Shown here: positions 1 through 64,000 of the stretch, in pieces
Numbering within the stretch: position 1 is the stretch's first letter
Layout of the letters: each line of letters starts with the position of its first letter
Origin: a virus
Length of the DNA stretch: 64,000 bases
Virus record (IMG/VR): IMGVR_UViG_3300025413_001414
Span: 1-64,000 of that record
Direction: 5' to 3' (one strand)
Made by a program: the position numbers and the translations under genes
Notes under the pieces: generated by a model
Told to the model about the DNA's origin: nothing
What the model saw: the letters and a program-made list of their open reading frames with translations, nothing else
Database searches by the model: none

Positions 1-144
1 TAAAAACATATTAAAACAAGGTTTAAAAATATTGTCTGGTTCAAGGATTGAGTCGGACATTAAACAAAAACAGGTGGAGGCGTTGTCGTTAGATAAGTCT
101 ATGAAACCTGAAACACATTAGTCTTTGGCTAATGTGTAGTTCAT
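1..144 (+). mobile_element. IS200/IS605 element right end / omegaRNA scaffold
   Basis: GAAACACATTAGTCTTTGGCTAATGTGTAGTTCAT (110-144): subterminal hairpin plus TCAT end, same architecture as 2570-2602. Confidence 0.8.
2..121 (+). CDS. tnpB: 3' end of IS200/IS605-family TnpB (runs in from before the window)
   Basis: Frame 2 reads KNILKQGLKILSGSRIESDIKQKQVEALSLDKSMKPETH*, resembling a TnpB tail after the RuvC-III/NAAxNI motif; it overlaps an IS605-type right-end hairpin. Confidence 0.75.
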   Translation, partial: KNILKQGLKILSGSRIESDIKQKQVEALSLDKSMKPETH

Positions 145-338
145 TGGAAAGTAAAAAGGCAAAACAAATGGAGAAAGCCAAAAAGGAACAAGAAGAGAAA
201 GATGACCTTTATAAAAAAATGTTAGGCCAAATTTCAGGTAAATATGATCAGCAAGATAAATATGGTCAGCAAGATTATATTGACTATACAAATGGTATAA
301 GAGGTAAATGGACTCTATCAGATAATAATATAAAGTAA
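145..338 (+). pseudogene. 3' remainder of the gene interrupted by the IS element
   Basis: Open frame ESKKAKQMEKAKKEQEEKDD... begins at the IS right end; the track's start codon lies inside the IS hairpin. Confidence 0.5.
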
Positions 339-341
339 AAT

Positions 342-1066
342 TTATTTCTTTGGTTGCCTTCCATCATATCTTTTTCCATTTTCAAATCTAGATGATTTTC
401 TTATTCCATTATCATGAAGAATACGACTAACTATCATAATAGTTAGTTCTTCTTCCTCTGATATATCTTTAATTGTTTTATTATTTTTAAATTTATTTAT
501 AACAGAATTTATCTTTTCATCACTAAGTGATATTGAATTAGTTAATTTACATCTGCCCCTATCAATTTCAATTCCAGATGATTTTAAAAATCTTGTTATT
601 CTATTTTTAGATATATTATATTTTCTACATATTGCTTTAATTGAAAATTTGTTATCTAAATAATCCTTTTTATATTATCTGCAATCTCATAGTCTATCAA
701 AATATAATTTTTTGGATCAAATCCTTTTGTTGATAACTGCCTTTTTATTATATCATTTTTATTTGGGTTATTTGAGATAGTATCTCCACCATCACCTCCA
801 CTTGATATATTATATCCATTTTTAATGGAATCAAATTTTTTGATATATTGTTTTTCTAACTCATTTAATTTTTCTAAGTTATCGGTCTCCTCTAATATCT
901 CCCATGATATAGAGTCAAATCCATATTTCAATATGGCATATTTCATCTTTGTATTTTTACTTTTATATTTAGAAAAATAGAAATGACTTAATTTTCTGGA
1001 GTCAAAATTAACACTTTTACCTATATAACTTTTTCCATTCGGAAATAATGCCCTATATATTACCAT
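342..1066 (-). pseudogene. GIY-YIG homing endonuclease with C-terminal HTH-like region, frameshifted
   Basis: MVIYRALFPNGKSYIGKS, EKQYI, NGYN motifs; coding continues in another frame after the A-run at ~667-671 (KDYLDNKFSIKAICRKYNIS...QPKK*). Confidence 0.75.
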
Positions 1067-1128
1067 GCTGGTTTATATATTAAAACTTATACATTAAGTA
1101 TAACTATAAATAAAAAATAAATTCTAAA

Positions 1129-2304
1129 ATGGCAGTTAAGTTAATATTAACACAAATAATGAAGAACGAGTCGCATGTTGCTGCTCGAATGCTCAATTCC
1201 ATCAAATCAATAATTGATGGGGTAGTAGTTATTGATACTGGATCAACAGATGATTCCATAAAAATTGTTGAAAATTGGGGCAAAGAAAATGATATAGAAA
1301 CATATGTTGTTGAAAGAGCTTTTGATAATTTTGAAAATTCTAGAAATGCATCCTTTGATAAGGCCCGTGAAGTTTTTTTATCCAAAAACGATGGTAATGT
1401 ATATTACAATTTTTGGCTTGATTTTGATGAACAACTAATTGTTTACCCAACATTTGATAAGCAAAAGCTAGATAAAGACTTATATATGTTCAACACCAGT
1501 ATTGGAGCTATGAAATATACAAGAAATGAACTATGTAGATTAGATAAAGATTTTAAATTTTATGGGCCAGTTCACGAGTTCATTATTTATACTGGACAAG
1601 ACCAAATCACTTCTGGTTTAGCAGTAGGATTAGATGTTGATGTCAGAATGGATGGTGGATCTTGGAAAGCTGATGTTTCGGAAAAATATAAAAATCATGC
1701 TAATATCTTAGAGGATTATATCACTAAGAATAACGACCCAAGATGGGTATTCTATACAGCTCAATCCTGGCATGATGCAGCATCTATTCAAAATAATAGA
1801 GAAGAAAATGAAGAGAGATGGAGAAGGTCTATTAAATATTATCGTCAAAGAGTAGCCAGAAATGATGGATATGAAGAAGAAAGATATTACTCTCAACTAA
1901 GAATAGGATCGATTATGAGAATGATGGAATCTCCTTGGGAAGAAACACATCAAGAATTACTTAAAGCATACTCTCTTGATCCGTTAAGAGGTGAATCAAT
2001 CAAACTTATTGCTGATCACTATTTAATGATGGGTGAATTTAACTTAGCTTACCTTTATACAAAATTTTGTAAAGTTAATTTTCATGGTAAAAACCCATAT
2101 CCAAACAGATTACTTTTCATCGATGAGTCCTTTTACGTATGGAGAATTTTAGAAGTTCATGCCGCAGCTTGTTACTATACAGGAAGAGTTGAAGAAGCTA
2201 AAGCTAATTATAATGAATTGATTGATGTTCTGAAAAAGAATCCTAAAATGTTCTCTCCAGAAGATATTCAAAAAATTAATGCGAATGCACAATTTTTTAA
2301 GTAA
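1129..2304 (+). CDS. GT2-like glycosyltransferase with TPR-like C-terminus
   Basis: IMKNE, IDTGSTD, F..SRN, WLDFDE (DxD), GPVHE, helical C-terminal repeats. Confidence 0.85.
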   Translation: MAVKLILTQIMKNESHVAARMLNSIKSIIDGVVVIDTGSTDDSIKIVENWGKENDIETYVVERAFDNFENSRNASFDKAREVFLSKNDGNVYYNFWLDFDEQLIVYPTFDKQKLDKDLYMFNTSIGAMKYTRNELCRLDKDFKFYGPVHEFIIYTGQDQITSGLAVGLDVDVRMDGGSWKADVSEKYKNHANILEDYITKNNDPRWVFYTAQSWHDAASIQNNREENEERWRRSIKYYRQRVARNDGYEEERYYSQLRIGSIMRMMESPWEETHQELLKAYSLDPLRGESIKLIADHYLMMGEFNLAYLYTKFCKVNFHGKNPYPNRLLFIDESFYVWRILEVHAAACYYTGRVEEAKANYNELIDVLKKNPKMFSPEDIQKINANAQFFK

Positions 2305-2312
2305 TGATTTAT

Positions 2313-2602
2313 ATTGAAAACCAAAGAAAACACAGAAGTCTTTAGCTTCTGTGATGAATTTGGTAATTATTCACTAAATTTACTTAAAGGAAAGAGTCTA
2401 TATTAAATATATAATATGTTAGGATATTAAAAAATTCTAGCATCGGCAGGGACTGTCGATTACAGGCGTGGAGCAAAAATAAGACCTGATTAGCTAACTA
2501 ATTAAAATTGGCAGTCTAACTGAAGGCAAAAGCAATGAAGCATCTAAAAAGAAGGAGCTTGTCTCCCGAAACTTATCGGTCTTTAGCCGATAAGTAGTTC
2601 AT
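2313..2602 (+). mobile_element. Non-autonomous IS200/IS605 derivative (290 bp) retaining LE, omegaRNA region and RE
   Basis: Preceded by TTTAT; LE hairpin ACAGAAG-TCTTTAG-CTTCTGT; tnpB-tail relic (SAGTVDYRRGAKIRP); RE hairpin ACTTATCGG-TCTTTAG-CCGATAAGT then AGTTCAT; second copy at 10764. Confidence 0.85.
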
Positions 2603-2674
2603 TATGAGGAGGAATATAAATCTTATTTAGAATCAGTAAAAAGGCAAAATAAAATTGAGGGTATTATAAATAAA

Positions 2675-2709
2675 GAAAACCACCCGGTCTAAGAGGTGGT
2701 TTTTCTTTT
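2675..2709. terminator. Bidirectional intrinsic terminator
   Basis: AAAACCACC...GGTGGTTTTT hairpin between convergent frames. Confidence 0.65.
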
Positions 2710-2730
2710 GTTATCCTGAGGTAGCAGGCG

Positions 2731-3378
2731 TTATTTTGAAAGTAATTTAATTAAATCTTCTGTTATTCTTGTAATAATCTTTTTACCATCTACAGATATC
2801 ATAGGAATATTGGTTATACAACTATATTTATCATTGCCATCTACTTTAATACGTTCAATCATTTTGCAAATATTTGGGTTATTTGAGTAAATTTTATTAT
2901 AATAAGTTTTTAATTCATTGACAAATTTAGATAAATCTACACCTTTTTTATAGTTATATTTAACCATCTGAAGCTCATTATCTTGACGTTCAACCATTAT
3001 GTACCAAATTGAATTTTTAGAAATTTTTACATTTTCTAAAAAGTTAAAACCTTTAGAAGCTTTAGTTCCTTTTGGTAATTTTGCAACTTTACCATAAAGT
3101 CTAACTTTGTTTTCGTTTTTATTAACTTCAGGCTCTTCTAAACCAGAATTATCTTCCTTATCAAAATCTTGTTGATCTGGTAGGGGTTTCATATATCTAG
3201 TACTAGCATTTTTTGGCTTCTTAGTTGAAGTAATAGGCAAATTTGGATTTCCAGGAATATCCTTATCTTCCATAGGTAGAATCTCTTCAGAAGGTTCTTC
3301 CTTAGGTTTGTTATTAATATCTGAAAACTTTTTAAACGAACTTTTCGTGTTTCCAGTTTCTTCATTCTTCCTAATCAT
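2731..3378 (-). CDS. Hypothetical phage protein
   Basis: 215-aa ORF with upstream TAATATATA motif; FKKFSDI near the N-terminus. Confidence 0.7.
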   Translation of the reverse strand: MIRKNEETGNTKSSFKKFSDINNKPKEEPSEEILPMEDKDIPGNPNLPITSTKKPKNASTRYMKPLPDQQDFDKEDNSGLEEPEVNKNENKVRLYGKVAKLPKGTKASKGFNFLENVKISKNSIWYIMVERQDNELQMVKYNYKKGVDLSKFVNELKTYYNKIYSNNPNICKMIERIKVDGNDKYSCITNIPMISVDGKKIITRITEDLIKLLSK

Positions 3379-3492
3379 AGATGGTTATTTAGATTTGTTT
3401 AATATATATATTAAAAATTATAATTGTTTTTTTAATTTCTATTATATATAAATTTTAAATTCCCGGCATTGTATATTCTTAAAATTTTACGG

Positions 3493-3600
3493 TTAGCGAA
3501 CAAGCACGAAAAGAAGCCAGTCGTTACAGTATCCAAGACTTCTAAAATATTTTATTGTCGGAGCAGATATCTTAATATTTACCTCTTTTGTTATTATCAT
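3493..3600 (-). pseudogene. N-terminal relic of a homing-endonuclease-like gene
   Basis: MIITKEVNIKISAPTIKYFRSLGY resembles the N-termini of the 3894, 47181 and 60275 paralogs; TAATATATA upstream. Confidence 0.55.
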
Positions 3601-3625
3601 TTATACAATTTTTATAGTATATATA

Positions 3626-3880
3626 TTAATTTAAATGTTTGTAATAATATTTGTCTACTATATAATTTTTAAAGTTTTTAATAACATTGTGTTCATCAAA
3701 TAAAATAGCGACTAAAACTTGTAATTGTTGTAAAAATGAATTCATTAAATCATTATTGAAAATATAAGGTGAAAGTGTTTTATTCAATAAATTATTTTCA
3801 TAATCAACATAGTCTTGACCAGAATCATTTCTGTGTTTCATATAGTATAACTCCGGTATTTGTCTTCTTTCGTATAACAT
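3626..3880 (-). CDS. Hypothetical protein, possibly baseplate-associated
   Basis: 84-aa ORF co-oriented with the baseplate gene. Confidence 0.55.
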   Translation of the reverse strand: MLYERRQIPELYYMKHRNDSGQDYVDYENNLLNKTLSPYIFNNDLMNSFLQQLQVLVAILFDEHNVIKNFKNYIVDKYYYKHLN

Positions 3881-3893
3881 ATTTAATTAAATA

Positions 3894-5501
3894 TTAACTT
3901 TGGATTTTGTTTTTATATAAAAATAGTTTGTTACCACTATTATATATTTTTAAATATTTTAATTTTTTAAGTATTTCATTTTCAGTTAGATTTGGATCGT
4001 GACCCATTTTAGTTAAATTTTGCTTTCTCATTGAAAATCTATTTTTCCTATCAAAATTTTTAACATAGAAGTATCCAGGTTTTGTGAATTTTTCAAATTC
4101 AAATCCAAGTTTAATATATAATTTACCAGATGAATAATCATTATTAGAATATGATATAATATTATCAAATTTATAACTAGATATGAAATATTTAAATAGC
4201 TTAGAAGCTCCACCAACTATATTATATCCAATTTTATTACAAAATCTTATTAACTCATAATCACTGTCATTACCATTTTTATTTCCAAGTGATAATCTCT
4301 TTTTTCCAAATGTCATTATAGAAACTAATTCGTCTTTATAGAAGAGTCCAATATTTATTTTAGACACACACCAACCTTGAATGTGATTATTATTGATAAA
4401 ATTTTTAACTAATTTAAAATCCTTTACTTCTTTAATAACACACTTTCTAGCAAAAATTTTATTTGGTGTTTTCCCCAGCTTATTCAATATCATTGATCTA
4501 ACTATTTCATTTTTATTCTTCCAATCATCTTCCCATATCTGAAAAAGATCTATTCCTATTTCAGAACATCTTTTAAATTTATCATAGTGGTAATTCTTAT
4601 CTTTCCAATTTGTAGAATGCCAGTAAACACCATTTAATTCAATTGCTAATTTTTTATCATCTATAAAATAATCTAATTCTAGATTATTTAGAACTTTTCT
4701 ATTTTTGATTTCATATTGAATATTACTTTCATTCAATAAAAATGAAATTTCCTTTTCTGGATAAGATGAGTATATTGGAAAACAAATTGTACATATTACT
4801 TTTTTATTCAAAATTCGTTCCCTTAGAATGTTATTATTTATGACAAAACTATTTCCACAAAAATTACAATCACATATATATCCTTTATTATCATATCCAG
4901 TTATTTTCACTATATAAGAATATTTTTCCTTTATCTGATTTAACGAATCAGATAATCTATTTTTTAATATTTTTTCCCTATCTACTAACTCAAATGGATT
5001 CTCAACTCCATATTTCATCATACAGGTGTTTCTTATCCTTTCTTTTATTTCTTTATTCTTTATAGCAGAATCAACTCCATAAATTTCAATCATTGATTTT
5101 TTAATCTTATCTTTTATTAAATCATTTTTTACTGGGTGCCCTCCATATTTTTTTTTATTAGTTTCTATTATTTTTTTCTTGATCAAGTCCAATTCAAATA
5201 TGTTTTTAACACCATATTTATCTATATTATGATTATTTCTCTTGATGATGGAACACTTTTCAGAGCAACAATATATATCAATCATATCATTTGTATTTAT
5301 TAGATAATTTTCCCATTTTATAGACTTTGTATTGCCGCATATGTCACATCTAACATTTATATAAAAATTTCCCTTTTTAAATGGATAATCAATAGGTGAT
5401 ACTTTTATAAAATCTCCTAATTTTATATCAACTTTTTTAGTTCTCAAATATGATATATTTCTAGTAGAAGCTTTTATACATATCTCATTATCAATTATCA
5501 T
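3894..5501 (-). CDS. Hef-like endonuclease: Zn ribbon + 4 KYG repeats + PD-(D/E)XK + Mom/GNAT-like domain
   Basis: CDIC; KYGV repeats; ELDYF..LAIELNGVYWH, IWEDDW; NHIQG, YELIRFC, GGASKL, ISYS. Confidence 0.75.
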   Translation of the reverse strand: MIIDNEICIKASTRNISYLRTKKVDIKLGDFIKVSPIDYPFKKGNFYINVRCDICGNTKSIKWENYLINTNDMIDIYCCSEKCSIIKRNNHNIDKYGVKNIFELDLIKKKIIETNKKKYGGHPVKNDLIKDKIKKSMIEIYGVDSAIKNKEIKERIRNTCMMKYGVENPFELVDREKILKNRLSDSLNQIKEKYSYIVKITGYDNKGYICDCNFCGNSFVINNNILRERILNKKVICTICFPIYSSYPEKEISFLLNESNIQYEIKNRKVLNNLELDYFIDDKKLAIELNGVYWHSTNWKDKNYHYDKFKRCSEIGIDLFQIWEDDWKNKNEIVRSMILNKLGKTPNKIFARKCVIKEVKDFKLVKNFINNNHIQGWCVSKINIGLFYKDELVSIMTFGKKRLSLGNKNGNDSDYELIRFCNKIGYNIVGGASKLFKYFISSYKFDNIISYSNNDYSSGKLYIKLGFEFEKFTKPGYFYVKNFDRKNRFSMRKQNLTKMGHDPNLTENEILKKLKYLKIYNSGNKLFLYKNKIQS

Positions 5502-7225
5502 TATACGTGATTTTTATTTTTTACATCAATCGTTCCAGTTTTAATAATATTAACAGATTTTAATCCATTGCTTTCAATATCATCACTGTAGTATATATTA
5601 TTTCTATCATACCATCCACCTCTTATAATAGGTAAATCACTTGGGTCAAATATAATATCACCTAAGACTGAATCTATGCCAACAATTTTATTAGGATTAT
5701 ATGTAGTTGATGGTCTTGATATATTTAAAGCATCTTTGGCCGCAAATTGATTTCTTCTATTTTGATCATCCAACATCGATTGTCTGTGATGATCCTCGTT
5801 ATTCTTGGATATAAATGATACATCAACAGACGCTATATCTGTAATGTTAGAAAGATTTGCAACTATTTCACTCTTTGGAATTCTATCTATCTTATTTAAA
5901 TTTAAAAAATATTGTGAGATTGTATCTACAATTTGAGCATTTACATTGTCATCAATTGCATCTGACCAAGTCATTATAAATACATTAATACAATAATAAG
6001 ATAAAGCTGGTGATGAAATTTGATATTTAGTAGTTAAAAGTAAATTACCGCCTGTTTTTAAATACAAATCTATCTTAGAGATTTCATATTTATCTAAACT
6101 AAAAGCTCTTATATCAATAGTAAAATAGTTAGCATTTTGGCTTTTAAATAGAACTATATTTGGTGTAGCAACTATGTAAATTACTCCATTTTGTTGATAA
6201 GCATTAACATGAGAAAATACTCCTAATCTTTTTATAGCATATGCATATTGTTGTGGTAGTCCTAATACAAAATTATTACTAGCAATCGGTAATAATGATT
6301 TAGTGAAGCTAATAGGCTCTTTGTCAGCACCAAAGTTAATATCAGTAAAAATAGAGACATCAAATAAATTAGCTATATCAATAGTATTTCCGAATCCATC
6401 AATTGTAGGATCAACAAATATCCAGTCATTTGGTGTTCTTCTAAATATAGATCCAATAGAGCCATCACTAACTAAGTAATTAACTTGAACCTGTGATGCA
6501 ATTGATGGTATGTAACCAAATCCTGAGTTTCCAAAAATAATATCAATTCCACCATTAAATCCTGTTCTAACAACACATGCCGATTCACCAGGACTCATAT
6601 CATACATTGATTTGTAAATAGTCATTAACTGACCATCAACTAGAACTTCATAATTGAAATTTTCTATATCTTGTTGATTTGATCTAATGGTTGCTTGGAA
6701 AGTTTGATTTTCTGTTCCGTCTCCAGTAAAAGATTGTGATGACCAACCACCTTGTATTATAGGTAAGTATATTTGTGTCGAGTTGGTTACTTTATATGTT
6801 TGTTTATCTGTTCCTAAATTTAGGGAGTATTTTAATCCGTTTGTTTTGTTTTTCAGTAATTGTCTATTCGTAAATGTCAATCTTCCACCTGGGATTGTAG
6901 ATTCTATATCTACACTTGTTTTGATGGAAATTAATAATGTGCCAGTAGCACTTATATTTCTAGTCGGAATGTGACCGGTATAAATGGCTGCGTTTTTAAT
7001 AATTCTTTCATTCACAGAAGCAGTATTTGTGATATCAAATTGTTGTATAGAGTTTTTGAGATATAACATCGATAATTGAAAAAGATTTTCAACTACAGAT
7101 AAAATTTGACCATAAGGAGAACTTGTAGAATATAAAAGATTGGCTTTTGAATATTGATCTTTTAAATATTTTTCTATTTCAGCTTTAATATTAGCAAATG
7201 ATATCTCTGTAAAGGTACTTGCCAT
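5501..7225 (-). CDS. Baseplate wedge subunit (T4 gp6-like)
   Basis: N-terminal SFANIKAEIEKYLK; I.FGNSGFG.IP and V.YLVSDG..G motifs of gp6/baseplate J-like proteins. Confidence 0.7.
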   Translation of the reverse strand: MASTFTEISFANIKAEIEKYLKDQYSKANLLYSTSSPYGQILSVVENLFQLSMLYLKNSIQQFDITNTASVNERIIKNAAIYTGHIPTRNISATGTLLISIKTSVDIESTIPGGRLTFTNRQLLKNKTNGLKYSLNLGTDKQTYKVTNSTQIYLPIIQGGWSSQSFTGDGTENQTFQATIRSNQQDIENFNYEVLVDGQLMTIYKSMYDMSPGESACVVRTGFNGGIDIIFGNSGFGYIPSIASQVQVNYLVSDGSIGSIFRRTPNDWIFVDPTIDGFGNTIDIANLFDVSIFTDINFGADKEPISFTKSLLPIASNNFVLGLPQQYAYAIKRLGVFSHVNAYQQNGVIYIVATPNIVLFKSQNANYFTIDIRAFSLDKYEISKIDLYLKTGGNLLLTTKYQISSPALSYYCINVFIMTWSDAIDDNVNAQIVDTISQYFLNLNKIDRIPKSEIVANLSNITDIASVDVSFISKNNEDHHRQSMLDDQNRRNQFAAKDALNISRPSTTYNPNKIVGIDSVLGDIIFDPSDLPIIRGGWYDRNNIYYSDDIESNGLKSVNIIKTGTIDVKNKNHV

Positions 7226-7334
7226 TTAAAAATAATTTTTTCTTAATGTATATATATTAAAAATTGTAACTCGTATTAAAAAAAAACATCTTTCCACATT
7301 TATATATAGTTATGTAAAAAATTAATCCGAACAG

Positions 7335-8054
7335 ATGGGAAACGATGTGATCACATTATTTGAAAAATATGGTATAAAGGGTGGTTTTGCTGTATTTATT
7401 ATTGTAGCTATCTATATTTTCACAAAAGGTGGTTTATTAAATAAATTAGTTATTTCAATCTCAGAAAAATTTGTTGAGTACTTTATGAAAAAGAAAGTTA
7501 AAGTCATGATTTCTGATGTGACTTTATCTGATATTACTAACCACGATATATTCAATTATATTGATTTCTGGATGTATTCTAGAATACCAACTTTTCAATT
7601 TTCAACTGAATATAGAACCGTTGTTTTTAGAAAATATTTAAGTATTTATCTAAAGAAGCACAAAGAAGATTTACAACAATTTATTAACTCAAAAGCTTTT
7701 ATTAGTATGGATGAGTCAGAATTGTGGAAGAATTTTCTTTCATTAGTCAATAACATTGTATATGATTATGAAAGAGAAATGCTAGATGCGGGCATACCTC
7801 AAATCATTATCTCTAAAATGAAGGCTAAAAATAATGATACGATATCTTTAACTATTGATTTAATTGAAGGTATTTGTAATAGTAAGTTTTATAGTTCAGC
7901 TGATAACTTATTAAAAATTTACTCTATTTTAAATATAATGCTTTCTATTTTAGAAAATACTATACAAAATAGTGAGGCGGTTTGTAACTCGATCAATGGA
8001 CAATTGAAGGGTATGACTTTTACGGACGGTTTGAAAAATTATAAAGAACCTTAA
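7335..8054 (+). CDS. Membrane-anchored hypothetical protein
   Basis: One N-terminal hydrophobic helix (GGFAVFIIVAIYIF) then a soluble domain. Confidence 0.65.
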   Translation: MGNDVITLFEKYGIKGGFAVFIIVAIYIFTKGGLLNKLVISISEKFVEYFMKKKVKVMISDVTLSDITNHDIFNYIDFWMYSRIPTFQFSTEYRTVVFRKYLSIYLKKHKEDLQQFINSKAFISMDESELWKNFLSLVNNIVYDYEREMLDAGIPQIIISKMKAKNNDTISLTIDLIEGICNSKFYSSADNLLKIYSILNIMLSILENTIQNSEAVCNSINGQLKGMTFTDGLKNYKEP

Positions 8055-8578
8055 TTCATTAAATCATAAACCATATCTATTTCAAAATCAGGATCAGTAA
8101 TTCTTAAATCATAATCAGAGAAATTTTTAAAATCTTCTCTATCAGATTTTAATCTTCTGTCAATTGAATCATTATTATCATTTCTTCTGGTGATTCTTTC
8201 TCTTCTTATTTTTTCATCAATATCCAAATAAACAACGAAACACCTTTTTCTATCTTCTACACCTAAAGTGGAAATCTCATGAGGAGTCATAATAAATAAG
8301 TGATTTTTTTCAAAATTATTATTACCAACTGCATAAAACCAGTCGAATTCATTAATTAGAAAGTGTTGATAAGTTTTGATTTGATTTGATTCGAGTAATT
8401 TTTTAAACTTATTATTATCAGTGAATTTATATTCAACTCCTTGCTTTTCTAATTTTCTTTTTGGTCTGGTTGTTATTTTCGGTTCATACTTCAAACCCTT
8501 CTTAATTAGGGCTCTTAATAAATGGTCTTTTCCTGAACCACTCGGCCCACAAATTACCAATTTTTCACTTTTATCCAT
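8051..8578 (-). CDS. gmk: Guanylate kinase
   Basis: GPSGSGKD P-loop, TTRPKR..E..GVEYKF; ATG at 8578 preferred over the track start. Confidence 0.85.
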   Translation of the reverse strand: MDKSEKLVICGPSGSGKDHLLRALIKKGLKYEPKITTRPKRKLEKQGVEYKFTDNNKFKKLLESNQIKTYQHFLINEFDWFYAVGNNNFEKNHLFIMTPHEISTLGVEDRKRCFVVYLDIDEKIRRERITRRNDNNDSIDRRLKSDREDFKNFSDYDLRITDPDFEIDMVYDLMN

Positions 8579-8709
8579 ACTATTATAGTATGACTCCACC
8601 AAAAAAGTTTGAAATTTTAAATAAAATATAAACAATCCACTATTTCAGAATGACATTACAATAGTTTTATATATCTAGTCTCAACAATAAAAAAAAATAA
8701 TCAAAAATC

Positions 8710-10713
8710 ATGGCAAACGTTTTTCAGAAATTCCTAAACTGGTTCAAAACCGAAGAAAAAGAAATAGAACAAGTATTTGTAGGTAAAAGTAAAATTGGTA
8801 GAAAGTACACTTGGAAGCCAGACACACCTGACTTTAGAGATTTAAATTACACCGTAGCTAACACTAAGTTACCAAAGTCAGTAGACTTAACAAGTGGTAA
8901 TCCTAATGTGTATGATCAAGGTCAATTAGGTAGTTGTTTTTCAGGAGAAACAAAAATTCCTTTATTAAATGGTGAAGTAAAAACAATAGAAGAATTATAT
9001 AATGAAGGAGAAGAATTTTGGGTTTTTTCTTTGGATGAAAATGGATCATTAGTTGCAGGTAAAGCAAAATCAAATTTAACAGGAATAGATAAAGAGGTTA
9101 TAGAAGTCACATTAGATAATGGAAGTTCTATAATTTGCACACCAGATCACAAATTTATGATGAGGGATGGGACTTTTAAAAAAGTTAGCGAAATAGATTT
9201 TTCAGAATCATTAATGCCTAATAATTTAAAAATTCATTCTAGTGGATATTATCAATATTTTGATAATTTTACTAATAAATGGACATTTGTACATTCCTCT
9301 ATAAATAAGACATTTAATTCAGAATATAAAAAAATTGTCGAAAATAGAATAATCGATAAAGGAGATAGATTTTTAGTAACACATCATAAAAATTTTAATA
9401 AAATGGATAATACTCCCGAAAATCTAGAATGGATGGGTGAATTGGAACATCAATTATATCACAAAACTACATGGAATGGAACAGAGGCTCAGAGGGATCA
9501 TTCTAGAAAACTAATTAATAAAATGTATGAAAATAATCCAAATTGGAACGAAGGGGCATCTTCAATTGGTGGTAAAAAAACCTGGGAATTAGCCAAAAAT
9601 GATCCAGAAAGAATGGAAAAAATTAATAAGTGGAAAAAAGCTGGTCATTCTGATGAATCAAGAAAAAAAGCTAACATATCTCATAAAAAGAAATTCGAAG
9701 ATCCAGTTTTTATGAATAATTTTAAAAAAATTATGAAAAATAAAACTGATAAATATTTATCATTTGAGGAAAATAGAAATAAGTTATCAGAACTTGGTAG
9801 ACAAAATTTGGGAACAAATACAACTAAAAATATGATAATTAAATGGTCTAGAGAATTATTAGACGAAAAAAAAGAAATAAATGAGGAAAATTGGAATGAA
9901 CTCAAGAAAAAAAGTGAATTAAAAAATTTTTATAATTTTTCCACAATTAAAAAGTTCTTTAGTTCAATAGAAGAAGTAAATGAATTAGCATTAAATTATA
10001 ATCACAAAATTATCAATAAAAGAACTATTAATGAAAAAATTAATGTTTATTGTTTAGAAGTTGAAAAGTATCATAACTTTGCCTTAGAATCTGGTGTATT
10101 TGTGCATAATTGTACTGCTAACTCTCTTTCAGGTGCATTTGATTTTGAAAGAATTAAACAAAAATTAGCACCTATTGGACCATCAAGATTATTCATTTAT
10201 TACAATGAAAGATTAATGGAAGGTTCTGTTAATTCGGATTCCGGAGCTCAAATTAGAGATGGTATCAAAGTTCTTGCTTCTCAAGGAGTTTGTCCTGAAA
10301 CTGAATGGCCTTATAACACTGGTCAATTTAAAGTAAAACCAAATGATAAGTGTTATCAAGATGCTAAATCTAATACTATTAAACAATATCTTAGATTAGA
10401 TAATACAAACCTTACTTTATTGAAAACATGTTTATCCCAAGGATATACCTTTGTATTTGGATTTACAGTTTATGAATCATTTGAAGGTGAGGAAGTAGCA
10501 CAAACTGGTATAGTTCCAATGCCAAGTCCTAATGAACAATGTATGGGTGGTCACGCTGTTTATTGTATGGGATATGATGATAGTAAAAAAGCATTCAAAG
10601 TTAGAAATTCTTGGGGAACTGGCTGGGGTGACGGTGGTAATTTTTGGTTACCATATGAATATATGACCAATCCTAATTTAGCAAGTGATTTCTGGACAAT
10701 TAGATTAGTATAA
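8710..10713 (+). CDS. Papain-like C1 cysteine peptidase containing an intein
   Basis: DQGQLGS|CTAN after splicing; SRLFIYYNER, GGHAV, RNSWG..WGDGG. Confidence 0.92.
   Translation: MANVFQKFLNWFKTEEKEIEQVFVGKSKIGRKYTWKPDTPDFRDLNYTVANTKLPKSVDLTSGNPNVYDQGQLGSCFSGETKIPLLNGEVKTIEELYNEGEEFWVFSLDENGSLVAGKAKSNLTGIDKEVIEVTLDNGSSIICTPDHKFMMRDGTFKKVSEIDFSESLMPNNLKIHSSGYYQYFDNFTNKWTFVHSSINKTFNSEYKKIVENRIIDKGDRFLVTHHKNFNKMDNTPENLEWMGELEHQLYHKTTWNGTEAQRDHSRKLINKMYENNPNWNEGASSIGGKKTWELAKNDPERMEKINKWKKAGHSDESRKKANISHKKKFEDPVFMNNFKKIMKNKTDKYLSFEENRNKLSELGRQNLGTNTTKNMIIKWSRELLDEKKEINEENWNELKKKSELKNFYNFSTIKKFFSSIEEVNELALNYNHKIINKRTINEKINVYCLEVEKYHNFALESGVFVHNCTANSLSGAFDFERIKQKLAPIGPSRLFIYYNERLMEGSVNSDSGAQIRDGIKVLASQGVCPETEWPYNTGQFKVKPNDKCYQDAKSNTIKQYLRLDNTNLTLLKTCLSQGYTFVFGFTVYESFEGEEVAQTGIVPMPSPNEQCMGGHAVYCMGYDDSKKAFKVRNSWGTGWGDGGNFWLPYEYMTNPNLASDFWTIRLV
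8935..10110 (+). mobile_element. Intein (392 aa) with HNH endonuclease
   Basis: Starts CFSGET, block B CTPDHKF, HHKNFNKMDNTPENL (HNH), ends VYCLEV..HNF..GVFVHN|C. Confidence 0.93.
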
Positions 10714-10731
10714 TTATTGTTTTTTAATATT

Positions 10732-10762
10732 AAAGTCTATAAGAAATTATAGACTTTTTTTA
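10732..10762 (+). terminator. Intrinsic terminator
   Basis: AAAGTCTATAA-GAAA-TTATAGACTTTTTTT. Confidence 0.75.
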
Positions 10763-10763
10763 T

Positions 10764-11027
10764 ATTGAAAACCAAAGAAACACAGAAGTCTTTAGCTTCT
10801 GTGAATTTGGTAATTATTCACCAAATTCACTTAAAGGGAAGAGTCTATATTAAATATGTTAGGAAATTAAAAAAATTCTAGCATCGGCAGGGACTGTCGA
10901 TTACAGGCGTGGATCAAAAATAAGACCTGATTAGATAACTAATTAAAATTGGCACACTAACTGAAGGCAAAAGCAATGAAGCATCTAAAAAAGAAGAAGC
11001 TTGTCTCCCGAAACTTATCGGTCTTTA
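10764..11027 (+). mobile_element. Second non-autonomous IS200/IS605 copy with damaged right end
   Basis: Near-identical to 2313-2586, also preceded by TTTAT; diverges after GGTCTTTA. Confidence 0.85.
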
Positions 11028-11089
11028 TTAGAAATAAAAAGATAAGTGATATAACAAAAGGTTAATCCATTATTTTAATATATACCTTT

Positions 11090-11725
11090 ATGAAATGGAT
11101 TAAAGGATATAAAAGTTTTACAGAATCTATTAAATTCGATCTCTCAATTGTTAATATAGATATAAACGAATCTTTAAGTATTTGGTATGATGCTCTTTTG
11201 GATTCTATTGGGGCGGAAGAAGTTGATATCTTTGATACTTTCAAGCTTCCTAAAGACGACTACGTTGATAAATTAGACATAGAATATCTTTCTGATAATA
11301 TTGAATTCATTAATTCTCTATCTAGTATAGGATTAAAAAAAGCTTCGATGCAGAGCTCAGATGATTTTGAAACTTTTGTAAATAAACCCTGTAGATTTAT
11401 GTTTATTTACAATATAGAATCCAATGAACTAGAAAATCCAAATTATTTATTGATACAAAGTTGGAATGATACTTTGAAAAAATGGGATAATAGTAAACTC
11501 TATAAAGTTAATGATGATATCAACAAGTTCTACAATAAGTTAAGCTCTAAAATTATTGAAGTAGAAGATGATGGTGAGAAATACATATACAACACGTCCA
11601 ACAAAGGTAATGAATGGATTCTACAAAACTTAGATGCTGAAAATGATACTTTTAAAAAGTATTTAAGAAAAGAAGATTTTGAAGATCTTTTAAAACAAAG
11701 AAAAGTTAAAATTAGAGTTATTTAA
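11090..11725 (+). CDS. Hypothetical protein with N-terminal capsid-targeting-like motif
   Basis: MKWIKGYKSFTES; TAATATATA upstream. Confidence 0.7.
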   Translation: MKWIKGYKSFTESIKFDLSIVNIDINESLSIWYDALLDSIGAEEVDIFDTFKLPKDDYVDKLDIEYLSDNIEFINSLSSIGLKKASMQSSDDFETFVNKPCRFMFIYNIESNELENPNYLLIQSWNDTLKKWDNSKLYKVNDDINKFYNKLSSKIIEVEDDGEKYIYNTSNKGNEWILQNLDAENDTFKKYLRKEDFEDLLKQRKVKIRVI

Positions 11726-12023
11726 TGAAGCATTTAAAAAGATTTAACGAGTCATTTGATCCAGAAGATTATTTAGACTACCTTTATCTGAAGTTGAAGA
11801 GTCTAATATAATATCTAAATATCAAATAGATAAAGATTTTTATAAAAGATATTAAATGAGATAAACACCCTGTCTTAAAAGAGATACAGGGAATTGGATC
11901 TTATCAAGATAGAATAGGAGTAGTTGAATTTTGGCCACAACAAGAAGATGATGAACCTATCACAATTTCAGAAAGTGACAAGATATATCTACAATATACA
12001 CTATTTAAATATCTTGGAAAATA
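11725..12023 (+). pseudogene. Degenerate small gene with the N-terminal tag
   Basis: MKHLKRFNESFDPEDY... stops early, with coding-like fragments downstream. Confidence 0.45.
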
Positions 12024-12056
12024 AAAATATCCCACTTTTAGGTGGGATATTTTTAT
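12022..12056. terminator. Bidirectional terminator
   Basis: AAAAATATCCCAC-TTTTAG-GTGGGATATTTTT. Confidence 0.75.
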
Positions 12057-12073
12057 TTTATTAATCAGTTAAA

Positions 12074-12349
12074 TTAAACAGTCACATAGTAATCTAACCT
12101 ACCATTAGTCACAACTGTTGAATCAGGAATTGAAACAGTCGCTCCCCTTAAACATAATTGCTCACTTTTTACATTTGTTAAATGTAATTGGCCCTTTATA
12201 CGATTTTTTATATCTGATGCCTGAACATTTGTATCAGTTAATACATCAACCATAAAGGATTTTGTATTGATTACAGTTGGCCTTGATGCAGTAGGGCTGG
12301 TTGGTTGTAACCCCTCAACTTCTTTTGTTATTAATAATGAATATTTCAT
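12074..12349 (-). CDS. Hypothetical protein
   Basis: 91-aa ORF downstream of the large structural-like gene. Confidence 0.6.
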   Translation of the reverse strand: MKYSLLITKEVEGLQPTSPTASRPTVINTKSFMVDVLTDTNVQASDIKNRIKGQLHLTNVKSEQLCLRGATVSIPDSTVVTNGRLDYYVTV

Positions 12350-12376
12350 ATTTTTATTTTTATTTTTTCAGTTAAT

Positions 12377-14827
12377 TTAGTATTGATCCCACCAAAAAGC
12401 ATCATTTACTAGATAATTATATTGACTCGAAGTTGCACTGTAATGTGCAGTTGGTGTGATTAAATTATAAGTATATACACCATTATCAACAGTGCTTATA
12501 AAATACCTATCTCCTGATACAAAATAATCTTCGTAATTACTAGAATTGACACATACACTATTTACTAATCCATCTAGATTATATAAATTTATAGTCCAAT
12601 AATTATTATTGTTTGGATCTTGATAGAAAAATGCAGTATAATTAGTTCCCACACCAATATTATTGCTATCAGCAGGAGGTAACACAATATTACCACTAGT
12701 CGTCGTTGACGTTAAGATATTTATATTTACAGTATTATAACTACCAATCGAAGTTAGTGTATTTGGAGCTAACAATTGAGTAGTATATGATTCATACTCA
12801 TCATTATCATAAGCTCTAGCATAATAAAATACTGGAAGTGACGAAAAAGTAGCATAATTAATACCACTTTTCGCTGTATTATTGTTAAATATAAAGTTTT
12901 CTTGATACAAATATGCTACATAAATCGGTTGACCATTCGAGTGTGATAATCCAAAATGTAAATCTAACTCTCCTGTTAATTGATTATATGAACCAGTGCC
13001 ACCATAATTACTTGTTAGTGAGTTCTGAATAAATTCTGAACCAGTTGGAGATATTGAAATTGAATAATCATATGATTGGAACCCTTCATTACTACCACCA
13101 GTTAATCCAGCAAAGAACCCGTATATAGTTGGTTGAACCCCACCGTAAGTAATCGGTGGAATAAAATGTAAATTATAATTTAATGTATTGGAAGTAGTTC
13201 CAACTCGAAATTCACCATATGCACCGCCGACTTCTGACCAAGTTCTAACATATAATAAATCATAGTAAGGTCTAAAGTTAGCATATTCTGTATCATGTGT
13301 ATCATAATTGGCAATAAAATTACCATTAGCATCATAAATTTTATATCTTTGTAATACTTCAGGATAACTTCCAAGTCTATATTCAATCATTCTCCACTGT
13401 CCAAATGGCTGATATGAAAGATTATCTAAATCAGAAATATTAACATCATCTATATTTATGCTGAAAGTTGAACCATCAGCTTTAATACCTAAAACAGATA
13501 ACTTACCATCTCCATTATCAACAAAGTTAAAAATAGAATTGCTTGTTGGGAAGTTATATAAAGACCCCCTCTCATATCTAGTTCCATAGTCATTTCCCAT
13601 TAACATTATGCTAGCTGTACTTCCATTAGTAAAGTTATAAGTATTGAAATTGTGATCATCAAACTTAGTGATAATATCCAATTTTGTAAGTGTAGTATCT
13701 ATAAGACCTGAATTATTAGTTCCATTACCTAAATAAATTACAACAGATTCCGGATCATATGCTGGTGAACTCGCACCAGCGTAATAAGGATAAAAATCTT
13801 GTGCTACAATCAAACTATTATAATAATCTGGATTATACTCATGTTGTGTAGATGTAAGTTTTATTCCATCAAAATTATAAAAATAATAACTACTATTATC
13901 TGAGTTATACATCGATATCAATATTTTACCAGTTCCATACATATACCAATCACGAGCTGTTATTTCAAGTGATGTTAAATCTTGAGTTACCACTAATACA
14001 CCATCTGAGTTAAAAAAGTTTATAGATTCATAACGTGAGGTATCGTTATTATATGTAGATGTATATACCCAATTACCTGTATAATATATTTCATAATCTT
14101 GTAAAACCACTACAGAAGTATTACTTATATTGTGTATCTCAACATCATTTTTCCCTTTAATAACCCTCCAAGATACATAATCGATATATGAAACACTAAT
14201 TAAAATAGCATTTTCAGTAGTAACACCGTCCCAATTCCATTCAAATGATAGACTAGTTGCTCCTGAATACTTAAGAGTATAAATATTATCTCCATCAAAA
14301 TATGTAATTCCAAATCCATCAGTAGTCGGATATGTATAATATATGATTCTACCATCAACTCCTTGTTTATCATCATAATTAGAAATAAGTAGAGTATCTA
14401 CAAGGGTTCCATTTGCTTGAATGAATAAAGCCGCATAACTATTATTATTAGAATTCTGAAATAAAATATTAAAACCTTTATTTGTAATTACATAATAGTC
14501 AATATAAGACCAGTCAGAAATACTTAATTTAGTGTCTAAAGCTCCTGTCATAGTACCATTGATATCCATAACAAAGTATTCCCAATTAGTCACACCCTGA
14601 CCCCAGAATACTAAATCTTGGCCTGTAGATTCCGGATAGGTTGGGCTTCTTCTAGTTCCACTTCCACCACCGGCTCCTGCTGCTGAGGATGCCGCTGCTG
14701 GTGCAAGTGCGGCTTCATACATCATATTTGATTGATGTAGAAAATATTGTCTAGCCTGCTCTTGAGGTGATAAATTTTTGTATCTTGGTAGGTTTTTAAA
14801 TCTTTCCCAATTTTGTCTATTCCACAT
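12377..14827 (-). CDS. Large beta-rich virion/tail-fibre-like protein
   Basis: 816 aa, N/S/T/Y/G-rich, Ala/Gly linker after a short N-terminal helix. Confidence 0.55.
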   Translation of the reverse strand: MWNRQNWERFKNLPRYKNLSPQEQARQYFLHQSNMMYEAALAPAAASSAAGAGGGSGTRRSPTYPESTGQDLVFWGQGVTNWEYFVMDINGTMTGALDTKLSISDWSYIDYYVITNKGFNILFQNSNNNSYAALFIQANGTLVDTLLISNYDDKQGVDGRIIYYTYPTTDGFGITYFDGDNIYTLKYSGATSLSFEWNWDGVTTENAILISVSYIDYVSWRVIKGKNDVEIHNISNTSVVVLQDYEIYYTGNWVYTSTYNNDTSRYESINFFNSDGVLVVTQDLTSLEITARDWYMYGTGKILISMYNSDNSSYYFYNFDGIKLTSTQHEYNPDYYNSLIVAQDFYPYYAGASSPAYDPESVVIYLGNGTNNSGLIDTTLTKLDIITKFDDHNFNTYNFTNGSTASIMLMGNDYGTRYERGSLYNFPTSNSIFNFVDNGDGKLSVLGIKADGSTFSINIDDVNISDLDNLSYQPFGQWRMIEYRLGSYPEVLQRYKIYDANGNFIANYDTHDTEYANFRPYYDLLYVRTWSEVGGAYGEFRVGTTSNTLNYNLHFIPPITYGGVQPTIYGFFAGLTGGSNEGFQSYDYSISISPTGSEFIQNSLTSNYGGTGSYNQLTGELDLHFGLSHSNGQPIYVAYLYQENFIFNNNTAKSGINYATFSSLPVFYYARAYDNDEYESYTTQLLAPNTLTSIGSYNTVNINILTSTTTSGNIVLPPADSNNIGVGTNYTAFFYQDPNNNNYWTINLYNLDGLVNSVCVNSSNYEDYFVSGDRYFISTVDNGVYTYNLITPTAHYSATSSQYNYLVNDAFWWDQY

Positions 14828-14866
14828 TTTGATTGTTTATTTTTTGCTATATATTAAAATTTCACT

Positions 14867-15490
14867 TTAAAATATTTGGTTTTTAATAAAATTTAAAATC
14901 ATTTGGTCTTTATTACACATTTCATTGTACCACATCCAGACATAGTTACTTTCTATGAATAATGTACCATCTCTATAAGCTTGTATATTCTTTTTAAGAA
15001 GTTCTATATCTGAAGATTCTATATCATATTCAATAGAAAGTTCCTGACATATTTTATAAATACCAATTATATCATTTGAAGAATAAAATTTAGACGCTTC
15101 CACGTAAAGGTTATTTAATCTTTTATTAATAATCTTATCAGTATGTGTTACCTTTGCTATTTCTCGGTACAATTTTTTAATTTTATTTGTTCTATTATCC
15201 TCGATATTATTATCTTCCTCATCGAGGTTCTCAATTTCGGTTCTAGAAGAATCATCTTCTTCATCAGATATTTCTTTTGATTGTGTGTCAATATATGATT
15301 TTAATTTTATGTCGAATTTTTCATTATAAATTGATTTTAATTCTGAATTTTTATTTAATATTTTATCTACGTCTTTTAAAAATTCAGAGTCGGCTTCTCT
15401 AATCAATTCTGATTTATATTCATAATCTGCTTTAACAAATTCATACTCCTTGAGTAATTTATTAATCTCAAGTTTTTTTATATCTAACAT
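14867..15490 (-). CDS. J-domain-like protein (HPD replaced by HTD)
   Basis: IKKLYREIAKVTHTDK resembles DnaJ helix II and the HPD loop. Confidence 0.6.
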   Translation of the reverse strand: MLDIKKLEINKLLKEYEFVKADYEYKSELIREADSEFLKDVDKILNKNSELKSIYNEKFDIKLKSYIDTQSKEISDEEDDSSRTEIENLDEEDNNIEDNRTNKIKKLYREIAKVTHTDKIINKRLNNLYVEASKFYSSNDIIGIYKICQELSIEYDIESSDIELLKKNIQAYRDGTLFIESNYVWMWYNEMCNKDQMILNFIKNQIF

Positions 15491-15546
15491 AAATCTATAT
15501 ATAAAGAAGAATCTTTTTTGAGTCTAATAATTTTATATATACTTTT

Positions 15547-16278
15547 ATGAAACTACATCAATTAACAATCGAAGAATTGGTAGAATTAAGAACTAAAATG
15601 ATTCTTGAAAAAAAATCTACTAAAGAAATTAACCCAATCATTGAGAAAAAGGAAAAAGAATATTCTGATTCATTAATGGAAGATGGTGGAGGTGGTGGCG
15701 GAACTGCTGCTACTGGTGGTCCTGGTGGAGCAGTTGCTAGTGCTTCTGTAGGTTTTGGCGGTGGTGGAGTTGCTATGGGCAATGCAGCTCATGGTGGTAT
15801 GGGTAATGTAACAGCTGCTCAACCATCTACAATGCCAGGTGCTACTATCGGAAGTGCTTGGTCTGGACATGGTGGTACTATTGGCTCAGGTGATGTAGCA
15901 AATCCTTTTCCAGGTGGCGGAAATGTTTATCAAAAATCTCCAGCTATGGATATGGGTAAATCTCATGGTGCTAGAACTGGTAAAAAGAAAAGAGTTAAAA
16001 AATTAGATTTAAAAGCTCTTAAAAATACATTTGCAACAAAACAAGATTTTACTCAAGGATCTGAACATAAATCTAAAATCATGAACTTTAATGATTTTCA
16101 AAAACAAGGAGTAAATAAAGTAACAAAAGTTAAAGAATCTTTAGATAGTGAATATTTAGGTGATTGTGAAAAGTGCGATACTAAAATTTATAGAGAAGAT
16201 TGTTATTCAGGTGAATATCAATGTCCTAATTGCGATCATGCTGGGAAAATATATGAATTAAGAAATTTTAAACCATAA
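15547..16278 (+). CDS. Gly-rich protein with C-terminal Zn ribbon
   Basis: Gly/Ala-rich core; CEKC...CPNC. Confidence 0.65.
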   Translation: MKLHQLTIEELVELRTKMILEKKSTKEINPIIEKKEKEYSDSLMEDGGGGGGTAATGGPGGAVASASVGFGGGGVAMGNAAHGGMGNVTAAQPSTMPGATIGSAWSGHGGTIGSGDVANPFPGGGNVYQKSPAMDMGKSHGARTGKKKRVKKLDLKALKNTFATKQDFTQGSEHKSKIMNFNDFQKQGVNKVTKVKESLDSEYLGDCEKCDTKIYREDCYSGEYQCPNCDHAGKIYELRNFKP

Positions 16279-16279
16279 G

Positions 16280-17686
16280 ATGATTAAAAAATATTTAGAA
16301 TTTTTAAAAGAGGCTAAAGAAGAAAAAAGCTATTACAAACCAACTAATTTAATACAAGAGTTGTGTGTTGGTATGCTTTTAATTAATAACAGTTTCTTAG
16401 ATAATATCTTAGATAAAGGATTAAAAGCTAGATATTCAGAAAATTCACAAGTGTTTTTAACAGATTTAAAAAATCTTTTATTTGCTAAAAATAGATTACA
16501 CTTAGGCAAATTTATAGGTAATGAATGTGTATCTGAAGACGAGCCATCAAAAGTAAATGGTTTATTTGAATCAGTTTCGTTTAATATAGAAGACGATTGG
16601 AATAAACTAGTTAATGCTAGATTAATTGCCAGAAATATTATTGATAAGTTGTTACCAGATGAAAAAGTTACTGAAGACAGAGTTAAACATGTTTTTTGGA
16701 TAGGTCCTAACAAAGATGAAGATCACCAAGAAGACATGGTTGTTGAACTTTCAGATGGTAGACAATATTCTTTTTATTTAAATAAGAACTTATCTTCTTC
16801 TAAAACTGCAAGTTTTAACACATTTGCTGATGATTTAATTGGTAATGAAATTGATAAATTATATGGTCCTGAATATATTGCAAAATGGAATAAACTAGTT
16901 CAACAATGGGTTAGGACTATTTATGATAATGCTAATAAGAATGTTCAAGTACATATCGAAAAATTTATTGATGAAGATAGAATTGATTCTTTAGATTGGT
17001 TTAGATATTTTGAAATTCAACACAGAGACCCAAGATACAAACATCTTGGTGAATATATCAAAGAATTTGATAAAAACATTTTATATTTTTCTGATTTGAT
17101 GTCTGAAATTTGGAAACATCGTGATATGTGTTTCATGGATGTTGAGAGGGTTTATAATGAATGGGAAGAAACTAAAATATTTATTTTAAATTCTAAGATA
17201 TTAGAACATTTATTAACTGAATCATTGACTAAGAATAATATAGATGATATTAAGAAATTAGATGATGGGTTCAAATTAGCAGAAGGCACTGTTAAGATGA
17301 AATTGGTTAAGACTATTGTTGAAAAAATGGGATGCTCTGAAAGATATACTTATTATTTAGGTAATAATGGTAATATATTTAATCAAATTCCTTCTAGAGA
17401 TTTCTTTAGAAGCATCTATAACGATTTAACAGTTAAGTTTGACTATCATGTTAAATTCTTAGTAGAAGAGGAAGAGGAAAATAATGATTTTAATATTAAA
17501 ATATCGGTCTTGTTGGATAATGATGTATTAATTAAGTTTAATATACTGGTTAAATTTGCTGGTGGTGACATTAGTTCCAAGCTAAGCGCTAAATATTTTT
17601 TTCATCTTAGTGATGACTTTAACTATAGGGTATCAAACATAGAAAAGTCTGAATCAGAAAATGAATTATCTACCCAGAAAACCTAG
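16280..17686 (+). CDS. Hypothetical protein with N-terminal tag
   Basis: 468 aa; MIKKYLEFLKE. Confidence 0.7.
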   Translation: MIKKYLEFLKEAKEEKSYYKPTNLIQELCVGMLLINNSFLDNILDKGLKARYSENSQVFLTDLKNLLFAKNRLHLGKFIGNECVSEDEPSKVNGLFESVSFNIEDDWNKLVNARLIARNIIDKLLPDEKVTEDRVKHVFWIGPNKDEDHQEDMVVELSDGRQYSFYLNKNLSSSKTASFNTFADDLIGNEIDKLYGPEYIAKWNKLVQQWVRTIYDNANKNVQVHIEKFIDEDRIDSLDWFRYFEIQHRDPRYKHLGEYIKEFDKNILYFSDLMSEIWKHRDMCFMDVERVYNEWEETKIFILNSKILEHLLTESLTKNNIDDIKKLDDGFKLAEGTVKMKLVKTIVEKMGCSERYTYYLGNNGNIFNQIPSRDFFRSIYNDLTVKFDYHVKFLVEEEEENNDFNIKISVLLDNDVLIKFNILVKFAGGDISSKLSAKYFFHLSDDFNYRVSNIEKSESENELSTQKT

Positions 17687-18524
17687 CTCCCTTTGATATA
17701 TTTTCAAAGGCCCATAACGGTTGAAAATTATTAAAATTATTTAAGTTATAAACTTCCTCTTCTGTTTTTGCCCAACTACTAGGGATTATGTGATCTAAAT
17801 GCCACTCACCATAGTTTTCCCAACACATTCCGTCTATAAATTTATTTTCAATAAAAATGATAAATTCCTTGATTCCACAACCTAATATTTCCTCTGTTCT
17901 TCTGTTTTTATTACATCCATAATTTCTTATGGATGACCTGATTAGAGATTGTAAATTCATTCTTAATTTAAATAATGGATCATTATCTCTTTTATTTTTT
18001 GCCCAATTTCTATGGTATTTACGATGGATTTGAATATTTTCCCTGTATAATTCTCTACTTCTCTCACTTACCTTCTCTTTATTATTTTGATAATAGTTTC
18101 TTTTTTTATTATATTCTATATAATACTCCTTACGTTTATCCTTATTATTTTTCCTATATAATTCTAATTTTTCTCTATTGTTATTACACCATATTTTACT
18201 TCTTTCATTATTTTTTATTCTATCTCTATCTTTATTTTTTTGATAATTTAATATTGAGTGACATTTTTTACAAACTGATAATTTCTTATAAAAGTCGCTA
18301 ACCTCCTTTTCTGTATTGCAATTTTTACAAATTTTATTTGACATCTGTAAATTGCGACATTTCACAGAACATGAATAGATATTATTTTGTTTTTTAATAT
18401 TCTTAATGTATTCCTTATACATCATTTCTTTATGTGTATCACAATAATCACATTTTATCTTAATCTTAATATGACTTCCTGAGCTTAAGTGTTCTACATT
18501 AACTAGTATTGTATTACCGGACAA
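17670..18524 (-). CDS. HNH-type homing endonuclease
   Basis: WENYGEWHLDHIIP...FQPLWAFENISKG; N-terminal Zn ribbons. Confidence 0.8.
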   Translation of the reverse strand: MSGNTILVNVEHLSSGSHIKIKIKCDYCDTHKEMMYKEYIKNIKKQNNIYSCSVKCRNLQMSNKICKNCNTEKEVSDFYKKLSVCKKCHSILNYQKNKDRDRIKNNERSKIWCNNNREKLELYRKNNKDKRKEYYIEYNKKRNYYQNNKEKVSERSRELYRENIQIHRKYHRNWAKNKRDNDPLFKLRMNLQSLIRSSIRNYGCNKNRRTEEILGCGIKEFIIFIENKFIDGMCWENYGEWHLDHIIPSSWAKTEEEVYNLNNFNNFQPLWAFENISKGARFSG

Positions 18525-19099
18525 ACAATCATATCCGAGTTTTCTATAGTGACTTCTGGACTATGGGTAACCCAACTGATATTTCTTTATCAGAATTTAA
18601 TAAATCATGGTTTGCAGTTTGGTGGAATAATAAGTATGGAATAGGAATAGCCCAAAGTGATCCTACCGTTACACAACCACAAGCTTGGAGAATACCTCTT
18701 GTTTATCAATTTCAACAATCAATATTATCACCACAAGTTTGGTCTGACACATGGCATCATATAGCCATCGTAAGAGATCCAACATCACCAGGATATAATG
18801 AGGATCCGAATGTTCCAACTCTTTGGAGATGTTATATTGATGGTCAGCTTATTACAGTTGCTCATGATCCTTATAATTTTAATGGATTATATGGAGTCCA
18901 AAACAATTCAATATTACCAACTACTGGAAAAATTGTAATAGGTAAAGATCCTTCAAATGGGTATATTGAAGGTAATGGCAGATTTAATATTTTAGGTGGA
19001 CCTGGACAAATGTATTATGATGGTTATATAAGCGAATTAAGAGTTAGTGATATAGCAAGATACACAGATAGCTTCACACCACCTACGAATCCTTTTTAA
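18509..19099 (+). CDS. LamG/concanavalin-like domain protein, probably 5'-truncated
   Basis: WHHIAIVR, YIDG, GYISELRVS..ARY...FTPP..PF; no good start and overlaps the HNH gene. Confidence 0.65.
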   Translation: MYYRTNNHIRVFYSDFWTMGNPTDISLSEFNKSWFAVWWNNKYGIGIAQSDPTVTQPQAWRIPLVYQFQQSILSPQVWSDTWHHIAIVRDPTSPGYNEDPNVPTLWRCYIDGQLITVAHDPYNFNGLYGVQNNSILPTTGKIVIGKDPSNGYIEGNGRFNILGGPGQMYYDGYISELRVSDIARYTDSFTPPTNPF

Positions 19100-19128
19100 C
19101 AGAAAAAGATTGTAGTAATATATAACTA

Positions 19129-22032
19129 ATGGCAATTAAATTTTCATTATCACCTGCACCATTATTTTTAGTACCTGATATCAAATCGTTAGTAAAGTTC
19201 TCTAATGGTGATTTAGGCATATCAGATCAAACCAAGTTAAGAACAATTGCCAAAAATGTATCTAATTCTAAATCAGATTCACAATTAGACCAACTTAAAA
19301 ATTTAATGGGATTTACATTAACTGGTGCAAATAGCAGTTATTATAAAAATGGAAAATATCAAATATCAACATCTGACATTAACTTAACACATAATAATGA
19401 TCTATCAGGATTAAAAGCTCTTGAAAAGTCTTTAATACAATCTATATTTGAGAGCCAAAAGCCTTATGCTGAGGTGTTCATACAAACAACTGGAGTCTTA
19501 GTTAAGATAGAAGATATAATTGCTCGTGTTTTATCTGTTGGTGGATCATCCCTCAAACCTTTTTATAATCCAAAAGCTTTAGGATATGGTGGATCAGAAT
19601 TAAATAGTGAGTTATCTAAATTACAATCTTTAAAAAATAAACAAAGAGGACACGGTAACACCCAAAGTGGCATTAATAATAATAAGGTAAAAACAACTGA
19701 TCAACCAAATATTGGTTATGAGTATAAAATTGACTCAATAGTTTATTCAACAGGTGAATATGATCCAACGGTTAAATATAATTATGAATATAGAGATATT
19801 TTAGATGATACTATAAATTTAAGCGATTTAAGTAATAAAGGAGTTGACGTTTTAAATCAAGAAAACAATCAACCAAAACCAAAGATTGTAGTTTTTGGAA
19901 TATTTAATAGTAAAGGACATGTAGTTGATAATGTACCATCTTGGTTAGAAAAAAGTGGCAAGTGGTTTGGACACTTTGATATGGTTACTAATTTTAAGTA
20001 TATTTGGTCTAAGCAAAATTTAGCTGATAAAATATCATTTGGATCACCCGGTAAAGGATGGGTTCAAAAAAAAGATATAATAGGAAATCCGATTGTAGTT
20101 GCTGGGACAGGTAGTGAATTGAATTCAATTGCTAATTATTACAATGATCAAATTCAAAGAAATTTAGATGATCTAAATATAGAGAAACAACAACAAACTA
20201 AAATAAAAAGCCAATTAAATCAAAGTTTAAATTCTGGAACTCAATCAATTTATCAAACTCAATTAGATACAATAATCAGTTCAGGATTTTTACCAACTGT
20301 CCAATTAACAAATGGCAAAAATCCAATTGGAAAATATCCTTTTCTTCCTAAAAATATTGTTTGGTCTGGAACAAGCTCAACAATAGGACTCGGATTAACA
20401 GGATCAACAACACAAGTTTGGATAGACCCTGAAAATGACTATGATATGAAATTGATTCAGATTAAGCCACAATTTGTAATCAAATTTTATGATAGTAAAA
20501 ATAATTTAATTGAAGGTGTGATTGATCCATTATCTATATTGAAACATTTACAAAAAAATCAAGTTGAGGTTATTGTCACTGGTGGCAGTAAATTAGGACA
20601 CACCATGGTTATTAACATAGAGCAGATTGACAATTCTAAATTAAAAGTCAATACACCATATTCAAAGGGATATTACGGATCAAGTACAGATGGTCAAAAA
20701 CAAACTATAGAAGTTTTATACAGATACGCAACAGCTTTGAATGATACTGACCACTATTATATTGTTGAAGGTATTTTATCATCAGAGAATACACAATCAT
20801 TTCCTGTAGTTGATAATGGTATCAGTGTTAATGGTAGTGGATACTATAGATTTCCTAAGGGACCGATTAGCGCAATTGGTGCTTTTATAAGAATGTTAAT
20901 AGATGTTTTTTCAAAATTGTTTCCATCAATTTCACTTTTAGAAAATATACTTGCTAATCCAGCTTCTTTTATTGTTGAAAGTGTTATACTTAAAAAAATT
21001 GGTGATAACAATGGAACTGAGGGTATAAAGTTTGATATTTTTTCAGAAGATTTTCTAAAAGATTTTAACACGATGATTAGTATGGACCCTTCTTTAAGAA
21101 AATCATTTGTAAGTAATTCTAAATTAAAAGATTATGTTTATGTTGGTGAAGATAATAATTACCAATTTCTATTAGATGGAAAGTCAATGGTAAGTTTCCT
21201 ATCTGCTAATTTTGGAATAAGCTTATCAAATTTAACTCCATCACTAATAACAAAAAGCTTACAGGAACAAGGATTAAGTGCATCAGTTCCACCTATGCCT
21301 AATGTCCCACTTGGTGGAATTAAACTACCGGATACACAACCAATATTGGAATTTTTATTAAATTTAGTAACATTCCCGTTAAATATAATTAAAAGCATTA
21401 TTGAATATATAATGAATTTTTTTAAAAAATTAAGCAATCCATTTGAGTTACCAAGTGCTATTGTAGAATTTGTTGGATTCGAGTGGTTATCTAAGTTATT
21501 TAATCCTATTTCGTTATTGGAAATTTTAGATATAAAATTCGATGTAATTAAGTTTGGATATTGGATTGCCGCAATTGATACTTACCCAGATTCGCATTTG
21601 TTTGATTTAAGTGAAATCATATCAATGCCATTTATACCACCTATGTTTAAAGCAACAAAAAAGCAACTATTAGAGTTAGAAAAATCTCCGATGGAGTTTT
21701 TAAAAGCTATAATTTGTCTAATTGCTGATATAATAAATTCTTTTATAGATTTTATATGGAGTCTAATGGGGTTAACTCCTATTTTACCACCACCACATGT
21801 GAATTTATGTAATGATATAAATAAGGCTATAGTTAATAATAAACTTCAAGGTTCGTTTGGGACACAATCATCGATAGAATCTCAACTTAATTCAAATCCA
21901 ACTCAACAGTCATATGAATATTTATATAATATAACTTTATCTGATGGGACAATTTTAACAAATTTAACATATGATCAATTACAAAAATACTTATCAGAAC
22001 ATAGTGATATAGAGTTTGATTTTAATTTCTAA
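19129..22032 (+). CDS. Large putative virion structural protein
   Basis: 967-aa ORF, hydrophobic Pro-rich C-terminal region, TAATATATA upstream. Confidence 0.55.
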   Translation: MAIKFSLSPAPLFLVPDIKSLVKFSNGDLGISDQTKLRTIAKNVSNSKSDSQLDQLKNLMGFTLTGANSSYYKNGKYQISTSDINLTHNNDLSGLKALEKSLIQSIFESQKPYAEVFIQTTGVLVKIEDIIARVLSVGGSSLKPFYNPKALGYGGSELNSELSKLQSLKNKQRGHGNTQSGINNNKVKTTDQPNIGYEYKIDSIVYSTGEYDPTVKYNYEYRDILDDTINLSDLSNKGVDVLNQENNQPKPKIVVFGIFNSKGHVVDNVPSWLEKSGKWFGHFDMVTNFKYIWSKQNLADKISFGSPGKGWVQKKDIIGNPIVVAGTGSELNSIANYYNDQIQRNLDDLNIEKQQQTKIKSQLNQSLNSGTQSIYQTQLDTIISSGFLPTVQLTNGKNPIGKYPFLPKNIVWSGTSSTIGLGLTGSTTQVWIDPENDYDMKLIQIKPQFVIKFYDSKNNLIEGVIDPLSILKHLQKNQVEVIVTGGSKLGHTMVINIEQIDNSKLKVNTPYSKGYYGSSTDGQKQTIEVLYRYATALNDTDHYYIVEGILSSENTQSFPVVDNGISVNGSGYYRFPKGPISAIGAFIRMLIDVFSKLFPSISLLENILANPASFIVESVILKKIGDNNGTEGIKFDIFSEDFLKDFNTMISMDPSLRKSFVSNSKLKDYVYVGEDNNYQFLLDGKSMVSFLSANFGISLSNLTPSLITKSLQEQGLSASVPPMPNVPLGGIKLPDTQPILEFLLNLVTFPLNIIKSIIEYIMNFFKKLSNPFELPSAIVEFVGFEWLSKLFNPISLLEILDIKFDVIKFGYWIAAIDTYPDSHLFDLSEIISMPFIPPMFKATKKQLLELEKSPMEFLKAIICLIADIINSFIDFIWSLMGLTPILPPPHVNLCNDINKAIVNNKLQGSFGTQSSIESQLNSNPTQQSYEYLYNITLSDGTILTNLTYDQLQKYLSEHSDIEFDFNF

Positions 22033-22077
22033 AACTTTCATTTAGATTGAATTTATAATATAAAAAAGATTTTTAAA

Positions 22078-22296
22078 ATGGGAAAAAAAGCGAAAGAGCA
22101 TAGAAAGAAAGTAGCTAAAAGAAATGAGTCTATTAAATTACAGCAAAAAAGAATTAAACAAGCTCAACAGGATTTTTTAATGGAAATGATTGAAAAGGAA
22201 AAATTAGCGGGTAAATTTGATAACAATCCTCAGATGCCGATTCCAGGTGGTTACAAGGGACCAGCAATTGATTTAGGACAAGGACCACAGATTTAA
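22078..22296 (+). CDS. Small basic hypothetical protein
   Basis: MGKKAKEHRKKVAKRN. Confidence 0.65.
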   Translation: MGKKAKEHRKKVAKRNESIKLQQKRIKQAQQDFLMEMIEKEKLAGKFDNNPQMPIPGGYKGPAIDLGQGPQI

Positions 22297-22493
22297 AATG
22301 ATAACATAACAAGTGGTATATTAAATATCTCTGTTATGAAATCTCTTTTGCTATTAACTGAGTAGAATTTAGAAGATATAGAATTAACTTTAGATGTTAA
22401 GTATCCTCTTACTAACTCTTTCTTTTTATAATCGTTTTTATGATTAGCTAAATAACGATTTATAAAAATAATAGCTTCAATTTCCTTTTTCAT
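22293..22493 (-). CDS. Hypothetical protein
   Basis: 66-aa ORF filling the gap between + genes. Confidence 0.5.
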   Translation of the reverse strand: MKKEIEAIIFINRYLANHKNDYKKKELVRGYLTSKVNSISSKFYSVNSKRDFITEIFNIPLVMLSF

Positions 22494-22548
22494 GAAATTA
22501 CATAAAATTTAGAGTTATATATTAAATTTTAAAAATAAAATTTTAATT

Positions 22549-23607
22549 ATGATAGAAAACGTCAATATCAATATAAATAAAGATGATCATTCAATAAATG
22601 ATTATTTATATTGTTTTGCTGAATTCGGTGAAATGCCAAGTAAAATAAAAATTTTCAACAACTATGATATTGATAAATTTATAGAGTTTACTGATAAAAA
22701 TTCAACAACTAAAAATATTTCCAAAGAGTTCATTCCAAGTGGATCCGACTTCATTATTAATGAAAAACATTTTATAAATATAGATGATATATTTATCTCA
22801 TTTGTAGAGTATGATAAAATGTCTGAATCAGGACACATTACAGATATAGTTATCTTCTATAGAATTAGTTCAGAATCAAGTGTTAATTCCTTCTTAGAAT
22901 CAATACACCCATTTTTAATTGATTATGAAAATGTCGGTGTTGAACAAAAATTTAATGTCTTGACTTTAACCCCAGAGGGATTACAACTTGAACCAATTGA
23001 TTTACTAAACGCTGATTATGAAAATATTGAATTATATTTTAACAAAGATGTCATTAAAAAATCTAATAAATTAATAAAGATCATAAGAAAAAAGCACAAG
23101 GGGTTGAGTATCATTCATGGTGAAAGAGGAGTTGGTAAAACAACACTGATTAATCATATGTTATCAAAAATAGATAAACTTAGTATTTTTATACCAGCTA
23201 ATATGATTGATATAATAACTACTAATGAATTTAAAAATTTTATTAGAAAACACAAAAAATCGATTATCATTATAGATGATTGTGAAATATATTTTTCAAA
23301 TAGTTATAGTAAGTCAAATATATTAACTAATAATATTTTACAAATGGTAGATGGTATAACATCTGATATGGACAATCTACACATTATAACAGTTTTAAAC
23401 ACAGATAATATAAATGATGTGGATTCTGTCCTGTTAGAATGTAATAATTTAATAGATGTAATGCTTGTTGATAGATTAATTGATTCAAAGTCAAATGAAT
23501 TATGTGAGTACTTAAAACAAAAAAATAAAATCAAAAATCCAAGGTTAATAGATATACTCAAGAATAAAAAAGAAGATTTTGATATAGTCAAGATTGGATT
23601 TCATTAA
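22549..23607 (+). CDS. AAA+ ATPase
   Basis: GERGVGKT Walker A, IIIIDDCE Walker B, LQMVDG. Confidence 0.8.
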   Translation: MIENVNININKDDHSINDYLYCFAEFGEMPSKIKIFNNYDIDKFIEFTDKNSTTKNISKEFIPSGSDFIINEKHFINIDDIFISFVEYDKMSESGHITDIVIFYRISSESSVNSFLESIHPFLIDYENVGVEQKFNVLTLTPEGLQLEPIDLLNADYENIELYFNKDVIKKSNKLIKIIRKKHKGLSIIHGERGVGKTTLINHMLSKIDKLSIFIPANMIDIITTNEFKNFIRKHKKSIIIIDDCEIYFSNSYSKSNILTNNILQMVDGITSDMDNLHIITVLNTDNINDVDSVLLECNNLIDVMLVDRLIDSKSNELCEYLKQKNKIKNPRLIDILKNKKEDFDIVKIGFH

Positions 23608-23622
23608 ATAAATATATAATTT

Positions 23623-23922
23623 ATGTACAACCTATTTACTGAAAAAGACATATTAGATTATTTAATGACTTCTGATTTCAACGAAGGATTAACAAAAGAG
23701 GAATCAAAGTTTTTACTTTTAAAGTATAGGAATTTTTATAGAAATGCTTATTCAAGATATGAACATTTCAAAAATCTGTCAGAAGATTTAAATAAGGATT
23801 TAGATAAAAAAAATCTTGAATTAGAAAAGTTAAATAAACAATTATCAAAAATTCAAGAGGATTTGGAAAAGGAAAAAAACAGAAAACTAACCTGGAAAGA
23901 AAGATTCAGAGGAAAAAAATGA
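23623..23922 (+). CDS. Coiled-coil hypothetical protein
   Basis: Heptad pattern; operon context. Confidence 0.6.
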   Translation: MYNLFTEKDILDYLMTSDFNEGLTKEESKFLLLKYRNFYRNAYSRYEHFKNLSEDLNKDLDKKNLELEKLNKQLSKIQEDLEKEKNRKLTWKERFRGKK

Positions 23923-24149
23923 ACACACAATTTAATACAGGTCAAGTAGTTTATTATGTTACTGGTGCTACTACAGCAACAGTTCATGATCCAGGATCAA
24001 CTGAAACTCATATAATGTATTTCAATGGTAAAGGTTTAGCTGCTCATTTTGTTAAAAATTATGAAATAATCGATTATCAAGAATATCTATCTAATCAAAG
24101 AGATGATAAAATAAATTCAATCATAAATGAATACAAGAATCTATCCTAA
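23919..24149 (+). CDS. Small protein with C-terminal RxxKI tag
   Basis: ...QRDDKINSII. Confidence 0.6.
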   Translation: MNTQFNTGQVVYYVTGATTATVHDPGSTETHIMYFNGKGLAAHFVKNYEIIDYQEYLSNQRDDKINSIINEYKNLS

Positions 24150-24357
24150 GGAATCATTTGATAAAGCTGTTAGACAATATGAGGTAAGAACTACAATTTG
24201 CCCAAGATGTTATTCAAAGGATCTTAGATTAGTTGATTCTAGATTTGCCTGGGTTAATGATTTTGAATGTATAAAATGTGATCATAAATTTAATAAAGAA
24301 CAATCACTAACTGTTGAATCTCTTAGAAATAAAAAAATTGATGATATATTAAAATGA
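24127..24357 (+). CDS. Zn-ribbon protein with C-terminal tag
   Basis: CPRC..CIKC; LRNKKIDDILK. Confidence 0.65.
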   Translation: MNTRIYPKESFDKAVRQYEVRTTICPRCYSKDLRLVDSRFAWVNDFECIKCDHKFNKEQSLTVESLRNKKIDDILK

Positions 24358-25181
24358 TTTTAAAAAGTCCTTTAAATTATAGTGGTAGTAAAGACAAAAT
24401 TATTACACAACTAATTAAATATTTTCCCAAAAAAGAAGATGTGAATACTTTTTATGATGTGTTTGCAGGTGGTTTATCAGTTACTATCAATACTGACTAC
24501 AACAAATATATTTCTAATGATATTATCAATCCTTTAATAGAGTTTTATGAAATTTTACAAACAGCATCAATAACAGACAAAATAGATTCTGAAATTGAAA
24601 AAATTGTTAGTTTTAAGATTAATAAAGAATCACAAGAGGAATTTCTTAGAGTAAGAGAACGTTTTAATGAAAGTTATGATCCATATTTATTTTTTTCTTT
24701 GGTTTCATCTTGCACTAATAATTTAATGAGATTTAATCAAAAATTTAAATTTAATCAAACATTTGGTAAAAGAACTATAAATGATAACACTATTCAAAAA
24801 TTAAAAGAATATTGTAACGTCTTAAAAAATAAAAATATTCAATTTACTAATCATCATTTTAGTAATTTATTTCAAATACATCCACCTAAACAAGGTGACT
24901 TTATTTATTTGGATCCACCTTATTATCATATAACCTCTGCTGGATATAATGCTTTTTGGAAAAAACAGGATGAAGAATATTTACATCAAATATTAGATTC
25001 ACTTGATAGTAATGGAATTAGATTTGCATTAAGTGGTGTTTCAAAACACAAAGGAAAAGATAATCCATACATGAACAGAATAAATAAATATAAAGTAATT
25101 AAGATTGAACACGATTATGAAAAAGTAGCTAAAAAGAAAGATTTAGGAGAAACGCAAGAGATTTTGGTTATAAATTATTAA
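24354..25181 (+). CDS. D12-class (Dam-like) N6-adenine DNA methyltransferase
   Basis: PLNYSGSK, DVFAGG, YLDPPY, EILVINY. Confidence 0.9.
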   Translation: MILKSPLNYSGSKDKIITQLIKYFPKKEDVNTFYDVFAGGLSVTINTDYNKYISNDIINPLIEFYEILQTASITDKIDSEIEKIVSFKINKESQEEFLRVRERFNESYDPYLFFSLVSSCTNNLMRFNQKFKFNQTFGKRTINDNTIQKLKEYCNVLKNKNIQFTNHHFSNLFQIHPPKQGDFIYLDPPYYHITSAGYNAFWKKQDEEYLHQILDSLDSNGIRFALSGVSKHKGKDNPYMNRINKYKVIKIEHDYEKVAKKKDLGETQEILVINY

Positions 25182-25207
25182 TATATAATAAAAAATAAAT
25201 TACTTTT

Positions 25208-25756
25208 ATGGAAATAAAAAAATATTCAGATTTCACTATAAATGAAGCTAAAGTTAAAAAAGAAGAAATTATCGATAAATTATTAGATTTATTTAAGAAG
25301 AAGCCTCATGTAGAGATGGACAGACTATCAAATGAAAAAGGATTATATTCTTTATCTGGTATGAAGAAATATCTTTCTAATTATACTACTCTTCAAGTAG
25401 ATCAGGCTTTACATGATATTAGAAATGATAAATCTACTGGTTTAAAAGTTATCAGAGTTTTTATTAATGTATGGGATGAGTCTATGCCTTATTATTATAT
25501 GGATTTAACTGAAGCAGAAGCTAAGAAGATTAAATCTGAATATGAAGAGCAAGAAATGAAAAAGAATAAAGAAGAAATAGATAAAACAACTGAACGTAAA
25601 AAGGGTCAAAAAGCAGCAACAGGAGCAAAATTAGCAGCAAAAAAAGAAGAAACTGCAAAGAAAGCAGCGGTAAGAAAAAAGGCAGCTCCTAAGAAAAAAG
25701 CTTCTGGTGAAGGTGTAGAAAGAGCACCAAGAACAAGGAAAAAAACATCTAAATAA
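25208..25756 (+). CDS. Protein with N-terminal tag and Lys/Ala-rich H1-like tail
   Basis: MEIKKYSDFTINE; AKKAAVRKKAAPKKK. Confidence 0.7.
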   Translation: MEIKKYSDFTINEAKVKKEEIIDKLLDLFKKKPHVEMDRLSNEKGLYSLSGMKKYLSNYTTLQVDQALHDIRNDKSTGLKVIRVFINVWDESMPYYYMDLTEAEAKKIKSEYEEQEMKKNKEEIDKTTERKKGQKAATGAKLAAKKEETAKKAAVRKKAAPKKKASGEGVERAPRTRKKTSK

Positions 25757-25761
25757 ATATT

Positions 25762-25785
25762 AAAAACCAGGGAAACCTGGTTTTT
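25762..25785 (+). terminator. Intrinsic terminator
   Basis: AAAAACCAGG-GAAA-CCTGGTTTTT. Confidence 0.7.
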
Positions 25786-25818
25786 GTATATATAACCATA
25801 TAAAAAATAAAAATTTTT

Positions 25819-26034
25819 ATGGATTATTTAGATAAGTATGATGATTTAATCAAGTTATTAACAGAAGAAATTGAGATTGATGGTAAGAAATACCTTTTAA
25901 AAGATGATTTTGAAAAATTTTTTGTAAAAGGAAATAAAACTGCTGGAACAAGAATACGAAAGGTAATGCAAATGTTGAGAAGAACAGCAGAGGATATAAG
26001 AAATAATGTTCAAGATTATAAAAAGTCAATCTAA
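25819..26034 (+). CDS. Histone H1-like (Hc1-family) nucleoid protein
   Basis: FEKFFVKGNKTAGTRIRK..Q.L...A..IR..VQ. Confidence 0.75.
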   Translation: MDYLDKYDDLIKLLTEEIEIDGKKYLLKDDFEKFFVKGNKTAGTRIRKVMQMLRRTAEDIRNNVQDYKKSI

Positions 26035-26104
26035 TTAAAAATCCCTACGGGGATTTTTTAGTTTTAATATTAAATATATAAATAATAAATTAATATATAC
26101 ATTA

Positions 26105-26650
26105 ATGAAAAAATTTAGTAACATATCAAAAGTAGAAGTTGGTCAAGAACCAAAGCCAGTTGAACCTTCAAAACAAGAAGTAGAAATTAATGAATTTAAG
26201 CTTGAAGTTATGAAATTAATAGATGAATTATTAAGCATTCGTTCATATGGAGTAGCTAGACCAGAAATTATGATTCCTACTAAAATTGTAGGTAAGGAAA
26301 TGTTTGTTGAGGCACTTACTGATTTACTTACTAAAAAGTCTAATAAAGCACAAGTAAAGGCATTAGAATCATTAAAATCTACAAATAAAGATTGGAAGTC
26401 AATTGAAGAAAAAATTGAATCAATTGAAAATAATAACTTTGATATTAAAGAGGTTAAAAAAATTAATGATATTATTGAAAAATGGGGAAGTGATGAAAGT
26501 AACTTATCATTTTTTTTAGAATCTTATGTTAATAGATTTGATGTTGAAGAAGCTAAGAATAAATATCAGATAGTGGAGAAGATGAATAAAAATAATGATC
26601 CACTTTTAAATTTGATTTCTGAAAAATTTTTGGAAAGAAGTAAAGTGTAA
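26105..26650 (+). CDS. Hypothetical protein
   Basis: 181 aa; MKKFSNI; TAATATATA upstream. Confidence 0.65.
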   Translation: MKKFSNISKVEVGQEPKPVEPSKQEVEINEFKLEVMKLIDELLSIRSYGVARPEIMIPTKIVGKEMFVEALTDLLTKKSNKAQVKALESLKSTNKDWKSIEEKIESIENNNFDIKEVKKINDIIEKWGSDESNLSFFLESYVNRFDVEEAKNKYQIVEKMNKNNDPLLNLISEKFLERSKV

Positions 26651-26651
26651 T

Positions 26652-26870
26652 TTATCTAAGAATTTTATTAATTAAATCATCTCTTTTTTCGGTTAAAATA
26701 ACAGATTTGTAGTCATTTATAGAAACTAAGTCTTCCTCGTTGAATAGACCTTCATGTAAATTTTCGGTAGCCCAAACACAGTCACACAAACCATCTTCTT
26801 TACATTCCACTACTCTCATTTTATTACCACCAGTATTTTTGATAACTAAATCTCCTGGTTTAAATTTCAT
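26652..26870 (-). CDS. YodC/DUF2158-like small protein with C-terminal tag
   Basis: FKPGDLV...GGNKMRV..CVW; KRDDLINKILR. Confidence 0.65.
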   Translation of the reverse strand: MKFKPGDLVIKNTGGNKMRVVECKEDGLCDCVWATENLHEGLFNEEDLVSINDYKSVILTEKRDDLINKILR

Positions 26871-26920
26871 GATATAAAATAGTTTTTTTTATATATTCAT
26901 TTTGAGTCACTTTCTATATT

Positions 26921-27441
<521 letters not shown>

Positions 27442-27464
<23 letters not shown>

Positions 27465-27669
27465 ATAATTTAATTTTATTTTCTCTTATCATATCTTTAG
27501 TTAAATCAGCTCTTCTATATTGCTCAGCACAATAGTAACATCTGGATCCTTGAAATTGGTAATGAAGACCGAATGTATAAGAACAGTCTTCGCAGTAATG
27601 TAATCCACAAGTATCACAAACCCATTCAGGCTCCACATTCTCGGTATAACAAATATAACAATGTATCAT
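27442..27669 (-). CDS. Cys-rich Zn-finger small protein with C-terminal tag
   Basis: Four CxxC; IRENKIK. Confidence 0.65.
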
Positions 27670-27670
27670 A

Positions 27671-28525
27671 TCAATAATTCATTATTAAAATTTCAGTTGC
27701 CTTAGTTTGTGCTTTACCAGATTTAGCCATTGCAGCTTTATGAAAATCCATTTGCTTCCAAGTATATTCATCTTTTGGAAACCATTCTGATAATTGTGGA
27801 AAATCATAATAACTCAAAGAAAATTTACCCTTAATACTTTTTAGACAATTAGGCAATCTTTCATGATCTTCTCTTGTGAATGAGTGATTAGAATAATATT
27901 TTCCTTCACCAACAATATAGTAAGGAGGATCACAATAAAAATAACTTTTCTCAGAATCATACTTTTTAATAACTTCCTCAAAATCTAAATTTTCAACATC
28001 AGTAATAGCCTGAAACATCTTTTGCCACTTTGGATGTTCTAATTTATTTTTAAATGAAGTAAATTTAGAATGATACTTACCTTTCAAGTCAATGAACTTT
28101 GAGGTTGCTGGATTAGCTCCAGAAAAAACTTGACTCAATACATAAGCATAACCAGCTGCTAAATTGTAATTAGGCTCATCAGGAATTTTAAAATCGGGAC
28201 TAAAAATCTTTGATTGAATTTTATTAAAAGTCTCTCTACATTCAACAGGTGTAGGTGAGATACCTTTTTGTTGAACTGGTAGTTTGTTACAAGCTTCTAA
28301 TAGTTTTTTAGGATTTCTAATACATCTATAAAGATTATAATTTAATGGATTAAAATCATTATAGACAATTGTTTTTAAATTAGGATATTCATCTAACTCC
28401 ATTTTAAAAAATGTCCAGAACATACCACTAAAGCTCTCACAAAAAACTTCAATATCTTTTGGAATATTAGGAATTATTAAATTTGGAGCAATAGTAGATT
28501 TACCCCCGATATAGCTTATACACAT
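27671..28525 (-). CDS. D12-class N6-adenine DNA methyltransferase
   Basis: SYIGGK, ESFSG, VYND, YCDPPY, EILIMNY. Confidence 0.9.
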   Translation of the reverse strand: MCISYIGGKSTIAPNLIIPNIPKDIEVFCESFSGMFWTFFKMELDEYPNLKTIVYNDFNPLNYNLYRCIRNPKKLLEACNKLPVQQKGISPTPVECRETFNKIQSKIFSPDFKIPDEPNYNLAAGYAYVLSQVFSGANPATSKFIDLKGKYHSKFTSFKNKLEHPKWQKMFQAITDVENLDFEEVIKKYDSEKSYFYCDPPYYIVGEGKYYSNHSFTREDHERLPNCLKSIKGKFSLSYYDFPQLSEWFPKDEYTWKQMDFHKAAMAKSGKAQTKATEILIMNY

Positions 28526-28599
28526 AGTTATACATTATTTTATAACTATTATATTTAATTATCTGAAAAAGTTGCATTTCTATAAATTAAAAAAACCTG

Positions 28600-28812
28600 T
28601 TATTTTCTAACAGGTTTTTTCTTATTATTATAAAGTGTATCTGATTTTTTTAACCACATAACATAATCTTGAAATTGATTATGAAGAATTGTGGTATTAT
28701 TCTTTACCTTTTTTACTACGATAGAATCTTTAAAAATTTCAATCGGCACAATTACTTGTGACTTGACTGAGATTGAAAAAAATACTAAAATTATACCTAA
28801 AAATTTTTTCAT
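28600..28812 (-). CDS. Small secreted protein
   Basis: Signal peptide MKKFLGIILVFFSISVKS|Q. Confidence 0.6.
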   Translation of the reverse strand: MKKFLGIILVFFSISVKSQVIVPIEIFKDSIVVKKVKNNTTILHNQFQDYVMWLKKSDTLYNNKKKPVRK

Positions 28813-28813
28813 A

Positions 28814-29395
28814 TTATTTAACTTCTTTTAGTTTATTAATTCTATCTCTAATTTGTGAAGCAATTTCAAACTCCTCATCTTCAACTGCTTTTTCAAGCAT
28901 CTTTTCAAGACTCTCAATAGAGACGGTTTCTTTCTTTCTTTCTCTATGATTCTTTTTATTTTGATCATCAGCGATTTGACCATCATCTGTCATATATATA
29001 CCAGCCATATCTAATACTGATTGAGATGCGTAGATAGGACATTTATAGATAATTGACATTGCAACAGCATCACCAATACCACATTCAATATCATAACTAT
29101 CCATAACATTAGATAATGTGACTCTTGTATAAAATACACCCTCAGTTAAAGAATGTATGTATATCTCATTAATCTCACCACCTAAAGCATCAGTGAAACT
29201 TTTGAATAGATCGTGTGTTGATGGTCTTGGTGATTCAATACCTTCCATTTTTAAAGCGATGTATTGAGCATCATTTGATTTAATAATGATAGGTAGTTTT
29301 CTGTCACCTTTTATTTCAGATAATACCAAAACATAAGATCCAATTTGACTTTGACTATAAGATAGTCCCAATATTTTTAATTTAATTCTCTTCAT
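28814..29395 (-). CDS. Bifunctional nuclease (DUF151) with UVR domain
   Basis: RKLPIII, RPSTHDL, DAVA; C-terminal AVEDEEFEIASQIRDRI. Confidence 0.88.
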   Translation of the reverse strand: MKRIKLKILGLSYSQSQIGSYVLVLSEIKGDRKLPIIIKSNDAQYIALKMEGIESPRPSTHDLFKSFTDALGGEINEIYIHSLTEGVFYTRVTLSNVMDSYDIECGIGDAVAMSIIYKCPIYASQSVLDMAGIYMTDDGQIADDQNKKNHRERKKETVSIESLEKMLEKAVEDEEFEIASQIRDRINKLKEVK

Positions 29396-29404
29396 AAATA
29401 TTTT

Positions 29405-30055
29405 TTAATCTTGTAACAATAAGTCTGCTGCGCTTGTGGCTGCAAATGCGATATTCTTACTAAAAACTCTATATCCCAAGCTTCTCAAGTAAGGAACCAT
29501 TGCTTTATAACTCATATTTGATTTATTTTTAGCATTACCTTTCTTATCAACATGACCTTCGCTTGGATTGTAGTCAACGTGAATATCAACTAATTTGAAA
29601 GGGATTTCTCTTTCAGCTTCAGTTAAACTCAAGTTGTTGATAAAAGAATCCTCATTGTGAGGTAATATATGAGAATATTGACCAGCGCATTTTAAAATAT
29701 GAAACTTATACCTTTTTCTTTCCTTATCACTCAAGTCTTTTCTTTGATAGAATGGCTCTAATCCTTCTTGTAGCATATCAGCAACTGCAAGTGCTAATTC
29801 AGCTTCTCTTTGAAGTCTTTCAAAGTGATCACGAACTTTATGAACGTTTTCTCTAAAGAATATAACGTGAGCACCGTTTCTAATATCAGTGTCATAAAGC
29901 ATAATAGTAACTGCATAGACAGTTTTTCTACGTCGTTGCACAGAATCACAACCTACGCTAATAGTTACATTAGGAGATTTATTGATATACTCTTTAAGAT
30001 ATTCTATTATATCAGGGATAAATTCCCCACCAAACCTTTTAAATTTATTTTTCAT
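29405..30055 (-). CDS. RNase H-like YkuK family protein
   Basis: ISVGCDS, RLQREA, DIHVDYN, AATSAAD. Confidence 0.8.
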   Translation of the reverse strand: MKNKFKRFGGEFIPDIIEYLKEYINKSPNVTISVGCDSVQRRRKTVYAVTIMLYDTDIRNGAHVIFFRENVHKVRDHFERLQREAELALAVADMLQEGLEPFYQRKDLSDKERKRYKFHILKCAGQYSHILPHNEDSFINNLSLTEAEREIPFKLVDIHVDYNPSEGHVDKKGNAKNKSNMSYKAMVPYLRSLGYRVFSKNIAFAATSAADLLLQD

Positions 30056-30290
30056 CGTTTCCTTTTTCTTCTTTATCGTATTCTATTATATTTATTAATA
30101 AAATGCTTTTTTGTGTAATAATAGGTGGTATTACCATAAATCCATCTTCTAACCACATTTCAAATCCATTTTCATCAACATAAAACTTTTTAGAAATATC
30201 AACCATTTCTAAATATTGGTCACTTGTTATATTCATCTTTTCAGAATGAAATTCACCTAGTTCATTTTTGATGACCATTTGGACTATCAT
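30045..30290 (-). CDS. Hypothetical protein
   Basis: 81-aa ORF. Confidence 0.55.
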   Translation of the reverse strand: MIVQMVIKNELGEFHSEKMNITSDQYLEMVDISKKFYVDENGFEMWLEDGFMVIPPIITQKSILLINIIEYDKEEKGNDEK

Positions 30291-30374
30291 AAGTATAAAT
30301 TTTTATTATTATACTTACGATATAGTAAATTGTTTAATTAACAAATTTAAGGAAAAACTTCGTATCAAAAAAAA

Positions 30375-31193
30375 TTATTTATAGAAAAGATGTGAAAAAT
30401 TATCTTTCTCCTCGGTTATAACCCTTGGATAATAAGGATCTGATTCGATATCGTAGATACTCGATTTAATATCTCTACCAAATAGGTCACCGAATGTATT
30501 ATCTTCTTTCATTTGAAAGCATTTATCTATATGATCTTGATTATCGTAAAGATGAACCTCATCATGTGCTGTATTTTTAAATTTGTTCTCAACATTATCT
30601 TTACCAATCCAGCTGAAATGATAACCCATCGATCCTTCCCACGGAATATCCCACCTACCAGCTCTCCATATCTGTGGTTGAAATAGATTTTTCCTTTTTC
30701 CGACAACTGTTCCTTTCCACAAAACATCATTTTGTATTACATTTAAATAATAACAAAACGAACTCATACCAAAACTAAAGTAAGGATATCTATCGGTTAA
30801 ATCATATATCATATCCATAGCAAAGTAGTTAGGAAATTCATCTAAATCACTAATCATTATTATATCTTCATTGTTAGCGTTAAGTAATCCATACATGATG
30901 CCGTTTCTTTGTTGGTTATCTAGAATCATAAATGGACTATTAGGATTATACGAATCACCTTTGTAATTCATATCCATATTACCAAAATTCAAGTTTACTT
31001 GAATATACTCAATCTTGTCTTTTGCCCATTCAAAATCTTGTTGAATTTTGCTAAAATTCCAATCTTTGAGTATACCTCTATGTGTCATATTTGCTTCTAC
31101 TATAACAAATTTATCAACGTAATTCCATAGATGTTTTAATCTAAAATATAGAATATCAGTTTCATTATTGAATGTAAAACAATCGTAAATCAT
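30375..31193 (-). CDS. GT17-family glycosyltransferase
   Basis: IYDCFTFNNE, VDKFVIVEA..TH.G, QRN, ISDLDE, GYHFSW. Confidence 0.85.
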   Translation of the reverse strand: MIYDCFTFNNETDILYFRLKHLWNYVDKFVIVEANMTHRGILKDWNFSKIQQDFEWAKDKIEYIQVNLNFGNMDMNYKGDSYNPNSPFMILDNQQRNGIMYGLLNANNEDIIMISDLDEFPNYFAMDMIYDLTDRYPYFSFGMSSFCYYLNVIQNDVLWKGTVVGKRKNLFQPQIWRAGRWDIPWEGSMGYHFSWIGKDNVENKFKNTAHDEVHLYDNQDHIDKCFQMKEDNTFGDLFGRDIKSSIYDIESDPYYPRVITEEKDNFSHLFYK

Positions 31194-31194
31194 A

Positions 31195-33210
31195 TTAATT
31201 ATATATATCTTTAATTATTTTATCTAATATTTCAAACCTATCATATTGGTGAACAATTGCGTAAACTTCACCACTTTGATTCACTATTTGATTATCTTTA
31301 TTAATCGAGATAAAATTAGTTTGACCTAAAGTAGATATTTCCTTAGTATTATTATAGTGTTCTTTTACTTTATCTGGAAATGCATTTGAATAGTAAATAG
31401 GAATTGCTTGTTCGACTACAAAGGAGTTATCACCAGTATCAAGTGAGGATTTTTCAATAATTAATTGAATAAAGAATTCCAAAAAGGGCATTATTTCGTT
31501 TCTATTACCAGCTATAATACCACCATTTAATATAGGTCTATCTTTAACTTTTTCAAAATATTCATCTCCATAAACTCTTTTGATCCAAGTTGTATTAATC
31601 CAACAATTACCAATTGTGTTATCTTCCATACCAAAATGAACAACTCTTTCTTTAAAATAGTTGAAAGGATTATCTTGAAATATAACATCTCTAGAATCTA
31701 CTAATAATATATTTTCATATTGTAGATAATTATCTAATACTATTTTATAATAGAAAGGTCTTAGATTATTAATTGTATTTAGCTTCAGTTGAATATATTC
31801 TGGCTTAATCAATTGATTAATTATATCTATATTGACTGAGTAATCAATTTGTATAGGTTCATATGATAATACCATCAAAGTTCCTTTAAAATTAACTCTT
31901 TCTAAACTTTTAATAAACGGTCTAATCATTTCTGATGTATAGTTTATAGCAACAGTTAGTATTAAATCTTTTTTCATTTCTTTTTTATATACCCAACATC
32001 CTTGAAAATCTTGAATATCTTTTACATCAAAAGATTCATGAACTGCCTTTGTTACACCTTCTAACCCAATAGGCCCAATTCCACCCGGTGGGACGTAAGG
32101 TCCATAATCATGACCAGCAATAATACCACCAACTTTAACTTTAGGTAACCAATGCTCAATATCTTCTTTAACACTCTCATAGGAGTGGTCTCCATCTATG
32201 AAAACAAAATCTAAGGACTCATCTTCATATAATTTAGATGCTGATACAGAAGTTGATCGTATTGGATTGATAATATACTTAACTGGTTTAATATTCTTTA
32301 GAAACTCAATATATAACCCATCTTTGTTGCTTAATAAAGGTTCAAACCACGGACTATAAGGGTCTCTATGCACATCGGCCCCATCCCAAGTATCAACACA
32401 GTCGAACTGTATCTTTTTTCCTGAGTTATGTATCTCTACAGCCATATAAGCTGAGCTTCTACCTTTCCACGACCCAACCTCTACAAAGTGGCTTCCTTCT
32501 GGAAATTGTTTGACCATACTTGAGTATAGATCAGGGTAGGTAAACCAGTCCTCTCCTAAATTTTGATAAAAGTGTTCCATCTTTTTATTTATGAATAGTA
32601 TATTTTTTTGGTGTAGATTAGTATATGTATTTACTAATTCATCTAATGTCTCTGCCTCTTTAAATCCCAATTCGTCCATGAACTTACAAACCTCATCATA
32701 CAATGGAGAACCCTGATTATAAGGAGTCATAGATACTTCTAATAATATCCCTTTAGCTCTACTACATATATTTCTACCACCTGTTATTATATCTAATTCA
32801 GAACCTTGTGTATCTAACTTTATTAAATCAAATTCCTCGTTTAAGATATCATCTAGTTTGACTCCTTTCTTTTTGATAATATTAATCTTATCATCAGAAT
32901 ACCAATCTGTCAACTCTCTATATATAGAATTACCAGTTGAGATTGGATTATTAGTTGTATAAAAATCATATTCTGAATTATCTTTAGCTAATAAACCTAT
33001 ATAGTAAGAATTGGTAAGTTTTTTGAGGTGTATTTCACATTCTTCTGAAGCTTCTACCGAGAATATGTAGGCATCAGGAAACTGTTCTTTAGCGAAGTAA
33101 TGAAATTGTCCAATATTTGCACCTATATCTAATATTCTATTTGGGTAGAAATACTTTTTGATAGGGGTTAAGTCAGTGCTATCTTCTTTTTTATATTGAC
33201 TAAACTCCAT
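31195..33210 (-). CDS. Fusion: FkbM methyltransferase + class I methyltransferase + GT-A-like domain
   Basis: LDIGANIG/KLDTQGSE; VEVGSWKGRS/FIDGDHSYE/GHDY; LVDSRDVIFQ/NGG/HQYDR. Confidence 0.85.
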   Translation of the reverse strand: MEFSQYKKEDSTDLTPIKKYFYPNRILDIGANIGQFHYFAKEQFPDAYIFSVEASEECEIHLKKLTNSYYIGLLAKDNSEYDFYTTNNPISTGNSIYRELTDWYSDDKINIIKKKGVKLDDILNEEFDLIKLDTQGSELDIITGGRNICSRAKGILLEVSMTPYNQGSPLYDEVCKFMDELGFKEAETLDELVNTYTNLHQKNILFINKKMEHFYQNLGEDWFTYPDLYSSMVKQFPEGSHFVEVGSWKGRSSAYMAVEIHNSGKKIQFDCVDTWDGADVHRDPYSPWFEPLLSNKDGLYIEFLKNIKPVKYIINPIRSTSVSASKLYEDESLDFVFIDGDHSYESVKEDIEHWLPKVKVGGIIAGHDYGPYVPPGGIGPIGLEGVTKAVHESFDVKDIQDFQGCWVYKKEMKKDLILTVAINYTSEMIRPFIKSLERVNFKGTLMVLSYEPIQIDYSVNIDIINQLIKPEYIQLKLNTINNLRPFYYKIVLDNYLQYENILLVDSRDVIFQDNPFNYFKERVVHFGMEDNTIGNCWINTTWIKRVYGDEYFEKVKDRPILNGGIIAGNRNEIMPFLEFFIQLIIEKSSLDTGDNSFVVEQAIPIYYSNAFPDKVKEHYNNTKEISTLGQTNFISINKDNQIVNQSGEVYAIVHQYDRFEILDKIIKDIYN

Positions 33211-33259
33211 TAATTTTTTATTTTTTATATATTTTTCACAAGGACAAGTTTAAATAAAA

Positions 33260-33286
33260 AAAGTTGATACACAAGGTATCAACTTT
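33260..33286 (-). terminator. Intrinsic terminator after the AAA gene
   Basis: AAAGTTGATAC-ACAAG-GTATCAACTTT with U-run on the - strand. Confidence 0.7.
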
Positions 33287-33309
33287 GTAAGGCTTCAACA
33301 AGTAAAGAA

Positions 33310-34443
33310 TTACTTGGTTGGTTTATTGATTCGTTTGATATTAACGAGAACATCTTTGAACGAAATCATAAACTTCTTAATCTTCGGATCTGACACGTCA
33401 GGAACGTTATCGAGAACGTGTAACAGATAAGCCGTCAATTCATCATCACCGACCCTCTTCAAGAACTTGGTAACATTGTCGATTTGTTTATCAGACAATT
33501 TCTTGATATCGTACTCCTTCAATGATTGGATCAATTCAGAGTTTTTATCACGATTATACTTATCCAATTCTTTTACTACAGTGTCGTAACGGTCAATAAT
33601 ATCTTGGATAGTGATATTAATCATTTCTTGACAATATTGTAAGAAACGTTGAGCGCCGTTACCAATGTAAGAGTGTGCGATGTTCTGTAGAACTGGCAAG
33701 AATGCCTTTGGAGACGAATCTTTACCGAAATTGTTACAAATAAAGTCACTCAAGAATGTCCAAGAACGAGGCGTTGCGTAAGCCTTAGTACTTTCAGTTG
33801 GGGCTTGATACAACTTTTCAGGGTAGTTCTTGATGTAGGAAACTACAATCGGGTGAACTTTATCCTTAGCGAAGTTATCAATCCATTCATCAGCACCTAA
33901 AGTATGTGAATAGTGAATCAAACGGTTATTAAGAGCGTTGTCGAATTCTTCAACATCAGTACCATCTTCATCACCAAGGTTACCACTGGACATCATCAAT
34001 ACGGTATCATTGAATTTGAACTCAGTACCGATTTGACGTTCAAGAAGAATTTGAAGAGCCGCGTTACGAACTGGTAGAGAAGCACGATTCAATTCTTCAA
34101 AGTGAATAATCGTAGGTTGTTTGTTAGCCTCAATAGCCCAACGAGGAACTACGAAGTCAAGACATTTAACACCCGAAACATCACTGACACTAGGATAAAG
34201 ACCTACGTCGGTTTCGTCAACCATTGAAAGTCGAATATCCATATATCTAAATCCTATTTTTTCAGCAATTGAACGTGAAATTGCTGATTTTGCAATACCA
34301 GGTTTAGAAGTAATGTAAAGAACACCGGATTTAGGCCACATTACCATGAAGTAAAGACGTTCACGTTCAGTAAGAGCGTTCATCTTGGCCATAAATTCTT
34401 GTGGTAGACCTGCTTTTGTATCTTTGTTTTCTGCCATAATCAT
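33310..34443 (-). CDS. MoxR-like AAA+ ATPase
   Basis: SKPGIAKS (Walker A variant), IHFEELNRA, GN, ALNNR, TPRSW. Confidence 0.85.
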   Translation of the reverse strand: MIMAENKDTKAGLPQEFMAKMNALTERERLYFMVMWPKSGVLYITSKPGIAKSAISRSIAEKIGFRYMDIRLSMVDETDVGLYPSVSDVSGVKCLDFVVPRWAIEANKQPTIIHFEELNRASLPVRNAALQILLERQIGTEFKFNDTVLMMSSGNLGDEDGTDVEEFDNALNNRLIHYSHTLGADEWIDNFAKDKVHPIVVSYIKNYPEKLYQAPTESTKAYATPRSWTFLSDFICNNFGKDSSPKAFLPVLQNIAHSYIGNGAQRFLQYCQEMINITIQDIIDRYDTVVKELDKYNRDKNSELIQSLKEYDIKKLSDKQIDNVTKFLKRVGDDELTAYLLHVLDNVPDVSDPKIKKFMISFKDVLVNIKRINKPTK

Positions 34444-34457
34444 TTGTTTTATTTATA

Positions 34458-34614
34458 CAAATTTACGAATTGTTTTTGAATTAAAAAAATTTATTTTTAC
34501 AATCACATATTCTCTGTAAGAGTTTATTTATACAAATATACGATATATTTCTTAATTACCAAAACTTATTTTTTATAACCAATTCATATTGTTCGTATAT
34601 ATCACACAAATGTA
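34458..34614 (-). promoter_or_regulatory. Three tandem Bacteroidota-type sigma-A promoters
   Basis: TAnnTTTG on - strand at 34458-65, 34533-40, 34607-14; TTTG-like -33 elements upstream of the latter two. Confidence 0.7.
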
Positions 34615-34712
34615 AATCAAATTTCTAAATCCACAAAAAATTTGTTTCCGATAAATAGTTCAACTATCAAAGGGAAGGGAGGGTATTTAATATATAAGTA
34701 GAAATTAATTTT

Positions 34713-36440
34713 ATGCAAAACTATACATTTTTATATAATGATACAAAGTTAGACAAAAACAAACTAAAAGAGGATTGGATTAAGAAAAATGTCCCATCTT
34801 TATACAAAGATGTTATATCATTCTCAAACATGATAAACTTTGAGTATTCCAAATTTTCACAATTATTATATCATTATAAAATAAATAAGACTGAATTGCC
34901 AATATGTGACTATTGCAAAAAAGAAAATAAAAGATTTATTGGATTTGATTATGGATATAAACTAGGATGTAGTAGACATTGTGCAATTTTACTAACAAGA
35001 CCAAAGTCAAATGAAACTAGGAGATTGAACACATTAGAAAAATATGGAGTTGAACACACCACCCAACTAAATTCAGTTAAAGAAAAAATAAAAAAAACCA
35101 ACATTAAAAAGTATGGAGTAGAACATGCTTCACAGAATGAAAATATTAAAAATTCAATTAAAAAAACAAACAATATACGATATGGTACTGATTTGCCTCT
35201 TCAAAATTTACAAATTAAGAATAAAATGATTGATAACTTTATAGAAAAGTATGGTGTCAGTAACCCAATTTTACTAGATTCAGTCAAAAATAAAATTAAA
35301 AAAAATAATTTGAAAAAATATGGATGTGAATGGCACATATCTTCTGATATTATCAAACAAAAAATAAAAAATTCACAATATCTTCATAATTATAAAAATA
35401 TTGTTTCTAATTATGGTAAAATCGATGGATTAAATATAATATCATATGAAAATAATATAGTAAAATTTTATTGTGAAAAGTGTAACAATGAGTTTGAATC
35501 AAATTATGTACATCTTTATAATAGACATATCAGAGATAAATCTAATATTTGTACTATTTGCAATCCACTAAATAACAAAACATCTAATGGACAAAAAGAA
35601 ATTATAAATTTTTTAAAGGAACTAAGAATAAATATTACAGTAAATGATAGAAAAATAATAAATCCATACGAAATAGACATTTATCTAAAAGATTATAATT
35701 TAGGTATTGAGTTTAACGGCATATATTGGCACTCTGAAATAAACAAGGATAATGGCTACCATTATGATAAGTATAATAGATGCACACAAAAAGGTATTGG
35801 ACTAATTCAAATTTGGGAAGATGATTGGACATATAAAAAGGATATAATAAAGTCAGTGATAAAAAGTAGGATAAATAAGAATTCATCAATTGGTGCTAGA
35901 TTATGTATCATAAAAGTAGTTTCAAATGAAGATTCTAAAATTTTTCTAAATGAAAATCATATTCAGGGATGGTGTATTTCAAAATATAGATATGGATTAT
36001 ATTTTGAAAATAATCTAGTTAGTATATTAACAATTTCAAATAGTAGAAAAAATATTACTAAAAATGCAAAAATCGGAGAATATGAAATAGTTAGATTTTG
36101 TAATAAAATTGGAACAAATATCATTGGATCTTTATCAAAACTTTGGAAGTTTTTTGTAAATGAAATAAATCCGGTAAGAGTTATTTCATATTGTGATAAT
36201 GATCTATTTAGTGGTAAATCCTATTATAAAATAGGTATGAAATTAGATAGTATGTCATTTAATTATTGGTGGTGTGATGGTGATAAAAGACAAAATAGAT
36301 GGAATTTCAGAAAAGATAAATTAATAAGTGAAGGATATGATAGAGAAAAAACTGAATCAGAAATAATGATAGAAAGAGGATGGTATAAATGTTATGGATC
36401 TGGTAATAAAAAATTTATTTGGAATAAAGATAATATTTAA
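34713..36440 (+). CDS. Hef-like endonuclease: 5 KYG repeats + PD-(D/E)XK + Mom/GNAT-like
   Basis: EIDIY..LGIEFNGIYWH, IWEDDW, NHIQG, YEIVRFC. Confidence 0.75.
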   Translation: MQNYTFLYNDTKLDKNKLKEDWIKKNVPSLYKDVISFSNMINFEYSKFSQLLYHYKINKTELPICDYCKKENKRFIGFDYGYKLGCSRHCAILLTRPKSNETRRLNTLEKYGVEHTTQLNSVKEKIKKTNIKKYGVEHASQNENIKNSIKKTNNIRYGTDLPLQNLQIKNKMIDNFIEKYGVSNPILLDSVKNKIKKNNLKKYGCEWHISSDIIKQKIKNSQYLHNYKNIVSNYGKIDGLNIISYENNIVKFYCEKCNNEFESNYVHLYNRHIRDKSNICTICNPLNNKTSNGQKEIINFLKELRINITVNDRKIINPYEIDIYLKDYNLGIEFNGIYWHSEINKDNGYHYDKYNRCTQKGIGLIQIWEDDWTYKKDIIKSVIKSRINKNSSIGARLCIIKVVSNEDSKIFLNENHIQGWCISKYRYGLYFENNLVSILTISNSRKNITKNAKIGEYEIVRFCNKIGTNIIGSLSKLWKFFVNEINPVRVISYCDNDLFSGKSYYKIGMKLDSMSFNYWWCDGDKRQNRWNFRKDKLISEGYDREKTESEIMIERGWYKCYGSGNKKFIWNKDNI

Positions 36441-36443
36441 CAT

Positions 36444-36477
36444 AAAAAAAAAGAATCCGATTGGATTCTTTTTTTTA
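36444..36477. terminator. Bidirectional terminator
   Basis: AAAAAAGAATCC-GATT-GGATTCTTTTTT. Confidence 0.75.
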
Positions 36478-36496
36478 TTTCTCCGAAATATTTTTA

Positions 36497-37132
36497 TTAT
36501 CCTTTAATAACTTCTACGTTTTTCACAGCGATTACAGGTTTAACTTCTTCTACAATATTGTAGATTTCCATATCAGCCTCTTGAGAGTAATCCTTCAGCT
36601 TATCGATTGTACCTTTAGCCACACTGAAAGAAACAACGGCTTTAACAATCTTTTCTTTATCATCTTCATCAATTTCATCACAAGCCTCAATCAATTGAGA
36701 AAGAATTTCACCATATTTATCAACCATTTCACTATCAAATGAGAAGCTCGTTTTTTCTTCAACAGCAGCTTCACCGAAGGTTTCAGTCAAATACTTAGCC
36801 CTATCTTCGTTGATAGAAATATACTTATCAGAAGGTACGAACATCATTTGAGCCGTATCCAAACCAGATTTAGCCTCCAACATGATAGAACCTGGATTTT
36901 TGCTGGTTTTATCATATACTTTAGACCACTCAACCTTACCAATTTCTTTTACTTCATCAGAAATCATATCAGCCTCGGCCTTATCACGCTTCATGTTATC
37001 TTGAAGCTCTTGAAGCTTTTGAATTTTATCGAAGAAATCAGCATCTTTCACTTTAACACGAACTTTTTCATCTTTCGCTTTAGTTGTTTTAGCGGGAGCC
37101 GACTTTTTAGCTTTTGCAAATAAATTAGCCAT
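36497..37132 (-). CDS. Hypothetical early protein
   Basis: 211 aa; own TATCTTTG promoter at 37170-77. Confidence 0.7.
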   Translation of the reverse strand: MANLFAKAKKSAPAKTTKAKDEKVRVKVKDADFFDKIQKLQELQDNMKRDKAEADMISDEVKEIGKVEWSKVYDKTSKNPGSIMLEAKSGLDTAQMMFVPSDKYISINEDRAKYLTETFGEAAVEEKTSFSFDSEMVDKYGEILSQLIEACDEIDEDDKEKIVKAVVSFSVAKGTIDKLKDYSQEADMEIYNIVEEVKPVIAVKNVEVIKG

Positions 37133-37211
37133 AATAATAAGTTTTAAGTTTTTTGATTGATTTGTTTCACAAAGATACGAACTTTTTCAGAAACCACCTA
37201 ATTTTTTATTT

Positions 37212-37249
37212 AGAAATGACATGCTAAATACACCATACCCTTCATTTCT
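37212..37249 (-). ncRNA. Hairpin RNA motif copy 3 (own promoter)
   Basis: AGAAAUGA-AGGGUAUGGUGUAUUUAGCAUG-UCAUUUCU; promoter at 37266-73. Confidence 0.55.
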
Positions 37250-37299
37250 CTCGTTCTTTGTTACACAAAGATACGACAAATTTCCGAAACCACCAAATA

Positions 37300-37431
37300 A
37301 AAATTCCCCTCGTATAGAGAGGAATTCTTATACCAAAACAAACAGTTATGAGACTAAAGTGACGTGCCAGATACACTATACCTTTCACTTTGTAAATGAC
37401 GTGCCAGATACACTATACCTTTCATTTACAA
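37300..37431 (-). ncRNA. Small RNA with two tandem copies of an unknown hairpin motif
   Basis: 28-nt direct repeat 37360-87 / 37397-424 with different closing stems; promoter at 37434-41; terminator-like hairpin ~37300-37327. Confidence 0.6.
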
Positions 37432-37472
37432 TACAAAGATACAGCAAGATTTTGTAACCACCAAATTTATTT

Positions 37473-38108
37473 TTATTCAAACCAAGTCACTTTTCCAGTA
37501 AGAATATCATATACAGATCCAACTACTCTTACTTGATTTGTATTTACAAGATTATTAATAACTGGTTTAGAATTTTTGAGACTATCTACATTTGAAGTTA
37601 CATTACATTTGATTGCTTCATAAATAAAATTACTATCAGTCTTTTTAACTTTCTTAGTAGATTGTTGAATTTTCTCAATAAGAACTTGAATATGATTGTC
37701 AAACTTACTATTTGAGTTGACCGCTGCAGTAACCGCACCACAACTAGTATGGCCCATTATAACAATTAGATTAGTATGTAGATTCAAAATAGCATACTCT
37801 ATACTTGATAAGTTATCATCATTTATAACATTGCCAGCAACTCTAATTACAAAAAGTTCTCCAAGACCTTTATTAAATATTATTTCTGGAGAAACTCTTG
37901 AGTCAGCGCAAGTAATAATAACAGCTTTAGGATTTTGACCTTTAGATAAAAAAAGTCTGGTTAACGAATCTCGATTTTTACTGCTAAATAATCCAGAAGT
38001 ATATTCATTATTTCCAGATTTTAACCAAGTTAGAAGTGAATCATTTTTAGATTGTGAGAAACTTAAATTACTAATTAAAAGTAATAAAATAAGGATAAAA
38101 TTTTTCAT
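37473..38108 (-). CDS. Beta-carbonic anhydrase with signal peptide
   Basis: CADSRV, GELFVIRVAGN, GHTSCGAV; MKNFILILLLLISNLSFS|Q. Confidence 0.92.
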   Translation of the reverse strand: MKNFILILLLLISNLSFSQSKNDSLLTWLKSGNNEYTSGLFSSKNRDSLTRLFLSKGQNPKAVIITCADSRVSPEIIFNKGLGELFVIRVAGNVINDDNLSSIEYAILNLHTNLIVIMGHTSCGAVTAAVNSNSKFDNHIQVLIEKIQQSTKKVKKTDSNFIYEAIKCNVTSNVDSLKNSKPVINNLVNTNQVRVVGSVYDILTGKVTWFE

Positions 38109-38109
38109 T

Positions 38110-38304
38110 TTATTTTTTTATATCTTTCGTAAATAAATTTGTTGAGAATTCAAAAAAAGATATAATATGTTCATTAACCTTGTGTTTATTTACCTTACCA
38201 CAGTTAGTACATTTTGATTCCTTTTCCTTTTCTTTAGAAGTATAATTGATTGTGTATTTATGATTGCACCCTTTACAAAGTACAAATTTATCTTTGACTT
38301 TCAT
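38110..38304 (-). CDS. Zn-ribbon small protein
   Basis: CKGC..CTNC. Confidence 0.55.
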   Translation of the reverse strand: MKVKDKFVLCKGCNHKYTINYTSKEKEKESKCTNCGKVNKHKVNEHIISFFEFSTNLFTKDIKK

Positions 38305-38788
38305 TAAAATATTCTAATATTTTATCCCAATTTTCATAAGGAGGTTTGCCATATTGTAATTGGGTTCCTTTGAATCCTGGCCAAGGCATATCATCAATTA
38401 AATAATCTCCTATTAATAAATCTTTATTGGGTGATATAATTAACTTCTGACAAAATTTTAAATCAAAATGTTTTTCAATCCAAAGTCTTTTCTCTGTATA
38501 ACAAAGTGGATTCATATAGGATGGTCTAGTTAAAATATAAACATCAAAAGATTTTCTTAATTTATTTACTGCATCAATAGCCCCTTCCAAAGGTTCTAAT
38601 TGTAGAAAAAATCCTTCTTTAGATTGTGGGTATTTTATATCTGGATGTAATTCACGCATTTCATGATAATGTGATAAATAATCACAAATGGTATCGTCCA
38701 TATCAATATATACTATCTCTTTCCCCTTTAACTCATTATCATCAATAGGTGAATAAACATTGGTCTCAAATCTTTTTAAGTATTTCAT
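38288..38788 (-). CDS. 5'(3')-deoxyribonucleotidase (NT5C, HAD fold) with N-terminal tag
   Basis: YIDMDDTICD, EKRLWI, GDYLIDD; MKYLKRFE. Confidence 0.88.
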   Translation of the reverse strand: MKYLKRFETNVYSPIDDNELKGKEIVYIDMDDTICDYLSHYHEMRELHPDIKYPQSKEGFFLQLEPLEGAIDAVNKLRKSFDVYILTRPSYMNPLCYTEKRLWIEKHFDLKFCQKLIISPNKDLLIGDYLIDDMPWPGFKGTQLQYGKPPYENWDKILEYFNESQR

Positions 38789-38815
38789 ATTAATATATAT
38801 TAATATATATTAATA
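38789..38815. promoter_or_regulatory. Near-palindromic bidirectional TAATATATA promoter-like element
   Basis: ATTAATATATATTAATATATATTAAT between divergent tagged genes. Confidence 0.55.
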
Positions 38816-38824
38816 CAAAATTAC

Positions 38825-39286
38825 ATGAGACATATAAAAAAATTTGAATCTTTCTCAAGTGAAAGAGTTGGTGATGAACTAGTAACATATATTGACAATA
38901 TTTTTTATGGCTATGATAAATTTGAAAGTTTATTATCAAATGGTGAGATAGAAGAGATAACTGATGCTGAAGTTGAACGAATTAAATATTTAATTGATTT
39001 AGAAGAACCTTCACCGATAAAAAAGTATGAAATTGGCAAAAGATTTAGATCTGATAATTTTAAATCCTGTGTAAGTTTTGATATGAATTTTGGTCGTAAA
39101 AATGGAACCGGGTATATTATATTCTATAAATTTAAAGATGAATGGTGGTTAGTTGAATTATGCACAAATGAAAATGCGACATCCAGATCGCGCAATAGAA
39201 GAGCATACAAAGCTTGGTTATTAGACAGTATGGATGGTATAGAAAAATGGGCAGATACAGAACTTGAAAAAGTTTTAGAAGTATAA
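38825..39286 (+). CDS. Hypothetical protein with N-terminal tag
   Basis: MRHIKKFESF. Confidence 0.7.
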   Translation: MRHIKKFESFSSERVGDELVTYIDNIFYGYDKFESLLSNGEIEEITDAEVERIKYLIDLEEPSPIKKYEIGKRFRSDNFKSCVSFDMNFGRKNGTGYIIFYKFKDEWWLVELCTNENATSRSRNRRAYKAWLLDSMDGIEKWADTELEKVLEV

Positions 39287-39291
39287 TTTAC

Positions 39292-39468
39292 ATGGAAACA
39301 TATTCATTTTTTTACAACGGCAAATGGTATCAAGTTGGTGACTTTATCAGAATGGGTTTATTTAGAAGTGCTTGGGAAATAATACACATAATTGACGGTG
39401 GATCCACTGTAATAACAAGAAACGGAAAATATAAAAAAATAGAAGGTAAGGTTAGAATATCAGATTAA
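39292..39468 (+). CDS. Small hypothetical protein (58 aa, not in track)
   Basis: METYSFFYNGKWYQVGDFIRMG...RISD*. Confidence 0.5.
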   Translation: METYSFFYNGKWYQVGDFIRMGLFRSAWEIIHIIDGGSTVITRNGKYKKIEGKVRISD

Positions 39469-40056
39469 ATAATATTGCTTATTTTCTTTGTTATATCCAA
39501 CGACTCCACTTTTGTATAGTTCAAAAATAATTTTTTCAGCTTTTGCGTGGCAGTTATTATGTTCTTGCACTGTACATATATCCAAATTTAATAAATTATT
39601 ATTTGATTTATCTCCATCTATATGATGAACAACTTCCCCCTTTTCAAGTGGTCTTCCAATTTTCTCTTGCATTAAAAAGATATGCTCTCTTATTCTTCCT
39701 CCATATACAGAAGAAGTTGATTTATTCAAATATTTATAATCTGATCCTACATATATACAAACATATCCATTACTATCAATAATTTTTGATCCAATGAGAT
39801 GATCATGCTTATTTGGATTCTTTTTATTATAAGATTTGGTAGCTAAACTAAAAACATTTCCGCAATTTCCACAAAAATGCTCGTAATTATTATTAGCTCT
39901 TTTTGGTGAAAAATTATCAGATGTTCTTTCAAATAGAGAATAACAATTATCACATTTTAATTTATATGTTTTCCTTTTTCTTTTCTTTTTAAATAATTTA
40001 CCAGCAATTGATTTAAATTCAAATTCGGATTCTATATAATATATATCTATTATCAT
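39460..40056 (-). CDS. HNH homing endonuclease
   Basis: REH...IGRPL..GEVVHHIDGDKSNNNLLNL....EH...H. Confidence 0.88.
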   Translation of the reverse strand: MIIDIYYIESEFEFKSIAGKLFKKKRKRKTYKLKCDNCYSLFERTSDNFSPKRANNNYEHFCGNCGNVFSLATKSYNKKNPNKHDHLIGSKIIDSNGYVCIYVGSDYKYLNKSTSSVYGGRIREHIFLMQEKIGRPLEKGEVVHHIDGDKSNNNLLNLDICTVQEHNNCHAKAEKIIFELYKSGVVGYNKENKQYYLI

Positions 40057-40121
40057 AACTTTTTATTTTTATATATTAAAAACAAAAAGTCAAAAATTTC
40101 AAAAAAACAAAGTTTTTGTCT

Positions 40122-40457
40122 TTACATTGAAAATGAATTTCCGCATCCACAAACACGAGAAGCTTGTGGATTGATCCATTCAAAACCTCTACCATTTAAC
40201 CCATCAGAGTAATTTAATTCGGTTCCCCACAAATATAATAAAGATTTTTTATCAACTAAAACTTTAAGCCCGCCATCAACATCAAAAACTTCATCAACTC
40301 CTTCCTGAATTTTATCATCAAAATCCATGGTATAGCTCAAGCCACTGCAGCCCCCACCCTTCACTCCGACTCTGAGGTGGTGTGTATCTGGTGTGATTCC
40401 TTCTTTCATCATTAATTCTATGATATGTTCTAAAGCTTGATTTGTAACGGTTATCAT
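40122..40457 (-). CDS. iscA: A-type Fe-S cluster carrier (IscA/HesB)
   Basis: LRVGVKGGGCSGLSY, NPQA..CGCGNSF. Confidence 0.93.
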   Translation of the reverse strand: MITVTNQALEHIIELMMKEGITPDTHHLRVGVKGGGCSGLSYTMDFDDKIQEGVDEVFDVDGGLKVLVDKKSLLYLWGTELNYSDGLNGRGFEWINPQASRVCGCGNSFSM

Positions 40458-40768
40458 AATATTTGATTTAATTTTTGTTCTCTAATATATGATTGATATT
40501 TACTAACTGTATCATTACAATACTTTGAGGTAAATTTCATATCATATTTTATAATATATTTATAATTCTTTTGCTTTTTAAAGAAGCTGTCGTAAAAGTG
40601 TCTCTCTAATTCTTCGATTAATTCACAATTATAAAAAATAAAATGTCTTTCAGAGTGCTTAGAATATTTTATAATTTGTGGAATATCTATTTTTTCATTG
40701 ACAATTATATGCAACAATCCACCATCAAATGTCACATTTACTATCACTATTTCATTTTTAAAACTCAT
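40454..40768 (-). CDS. Small protein with C-terminal tag
   Basis: IREQKLNQIL*. Confidence 0.6.
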   Translation of the reverse strand: MSFKNEIVIVNVTFDGGLLHIIVNEKIDIPQIIKYSKHSERHFIFYNCELIEELERHFYDSFFKKQKNYKYIIKYDMKFTSKYCNDTVSKYQSYIREQKLNQIL

Positions 40769-40770
40769 AA

Positions 40771-41067
40771 CTAATAATCATAGTCGTCATCATCTTCTTG
40801 ATCTTCATCTTCTTCGTCATCATCCTCAGAATAGAACTCCTCATAATCAGGATAATCGATAGCATCATTGTCCTTGAAAAAAAGAATTAAGTCTTTTATT
40901 TCTTTAATATTTAAGCCTACATTTTTGATTTTTATCATTTTGTCATCTTCTTCTAAGATTGTATATTCTATCTTAGAGTCATTTTGTAAATCGTCTAATT
41001 TATCAAATACAACACTTCTATCTTGTGATTCATCTAAGCTATAATATTTGCAAAGTTTCATAAGCAA
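40771..41067 (-). CDS. Hypothetical protein with acidic tail
   Basis: D/E-rich C-terminus. Confidence 0.6.
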   Translation of the reverse strand: MLMKLCKYYSLDESQDRSVVFDKLDDLQNDSKIEYTILEEDDKMIKIKNVGLNIKEIKDLILFFKDNDAIDYPDYEEFYSEDDDEEDEDQEDDDDYDY

Positions 41068-41070
41068 TTT

Positions 41071-41805
41071 TTATTTTTTCAATTTTCTATATATTAAAGT
41101 ATTGGATAAAATTTGTTTATCACTTGAATCTTCCCATTTAGCAGATATCATTAAATTATCACCAATTAAACTAACTGTATAATATCTATTTTTACCAATT
41201 CTGAAAGTGGCATAGTTGTCTTCTATCTTGATAGGTTCAACATCATCATTTTGATTACCATCAAAATTAGTTAGTGTTTTTACAAAATCAAAAGTTTCAT
41301 TTTTTTTGTAGTATTCATTTTTTAAAAGTTTTAAGAATGGATCAACTTCTGGTAAGACTTGATTTTTTCTAACACCAAATACATCTTTCCATTTCATCGC
41401 TATGGTTATGTGAAAATCCTGCTCAGAAAGTCCGTATTTTTTCCTGACTTCTTGTAATTCTTCGGATTTTACTACCACAAAATAAGCACGATTGCCATTT
41501 TTTTCAGCAGTTCCCAAACCAATTAAATTTACATTAAATTCCATACTGAATATATGTTCCAGACTATTTACAAATTTATCTATACCTACTTCTTTGCAAA
41601 GTCTATTATACTCCATAACATTTATCACGGTAATATGATACTTTCCATGATCTCTATTTTTTTGAATATTTATATATTCCTCATATTCATCATTTAAAAT
41701 ATTTTTAAGCTTTTCTAAATATGTGGCTACCATTTCTGGATAAATATTTACACCAATATAATTATTACCTATTGTATCGGTAATATAGGATAGTCTAGTA
41801 TTCAT
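41071..41805 (-). CDS. 2H phosphoesterase (RNA-repair type)
   Basis: Two HxT motifs: YHITV and FHITI. Confidence 0.8.
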   Translation of the reverse strand: MNTRLSYITDTIGNNYIGVNIYPEMVATYLEKLKNILNDEYEEYINIQKNRDHGKYHITVINVMEYNRLCKEVGIDKFVNSLEHIFSMEFNVNLIGLGTAEKNGNRAYFVVVKSEELQEVRKKYGLSEQDFHITIAMKWKDVFGVRKNQVLPEVDPFLKLLKNEYYKKNETFDFVKTLTNFDGNQNDDVEPIKIEDNYATFRIGKNRYYTVSLIGDNLMISAKWEDSSDKQILSNTLIYRKLKK

Positions 41806-41848
41806 AATCTATATATAGTTATTTTTTATTTAAAAAGATAATACAAAA

Positions 41849-41962
41849 ATAATACCATTATCAAGTGCTAAGACAGAAGAAGAGATAGTAAAATTGAACC
41901 ATTATACGAATCTTCAACCACTATGTGGTAAAATAAATAGAGATATCAAAAAGGAAAAATAG
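41849..41962 (+). pseudogene. C-terminal relic of an HNH endonuclease
   Basis: IIPLSSAKTEEEIVKLNHYTNLQPL matches the end of ORF 17670-18524. Confidence 0.7.
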
Positions 41963-41967
41963 TAAAG

Positions 41968-43143
41968 TCATATAATTTCTTTAAATTTTTCAATTTCTAA
42001 TCTCTTTATTTCCTTACCTAATTCAGCACCTTTGAATCCTTGTTTCATTAACTCTTCAGCTGAAACAGATGGTTTGTATTTTATAAAAGCCAAATGAGTT
42101 GCATCATTTATTTGATTTATTTTATACCAATCTAAGATAACTTCATCACTAACTCTCGCAACTGTTCTCTTTTTATACATTTCTGTAACATCATCTACTT
42201 TAAAATCTAAAAGAGATATCAAGAAAACTATCCTTCTAGCCATATCCACTTCAATTTTACAATCTTGAACTAACTTATCTAATATATTTTTGTTTTCTTT
42301 TAACAAATTAGCTAAGTAAACTTCTAAATATTTAGAATCTCTGATATCAGTATTGATTTTAAAGCCAGGTAGAATTTCTTCCCATAATCCGAATTTAGTC
42401 AATAGATTTAAATATTCTGAAAAATCTTTGGCTTGTTTGAAAGCTTTTTTAAGCTCATCCCAAATTCTCTCTTGTGATACATCATCTTTTGGACTTATAC
42501 CTCTTAATCTATTATCTTTTCTTATGGCTTGATCCGTTTTAGAATCAATCTTACCACCAGTTCTTGTGGCAAACCTCAAAATTCTAAGGATTCTTAGACG
42601 ATCTTCTATAAATCTCTTATTAGCATCACCTACTGCTCTAACTATACCATTTTTTATATCATCAACACCACCAACTAAATCAACTATCTGTTTGTTTTTA
42701 ATGTCATAGAATAGAGCATTCATAGTCAGGTCTCTTCTATTACAATCATCTTCAATAGTTACATCACCACCTACTTCAACTTTTTTTTCATCGCCTTTCG
42801 TATCTCTACCACCAGAAATATCCCTTCTATAAGAAGCAATTTCATAACCGCCTGGTTCATCTTTTGTATAGACTCTTAATACACCAAAATTTTTACCTTG
42901 TTCATCAGAAATATTGAATTCTTTTAATATTTCTTTTGATTCATTAGGAAGAGCATTTGTTACCAAATCATAATCTTTTGGTTCTATACCTTGTATGAAA
43001 TCTCTAACTGCACCACCGACTAAAAAGATGTCTTTACCTGCTTTAATATAAGCATTTGATATGTCTATAATATCATTTGGTAGAGGAATTTCTGTTGAGA
43101 TTTTATTCTCATTTATAAATTGTCTATATCTTTTAATTTTCAT
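41968..43143 (-). CDS. cca: Class II tRNA nucleotidyltransferase (CCA-adding-like) with N-terminal tag
   Basis: [35 protein letters not shown]; [12 protein letters not shown]. Confidence 0.88.
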
Positions 43144-43611
43144 TTTGGTTCATTTTTTTCTTTCTTTCTATCCAAGCAAGTTTCATTTTTAACTTGTGTT
43201 CTTCTGATTTTGGTTTACCTTTTCTTATCTCTGATAGCTTCTTTTTTGTTTCTTCGAATAACTTTTTACCTTTTTTTGATTGAGATAATTTCATTTTTGC
43301 TTCTTCTTACATAGGAATTCCCTTATTCCAAGATTTTGTTCCTTTTTTAGTTTTGGAAATTTTGTCTTTTGTGTTGTTTGAGTGCTTCTTACCATAAAAA
43401 CTATTTTTTTACCTAACTTTGATTCTGATTTCTTTTTCCTAGTATCTTCTGGTTCTATCCTACCTGTCAATGCTTTAGATATTTTACTTTTTGTTTCTTC
43501 TGAAAGAGTGTCGACATATTTTGGATGATTTTGTCCTGCAGATGTTGATCCTATGTAGAATTTAGGTAATTTATCACCACTATAAGTAACTAAGTATGTA
43601 ACATATTTCAT
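43133..43611 (-). pseudogene. Degenerate GIY-YIG/NUMOD3 endonuclease
   Basis: YVTY...FYIGSTS then directly NUMOD3-like SEETKSKIS repeats; core apparently deleted and frameshifted. Confidence 0.7.
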
Positions 43612-43624
43612 ATGTAAATATAAA

Positions 43625-43863
43625 TTAAAATTTTAATATATATAAATTAATTAGTTCTAAAACTTCATCTGGAGTAGCATCAGTGCATAAGTCAAAATCC
43701 TTTGGTCTCTCATTATTTAGAAAGTCTCTAACCGCACCACCTACTACAAACAATTTTTTATGATGTTGTTTGAACAATTGATGTAAATCTTTAACAGATT
43801 GTGTAATAATATTCCACATATCACTTTTACTTTCTAAAAATTCATTGTATTTAGTATTATCAT
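43625..43863 (-). pseudogene. N-terminal fragment of a second nucleotidyltransferase
   Basis: [24 protein letters not shown] then stops; ATG at 43863 is one base out of frame with TKYNEFLES. Confidence 0.8.
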
Positions 43864-43952
43864 CTTGCAAATGTAGTCAAAATTTTAATATATATGGACA
43901 AAGAAGATCAGGTCGTGGATATTTTAATGGTGTAAAAACTAATATATAAGTA

Positions 43953-44195
43953 ATGAGACATATAAAACTATTTGAGGATTTTAAACAAAAAAATATCACA
44001 ACTGATGATATAATTGAATGTATAAATAATGGTGGAGTTTTATATGCAACTATTATTAAAAATTTTCCAGATAATGATCCAGAAATACCATTAAATCCAG
44101 TAAGTGTGGATAATGAAGGAACAGTAACGGTAGAATTAGATGGGAAAAACTATGAGGTTGAATTAAGACATGTAGATAAAATAGAGTGGAGATAA
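43953..44195 (+). CDS. Small protein with N-terminal tag
   Basis: MRHIKLFEDF; TAATATATA upstream. Confidence 0.7.
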   Translation: MRHIKLFEDFKQKNITTDDIIECINNGGVLYATIIKNFPDNDPEIPLNPVSVDNEGTVTVELDGKNYEVELRHVDKIEWR

Positions 44196-44217
44196 TAATA
44201 AAAATAATAAATTAAAT

Positions 44218-44565
44218 ATGGAACTTTTAACTAAATCTGGTGGTTCAGTTGAGCTTGTTGTAAGTAAATCGAGTTTAATTGGAACGAGATTAATATTAAA
44301 TATAGACCAAAGTGCTAACATCAAAAATGGTGAAGGTGAGGCAGCAATTGCTTTAACCTCGGATGAATGTAAAGAATTGATAGCTGGTCTAAATGAATTT
44401 ATTAGATTATTAGAAGGTCAGGATTACGTGCTTACTGCAAAAAGTGTAGTTGATTTAATAGCTCAACCTGAAGTACAAGAAGTTATGAAAAAGTTAGAAG
44501 ATGAAGGTAAGATTAAAAAATTAGAAATAAAAGAAGTACCATTAAGCGCTAGATTAATGAGATAA
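44218..44565 (+). CDS. Hypothetical protein
   Basis: 115-aa ORF. Confidence 0.6.
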   Translation: MELLTKSGGSVELVVSKSSLIGTRLILNIDQSANIKNGEGEAAIALTSDECKELIAGLNEFIRLLEGQDYVLTAKSVVDLIAQPEVQEVMKKLEDEGKIKKLEIKEVPLSARLMR

Positions 44566-44568
44566 CTG

Positions 44569-45261
44569 TTAAATTAATATTTTTTCAATCTTTTCATTCC
44601 TTAACTCAGCCATATCTATATCCCAATCACGTAAATAAGAGTGAGGTAGATGATCCCTAAATGATGGTATGAGTTTAGTCCAACGCTCATCTAAAGATGA
44701 ATATTCAAATCTTGCATTAAAGATAAATGAATGATATGGTATCTCAAAATCTTTATAAAAATCATCTAAGAAATTAACAAACTCTTCCAATATTTTTTGT
44801 TCTGAATCATAGTTTTCATTTTCATCATCAACCAATCCCAATTGACTATTTGGAGTATAAAAAGTTACTTCATCACGAACATCATCTAAGACATGTGAAT
44901 TACCAAAAGGTCTTTTATAACACATCATAATTGCATTATCTTTATAATCATCAAAGTCAAGGTATAAAAAACGAAGTAATCCCATATGATAATCCTTGAT
45001 ATTATGTTTATCTAAAGTGGATTGAGAGGGTTTACCTATCATACTAATGAACTGCATGCAAACAAATAAACGAGAGAGTTCTTCTATGTCTTTAATATGC
45101 GGATTATCTGATAGCTTCCAAACAAGTTGAGGACTATAATAGCTTGATTCTGATTTGCTAGAGACCAAACTATTTATCTTCTCAATATCACTATCTGTAA
45201 TAGAGAATTTTTGGTCTTTGACCAGTCCGTAATTTCCGTAAAAATAAGCTGAATTATACAT
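44569..45261 (-). CDS. Hypothetical protein with C-terminal tag
   Basis: LRNEKIEKILI*. Confidence 0.65.
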   Translation of the reverse strand: MYNSAYFYGNYGLVKDQKFSITDSDIEKINSLVSSKSESSYYSPQLVWKLSDNPHIKDIEELSRLFVCMQFISMIGKPSQSTLDKHNIKDYHMGLLRFLYLDFDDYKDNAIMMCYKRPFGNSHVLDDVRDEVTFYTPNSQLGLVDDENENYDSEQKILEEFVNFLDDFYKDFEIPYHSFIFNARFEYSSLDERWTKLIPSFRDHLPHSYLRDWDIDMAELRNEKIEKILI

Positions 45262-45275
45262 AAATTTTATTTAAA

Positions 45276-45470
45276 AACAACAGCCCCGTTACGGTAGTAA
45301 TCAGAGGTCCGGTCTTGTCGAAAGATAATTAGTCTTCCCCAGGTTAACCTGACTAAATCTGTTTAGACATCAGTGTAACGACTGACCAAAGTGAGTTTCA
45401 CTACCTACAAAGCTTTAAAACGGAGTATGAATCCCGTTGCATCATTGTTGTCCTACAGATAACTGTTGTT
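45276..45470 (-). ncRNA. Unassigned structured RNA (~195 nt)
   Basis: GC-richer intergenic island; terminal stem AACAACAGUU/GGCUGUUGUU; GGUAGUGA/UUACUACC; several internal hairpins; TATATTTG promoter immediately upstream (45475-82). Confidence 0.65.
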
Positions 45471-45498
45471 ATCACAAATATACAAAATTAAATGAAAT

Positions 45499-45529
45499 AA
45501 AAAAATAGGAACCGAAGTTCCTATTTTTT
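45499..45529 (-). terminator. Intrinsic terminator after the VWA gene
   Basis: AAAAAATAGGAAC-CGAA-GTTCCTATTTTT (UUCG loop on the - strand). Confidence 0.8.
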
Positions 45530-47048
45530 ACTTATCATCATTTTCCAAAACAATCTGTTTTACTTTACCATTTGAACGAGCGATTGGAACTTTAGTACCA
45601 ACAGATATCATCAAGACATTACCTTTAACTTTTGACAAATCAAGTGAGTCAGTATAACCATCTGTTAACAGAATTGTTGCGTATTGGTTGAAGTGTTCTA
45701 CTACATAGTCAAATCCAGTTTGCATTATTGTACCTCCAAGTCCGCGAATTGGAACTTTATCCAATCCTTTCTTATTCTTGATATTTTTAACCCATTTGAT
45801 TTCAGTATCACTTTCAATCAAATTGATTTCAATATCGTTACGATATACATAAGAAAGAACTCTTTCAAAAGTGCCAGATCCACCCATACTTCCTGATGTA
45901 TCAAGAATAACGTTAATCTTTGTTTTAATCTTACGGTTACCTTTCAAACCAGGCACTTGACGACGATTAGGTTTAACAATAGTCTTTTGTTTTTTAGTAC
46001 CAAAGATTTCATTAGCGATTGAACGCTTGATATGTTTCAAATAATCTTTCCTTTTCTTACGAAGCTTATTCAAAGTCTGTTCGATGTTTCCTACTTGAAG
46101 GCCACGAGCCTGTAATCTTTCCATCACATCTTTTACCATAGACTCTCTCATTTCCTCCGGAATTTCATCACCCATGTGGACGTCCATGTATTGACCTTGA
46201 GTATTCTCCATGTTGTCAAAGATTTGATCCAATGACCAAGTATCAATAGTTCCTTTGTCATTTTTCGGATCTTTACCATAAGGGCCATAAGAAGATTTAC
46301 CTTGAGAATCTTTACCATCTTGACCACCACTTCCACCACAATCTGGACAAGGTTCGCCTTTACCATGTTGATGACCTTGACCATTTTGATTCTGACCATT
46401 CTGATCTTGTTGACCATCTTGACCACTCTGACCTTGACCATCTTGTGGCTGAGCTTCACCTTGATCTTGTTGAGGTTGACCTTGTTGATTCTTTTGACCC
46501 TCTTGTTTTTGACCAGTACCGTTACAAGTCTTACACTGGCCGTTTTTCTTTTGTTTCTTTTTGTGCTCGTCTTGTTTATCACGAAGCCACTCATAAACTT
46601 CTTCAAAGATTAATTTACCAGTATATTCTTTAGGAATAAACAAAGCCATGTTCTTACCATTTTCATCCTTAGGAATTTCAATGAAAGAATTTGGAATATC
46701 TTCCCAGATGATATGATTGATAATCATATCTTGAGCGATATTAGAAAGTTGATGGTCGTATTGACCAGTAATAGTACGTTTAGGGTGATTCCACAAAAGG
46801 TGGAAATCTTCGTGTAGAGTAATGAAGTTAACCTCTTTTTGAGACATCTTCTCCAAGAACTCTGAATTGTAATAGAATTGCATACCCTTTGCAGTCATAT
46901 TTACACCACAAGTAGGTACTGCTTTATTATTTTCGTGGAAGTTAATGAAAAGATTGAACGTTCCATAATATGGTAGGTTCACTTTTGTATCAATCAACAT
47001 AATCTGTATAGATTCCATTAATTTCTCGTGAATGTTCTTTAATTGCAT
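45528..47048 (-). CDS. DUF2201-type metallopeptidase + VWA protein (MoxR partner)
   Basis: LHEDFH (HExxH), NIAQD..IN; DTSGS, GGT, LTDGY MIDAS motifs; promoter at 47072-79. Confidence 0.87.
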   Translation of the reverse strand: MQLKNIHEKLMESIQIMLIDTKVNLPYYGTFNLFINFHENNKAVPTCGVNMTAKGMQFYYNSEFLEKMSQKEVNFITLHEDFHLLWNHPKRTITGQYDHQLSNIAQDMIINHIIWEDIPNSFIEIPKDENGKNMALFIPKEYTGKLIFEEVYEWLRDKQDEHKKKQKKNGQCKTCNGTGQKQEGQKNQQGQPQQDQGEAQPQDGQGQSGQDGQQDQNGQNQNGQGHQHGKGEPCPDCGGSGGQDGKDSQGKSSYGPYGKDPKNDKGTIDTWSLDQIFDNMENTQGQYMDVHMGDEIPEEMRESMVKDVMERLQARGLQVGNIEQTLNKLRKKRKDYLKHIKRSIANEIFGTKKQKTIVKPNRRQVPGLKGNRKIKTKINVILDTSGSMGGSGTFERVLSYVYRNDIEINLIESDTEIKWVKNIKNKKGLDKVPIRGLGGTIMQTGFDYVVEHFNQYATILLTDGYTDSLDLSKVKGNVLMISVGTKVPIARSNGKVKQIVLENDDK

Positions 47049-47180
47049 ACGGTATATATTATTTATTTATACAAAGATACAAAATATTTATGAAACTAAA
47101 AAATATTTTACTTAAAAGTCAACTTTACATATTAGGGATAATGTAATTATCCATATATAGATATAAACAAAGTTAATAAA

Positions 47181-49016
47181 ATGGTATTAGATAAAAAAAT
47201 AAAAGTTAAAATAAACAAAAAAAATATTTCACATTATATTCAATTTTATCCATCAATAAAATTAAAGGATATTATTGAGGTTGATGTTGAGAATCATTTA
47301 ATGAAAGGAAGTAATCAAAAAATAAACGTCCAATGTGATATCTGTGGAATTGCTAGGTTTATAAATTTCCAATCATATAATATTAATTTAAATTCTTGCC
47401 CGGAATATCCAATTTATACTTGTGATAAATGTTCTCATATTAAAATAAAAGAGTATAATAAGAAAAAATATGGCGTAGAATATTATTCAAAAACTAAGGA
47501 ATATTCAGAAAAGTTTAAGAGTACAATGATTGAAAAATATGGAGTAGAATATGCTTTACAAAGTGATGAATTAAAAAAAAGGCAAATAAATAATAATTTA
47601 GAAAAATATGGTAAAAAAAATGTTTTTCAAGTTGATAAAATTAAAGATAAAATTAAAGAGTATAATAAGGAGAAATATGGTGTAGAACATTATTCAAAAA
47701 CTAAGGAATATTCAGAAAAGTTTAAGAACATAATGATTGAAAAACATGGGGTTGAAAGTCCACTTCAAGGTGGGAGTGTCTCAAGAGAAAAGGCTAAAAA
47801 TACGATGTTAAATAAATATGGAGTTGATGTATATGCAAAAAGTAGTGAATTTTTAGAAAAGGTTAAAATAACCAATATGAAAAAATATGGAGTTGAGTGG
47901 ATAATGAAATCAGATATTTTTAAAGACAAAAGCAAAAAATCTATTAAAAATAGATATGGTGTTGATAATATAGCTAAATACGAGAAGCATAGAAAGGATT
48001 TTAAAATATCTAACGATCCAAATTATATAAAATATGTAAACGAAGGCATATCGCTATTAAAATGTAACAAAGGACATGAATTTGAGATACCATCACATAT
48101 CTATTATAATAGAAGTAAATATAAAATAAATTTATGTACAATGTGTAATCCAGTTGGCGAAAGTTCATCTATAAAGGAAAACGAACTATTTGATTTTATA
48201 TGCAATAACTATAGAGGAGAAATAATAAATTCATATAGGGATAAAAAGGAAATTGATATTTATTTACCAGAATTAAAATTAGGATTTGAATTTAATGGAT
48301 TATTCTGGCATTCAGAATTATATAAGGAAAAAAACTATCACTTAGATAAAACAATTTTATTTAAGGACAAAGGTATAAGCTTATTTCATGTATGGGAGGA
48401 TGATTGGATGTATAAACAGGATATAGTTAAATCGATGATTTTAAACAAATTAGGTGAAACTCCTAGTAGAATATTTGCTAGAAAATGTGAAATTAAAGAA
48501 GTTACTGATAGTAAATTAGTTAGATATTTCCTAAATAAAAATCATATTCAAGGATTTGTTGGATCAAAAATAAAATTAGGGTTATATTATAATGACGAAT
48601 TAGTTAGCTTAATGACATTCGGTAATTTACGAAGATCTTTAGGCCAAAAAAGCAGTGAAGGATCATATGAATTATTAAGATTCTGCAACAAATTAAATAC
48701 CAATGTTATTGGTGGTGCTTCTAAATTACTCAAATATTTTTTAAAATTTAATAATGTCAGGGAAATTATTAGTTATAGTGATTTAAGTAGATCTAATGGT
48801 AATATGTATCAACAATTAGGATTTAAATTACAACATAATTCTAATCCTAATTATTATTACATTATTGGTGGTATTAGAAAACATAGATTTGGATTTAGAA
48901 AAGATGAATTAGTTAAGGATGGATTTGATCCGAATAAAACTGAAATTCAAATAATGAATGAAAGAGGTTATTATAGGATTTTTGATTGTGGAATGCAAAA
49001 ATGGGTATTAAATTAG
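47181..49016 (+). CDS. Hef-like endonuclease: 8 KYG repeats + PD-(D/E)XK + Mom/GNAT-like
   Basis: EIDIYLPELKLGFEFNGLFWH, VWEDDW, NHIQG, YELLRFC, GGASKL. Confidence 0.78.
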   Translation: MVLDKKIKVKINKKNISHYIQFYPSIKLKDIIEVDVENHLMKGSNQKINVQCDICGIARFINFQSYNINLNSCPEYPIYTCDKCSHIKIKEYNKKKYGVEYYSKTKEYSEKFKSTMIEKYGVEYALQSDELKKRQINNNLEKYGKKNVFQVDKIKDKIKEYNKEKYGVEHYSKTKEYSEKFKNIMIEKHGVESPLQGGSVSREKAKNTMLNKYGVDVYAKSSEFLEKVKITNMKKYGVEWIMKSDIFKDKSKKSIKNRYGVDNIAKYEKHRKDFKISNDPNYIKYVNEGISLLKCNKGHEFEIPSHIYYNRSKYKINLCTMCNPVGESSSIKENELFDFICNNYRGEIINSYRDKKEIDIYLPELKLGFEFNGLFWHSELYKEKNYHLDKTILFKDKGISLFHVWEDDWMYKQDIVKSMILNKLGETPSRIFARKCEIKEVTDSKLVRYFLNKNHIQGFVGSKIKLGLYYNDELVSLMTFGNLRRSLGQKSSEGSYELLRFCNKLNTNVIGGASKLLKYFLKFNNVREIISYSDLSRSNGNMYQQLGFKLQHNSNPNYYYIIGGIRKHRFGFRKDELVKDGFDPNKTEIQIMNERGYYRIFDCGMQKWVLN

Positions 49017-49043
49017 ACTTGAATTTACAATTCAATAATCCAG

Positions 49044-49403
49044 TCAAGCCCAGCCTGAATCCAACGTTTCATTTTCCACTACTGATTTAGCCGATATGAA
49101 ATCATTATTTTTTAAATATGACTTGATTTTATCTAAATTTTGAGGAGTAATCCATTTTATAAATATTGTTGAATTACGATGTGAATTATAACGACTACGA
49201 AGGTCGAAACTTGTAATTTTACTAATTAAATTTTCCAAGCCTTCGGTGGTTTCCCAATCACTACAAACATTATAACCCTCTAAACCTAAATCATCATAGA
49301 TACCAAGAATTAATATGTAATTTTTATGAAATTCAACTTGCTCAGGGGTTCTTAATAGAACTGAAATTGAAATATCTCTCTTGATTGGAGTTAGTGTATC
49401 CAT
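49044..49403 (-). CDS. Hypothetical protein, probably leaderless
   Basis: ATG 4 nt downstream of TATCTTTG (49408-15). Confidence 0.6.
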   Translation of the reverse strand: MDTLTPIKRDISISVLLRTPEQVEFHKNYILILGIYDDLGLEGYNVCSDWETTEGLENLISKITSFDLRSRYNSHRNSTIFIKWITPQNLDKIKSYLKNNDFISAKSVVENETLDSGWA

Positions 49404-49415
49404 CTCACAAAGATA

Positions 49416-49982
49416 CTAAACTTTTTTGAAACCACCAAATTCAATAATCCAGTAGTTCCAACCTATCATAATCATCGAGTGTATTGTTTCTGATATAGCC
49501 ATACCATGAAAAAATTTAATAACTGATAGAGGTAATAACACCATCACTATTGAAAATATTAAATTAGTTTTCCAAACTCTTAATGGAATTTTGTTGTAGT
49601 TAAAATGTGCAAAAAGAAAAATAGCTAGTGGATATCCAAAAAAATAATACACAGCTAATATATTGTGTATGTAATATCTCATACTAAATAATCCAACTAA
49701 AAAAAGAGAAGCGTTGAGTGATATGAAAAATAAAATAATCAATTTTTTAAATACAAGATTATTAAAAGAATTTATATAAGTATAGACATTATACATCATT
49801 GATATTGATAGTATAATAAGTGAAGCATTCCATATCCAAGGATGACTTGATTTTGTTCCCCAATATGAAAGTTGTATATCTGTAAATTTAAAATTAGCAG
49901 TAAAGAAAAAGTATAAAAATATAGCAAAGAATACCACAGTAGAAAATACTACTTGCAACATTCTAATTTTTTTGAGGTACAT
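49416..49982 (-). CDS. Multi-pass membrane protein (DUF998-like)
   Basis: About six TM helices, LSYWG, IHNILA..YF. Confidence 0.65.
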   Translation of the reverse strand: MYLKKIRMLQVVFSTVVFFAIFLYFFFTANFKFTDIQLSYWGTKSSHPWIWNASLIILSISMMYNVYTYINSFNNLVFKKLIILFFISLNASLFLVGLFSMRYYIHNILAVYYFFGYPLAIFLFAHFNYNKIPLRVWKTNLIFSIVMVLLPLSVIKFFHGMAISETIHSMIMIGWNYWIIEFGGFKKV

Positions 49983-49998
49983 TAATTCCTTATTTTAA

Positions 49999-50613
49999 TT
50001 ATAATTTAATTTTAATAGTGTTACCAGAAAATGAAATATATTCAATTCCTAGGTTTTTTACTTCTGCTTCTAAATTGAATTTATCAACCATACTCAATCC
50101 ATTATTTTTATAAACAATAGATTTTTCAGGCTTGTCACCTTCAAGAGAATACTTAGATTCTTCTATTAATTTTTCTTCAATTTGAAATCTTTTGAAAATA
50201 CCCTCAAGCTTCTTTTCTAATTCTTCTTTTTCTTCATCAGTTGCTGCAGATTCATTAATTAATTCAAAAAGTGAATCTAATCTTTCAAAGTATTCGCTTT
50301 CCATCATTTTCTTGGTAAGAATCTCATGAATATCATTTGCAACATTATCAATTAAAGATACTCTTTCAATTTTATCAGAATTTTCATTTAAAGGATTGGT
50401 AAGGTAATTCCACTTAACAAAATTACCATTCAAGTCCTTTTTAGAAATTTCTACTTTAACAGTAGCTTCTTTTTTCTCACCAAGATACTGAACATAGTCA
50501 GTAGCATTGATTTCGAAATAAAAATCTCCTTTTCTATTCTTTTCGGAAATTTCAACCTGACTGAAAAGATTTTTTAAATTAAAATCTATTTTGTTGATGT
50601 TTTCTTTAATCAT
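49999..50613 (-). CDS. Hypothetical protein
   Basis: 204 aa. Confidence 0.65.
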   Translation of the reverse strand: MIKENINKIDFNLKNLFSQVEISEKNRKGDFYFEINATDYVQYLGEKKEATVKVEISKKDLNGNFVKWNYLTNPLNENSDKIERVSLIDNVANDIHEILTKKMMESEYFERLDSLFELINESAATDEEKEELEKKLEGIFKRFQIEEKLIEESKYSLEGDKPEKSIVYKNNGLSMVDKFNLEAEVKNLGIEYISFSGNTIKIKL

Positions 50614-50617
50614 ATAA

Positions 50618-50932
50618 TTATAACATTTTTTTTAATTCATTAACAACCCAATCATACTGCCCATCACTTAGTTCATCACCTACTTCTAATATAATATCTT
50701 CCATAAACTCTGCTTTATAGTCTTTATCATTAGTAGTAATAAAATCATTTATCATACCATTTAAATCCGCACTACCAAATGATCCTAGAAAGGTTATAAC
50801 ATCACTTTCCTGACTCACATCATCATTATCATCGTAGTTTTCTTTGATATACATATCAAATTTAGTAATAATACTTTCTTTGTATAGTGGAAGCCCAGCA
50901 TGTTTTGTTTTCTTCTTTTTTGCCATGTACAT
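50618..50932 (-). CDS. Hypothetical protein with internal tag-like motif
   Basis: KESIITKFDMYIKEN. Confidence 0.6.
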   Translation of the reverse strand: MYMAKKKKTKHAGLPLYKESIITKFDMYIKENYDDNDDVSQESDVITFLGSFGSADLNGMINDFITTNDKDYKAEFMEDIILEVGDELSDGQYDWVVNELKKML

Positions 50933-50966
50933 ATATATAAAAAAAGTGAAATCATAATTTCACTTT

Positions 50967-51557
50967 TTATATTATAATAACCGATTCTAATTCTGTTCTT
51001 TTTTTTGATTCTAATGAATTCATTCTTTTATCAAGTTCCCTATCAAATAGCATAGACATTTCATCAGCATACTTTTGAGGTATAAAAACTTGATAGTATA
51101 AAATTCTTTTTGGGGTATCCATAACAGTTAAGTTAATATCAGTTCTATTTTTAAGAATCATAAGTAATGTTCCTTTCTGAATAAATCTTGTATAGGTTAA
51201 AAGATTTGAATTAAGAAAAGTAGTAGGATCTTTCAAAAGTGTATTCCACGATTGAATTGACTTTTGTTGCATTGAGTTTATCTCAACTTTATCATCATAA
51301 ACTTTAGTTTCAAGTTTAGAAAAAATTGAATTCAATTTTGATAAATTTCTTAGTAGAAAAAATTTAAAGATTAAAGGTGTCTTGAACTTCAATTTATAAA
51401 TCACAAATAACAACACTGAGTAAGCAAGAAAGTAATAACCAAGTGGTATCATATACCAATCTTTATCACCTGCTCGAAATGTGTGCTCAACTCCAGATGT
51501 TATAAAAGATAGGATACTGGAAATTATAACAATAAGTAAGAATAAAACTATATACAT
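50967..51557 (-). CDS. Membrane protein
   Basis: Two N-terminal TM helices. Confidence 0.6.
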   Translation of the reverse strand: MYIVLFLLIVIISSILSFITSGVEHTFRAGDKDWYMIPLGYYFLAYSVLLFVIYKLKFKTPLIFKFFLLRNLSKLNSIFSKLETKVYDDKVEINSMQQKSIQSWNTLLKDPTTFLNSNLLTYTRFIQKGTLLMILKNRTDINLTVMDTPKRILYYQVFIPQKYADEMSMLFDRELDKRMNSLESKKRTELESVIII

Positions 51558-51566
51558 AAATTAAAT

Positions 51567-52907
51567 TTATTTTGATTTCTCAACAAGCTTTTTGTCAAGG
51601 TTTTCTTGGTTTTGTTTTTCAGCTGCCTCATTTTTATCATCACTACCATACATAGCAAAGTAAGAATTACTACCAGCCATTTTATCAAATTCAGGGTCTT
51701 GTGAAAATCCTTTCTTAATCATCTTATCAACGATTTCATGCCAAGTCATTTCACCAAGATACATTAACTTCTTGTCAATTATAACAACATCCACATCTTG
51801 ATTCTTTTCTTCAATCAAGGATATACCAATATCTGAAAGTGTTTTCTTGATATCATCAGATAAAGACCAATAATCAGTAACTTCTGTTATAACATCATCG
51901 ACCTTTTGACCTAGTTTAATATGATATTCTCCTTGTTCAAAAAGTTTCATAAAAGCTTCAGCATTAATACTTTTTACTTTAGAAACTTTTTCCTTAATTA
52001 AATTAGCGATATCTTCTTCCAAAACGACTTTCTCATTAAGCCTTTCTGAAACATGAAAAAAATATCCATTAGTTTCTTCATTGGGTTTCAAAGAATCAAT
52101 TCTTGATTCTAAAACTCTAATATCAGTTGTAGCATCAGAAATCTTTTTCTCAGCAGAAAACTTTTCATATTCAAATCTTTTCAATTCAGATTTTTGATGT
52201 TCAAGTTTCTTTTGCAATTCTTGAAATTTTTCTTCTTTCATCTTTTTGAAAGATTCTTCCAACATAGATTTAGAACTATTTTCACCTTCAAATTCTTTTT
52301 TAGTCCCTTCATTTTTTTCAGTCTTATCCAATGATTTTTCTTCATATGAATTAATAGACATAATCATAGATTGTGCTTCTTCTGAGGCATCAGAATCATC
52401 ATCAAATAGTGAAAGCAAATCATCTAACTTAGAATTTTGTTCATCAGACATTTCCACTTCATCATCAAAGATTGAGGCTAGTTTTGAGATAGGAGTTGTA
52501 TAGTCAACAGATAGATAAAGATTAATTGTCTTATCTAAGACTTTAGTAACACTTTTGAATGGCAAATCTGTAATTACCATCTTCTTATTGAAAGAAGTAA
52601 TTGTTTTCTCACAAATAACATCTAAAAGACGTTCTCTTTGTTCAGCAGTAGTTTTATCTGTATCTACTTCTTCAAAGTTGACAGTTCCTTCATCACAGAT
52701 AGTTAGTTTAAAAGTAATATTATCCGAATCTATACCGGCTAGATACTTACCTTCGATAAAAGCTTCATTAGCAATGAAATGAATGTTTCCTTTCATACCA
52801 AGAAATTCAATAAATTTTTCTTGAGGTTTAAAAGTGCCGATTACTTTTTCCTTTACAGTTTCTTGATTTTCTTGTTCGATGTTATCTAAAATGTCTTGCA
52901 TATACAA
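51567..52907 (-). CDS. Acidic coiled-coil hypothetical protein
   Basis: 446 aa; TATTTTTG promoter at 52915-22. Confidence 0.65.
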   Translation of the reverse strand: MYMQDILDNIEQENQETVKEKVIGTFKPQEKFIEFLGMKGNIHFIANEAFIEGKYLAGIDSDNITFKLTICDEGTVNFEEVDTDKTTAEQRERLLDVICEKTITSFNKKMVITDLPFKSVTKVLDKTINLYLSVDYTTPISKLASIFDDEVEMSDEQNSKLDDLLSLFDDDSDASEEAQSMIMSINSYEEKSLDKTEKNEGTKKEFEGENSSKSMLEESFKKMKEEKFQELQKKLEHQKSELKRFEYEKFSAEKKISDATTDIRVLESRIDSLKPNEETNGYFFHVSERLNEKVVLEEDIANLIKEKVSKVKSINAEAFMKLFEQGEYHIKLGQKVDDVITEVTDYWSLSDDIKKTLSDIGISLIEEKNQDVDVVIIDKKLMYLGEMTWHEIVDKMIKKGFSQDPEFDKMAGSNSYFAMYGSDDKNEAAEKQNQENLDKKLVEKSK

Positions 52908-52927
52908 TTTTTTACAAAAATACGTAA

Positions 52928-53341
52928 TTATTTTGAGTTATCCAACAAATTTTCAATACCGATTTCTCTTCGTTTGATTTTTGCTTCTTCGTCGGTAAGT
53001 GGATCAGGTAATTTTTGACCAAAAGTATCTACTAACTTTGAGACATTTATATATTTATCACTTATACTTATTAGATCAAGTAAATCTGGATCAGTAGTGG
53101 TTACCACATCTACATCTTCATACAAATCTGGAAGCGAATTATAAATCAATTCTAATTCTTTTGTAAATTCGGAAAAGTTTTCTATTACAATTGTATCATC
53201 CTCACTAAAATTATCAATAGATAAAATTAATAACAGTAATAATTCTTTTCGAGTAAGGTTTTTAATTTTTTCGGATTGCTTAGTTACATTGAAATTTAAA
53301 TAAATTTCTTTAAATAAGTCACTAACAGTTAAATTTTCCAT
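52928..53341 (-). CDS. Hypothetical protein with C-terminal tag
   Basis: RREIGIENLL. Confidence 0.6.
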   Translation of the reverse strand: MENLTVSDLFKEIYLNFNVTKQSEKIKNLTRKELLLLLILSIDNFSEDDTIVIENFSEFTKELELIYNSLPDLYEDVDVVTTTDPDLLDLISISDKYINVSKLVDTFGQKLPDPLTDEEAKIKRREIGIENLLDNSK

Positions 53342-53625
53342 TATTCTTCTAATAGTTTTGATAAAACGTATTCACGGTATTCTTGAGCCCCAACAGATCC
53401 AAGTGAATAGGCTCGTCTGAAAAAAACCTCAAATATATTTTCATTACCAATTTCTTTAGCAGCAATAGCACGATTGATACATTTATATTCATCGGTGATT
53501 AGACTTGCTTGCTTTTGTGCTAAGTGTCTTTCCGTATCAACATTTCCATCTGACTTGGAAATAATATCTCTAACACGCTTATAGTTTTTTTCAAATTCTG
53601 ATTTTGATTGACCACGTATCGGCAT
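53341..53625 (-). CDS. Hypothetical protein
   Basis: 94 aa; ends YREYVLSKLLEE. Confidence 0.6.
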   Translation of the reverse strand: MPIRGQSKSEFEKNYKRVRDIISKSDGNVDTERHLAQKQASLITDEYKCINRAIAAKEIGNENIFEVFFRRAYSLGSVGAQEYREYVLSKLLEE

Positions 53626-53636
53626 AAATATTATAG

Positions 53637-54095
53637 TTAATTTTTTTCAAATAAAGAATTAATAATCTCATTTCTAATAACATCCTGATGTATGAAGTAA
53701 TCCTCAAAGAAATGGACTGTAGTATCGAAATGATGAGATCCATACAATTCTTCTACTTCTAACTTTGTTAAATAACAAAAAAAGTGATTTACCGAATCTT
53801 GATCTAAGATATTATAAAAAGGTATTTCTACCTTTCTCCTATAAATATCTTTGTCGGATACTCTCTTATTAATTCTCTGTAAATCTTGTATTTCTTCTTC
53901 TGTTAATTTTTTACCAATGTAAGGCTTAGTCAGATTTAAAAAAGATTTTAATTCATACATATATTTTTTATAATCGGTGATAACTTCAACTTTTTTATCG
54001 ACTATTTCAGTCACATTATACCAATCATCTTGTTCAAAAAAGATGCCCCAATGTGCATCATATGTCTTTATACATTTTACTTTCATATTATTCAA
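53637..54095 (-). CDS. Hypothetical protein with C-terminal tag
   Basis: MKVKCIK...IRNEIINSLF. Confidence 0.6.
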   Translation of the reverse strand: MNNMKVKCIKTYDAHWGIFFEQDDWYNVTEIVDKKVEVITDYKKYMYELKSFLNLTKPYIGKKLTEEEIQDLQRINKRVSDKDIYRRKVEIPFYNILDQDSVNHFFCYLTKLEVEELYGSHHFDTTVHFFEDYFIHQDVIRNEIINSLFEKN

Positions 54096-54471
54096 AGTCA
54101 GCTATTGGTATTTCTTTAGCCAAATCAGACCTGGTTTTTTTAGGTTTAGGCTTATAAACCATATTTAAGGCACTATATTTTATATCTTCATTTTGAACCA
54201 CTTTACTTGATTTTAAAATATCTTGTAGTATTTTAGGATCCGGATTTTTATGAAGATACAAGGCTATATCTAATATCATATTTTGAGTATCCTTATGTCG
54301 TATTTTATCAATCTCATATCCATATTTATTAGAAAGATAGGTTACGAATCCATATGGCAAAGTATTATTACCTGATTCTATATTCTGAATAATAAGTCTA
54401 TGATAGTCTATATTCATCACCAATTCTCTTGGGACTACTATAGACAAATCTTTTTGTATAAGTTCCATCAT
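54088..54471 (-). CDS. Hypothetical protein
   Basis: 127 aa. Confidence 0.55.
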   Translation of the reverse strand: MMELIQKDLSIVVPRELVMNIDYHRLIIQNIESGNNTLPYGFVTYLSNKYGYEIDKIRHKDTQNMILDIALYLHKNPDPKILQDILKSSKVVQNEDIKYSALNMVYKPKPKKTRSDLAKEIPIADFE

Positions 54472-54488
54472 ATTTTATATTTAATATT

Positions 54489-54711
54489 ATAGTGACGATT
54501 ATACCCGCGGTTCTGTTTTATTCTATCATTTATCTCACCTTTCGGTGGCCTATTAAGGCTGCCTCAACCCGACTATCGTTGGGAAACCGACACCCTAAGT
54601 CTGTATGAGTTGCTACTTCTTTGGTCTAACGACTGATTAGGTCTTCCAAATTAGGTTTTGTAGCCGCGAAGTTCCTCTAGCATTTGCCAGCGATAGATCA
54701 TCCATCACTAT
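54489..54711 (-). ncRNA. rnpB: RNase P RNA, minimal (catalytic domain only)
   Basis: GAGGAACU-U-CGCGG / ACAGAACCGCGGGU (P4 with bulged U); P1 10 bp, P2 7 bp, P3; P5 CUAC/GUAG-CAA; P6 AAACC/GGUUU; P15 with GGU; P18 CACC-GAAA-GGUG; AGAUAAAUGA. Confidence 0.9.
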
Positions 54712-55175
54712 GTTAATATTTCTAAATTCAATTCTCTTTTAAACTTTTGTTTATACTCACCAATAAATTCCTCTAAAAGTGGGTGAATATGTGGATATAT
54801 TTCTTCACGAATATTATCAACATCACCAATATACTCTTTGAATAATTTTAAAATTCTATTAGGTGTATTTGGTATAATATTAATTAAACATAAATAGTTT
54901 AAAACCCTTTCTTTTTTAGGATCTAATTTTTTACCACTTTTATTCCATGTGTCCATCCATTCCAATTTTAAAGACATTGCTTTAAAATCAGTAACAACTA
55001 CACTCTGCCACCAATCAGAAAATTCATTATCCCTAATCACTGGATCAAATCCAATCATCTTGGTATATTTTTCCCATATATAATCAATATTGGATCGTAA
55101 GACATATGTATCATTACAAGCCTTATGAAACATTATTGAAAATGTTAATAAGTTATCTACCTGGTCATTATTCAT
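54708..55175 (-). CDS. Hypothetical protein with C-terminal tag, probably leaderless
   Basis: KRELNLEILT*; TATATTTG at 55180-87 just upstream of the ATG. Confidence 0.6.
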   Translation of the reverse strand: MNNDQVDNLLTFSIMFHKACNDTYVLRSNIDYIWEKYTKMIGFDPVIRDNEFSDWWQSVVVTDFKAMSLKLEWMDTWNKSGKKLDPKKERVLNYLCLINIIPNTPNRILKLFKEYIGDVDNIREEIYPHIHPLLEEFIGEYKQKFKRELNLEILT

Positions 55176-55256
55176 ATTACAAATATACGATAAATTTAAG
55201 AAAAAAGAAAAAACAAAATCTTTAAAATTAAATATATAGATAAAATTATTTTTGAT

Positions 55257-56117
55257 ATGAATAGAAAATGGCTTATATTTTTGGTATCTCTTGCAGCAAT
55301 TACAATTGCTGGAACTGCTGCCTATTTTTCAGTTACAGGTCTTGGTGTATTATTTGCTGGTGCTTCTGTGTCAGTTATGATTATGGCTGGTTCATTAGAG
55401 TTTGCTAAACTTGTTACTGCTACATACTTAAAACAATCTTGGAAAACAATAAAAGGTATTAATAAATGGTATTTAACAATTGCTGTTGCTATTTTAATGT
55501 TAATTACATCTGCGGGTATCTTTGGTTATTTATCAAATGCCTTCCAACAACAAAATTTGAAATTAGACCAAGTTCAGCGAGAAATCTCTGTCTGGGACAC
55601 AAAGATTAAAACTAATAATGATCAAATTACATTCTTAAATACACAACTTACTAATTTACAACAAAATCAGGGTAAGTTATTGGAAAATGGTAAAGTTAAT
55701 AATCGTTTATTATCATCAGTTGATAATAGGGATAAACAAACAGCTAAGATATCCGATAAAATATCATCTTTACAAGATTCAATTGTATCCTACAATAATC
55801 AAATCAATGAAATCAAAAACAAAAACATCGACATTGAAAAAGAAGTTGGTGGATTTAGATTCGTAGCTGAGGCTTTTAATGTTCCATTAAAAACAGTTGT
55901 TAAATTTTTCATAATTTTAATTGTAGTAGTTTTTGACCCATTAGCTATCGCACTTGTAATTGCTTTTAACGAGTTAACTTTACAAGGTAAAAAAGATGAA
56001 GAAGAAACTAAAACTGAACTACCACAAGTTGAGACTCCTAAAGTAGAACAGGAAATATCAACACCAACCGTTGAAACTACTGAATCTGATGATTCTGATT
56101 TAAAAAAAAAGTCTTAG
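55257..56117 (+). CDS. Membrane protein with coiled coil (short isoform)
   Basis: Three N-terminal TMs (LEFAKLV, TSAGIFGYLS), coiled coil, TM (VFDPLAIALVIA). Confidence 0.75.
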   Translation: MNRKWLIFLVSLAAITIAGTAAYFSVTGLGVLFAGASVSVMIMAGSLEFAKLVTATYLKQSWKTIKGINKWYLTIAVAILMLITSAGIFGYLSNAFQQQNLKLDQVQREISVWDTKIKTNNDQITFLNTQLTNLQQNQGKLLENGKVNNRLLSSVDNRDKQTAKISDKISSLQDSIVSYNNQINEIKNKNIDIEKEVGGFRFVAEAFNVPLKTVVKFFIILIVVVFDPLAIALVIAFNELTLQGKKDEEETKTELPQVETPKVEQEISTPTVETTESDDSDLKKKS

Positions 56118-56995
56118 AGGATAAGGAAGAGTACCTTAAAAACTTAGAAAACCAATTAGAATCAAAATTAAAAGAAGTTGAAACTGTTAAAAATGAATAT
56201 GCTTCTAAGTTAAAAGAACTAGAAGATAATAAGTTAAATTTCAACTCTACTTCACAAAAACATCTTCAAGATTTAGAAAGTCAAAAAAATGAATACTCTT
56301 CTAAATTGAAAGAATTAGAGTCATTAAAATCAATTAATGAATCACAACTACAAGATTTAGAAAATCAAAAGTCTGAATTTGATTCTAAATTAAATGATTT
56401 AGCAAAACAAAAATCTGAAATAACTTCTAAATTAAATGAATTAGAAAGTCAGAAATCAAGTAGTGATGCTTTACAATTGGAATTAAACAATGCTAAATCT
56501 GAATATACTTCTAAATTAAATGAATTAGAATCATTAAAATCTGAATATACTTCTAAATTAAATGAATTGGAATTAGATAAAACTAATTACAATAACAAAT
56601 TTATTGAATTACAAAATCTTAAAAATGAATATGATTCTAAATTGAAATCTTTAGAAAATAGACAAAATGGCTTAGACAATGAAGTAGAAGAAAAAAGAAG
56701 AGATTTAGAATTAAAATATAAATCTAAATTAAAAGAGATTGAAAAGACTTATCAAGATAAGATAAAGAATATGGAAGAAGATTTTGAATCTAAAATTGAA
56801 CAATTACAAGAATCTTATAAGGATAAAATGTCTGACTTAATCGATACAAATAATTCTAAAGTTGATAAAGAAAATTTAAATAATATTAAAGAAATGTTAG
56901 TTAGCACACATGGATCACTACCATATTATCAAAATAGAATGGATGCTCTTAAAAGAAGAATTGAAGAAGTAATTGAGCAGATAGAAAGTCTGTAA
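56099..56995 (+). CDS. -1 frame coiled-coil extension (EYxSKLxELE repeats)
   Basis: Frame opens at the slippery run TTTAAAAAAAAAG, has no ATG until 56771, and repeats precede the track's TTG start. Confidence 0.65.
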   Translation, partial: FKKKVLEDKEEYLKNLENQLESKLKEVETVKNEYASKLKELEDNKLNFNSTSQKHLQDLESQKNEYSSKLKELESLKSINESQLQDLENQKSEFDSKLNDLAKQKSEITSKLNELESQKSSSDALQLELNNAKSEYTSKLNELESLKSEYTSKLNELELDKTNYNNKFIELQNLKNEYDSKLKSLENRQNGLDNEVEEKRRDLELKYKSKLKEIEKTYQDKIKNMEEDFESKIEQLQESYKDKMSDLIDTNNSKVDKENLNNIKEMLVSTHGSLPYYQNRMDALKRRIEEVIEQIESL

Positions 56996-57015
56996 TTAAT
57001 TTTAATATATAGTGT

Positions 57016-57750
57016 ATGTCTTTATCTAATTACAAAAAAACTCTTATTTATTTAAAAAAGAAGAAAAGAATTCTTTTCCTAACCACATCTACCAGATGGA
57101 ATGATGAGGTTCCTAAATCATCATCTTTAGCCTATTCACTAAAAGAAGAATTAGGAAATGATAAAGTCACCATTATTGATGTTTCTAAATTAAAAATCTA
57201 TCCGTGTGAAGGCAATGTTTCACAAATGAGTAATGGTAATCATTGCGGAACCAAAGAAGCTGTTTTAAAAGACAAACAAAAAAATCCATCAGGTAATCAC
57301 AGGTGTTGGTGCTCTATCAACAATGAAGATGATGAATTGTGGAAAATATCAAAAGAATTGTTAGAGTCGGATTGTGTAGTTTTCTTTGGGTCAATTCGTT
57401 GGGGTAAAATGAATGCTATGTATGCTAAATTAATTGAAAGATTAACTTGGTTAGAAAATAGACACACTACTCTTGGAGAATCCAATATTATAAAGAATAT
57501 AGATTGTGGTATAATATCAGTTGGCCACAACTGGAATGGTAAAGAAGCAATTGAATTGGAAAAGAAAATTTTAACATTTTTTGGGTTTAATGTTCCTAAT
57601 GAATTATCATGGTCTTATCAGTGGACCGAAGATTATAAAGATGAGTCACAAGCTGGGTATAAACAAGATCCTAAGGATTTTGAAAAAGAATTTAGCTTTA
57701 TTCAATTAATTAGAGAGAGTATTATAAAATTCAAAGATTTTATAAAATGA
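57016..57750 (+). CDS. Flavodoxin-like / NADPH-dependent FMN reductase family protein
   Basis: ILFLTTSTR, IYPCEG...C...CWC, D.VVFFGSIRWG, LIERL. Confidence 0.75.
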   Translation: MSLSNYKKTLIYLKKKKRILFLTTSTRWNDEVPKSSSLAYSLKEELGNDKVTIIDVSKLKIYPCEGNVSQMSNGNHCGTKEAVLKDKQKNPSGNHRCWCSINNEDDELWKISKELLESDCVVFFGSIRWGKMNAMYAKLIERLTWLENRHTTLGESNIIKNIDCGIISVGHNWNGKEAIELEKKILTFFGFNVPNELSWSYQWTEDYKDESQAGYKQDPKDFEKEFSFIQLIRESIIKFKDFIK

Positions 57751-57908
57751 GATAAAGCACATCAACAATTAAAAGATACAATATTATTTTAATTTGGACT
57801 GTAGGAGGAATGTGCTTAAAGAAATAAACCGGCAGTTTAAATCTTTGAAGGGTTTGATTAAACGCTATTCGTGATCCACTCTAAATAAACCTTGTTGTGA
57901 AACATATC

Positions 57909-58196
57909 TCATATATCAAAATCTTGAAATCCTTGTAATTTATCCCTTAACCTAAGGAGTGTAAACATTTGATTTTTAGATAAGTGTTTAAATTTTTTAT
58001 TGGATTTAATAAACATAAGATCATGAACTCTCTTTTGTGAAAATTTAGCAATATAATCTTTGAATCTACTACTCATATTATTAGTTTGAAATATCTTTCC
58101 ATTAAGTGAGGAAATGATTTCAAGAAACTCTTTCTTTTCAAAAATCCAAGTTCGAATTTTGTTATCAATAAAGTTATTTATTACACTAGCTTTCAT
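57909..58196 (-). CDS. Hypothetical protein
   Basis: 95 aa. Confidence 0.5.
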   Translation of the reverse strand: MKASVINNFIDNKIRTWIFEKKEFLEIISSLNGKIFQTNNMSSRFKDYIAKFSQKRVHDLMFIKSNKKFKHLSKNQMFTLLRLRDKLQGFQDFDI

Positions 58197-58197
58197 T

Positions 58198-58752
58198 TTA
58201 AAATCTTCGTTTATTTGATAAATAAATTAGTCCACCCATTAGAGCACCACCCACATGTCCAAAATGAGACACATTATCATGTGAATTGAATCCACTGATT
58301 ACCTCAATTAAAAATAGACCACCAATAATATACTTAGCTTTAATAGGAGCAGGTAGGAACATAAAATACATTGACTGATTTGGATACATCAAAGTAAATA
58401 TAACCATAATACCCCAGATGGAACCAGAAGCCCCAACTAAAGGATTACTACTCCCTACCATATAAAGATGAAGGGCTGCTCCAGCAATGCCACAAAGTAA
58501 ATAGTAAATCCACATTTTTCGACCACCATAAATTTCCTCAACAGAAGGTCCAAAAGATAGTAATACTAACATATTGAAAATAATATGTAAAAAACCACCA
58601 TGTATGAATTGGTAAGTGATAAACTGAAATCCTAAATCGGGATTATTCAAAGAAAATAATCCATACATTAGATTTGGTAGCAATAGTGTCAATAAAAAGG
58701 CTACTACATTAATGTAGAAAATACTTTTAACGGTAGGTGTAGATTGGAACAT
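58198..58752 (-). CDS. Rhomboid intramembrane serine protease
   Basis: FIHGGFLHIIFNM, VGASG, SHFGHVGG. Confidence 0.92.
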   Translation of the reverse strand: MFQSTPTVKSIFYINVVAFLLTLLLPNLMYGLFSLNNPDLGFQFITYQFIHGGFLHIIFNMLVLLSFGPSVEEIYGGRKMWIYYLLCGIAGAALHLYMVGSSNPLVGASGSIWGIMVIFTLMYPNQSMYFMFLPAPIKAKYIIGGLFLIEVISGFNSHDNVSHFGHVGGALMGGLIYLSNKRRF

Positions 58753-58844
58753 ATATTTAATTTAATTTAATATTTTATTTAATATTTTATTTAATTTTTT
58801 ATCTCTAATAATTTGTGCAGTTATATCTCTACAAAGATAAGAAA

Positions 58845-60188
58845 TTATTTTAACTTCTTTTTTAATATTGATAAATCTTCTAAATACATATTTTTAGAAT
58901 CAATTTTACTAAGAGCATCCATTTCTTCTTTCTTAATCTTAAAATCTTCTTTTAATTTTTCAAACATTTCTTTTGTTAAAGACCAGATTGGCATTCTCAA
59001 TAAGTAGTCGAAACTATCATCAATTTTATCCAAGCCTAAAGCATCAATATCTTTTATAAGTTTATCCTTTGGAACATTTTTTACCTCTAACTTACCATCT
59101 AAAATAGCTTTAATAAATCTTGCTCTATTAGATAATATTTTTAATTCATGGTTTAACTTATCTAAAAGATATTGTTTTCTTTTATCATAATAAGTTAACC
59201 TGAAATTAACAAAGTAGATAAATATATCTTCAATAGAATCAAATATTTTTAACTTACTATTTTCATCCAAAGTAGAGTAGATTTCAGTTTCATATTCTTC
59301 TAATTTAAGAAGTTTTATTAGCTTTTCCTCATCATACTTAGCTAACTGGTCTCGTGTAAATTTAATGGTATAATCTATATTATCCTTACAATTATCATCA
59401 TAAGAGATAATAACCTTCTTTTCAATTAAGTCATCTAAGATTGATTCGTATTTTTCGAAAGTCATTGATGGTGGTAATTCTGTTATCTTAACTGTTGATG
59501 TATTAACAACTTGAGGCTTTCCTCTGATTATCCATCTTTTTTTATTTTCTTCATCTTGAATATAATCACCATTGAAGAAAGGATTATAGGGTTTAACTTG
59601 AGATATCTTTTTACCTTTTAATAAATTTTCACAAGCTGTAATTGCATCAATTGGATTTCTGTTTAATATATTAGAAGAAAATCCAACTGCGATACCAGAT
59701 GAACCGTTAATTAATACTGTTGGTATAATAGGTAGGAAAAATCTTGGTTCAATTTCTTCTCCTTCTTCTTCTTTATAATCTAGTAATTCAAAGTCTTTAT
59801 AAAGTAGTCTAAAGTTATTATTTAATTTGGTTCCAATATATCTTGGAGCACCTGGTTCAGGTGATCTCAAGGACCCGAATTGACCATCTTCTTCAAGAAG
59901 TGGCATATTGTTTTTGAATTTTTGAGCCATGTTAATAATAGCAGATTCAAGACTTGTGTTACCATGATGATAATAACAATCAGAAGCTACTTTTCCAGCT
60001 AATTGAAATATTTTTAATGGTTTTTCGTTACCCGTTTTCCAAACAGAGTTACTAACGTGAATAATCTTTCTTTGTGAAGGTTTAAGACCATCTATAACAG
60101 ATGGTATGGCTCTATTTTCAATAACATATAATGAAAATTCTTTGTATTCACTTGATAAAAATTCTGTAATTGTTTTTTCTGAATTCAT
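58845..60188 (-). CDS. Type IIA topoisomerase cleavage subunit (T4 gp52/GyrA-like)
   Basis: RAIPSVIDGLKPSQRK, YHHG, GQFGS, APRYI (catalytic Tyr), LINGSSGIAVG; ATG at 60188 preferred. Confidence 0.92.
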   Translation of the reverse strand: MNSEKTITEFLSSEYKEFSLYVIENRAIPSVIDGLKPSQRKIIHVSNSVWKTGNEKPLKIFQLAGKVASDCYYHHGNTSLESAIINMAQKFKNNMPLLEEDGQFGSLRSPEPGAPRYIGTKLNNNFRLLYKDFELLDYKEEEGEEIEPRFFLPIIPTVLINGSSGIAVGFSSNILNRNPIDAITACENLLKGKKISQVKPYNPFFNGDYIQDEENKKRWIIRGKPQVVNTSTVKITELPPSMTFEKYESILDDLIEKKVIISYDDNCKDNIDYTIKFTRDQLAKYDEEKLIKLLKLEEYETEIYSTLDENSKLKIFDSIEDIFIYFVNFRLTYYDKRKQYLLDKLNHELKILSNRARFIKAILDGKLEVKNVPKDKLIKDIDALGLDKIDDSFDYLLRMPIWSLTKEMFEKLKEDFKIKKEEMDALSKIDSKNMYLEDLSILKKKLK

Positions 60189-60274
60189 AATGTATATATA
60201 ATAATATTTATTTTTTGTTTTAAAACAGGTATACAATCAGTGATCGAATGGCTTAAAATTTAATATATATATTT

Positions 60275-62104
60275 ATGATAGTAAATGAAAAAATAAGTAT
60301 AAATGTTAATCCAAATTCTAGAATTTATTACAATTCGATTGGATATAGATGTTCTAATTTTGAGAAAATAGAAATTAGAACAATTGATCTACCAAATGGG
60401 TCTAATATTAAAATATTGGTCAGGTGTGATGTTTGTTTTATTGATCAAACAACTAAGTACAATAAATACTTGAAAAACACAAGGAATAATACTATTCTAT
60501 ACACCTGCAAAAAATGTTCTTTTATAAAAAATAAAAAAACAAAATTAGAAAAATACGGAAATGAAAATTATCAGAATACAGAAAAAATAAAGAAGACAAA
60601 ATTAGAAAAATACGGAGACGAAAACTATACAAATAGAATAAAAGCGAAAAATACATGTATAGAAAAATATGGAGTTGATAATGTATCAAAGTTTGATGAT
60701 ATAAAGTTAACTAAAAAGAAAACAAATATTGATAATTGGGGAGTTGATAATGTTTTTAAATCTGAAGAAATTAAGAGTAAAATATCAGAATCGGTTAGAA
60801 TTAAATATGGATCAGATAATTATGTTACATCAGATGATTGTAAAAATAAGTATAAAATATTCTGTGAGGAATTAGGTGTTAGTCATTATTCACAGTCTAA
60901 AGAATTTAAAGATAAATTTGAGGAAACATGTTTAGTAAGCTGGGGATATAAGACGAATTTATTAAATAATGATATAAAAAATAAGATAAAGGAGACCAAT
61001 CTTATAAAGTATGGATTTGAGTATCATATGAAAAATGCAAAATATTCAGAATTAACATCAAAAAGAATAACAGAGGGCAGAAATGATTATTATAAAGTAT
61101 TAGGATATGAATTGATAAATTATGATTTTAATAAAAAGGAATATCTACTTAAAAGTATTTCATGTGGTCATGAATTTAAAATAAATCATGATTTATTTAG
61201 AAGTAGGATAAAATATAACAACAGTTCTTGTTTGATATGCTATCCAAAAGATGGGTTAACATCAATAAAAGAATTAGAGCTTGGTAACTTTATTAAAGAA
61301 ATATCAAATAATATTATATTAAACTCAAGAGACTTGATTGATGGTAAGGAAATAGATATTTATTTACCAGATCATAAGATAGGAATAGAATTTAATGGAT
61401 TATACTGGCATTCGGATGAATTTAAAGATAAATATTATCATTATAATAAAACAAAATCCTGTTTAGAAAATGGAATATCCTTAATTCATATATGGGAGGA
61501 TGACTGGTTAAATAAAAAAGATATAGTTAAATCAATAATTAAAAACAGATTAGGAATAATTGATAATAGAATATATGCCAGAAAATGTAAAATTGAAATT
61601 GTTACAAACTCAATTAGTAATAAGTTTTTAGACGAAAATCACATTCAAGGTGGGACAAATGCTTCTGTTTGTATTTCATTAAAATATGAAAATGAAATAG
61701 TATCTATAATGACATTTGGTAAAAGAAGAATAAACTCTAAATTGAACCTGGAACTTGTTAGATTTTGTAATAAGAAAAATACATCAGTCATCGGATCGGC
61801 TTCTAAATTATTCAAACACTTTATTGAAAATAACGAATACGATAAAATAACATCATATTCAGATTTGTCCATTTTTAATGGAGATTTATATGAAAGTCTT
61901 GGATTCAAAAATGACGGCGAAACATCTTTAAATTACTATTGGAGCGATTTAAAAAGAAGATATCATAGATTTAATTTTAACAAAAAGAGACTAATAAAAA
62001 TAGGATATGATCCAAATAAGACCGAAGATGAAATTATGAAGAGCATTGGATATATTAAAATATGGTCTTGTGGTCAGGTAAGGTGGATTTTTAATAAGAT
62101 ATAA
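60275..62104 (+). CDS. Hef-like endonuclease: 8 KYG-type repeats + PD-(D/E)XK + Mom/GNAT-like
   Basis: EIDIYLPDHKIGIEFNGLYWH, IWEDDW, NHIQG, ELVRFC, SASKL. Confidence 0.78.
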   Translation: MIVNEKISINVNPNSRIYYNSIGYRCSNFEKIEIRTIDLPNGSNIKILVRCDVCFIDQTTKYNKYLKNTRNNTILYTCKKCSFIKNKKTKLEKYGNENYQNTEKIKKTKLEKYGDENYTNRIKAKNTCIEKYGVDNVSKFDDIKLTKKKTNIDNWGVDNVFKSEEIKSKISESVRIKYGSDNYVTSDDCKNKYKIFCEELGVSHYSQSKEFKDKFEETCLVSWGYKTNLLNNDIKNKIKETNLIKYGFEYHMKNAKYSELTSKRITEGRNDYYKVLGYELINYDFNKKEYLLKSISCGHEFKINHDLFRSRIKYNNSSCLICYPKDGLTSIKELELGNFIKEISNNIILNSRDLIDGKEIDIYLPDHKIGIEFNGLYWHSDEFKDKYYHYNKTKSCLENGISLIHIWEDDWLNKKDIVKSIIKNRLGIIDNRIYARKCKIEIVTNSISNKFLDENHIQGGTNASVCISLKYENEIVSIMTFGKRRINSKLNLELVRFCNKKNTSVIGSASKLFKHFIENNEYDKITSYSDLSIFNGDLYESLGFKNDGETSLNYYWSDLKRRYHRFNFNKKRLIKIGYDPNKTEDEIMKSIGYIKIWSCGQVRWIFNKI

Positions 62105-62218
62105 TTGTTTTTTTACTATTAGAGCACAGTTTAAAATAATCTTTAAAAATTTTTATTAGAGACAAAAAAATTGAAATGTTATTAAGTTAGGATTTAGAAA
62201 TTACAAATTTAAAATTTT

Positions 62219-62344
62219 CTATTCTGTTCTTTTTTTGTTTTGCTTCATTATTTTGTTATTTTTAATTGAGTAAATTCTACCAAAATTTGATATTTGATAT
62301 TCACCATCATATCCTAATATATCTACCCATATTTCTTTTTCCAT
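62219..62344 (-). pseudogene. NUMOD4 endonuclease relic
   Basis: MEKEIWVDILGYDGEYQISNFGRIYS...*. Confidence 0.75.
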
Positions 62345-62384
62345 AAACAAATCTATTATTTATAATATATATTGAAAATTAAAA

Positions 62385-62540
62385 ATGTCAAAAAGGACAG
62401 AAAAATACACACAATATGAGGATTTTAAATTTATATTAGAAACCAAAATGTTAAATAAATCTAAGATAATAGAGAGCTTAATTAAAAAATGGATTAAAGA
62501 AAATAAATTAAATGATGAAAAAAATAGAAGATCAGTATAA
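62385..62540 (+). CDS. Small putative DNA-binding (RHH-like) protein, 51 aa
   Basis: LNKSKIIESLIKKWIKE; overlaps the topoisomerase start; TAATATATA upstream. Confidence 0.4.
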   Translation: MSKRTEKYTQYEDFKFILETKMLNKSKIIESLIKKWIKENKLNDEKNRRSV

Positions 62541-64000
62541 AGTTTTAGATCAAATTTCACACGTATTGTTGAGGCCACAAACATATGTTGGATCAAATAA
62601 GCCACACACCGAATCAAAATGGATAATAGAAAATGATAAAATGATTCAAAGAGAAATCACATATGTACCATCTTTTATTAAAATATTTGATGAGGTTGTC
62701 ACAAATGCAATTGATGAGGCAAAAAGGAATAAAAATTTAAATAGAATTGATATAAAAATTGATTTAAAATCAAATCAAATATCAATAAAAGACAACGGAG
62801 GAATAGCCTGTGTTATACACAAGGAACAAAAAAAATATGTTCCGGAAGTCATATTTGGAATCTTAATGTCGGGATCCAATTATGATGATTCTGAAAAGAG
62901 AGATGTTGCTGGAATGAATGGATTGGGAGCTAAACTGACTAATATTTTCTCCACCGAATTTTCAGTTTCTACTTGTGATGGTAAAAATAGTTTTAAACAA
63001 ACTTTTACTGAAAATATGAGAAAGAGAACCAAACCTATTATTATAACATCCAATAAAAACCATACAGAAATATCATACATACCTGATTTGGAAAAATTTG
63101 GTCTCACCAATATTGATGAGGATAATTTTAAAATGTTAGAAAAAAGGGTTTATGATGTCGCAGCTTGTAACTCTAAATTAAAAATATATTTTAATGATAA
63201 ATTAATATCTATAAAATCCTTTGAAGATTATATCAAGTTATACACTGATACTTATTTTTATGAATCAAAAAAAGATAAATCTTGGTCTATTGGTATAGCT
63301 CCATCAGATAGTGGATTTAAACAAATTAGTTTTGCTAACTCAACTGATACATATGATGGTGGAACACATTTAGATTATGTTTTAAATCAAATAATTTCAT
63401 CCATGAGAGCTTTCTTTAATAAGAAATACAAGGTTGATATTAAACCATCTGAGTTAAAGAACCATATGTTTGTGTTTTTGGATTCAACTATTGTTAATCC
63501 AAGCTTTTCATCACAAACAAAGGAAAAATTAATAACAGAGGTTAAAGATTTCGGATCCACATTTGAAATAAGTGATAAATTAATAAACTCTATTTTGAAA
63601 TCTGAGATAGTTCAATCTGTTTTAGACTGGATTGAACAAAAGAAAAATGCTGATGAGAATAGAGCTGCTAGAGAATTAAATAAAAACTTAGCTAAAATCA
63701 AAGTTGATAAACTAATTGATGCGAAAGGTAAGGATAGATGGAAATGTAGTCTAGCATTATTTGAGGGGGATTGTCTACACGAAGACACTCTTGTTAGAGT
63801 GATAAGAGATGGTGATATAGTAGACACTAAAATAAAAAATGCGACAACAGAAGATTTAGTTATAACACACAATAATTCAATATCAAATATTTATTCTATT
63901 ACAAAAAAGATAAAGAAAAAAGTTACAATTAAGACAAAAGAAGGTGAAGTAATATGTAGCCAAGATCACAAGTGGTTTATATATGATAAAGAAAAAAATG
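62512..64000 (+). CDS. Type IIA topoisomerase ATPase/TOPRIM subunit (gp39/GyrB-like), partial, intein-containing
   Basis: HVLLRPQTYVGS, FDEVVTNAIDE, DNGG, GMNGLGAKLTNIFS, GGTH, FSSQTKEKL, KLIDA, LFEGD. Confidence 0.93.
   Translation, partial: MMKKIEDQYKVLDQISHVLLRPQTYVGSNKPHTESKWIIENDKMIQREITYVPSFIKIFDEVVTNAIDEAKRNKNLNRIDIKIDLKSNQISIKDNGGIACVIHKEQKKYVPEVIFGILMSGSNYDDSEKRDVAGMNGLGAKLTNIFSTEFSVSTCDGKNSFKQTFTENMRKRTKPIIITSNKNHTEISYIPDLEKFGLTNIDEDNFKMLEKRVYDVAACNSKLKIYFNDKLISIKSFEDYIKLYTDTYFYESKKDKSWSIGIAPSDSGFKQISFANSTDTYDGGTHLDYVLNQIISSMRAFFNKKYKVDIKPSELKNHMFVFLDSTIVNPSFSSQTKEKLITEVKDFGSTFEISDKLINSILKSEIVQSVLDWIEQKKNADENRAARELNKNLAKIKVDKLIDAKGKDRWKCSLALFEGDCLHEDTLVRVIRDGDIVDTKIKNATTEDLVITHNNSISNIYSITKKIKKKVTIKTKEGEVICSQDHKWFIYDKEKN
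63772..64000 (+). mobile_element. Intein N-terminus inside the TOPRIM EGD|S motif (runs off the window)
   Basis: EGD followed by CLHEDTLV and block B CSQDHKW instead of SA. Confidence 0.88.

Follow-up and report, generated by a model that had tools for sequence, protein, structure and literature searches.

Does the short interval between two protein genes of a giant-phage fragment encode an RNase P RNA, and what could such an RNA do without its specificity (S-) domain? To our knowledge, the gene for RNase P RNA is considered to belong strictly to cells and organelles, and a two-domain build is the textbook form of the bacterial molecule. The sequence analysed here, hereafter the window, is a stretch of 64,000 nucleotides belonging to a 78.7 kb record that is itself a fragment rated 16% complete. 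The fragment comes from a giant bacteriophage and points to a parent genome of roughly half a megabase. On the minus strand of the window, positions 54711-54489 form a 223-nt gene for a miniature RNase P RNA, with the ends of helix P1 as its own ends. Our analysis supports the view that this RNA is phage-borne and derived from type A, with the catalytic (C-) domain kept and P7-P14 absent, an identification based on an Rfam match, conserved core motifs and covariation across a whole family of relatives.

The initial annotation of this locus took phage-borne RNase P RNAs as already reported, a statement for which no such paper was found. A search of the full-text literature, with many subscription journals outside its scope, returned no virus-encoded RNase P RNA, and RNase P is not mentioned in the huge-phage paper PMC7162821 according to a term search of its text.

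Locus and secondary structure

The RNA is held by a 236-nt gap between the minus-strand ORFs 54708-55175 and 54088-54471, and this gap is an island of 44% G+C as against 27% G+C for the window. An Rfam E-value scan of positions 54300-54900, the kind of covariance-model check that the initial annotation had proposed, gave a match to RF00010 (RNaseP_bact_a) at 54709..54487 on the minus strand, with 44.6 bits and an E-value of 1.3e-12. The alignment is global, running end to end over model positions 1-367, and model positions about 73-213, which make up the S-domain of roughly 140 positions, correspond to a stub of about 35-40 nt in the window RNA (about 39 nt when counted over the RF00010 S-domain positions); the earlier proposal of a short stub in place of P7-P14 is thereby borne out. 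In the RNase P clan CL00002, of which cmscan keeps only the best member, the top match is likewise RF00010 and not the model of type T or another archaeal one. The score is nevertheless below the RF00010 gathering threshold of 100 bits: an Rfam scan of the window at that threshold did not list the RNA, a search of the whole record was likewise empty, and standard annotation thus misses the family. Single-sequence folding energy is not distinctive (z -0.95 for the RNA strand and -1.66 for the opposite strand), and the RNase P identity is therefore drawn from homology and covariation rather than from thermodynamic folding.

Helices P1-P6 and P15-P18 of the window RNA can all be written with standard pairs, and GGU is present in L15. 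All features described below lie on the minus strand. P1 joins 54711-54702 with 54498-54489 through 10 standard pairs (duplex energy of -10.3 kcal/mol), and P2 pairs UCUAUC (54697-54692) with GAUAGA (54527-54522), again through standard pairs. The P3 hairpin, CUGGC-AAAU-GCUAG, spans 54690-54677 and is followed by CR-I (54678-54664), which consists of the J3/4 motif GAGGA and the 5' strand of P4. The latter helix, ACU-[U]-CGCGG / CCGCG-GGU, pairs 54672-54664 with 54510-54503 and bulges the U at 54669; its 3' strand, CCGCGGGU at 54510-54503, forms 8 of 8 pairs and stands directly after the ACAGAA of J2/4 (AAAACAGAA, 54519-54511). P5 pairs CUAC (54663-54660) with GUAG (54616-54613) and encloses both the stub and the 5' strand of P6, a pseudoknot between AACC (54657-54654) and GGUU (54588-54585) in the loop of P17. 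The segment 54612-54563 holds J5/15 with its GCAA, then P15-P17 (within 54609-54563; CUCA/UGAG, GACU/AGUC and GGG/CCC) and the 3' side of L15, where CGGGUU occupies 54571-54566 and its GGU 54569-54567. An extra hairpin, GCCU-UAAU-AGGC (54559-54548), is interposed between P15 and P18, the latter reading CACC-GAAA-GGUG at 54547-54536. J18/2, the conserved region CR-IV/V, stands at 54535-54527 and reads AGAUAAAU(G), also given as AGAUAAAUG, as placed by the RF00010 alignment and by conservation in the family.

The stub region, P5 included, covers 54663-54613 and comprises an outer helix UUUGG/CCAAA, an inner hairpin GAC-CUAAUCA-GUC and a conserved loop GUUAGA; it reads GGAAG where most members of the family have GGGAG. 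The outer helix of the initial annotation is supported. Its inner helix, CUAA/UUAG, is not: covariation favours GAC (54643-54641) paired with GUC (54633-54631). Otherwise the initial description of the molecule, namely its extent at 54489-54711, its length, its P4 helix and its overlap with the upstream stop codon, agrees with our pair list, the ORF coordinates and the RF00010 alignment.

Family distribution and covariation

A blastn search against deposited phages returned weak similarity only to LR745206.1 (634 kb) and LR756501.1 (735 kb), two curated huge-phage genomes in which an RNA of this kind, its P4 helix preserved through compensatory changes, was recognised by eye. Al-Shayeb et al. 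2020 (PMC7162821) assign genomes above 634 kb to a clade named 'Mahaphage', for which the predicted hosts are Bacteroidetes. An Rfam E-value scan of the RNAs of these two genomes (loci L001 and L002) gave no RNase P match, and the size of the family hence cannot be counted with Rfam. We used instead a dedicated covariance model, R1, a core model of 136 positions that runs from P3 to P15 and has three seed sequences, the window RNA among them. Two independent motif scans of IMG/VR, one with a 3'-half pattern and the other with a pattern confined to the 5' half, were screened with R1 at E < 1e-3. The 3'-half scan fixes GCAA, CAWACAG and CGGGTT by construction; the 5'-half scan is free of them.

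R1 matches numbered at least 40 from the 3'-half scan and 43 from the 5'-half scan, for a total of at least 83, and at least 60 distinct full-length IMG/VR members remained once duplicates were removed. Independent members score between 28 and 147 bits; the 155.7 bits of the window RNA follow from its place in the seed. Many members are carried by phage contigs of 100-500 kb rated 95-100% complete by CheckV. When 185,579 species-representative genomes were scanned with one motif, 21 sequences matched the pattern, and R1 recognised five of them as true members. MAG contigs account for all five, and four of the contigs are either tRNA arrays of phage-like character or 546 kb in length; isolate genomes gave zero members in this single exact-pattern scan. 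The mini RNA family thus looks phage-restricted by its sequence distribution, within the limits of one exact-pattern scan, and its near absence from cellular genomes is a new observation. Mini RNase P RNAs are found on a 546 kb contig of a 'Bacteriovoracaceae' MAG (L204) and on a 171 kb contig of a 'Methanobacterium' MAG (L221), the second also bearing a dense tRNA array; both are probably mis-binned huge-phage contigs.

Covariation was evaluated in alignment A5, made of the members of the 5'-half scan and thus ascertained without the 3'-half motif. Standard pairs occupy 95.3% of its paired cells, compared with 68.6% in shuffles, and 288 cells carry double changes against 77 in shuffles, a number reached by 0 of 500 shuffles. 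When the partners are displaced by 1-3 columns, the pairing falls to 28-49%. In A5, 4 of the 5 pairs of P3 covary, as do all four pairs of P6 in the wider family, and the same is true of P5, P15, P16 and P17, of the outer helix of the stub and of its inner three-pair hairpin (G-N-N/N-N-C). The two stub helices flank a conserved asymmetric loop, GGGAG...CGUUA. P1, P2, P4 and P18 were tested outside R1 by scripts, P2 through a longest-helix partner-swap test; exchanging partners between members destroys both P1 (z -12.4) and P2 (z 7.8) among the matches listed. Every helix covaries across the family, including the pseudoknots P4 and P6 that stand outside the model, and the claim that all type-A catalytic-domain helices can be paired therefore has the support of the relatives as well as of the standard pairs in the window.

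P4 takes the form of 29 distinct helices in 60 distinct members, and the bulge, at a position left free in the pattern, is U in 60 of 60, both among the matches listed. In the first set, the 8/8 complementary strand follows directly after ACA[GA][AG]A in 33 of the 36 members with GAGGA, again among the matches listed. P6 is kept in nearly all members (among the matches listed) under various guises: AACC/GGUU, UGCU/AGCA, AGCA/UGCU, CGCA/UGCG, CACU/AGUG and CAAG/CUUG. The L15 GGU is retained in 41 of the 43 members ascertained by the 5' half alone, and most of these 43 also keep GCAA in J5/15 and ACAG before P16. The deletion of the S-domain has the same boundaries throughout the family and leaves a conserved stub motif.

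Among the matches listed, the P18 region is missing in 29 of 60 members, where P15 leads straight to J18/2, and 31, the window included, have an insert. Inserts of 33-70 nt fold as two hairpins in 24 of 27 cases, all with different stems, and the loop of the last hairpin is GNRA, usually GAAA, in 20 two-hairpin members (both counts among the matches listed). The P18 loop of bacterial RNase P RNA docks on P8 of the S-domain. A GNRA loop is conserved in P18 (54536-54547 in the window, and 20 relatives) although its P8 receptor is absent. This two-hairpin P18 subtype with an orphan GAAA loop is new. A comparison of CUAA-type stub loops with P18 GAAA loops, in which the regular expression clipped several stubs, revealed no clear link.

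Flanking genes, tRNAs and the protein subunit

Directly upstream of the RNA lies a conserved gene for a 155-aa protein (54708-55175, minus strand), whose TAG stop codon, at 54710-54708, falls inside the 5' strand of P1. Starting from the loci of the RNA, tblastn located the same gene directly upstream of the RNA in LR745206.1, in the 483 kb and 476 kb genomes G028 and G003, and at loci L156 and L146. The synteny loci recovered by tblastn are L001 (homologue at 983-1447), L203, L156, L104 and L146; a protein-first search contributed a single extra contig, L225 (homologue at 1501-1956), where an RNA scoring 146.9 bits with R1 starts 18 nt behind the ORF, bringing the number to seven with the window. 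The L225 RNA is the closest relative of the window RNA. In the window and in the five relatives inspected, the stop codon of the ORF stands in or at the 5' strand of P1. This conserved module of a 155-aa gene and an RNA with a stop codon inside P1 is new, as is its location outside tRNA arrays.

The C-terminus of the 155-aa protein, R-E-L-N-L-E-I-L, is strongly conserved, and part of this conservation may reflect a signal at the nucleotide level, e.g. an internal promoter or a processing site. Neither this protein nor the products of the other flanking genes belong to a Pfam or PHROG family. AlphaFold2 models it confidently as a helical bundle (pLDDT 87.5) that finds no match in the PDB (best Foldseek E-value of 3.4, best VIA Z of 3.1), and its predicted pI of 5.65 is mildly acidic; a role as RNA-binding cofactor of the mini RNA is only a guess. 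A 127-aa gene (54088-54471, minus strand), devoid of Pfam or PHROG matches, begins 17 nt downstream of the RNA, and a protein with a similar N-terminus, as judged by eye, follows the RNA in L225.

The initial annotation had the RNA probably co-transcribed from a promoter near 55180; a sigma-70 promoter scan found 11 sites compared with 9.6 in shuffles, i.e. background, and the sole terminator-like site on the RNA strand, 54059-54042, lies behind the 127-aa gene. The simplest reading of this arrangement is that the window RNA is excised from a transcript shared with the 155-aa gene. At locus L125, TTATATTTG occurs about 30-45 nt upstream of the RNA and resembles TAnnTTTG, which we take to be the Bacteroidota -7 promoter element; some members may have a promoter of their own. 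On the opposite strand of the window, 55257-56117 encodes a divergent 286-aa protein with a predicted N-terminal hydrophobic segment and a coiled coil. Its PHROG matches are limited to weak ones to SbcC, spanin and tape-measure-like families, and homologues with 36% identity occur in the RNA-bearing L032 and L079, about 9 kb from the RNA.

Most members are embedded in same-strand tRNA arrays; the window member is not. Among the matches listed, a tRNA gene is found within 100 nt of the RNA for 32 of 82 members, within 1 kb for 48 and within 3 kb for 54, and wherever a tRNA is nearby, the nearest one is on the strand of the RNA. A 3'-CCA is encoded by at least 336 of the 581 neighbouring tRNA genes, part of the remainder looking like a register slip of the script. 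Five complete or large relatives scanned in full yielded 49-66 tRNA matches each, with ordinary scores. No tRNA gene was detected in the 64 kb window, nor in the 14.7 kb by which the record extends beyond it. Suppressor tRNAs accompany at least 11 member loci, at least 10 of them with a CUA anticodon. These CUA (TAG-suppressor) tRNAs, labelled 'Pyl' by ARAGORN and found at L107 (5592-5667), L097 (3197-3272), L070 (1804-1878), L095 (1534-1611), L120 (8568-8641), L046 (1739-1810) and L013 (4321-4395), stand 0.1-12 kb from the mini RNase P RNA, and suggest that such loci belong to stop-codon-recoded phages. TAG recoding is not indicated in the window, where ORF coverage is 85% with code 11 and 86% with the recoded table.

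The protein subunit RnpA (PF00825) is encoded by three near-complete genomes that also carry the mini RNA, LR745206.1, G003 and G028, with scores of 46-49 bits against a cut-off of 22.3. In LR745206.1 and the 476 kb G003, PF00825 reaches 49 bits and the ORFs measure about 100 aa with an RNR motif; G028 combines an RnpA relative with a mini RNA at 122 bits. The RnpA ORFs with this motif include L193 1465-1812 (plus strand; LR745206.1 76444-76752, PF00825) and L194 1498-1797 (minus strand). Relatives of RnpA reside on four more phage contigs, G028 being the near-complete one of the four, with loci including L200-L202. The RnpA gene and the mini RNA are more than 50 kb apart in the three genomes, and more than 400 kb apart in LR745206.1. 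PF00825 found no match in 24 other large records with a mini RNA, of which 14 have a completeness of 90% or more, and an RnpA gene was not found in the 78.7 kb record of the window, which is about 16% of a genome. The use of host RnpA, as the initial annotation had it, is therefore not the whole story, as three near-complete relatives of the clade encode their own.

Function and relation to known RNase P RNAs

We consider it likely that the RNA is the type-A-derived catalytic subunit of a phage RNase P that trims the 5' leaders of phage pre-tRNAs. This reading of a working RNase P draws on the catalytic core, on GGU and J5/15, on the linkage to tRNA arrays, on the large tRNA sets and on the occasional phage rnpA. 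The catalytic domain of the window RNA is complete, with P1-P6 and P15-P18, a metal-binding P4 with its bulged U, and the core motifs GAGGA (J3/4), GCAA (J5/15), AGAUAAAUG (J18/2), ACAGAA (J2/4) and GGU (L15). The L15 GGU of RNase P RNA pairs with the 3'-CCA of tRNA. In the absence of an S-domain, the substrate would be held by this CCA-L15 pairing and by the leader contacts of a bacterial-type RnpA, instead of by reading of the tRNA elbow; RnpA would be supplied by the host, or by the phage in those clade members that encode it. The mini RNA would in this way remove the leaders from the phage's own pre-tRNAs, which number 49-66 in complete relatives. In the clade of the window, the RNA would probably be co-transcribed with the 155-aa gene and then cut out. 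Catalysis, substrates, protein partner and mode of expression are all predictions made from sequence. Counting against the enzyme are the score of 44.6 for a threshold of 100 and a record with neither tRNA nor RnpA, to which can be added that most complete relatives have no RnpA.

Could the RNA bind without cutting? A decoy or sponge, whose catalytic-domain-like fold sequesters host RnpA or pre-tRNAs and depresses host tRNA maturation with no catalysis, would keep much of the core, since RnpA binds this same conserved core. The RnpA-binding surface of RNase P RNA is made of P3, P4, J18/2, J2/4 and P15, whereas the A residues of J5/15 and the GGU of L15 contact the substrate and not the protein. 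That surface is fully kept in the window RNA, the lack of RnpA genes in most complete relatives would make the host protein the partner, and engineered C-domains deprived of the S-domain perform poorly as enzymes (PMC5839562). Such sequestration is nonetheless quite unlikely in our view: a block of RNase P would hurt phages whose own 49-66 tRNAs need 5' trimming, members lie inside same-strand tRNA arrays, relatives with their own RnpA would defeat the sequestration, and the substrate-contacting GGU and A residues are conserved along with the protein-binding ones. The evidence leans towards an active enzyme rather than a decoy.

Another version of the active ribozyme has main substrates other than standard pre-tRNAs, the loss of elbow recognition having widened or shifted its specificity; candidates would be hairpin-CCA or tRNA-like elements in polycistronic transcripts, precursors of suppressor tRNAs, or its own excision. 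The missing domain is the one that measures the elbow, the window member and its nearest kin sit between protein genes with a stop codon inside P1, an arrangement that requires the processing of an mRNA, and the suppressor tRNAs of at least 11 member loci, at least 10 of them CUA, could be among the targets. Most members are, however, in ordinary arrays of tRNAs that look canonical, the ordinary scores of neighbouring phage tRNAs make no special substrate need evident, and no candidate non-tRNA motif was noticed, short of a systematic search, so that we rate a shift of substrates as unlikely. That the RNA is a degenerating remnant of an rnpB gene captured from a host, with no present function, could be argued from its score below the curated threshold and the loss of half of the molecule. 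About 80 diverged copies keep every core helix by compensatory change together with invariant catalytic nucleotides, and the deletion boundaries are uniform around a conserved stub motif; a relic is thus very improbable, and in practice the covariation excludes it.

Going further than the trimming of phage pre-tRNAs by a mini RNA, we tentatively envisage an orthogonal RNase P of huge phages, sometimes equipped with a phage RnpA, which would be independent of the host and would dispense with elbow reading, the RNA being excised from an mRNA in the present case and the 155-aa protein being a possible partner; this broader scheme is plausible, though we would not call it probable. If true, this enzyme would be the first RNase P encoded by a virus, and type T would have in it a natural counterpart on the bacterial side. 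A phage-only catalytic-domain family under selection would show that viruses can carry the RNase P ribozyme, that the S-domain of the bacterial molecule can be dispensed with in nature, as type T showed for archaea and laboratory truncations suggested, and that tRNA-rich phages invest in tRNA maturation besides tRNA genes. With its 200-230 nt, the family could also provide a naturally optimised minimal ribozyme for structural and mechanistic work.

Compared with type A rnpB (RF00010), the phage RNA shares the order of helices P1-P6 and P15-P17, with the P6 pseudoknot and a GNRA-looped P18, as well as GAGGA and the bulged U of P4, GCAA, AGAUAAAUG, ACAGAA and the GGU of L15. It departs from type A in two defining features, the S-domain and the curated score: type A has P7-P14 and CR-II/CR-III where the phage RNA has a stub of about 35 nt, and its length is 223 nt as against about 330-400 nt for type A (377 nt for E. 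coli M1 RNA). P4 also differs, with AGU-U-CGCGA as the commonest form in the family and ACU-U-CGCGG in the window, compared with AAG-U-CCGGG in type A, and the hairpin that precedes P18 in the phage RNA is extra to the type A layout.

In experiments on E. coli RNase P RNA, the isolated C-domain kept activity, which depended on a P6-like pairing but not on P18 (Mao et al. 2018, PMC5839562). The dependence of this engineered CP RPR on P6 and its tolerance of P18 loss match the retention of P6 and the frequent loss of P18 in the phage family, an agreement that is new. Engineered C-domains are laboratory truncations with reduced efficiency, whereas the phage reduction is natural and under selection, and the conserved GGGAG-hairpin-CGUUA stub of the phage family is absent from the engineered constructs.

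The closest natural parallel is the type T RNase P RNA of Thermoproteaceae (Pyrobaculum), which measures about 200 nt, has lost nearly all of its S-domain and was missed by standard models (Chan, Brown and Lowe 2012, PMC3579882). Type T and the phage RNA have in common the near-complete loss of the S-domain and the retention of the C-domain, a likeness by analogy rather than by homology at this level. The core of type T is archaeal and its partners are the archaeal proteins Pop5, Rpp30 and L7Ae (PMC13462272); the phage RNA is of bacterial type A descent, with a bacterial-type RnpA in some genomes. The two reductions are independent of each other and convergent.
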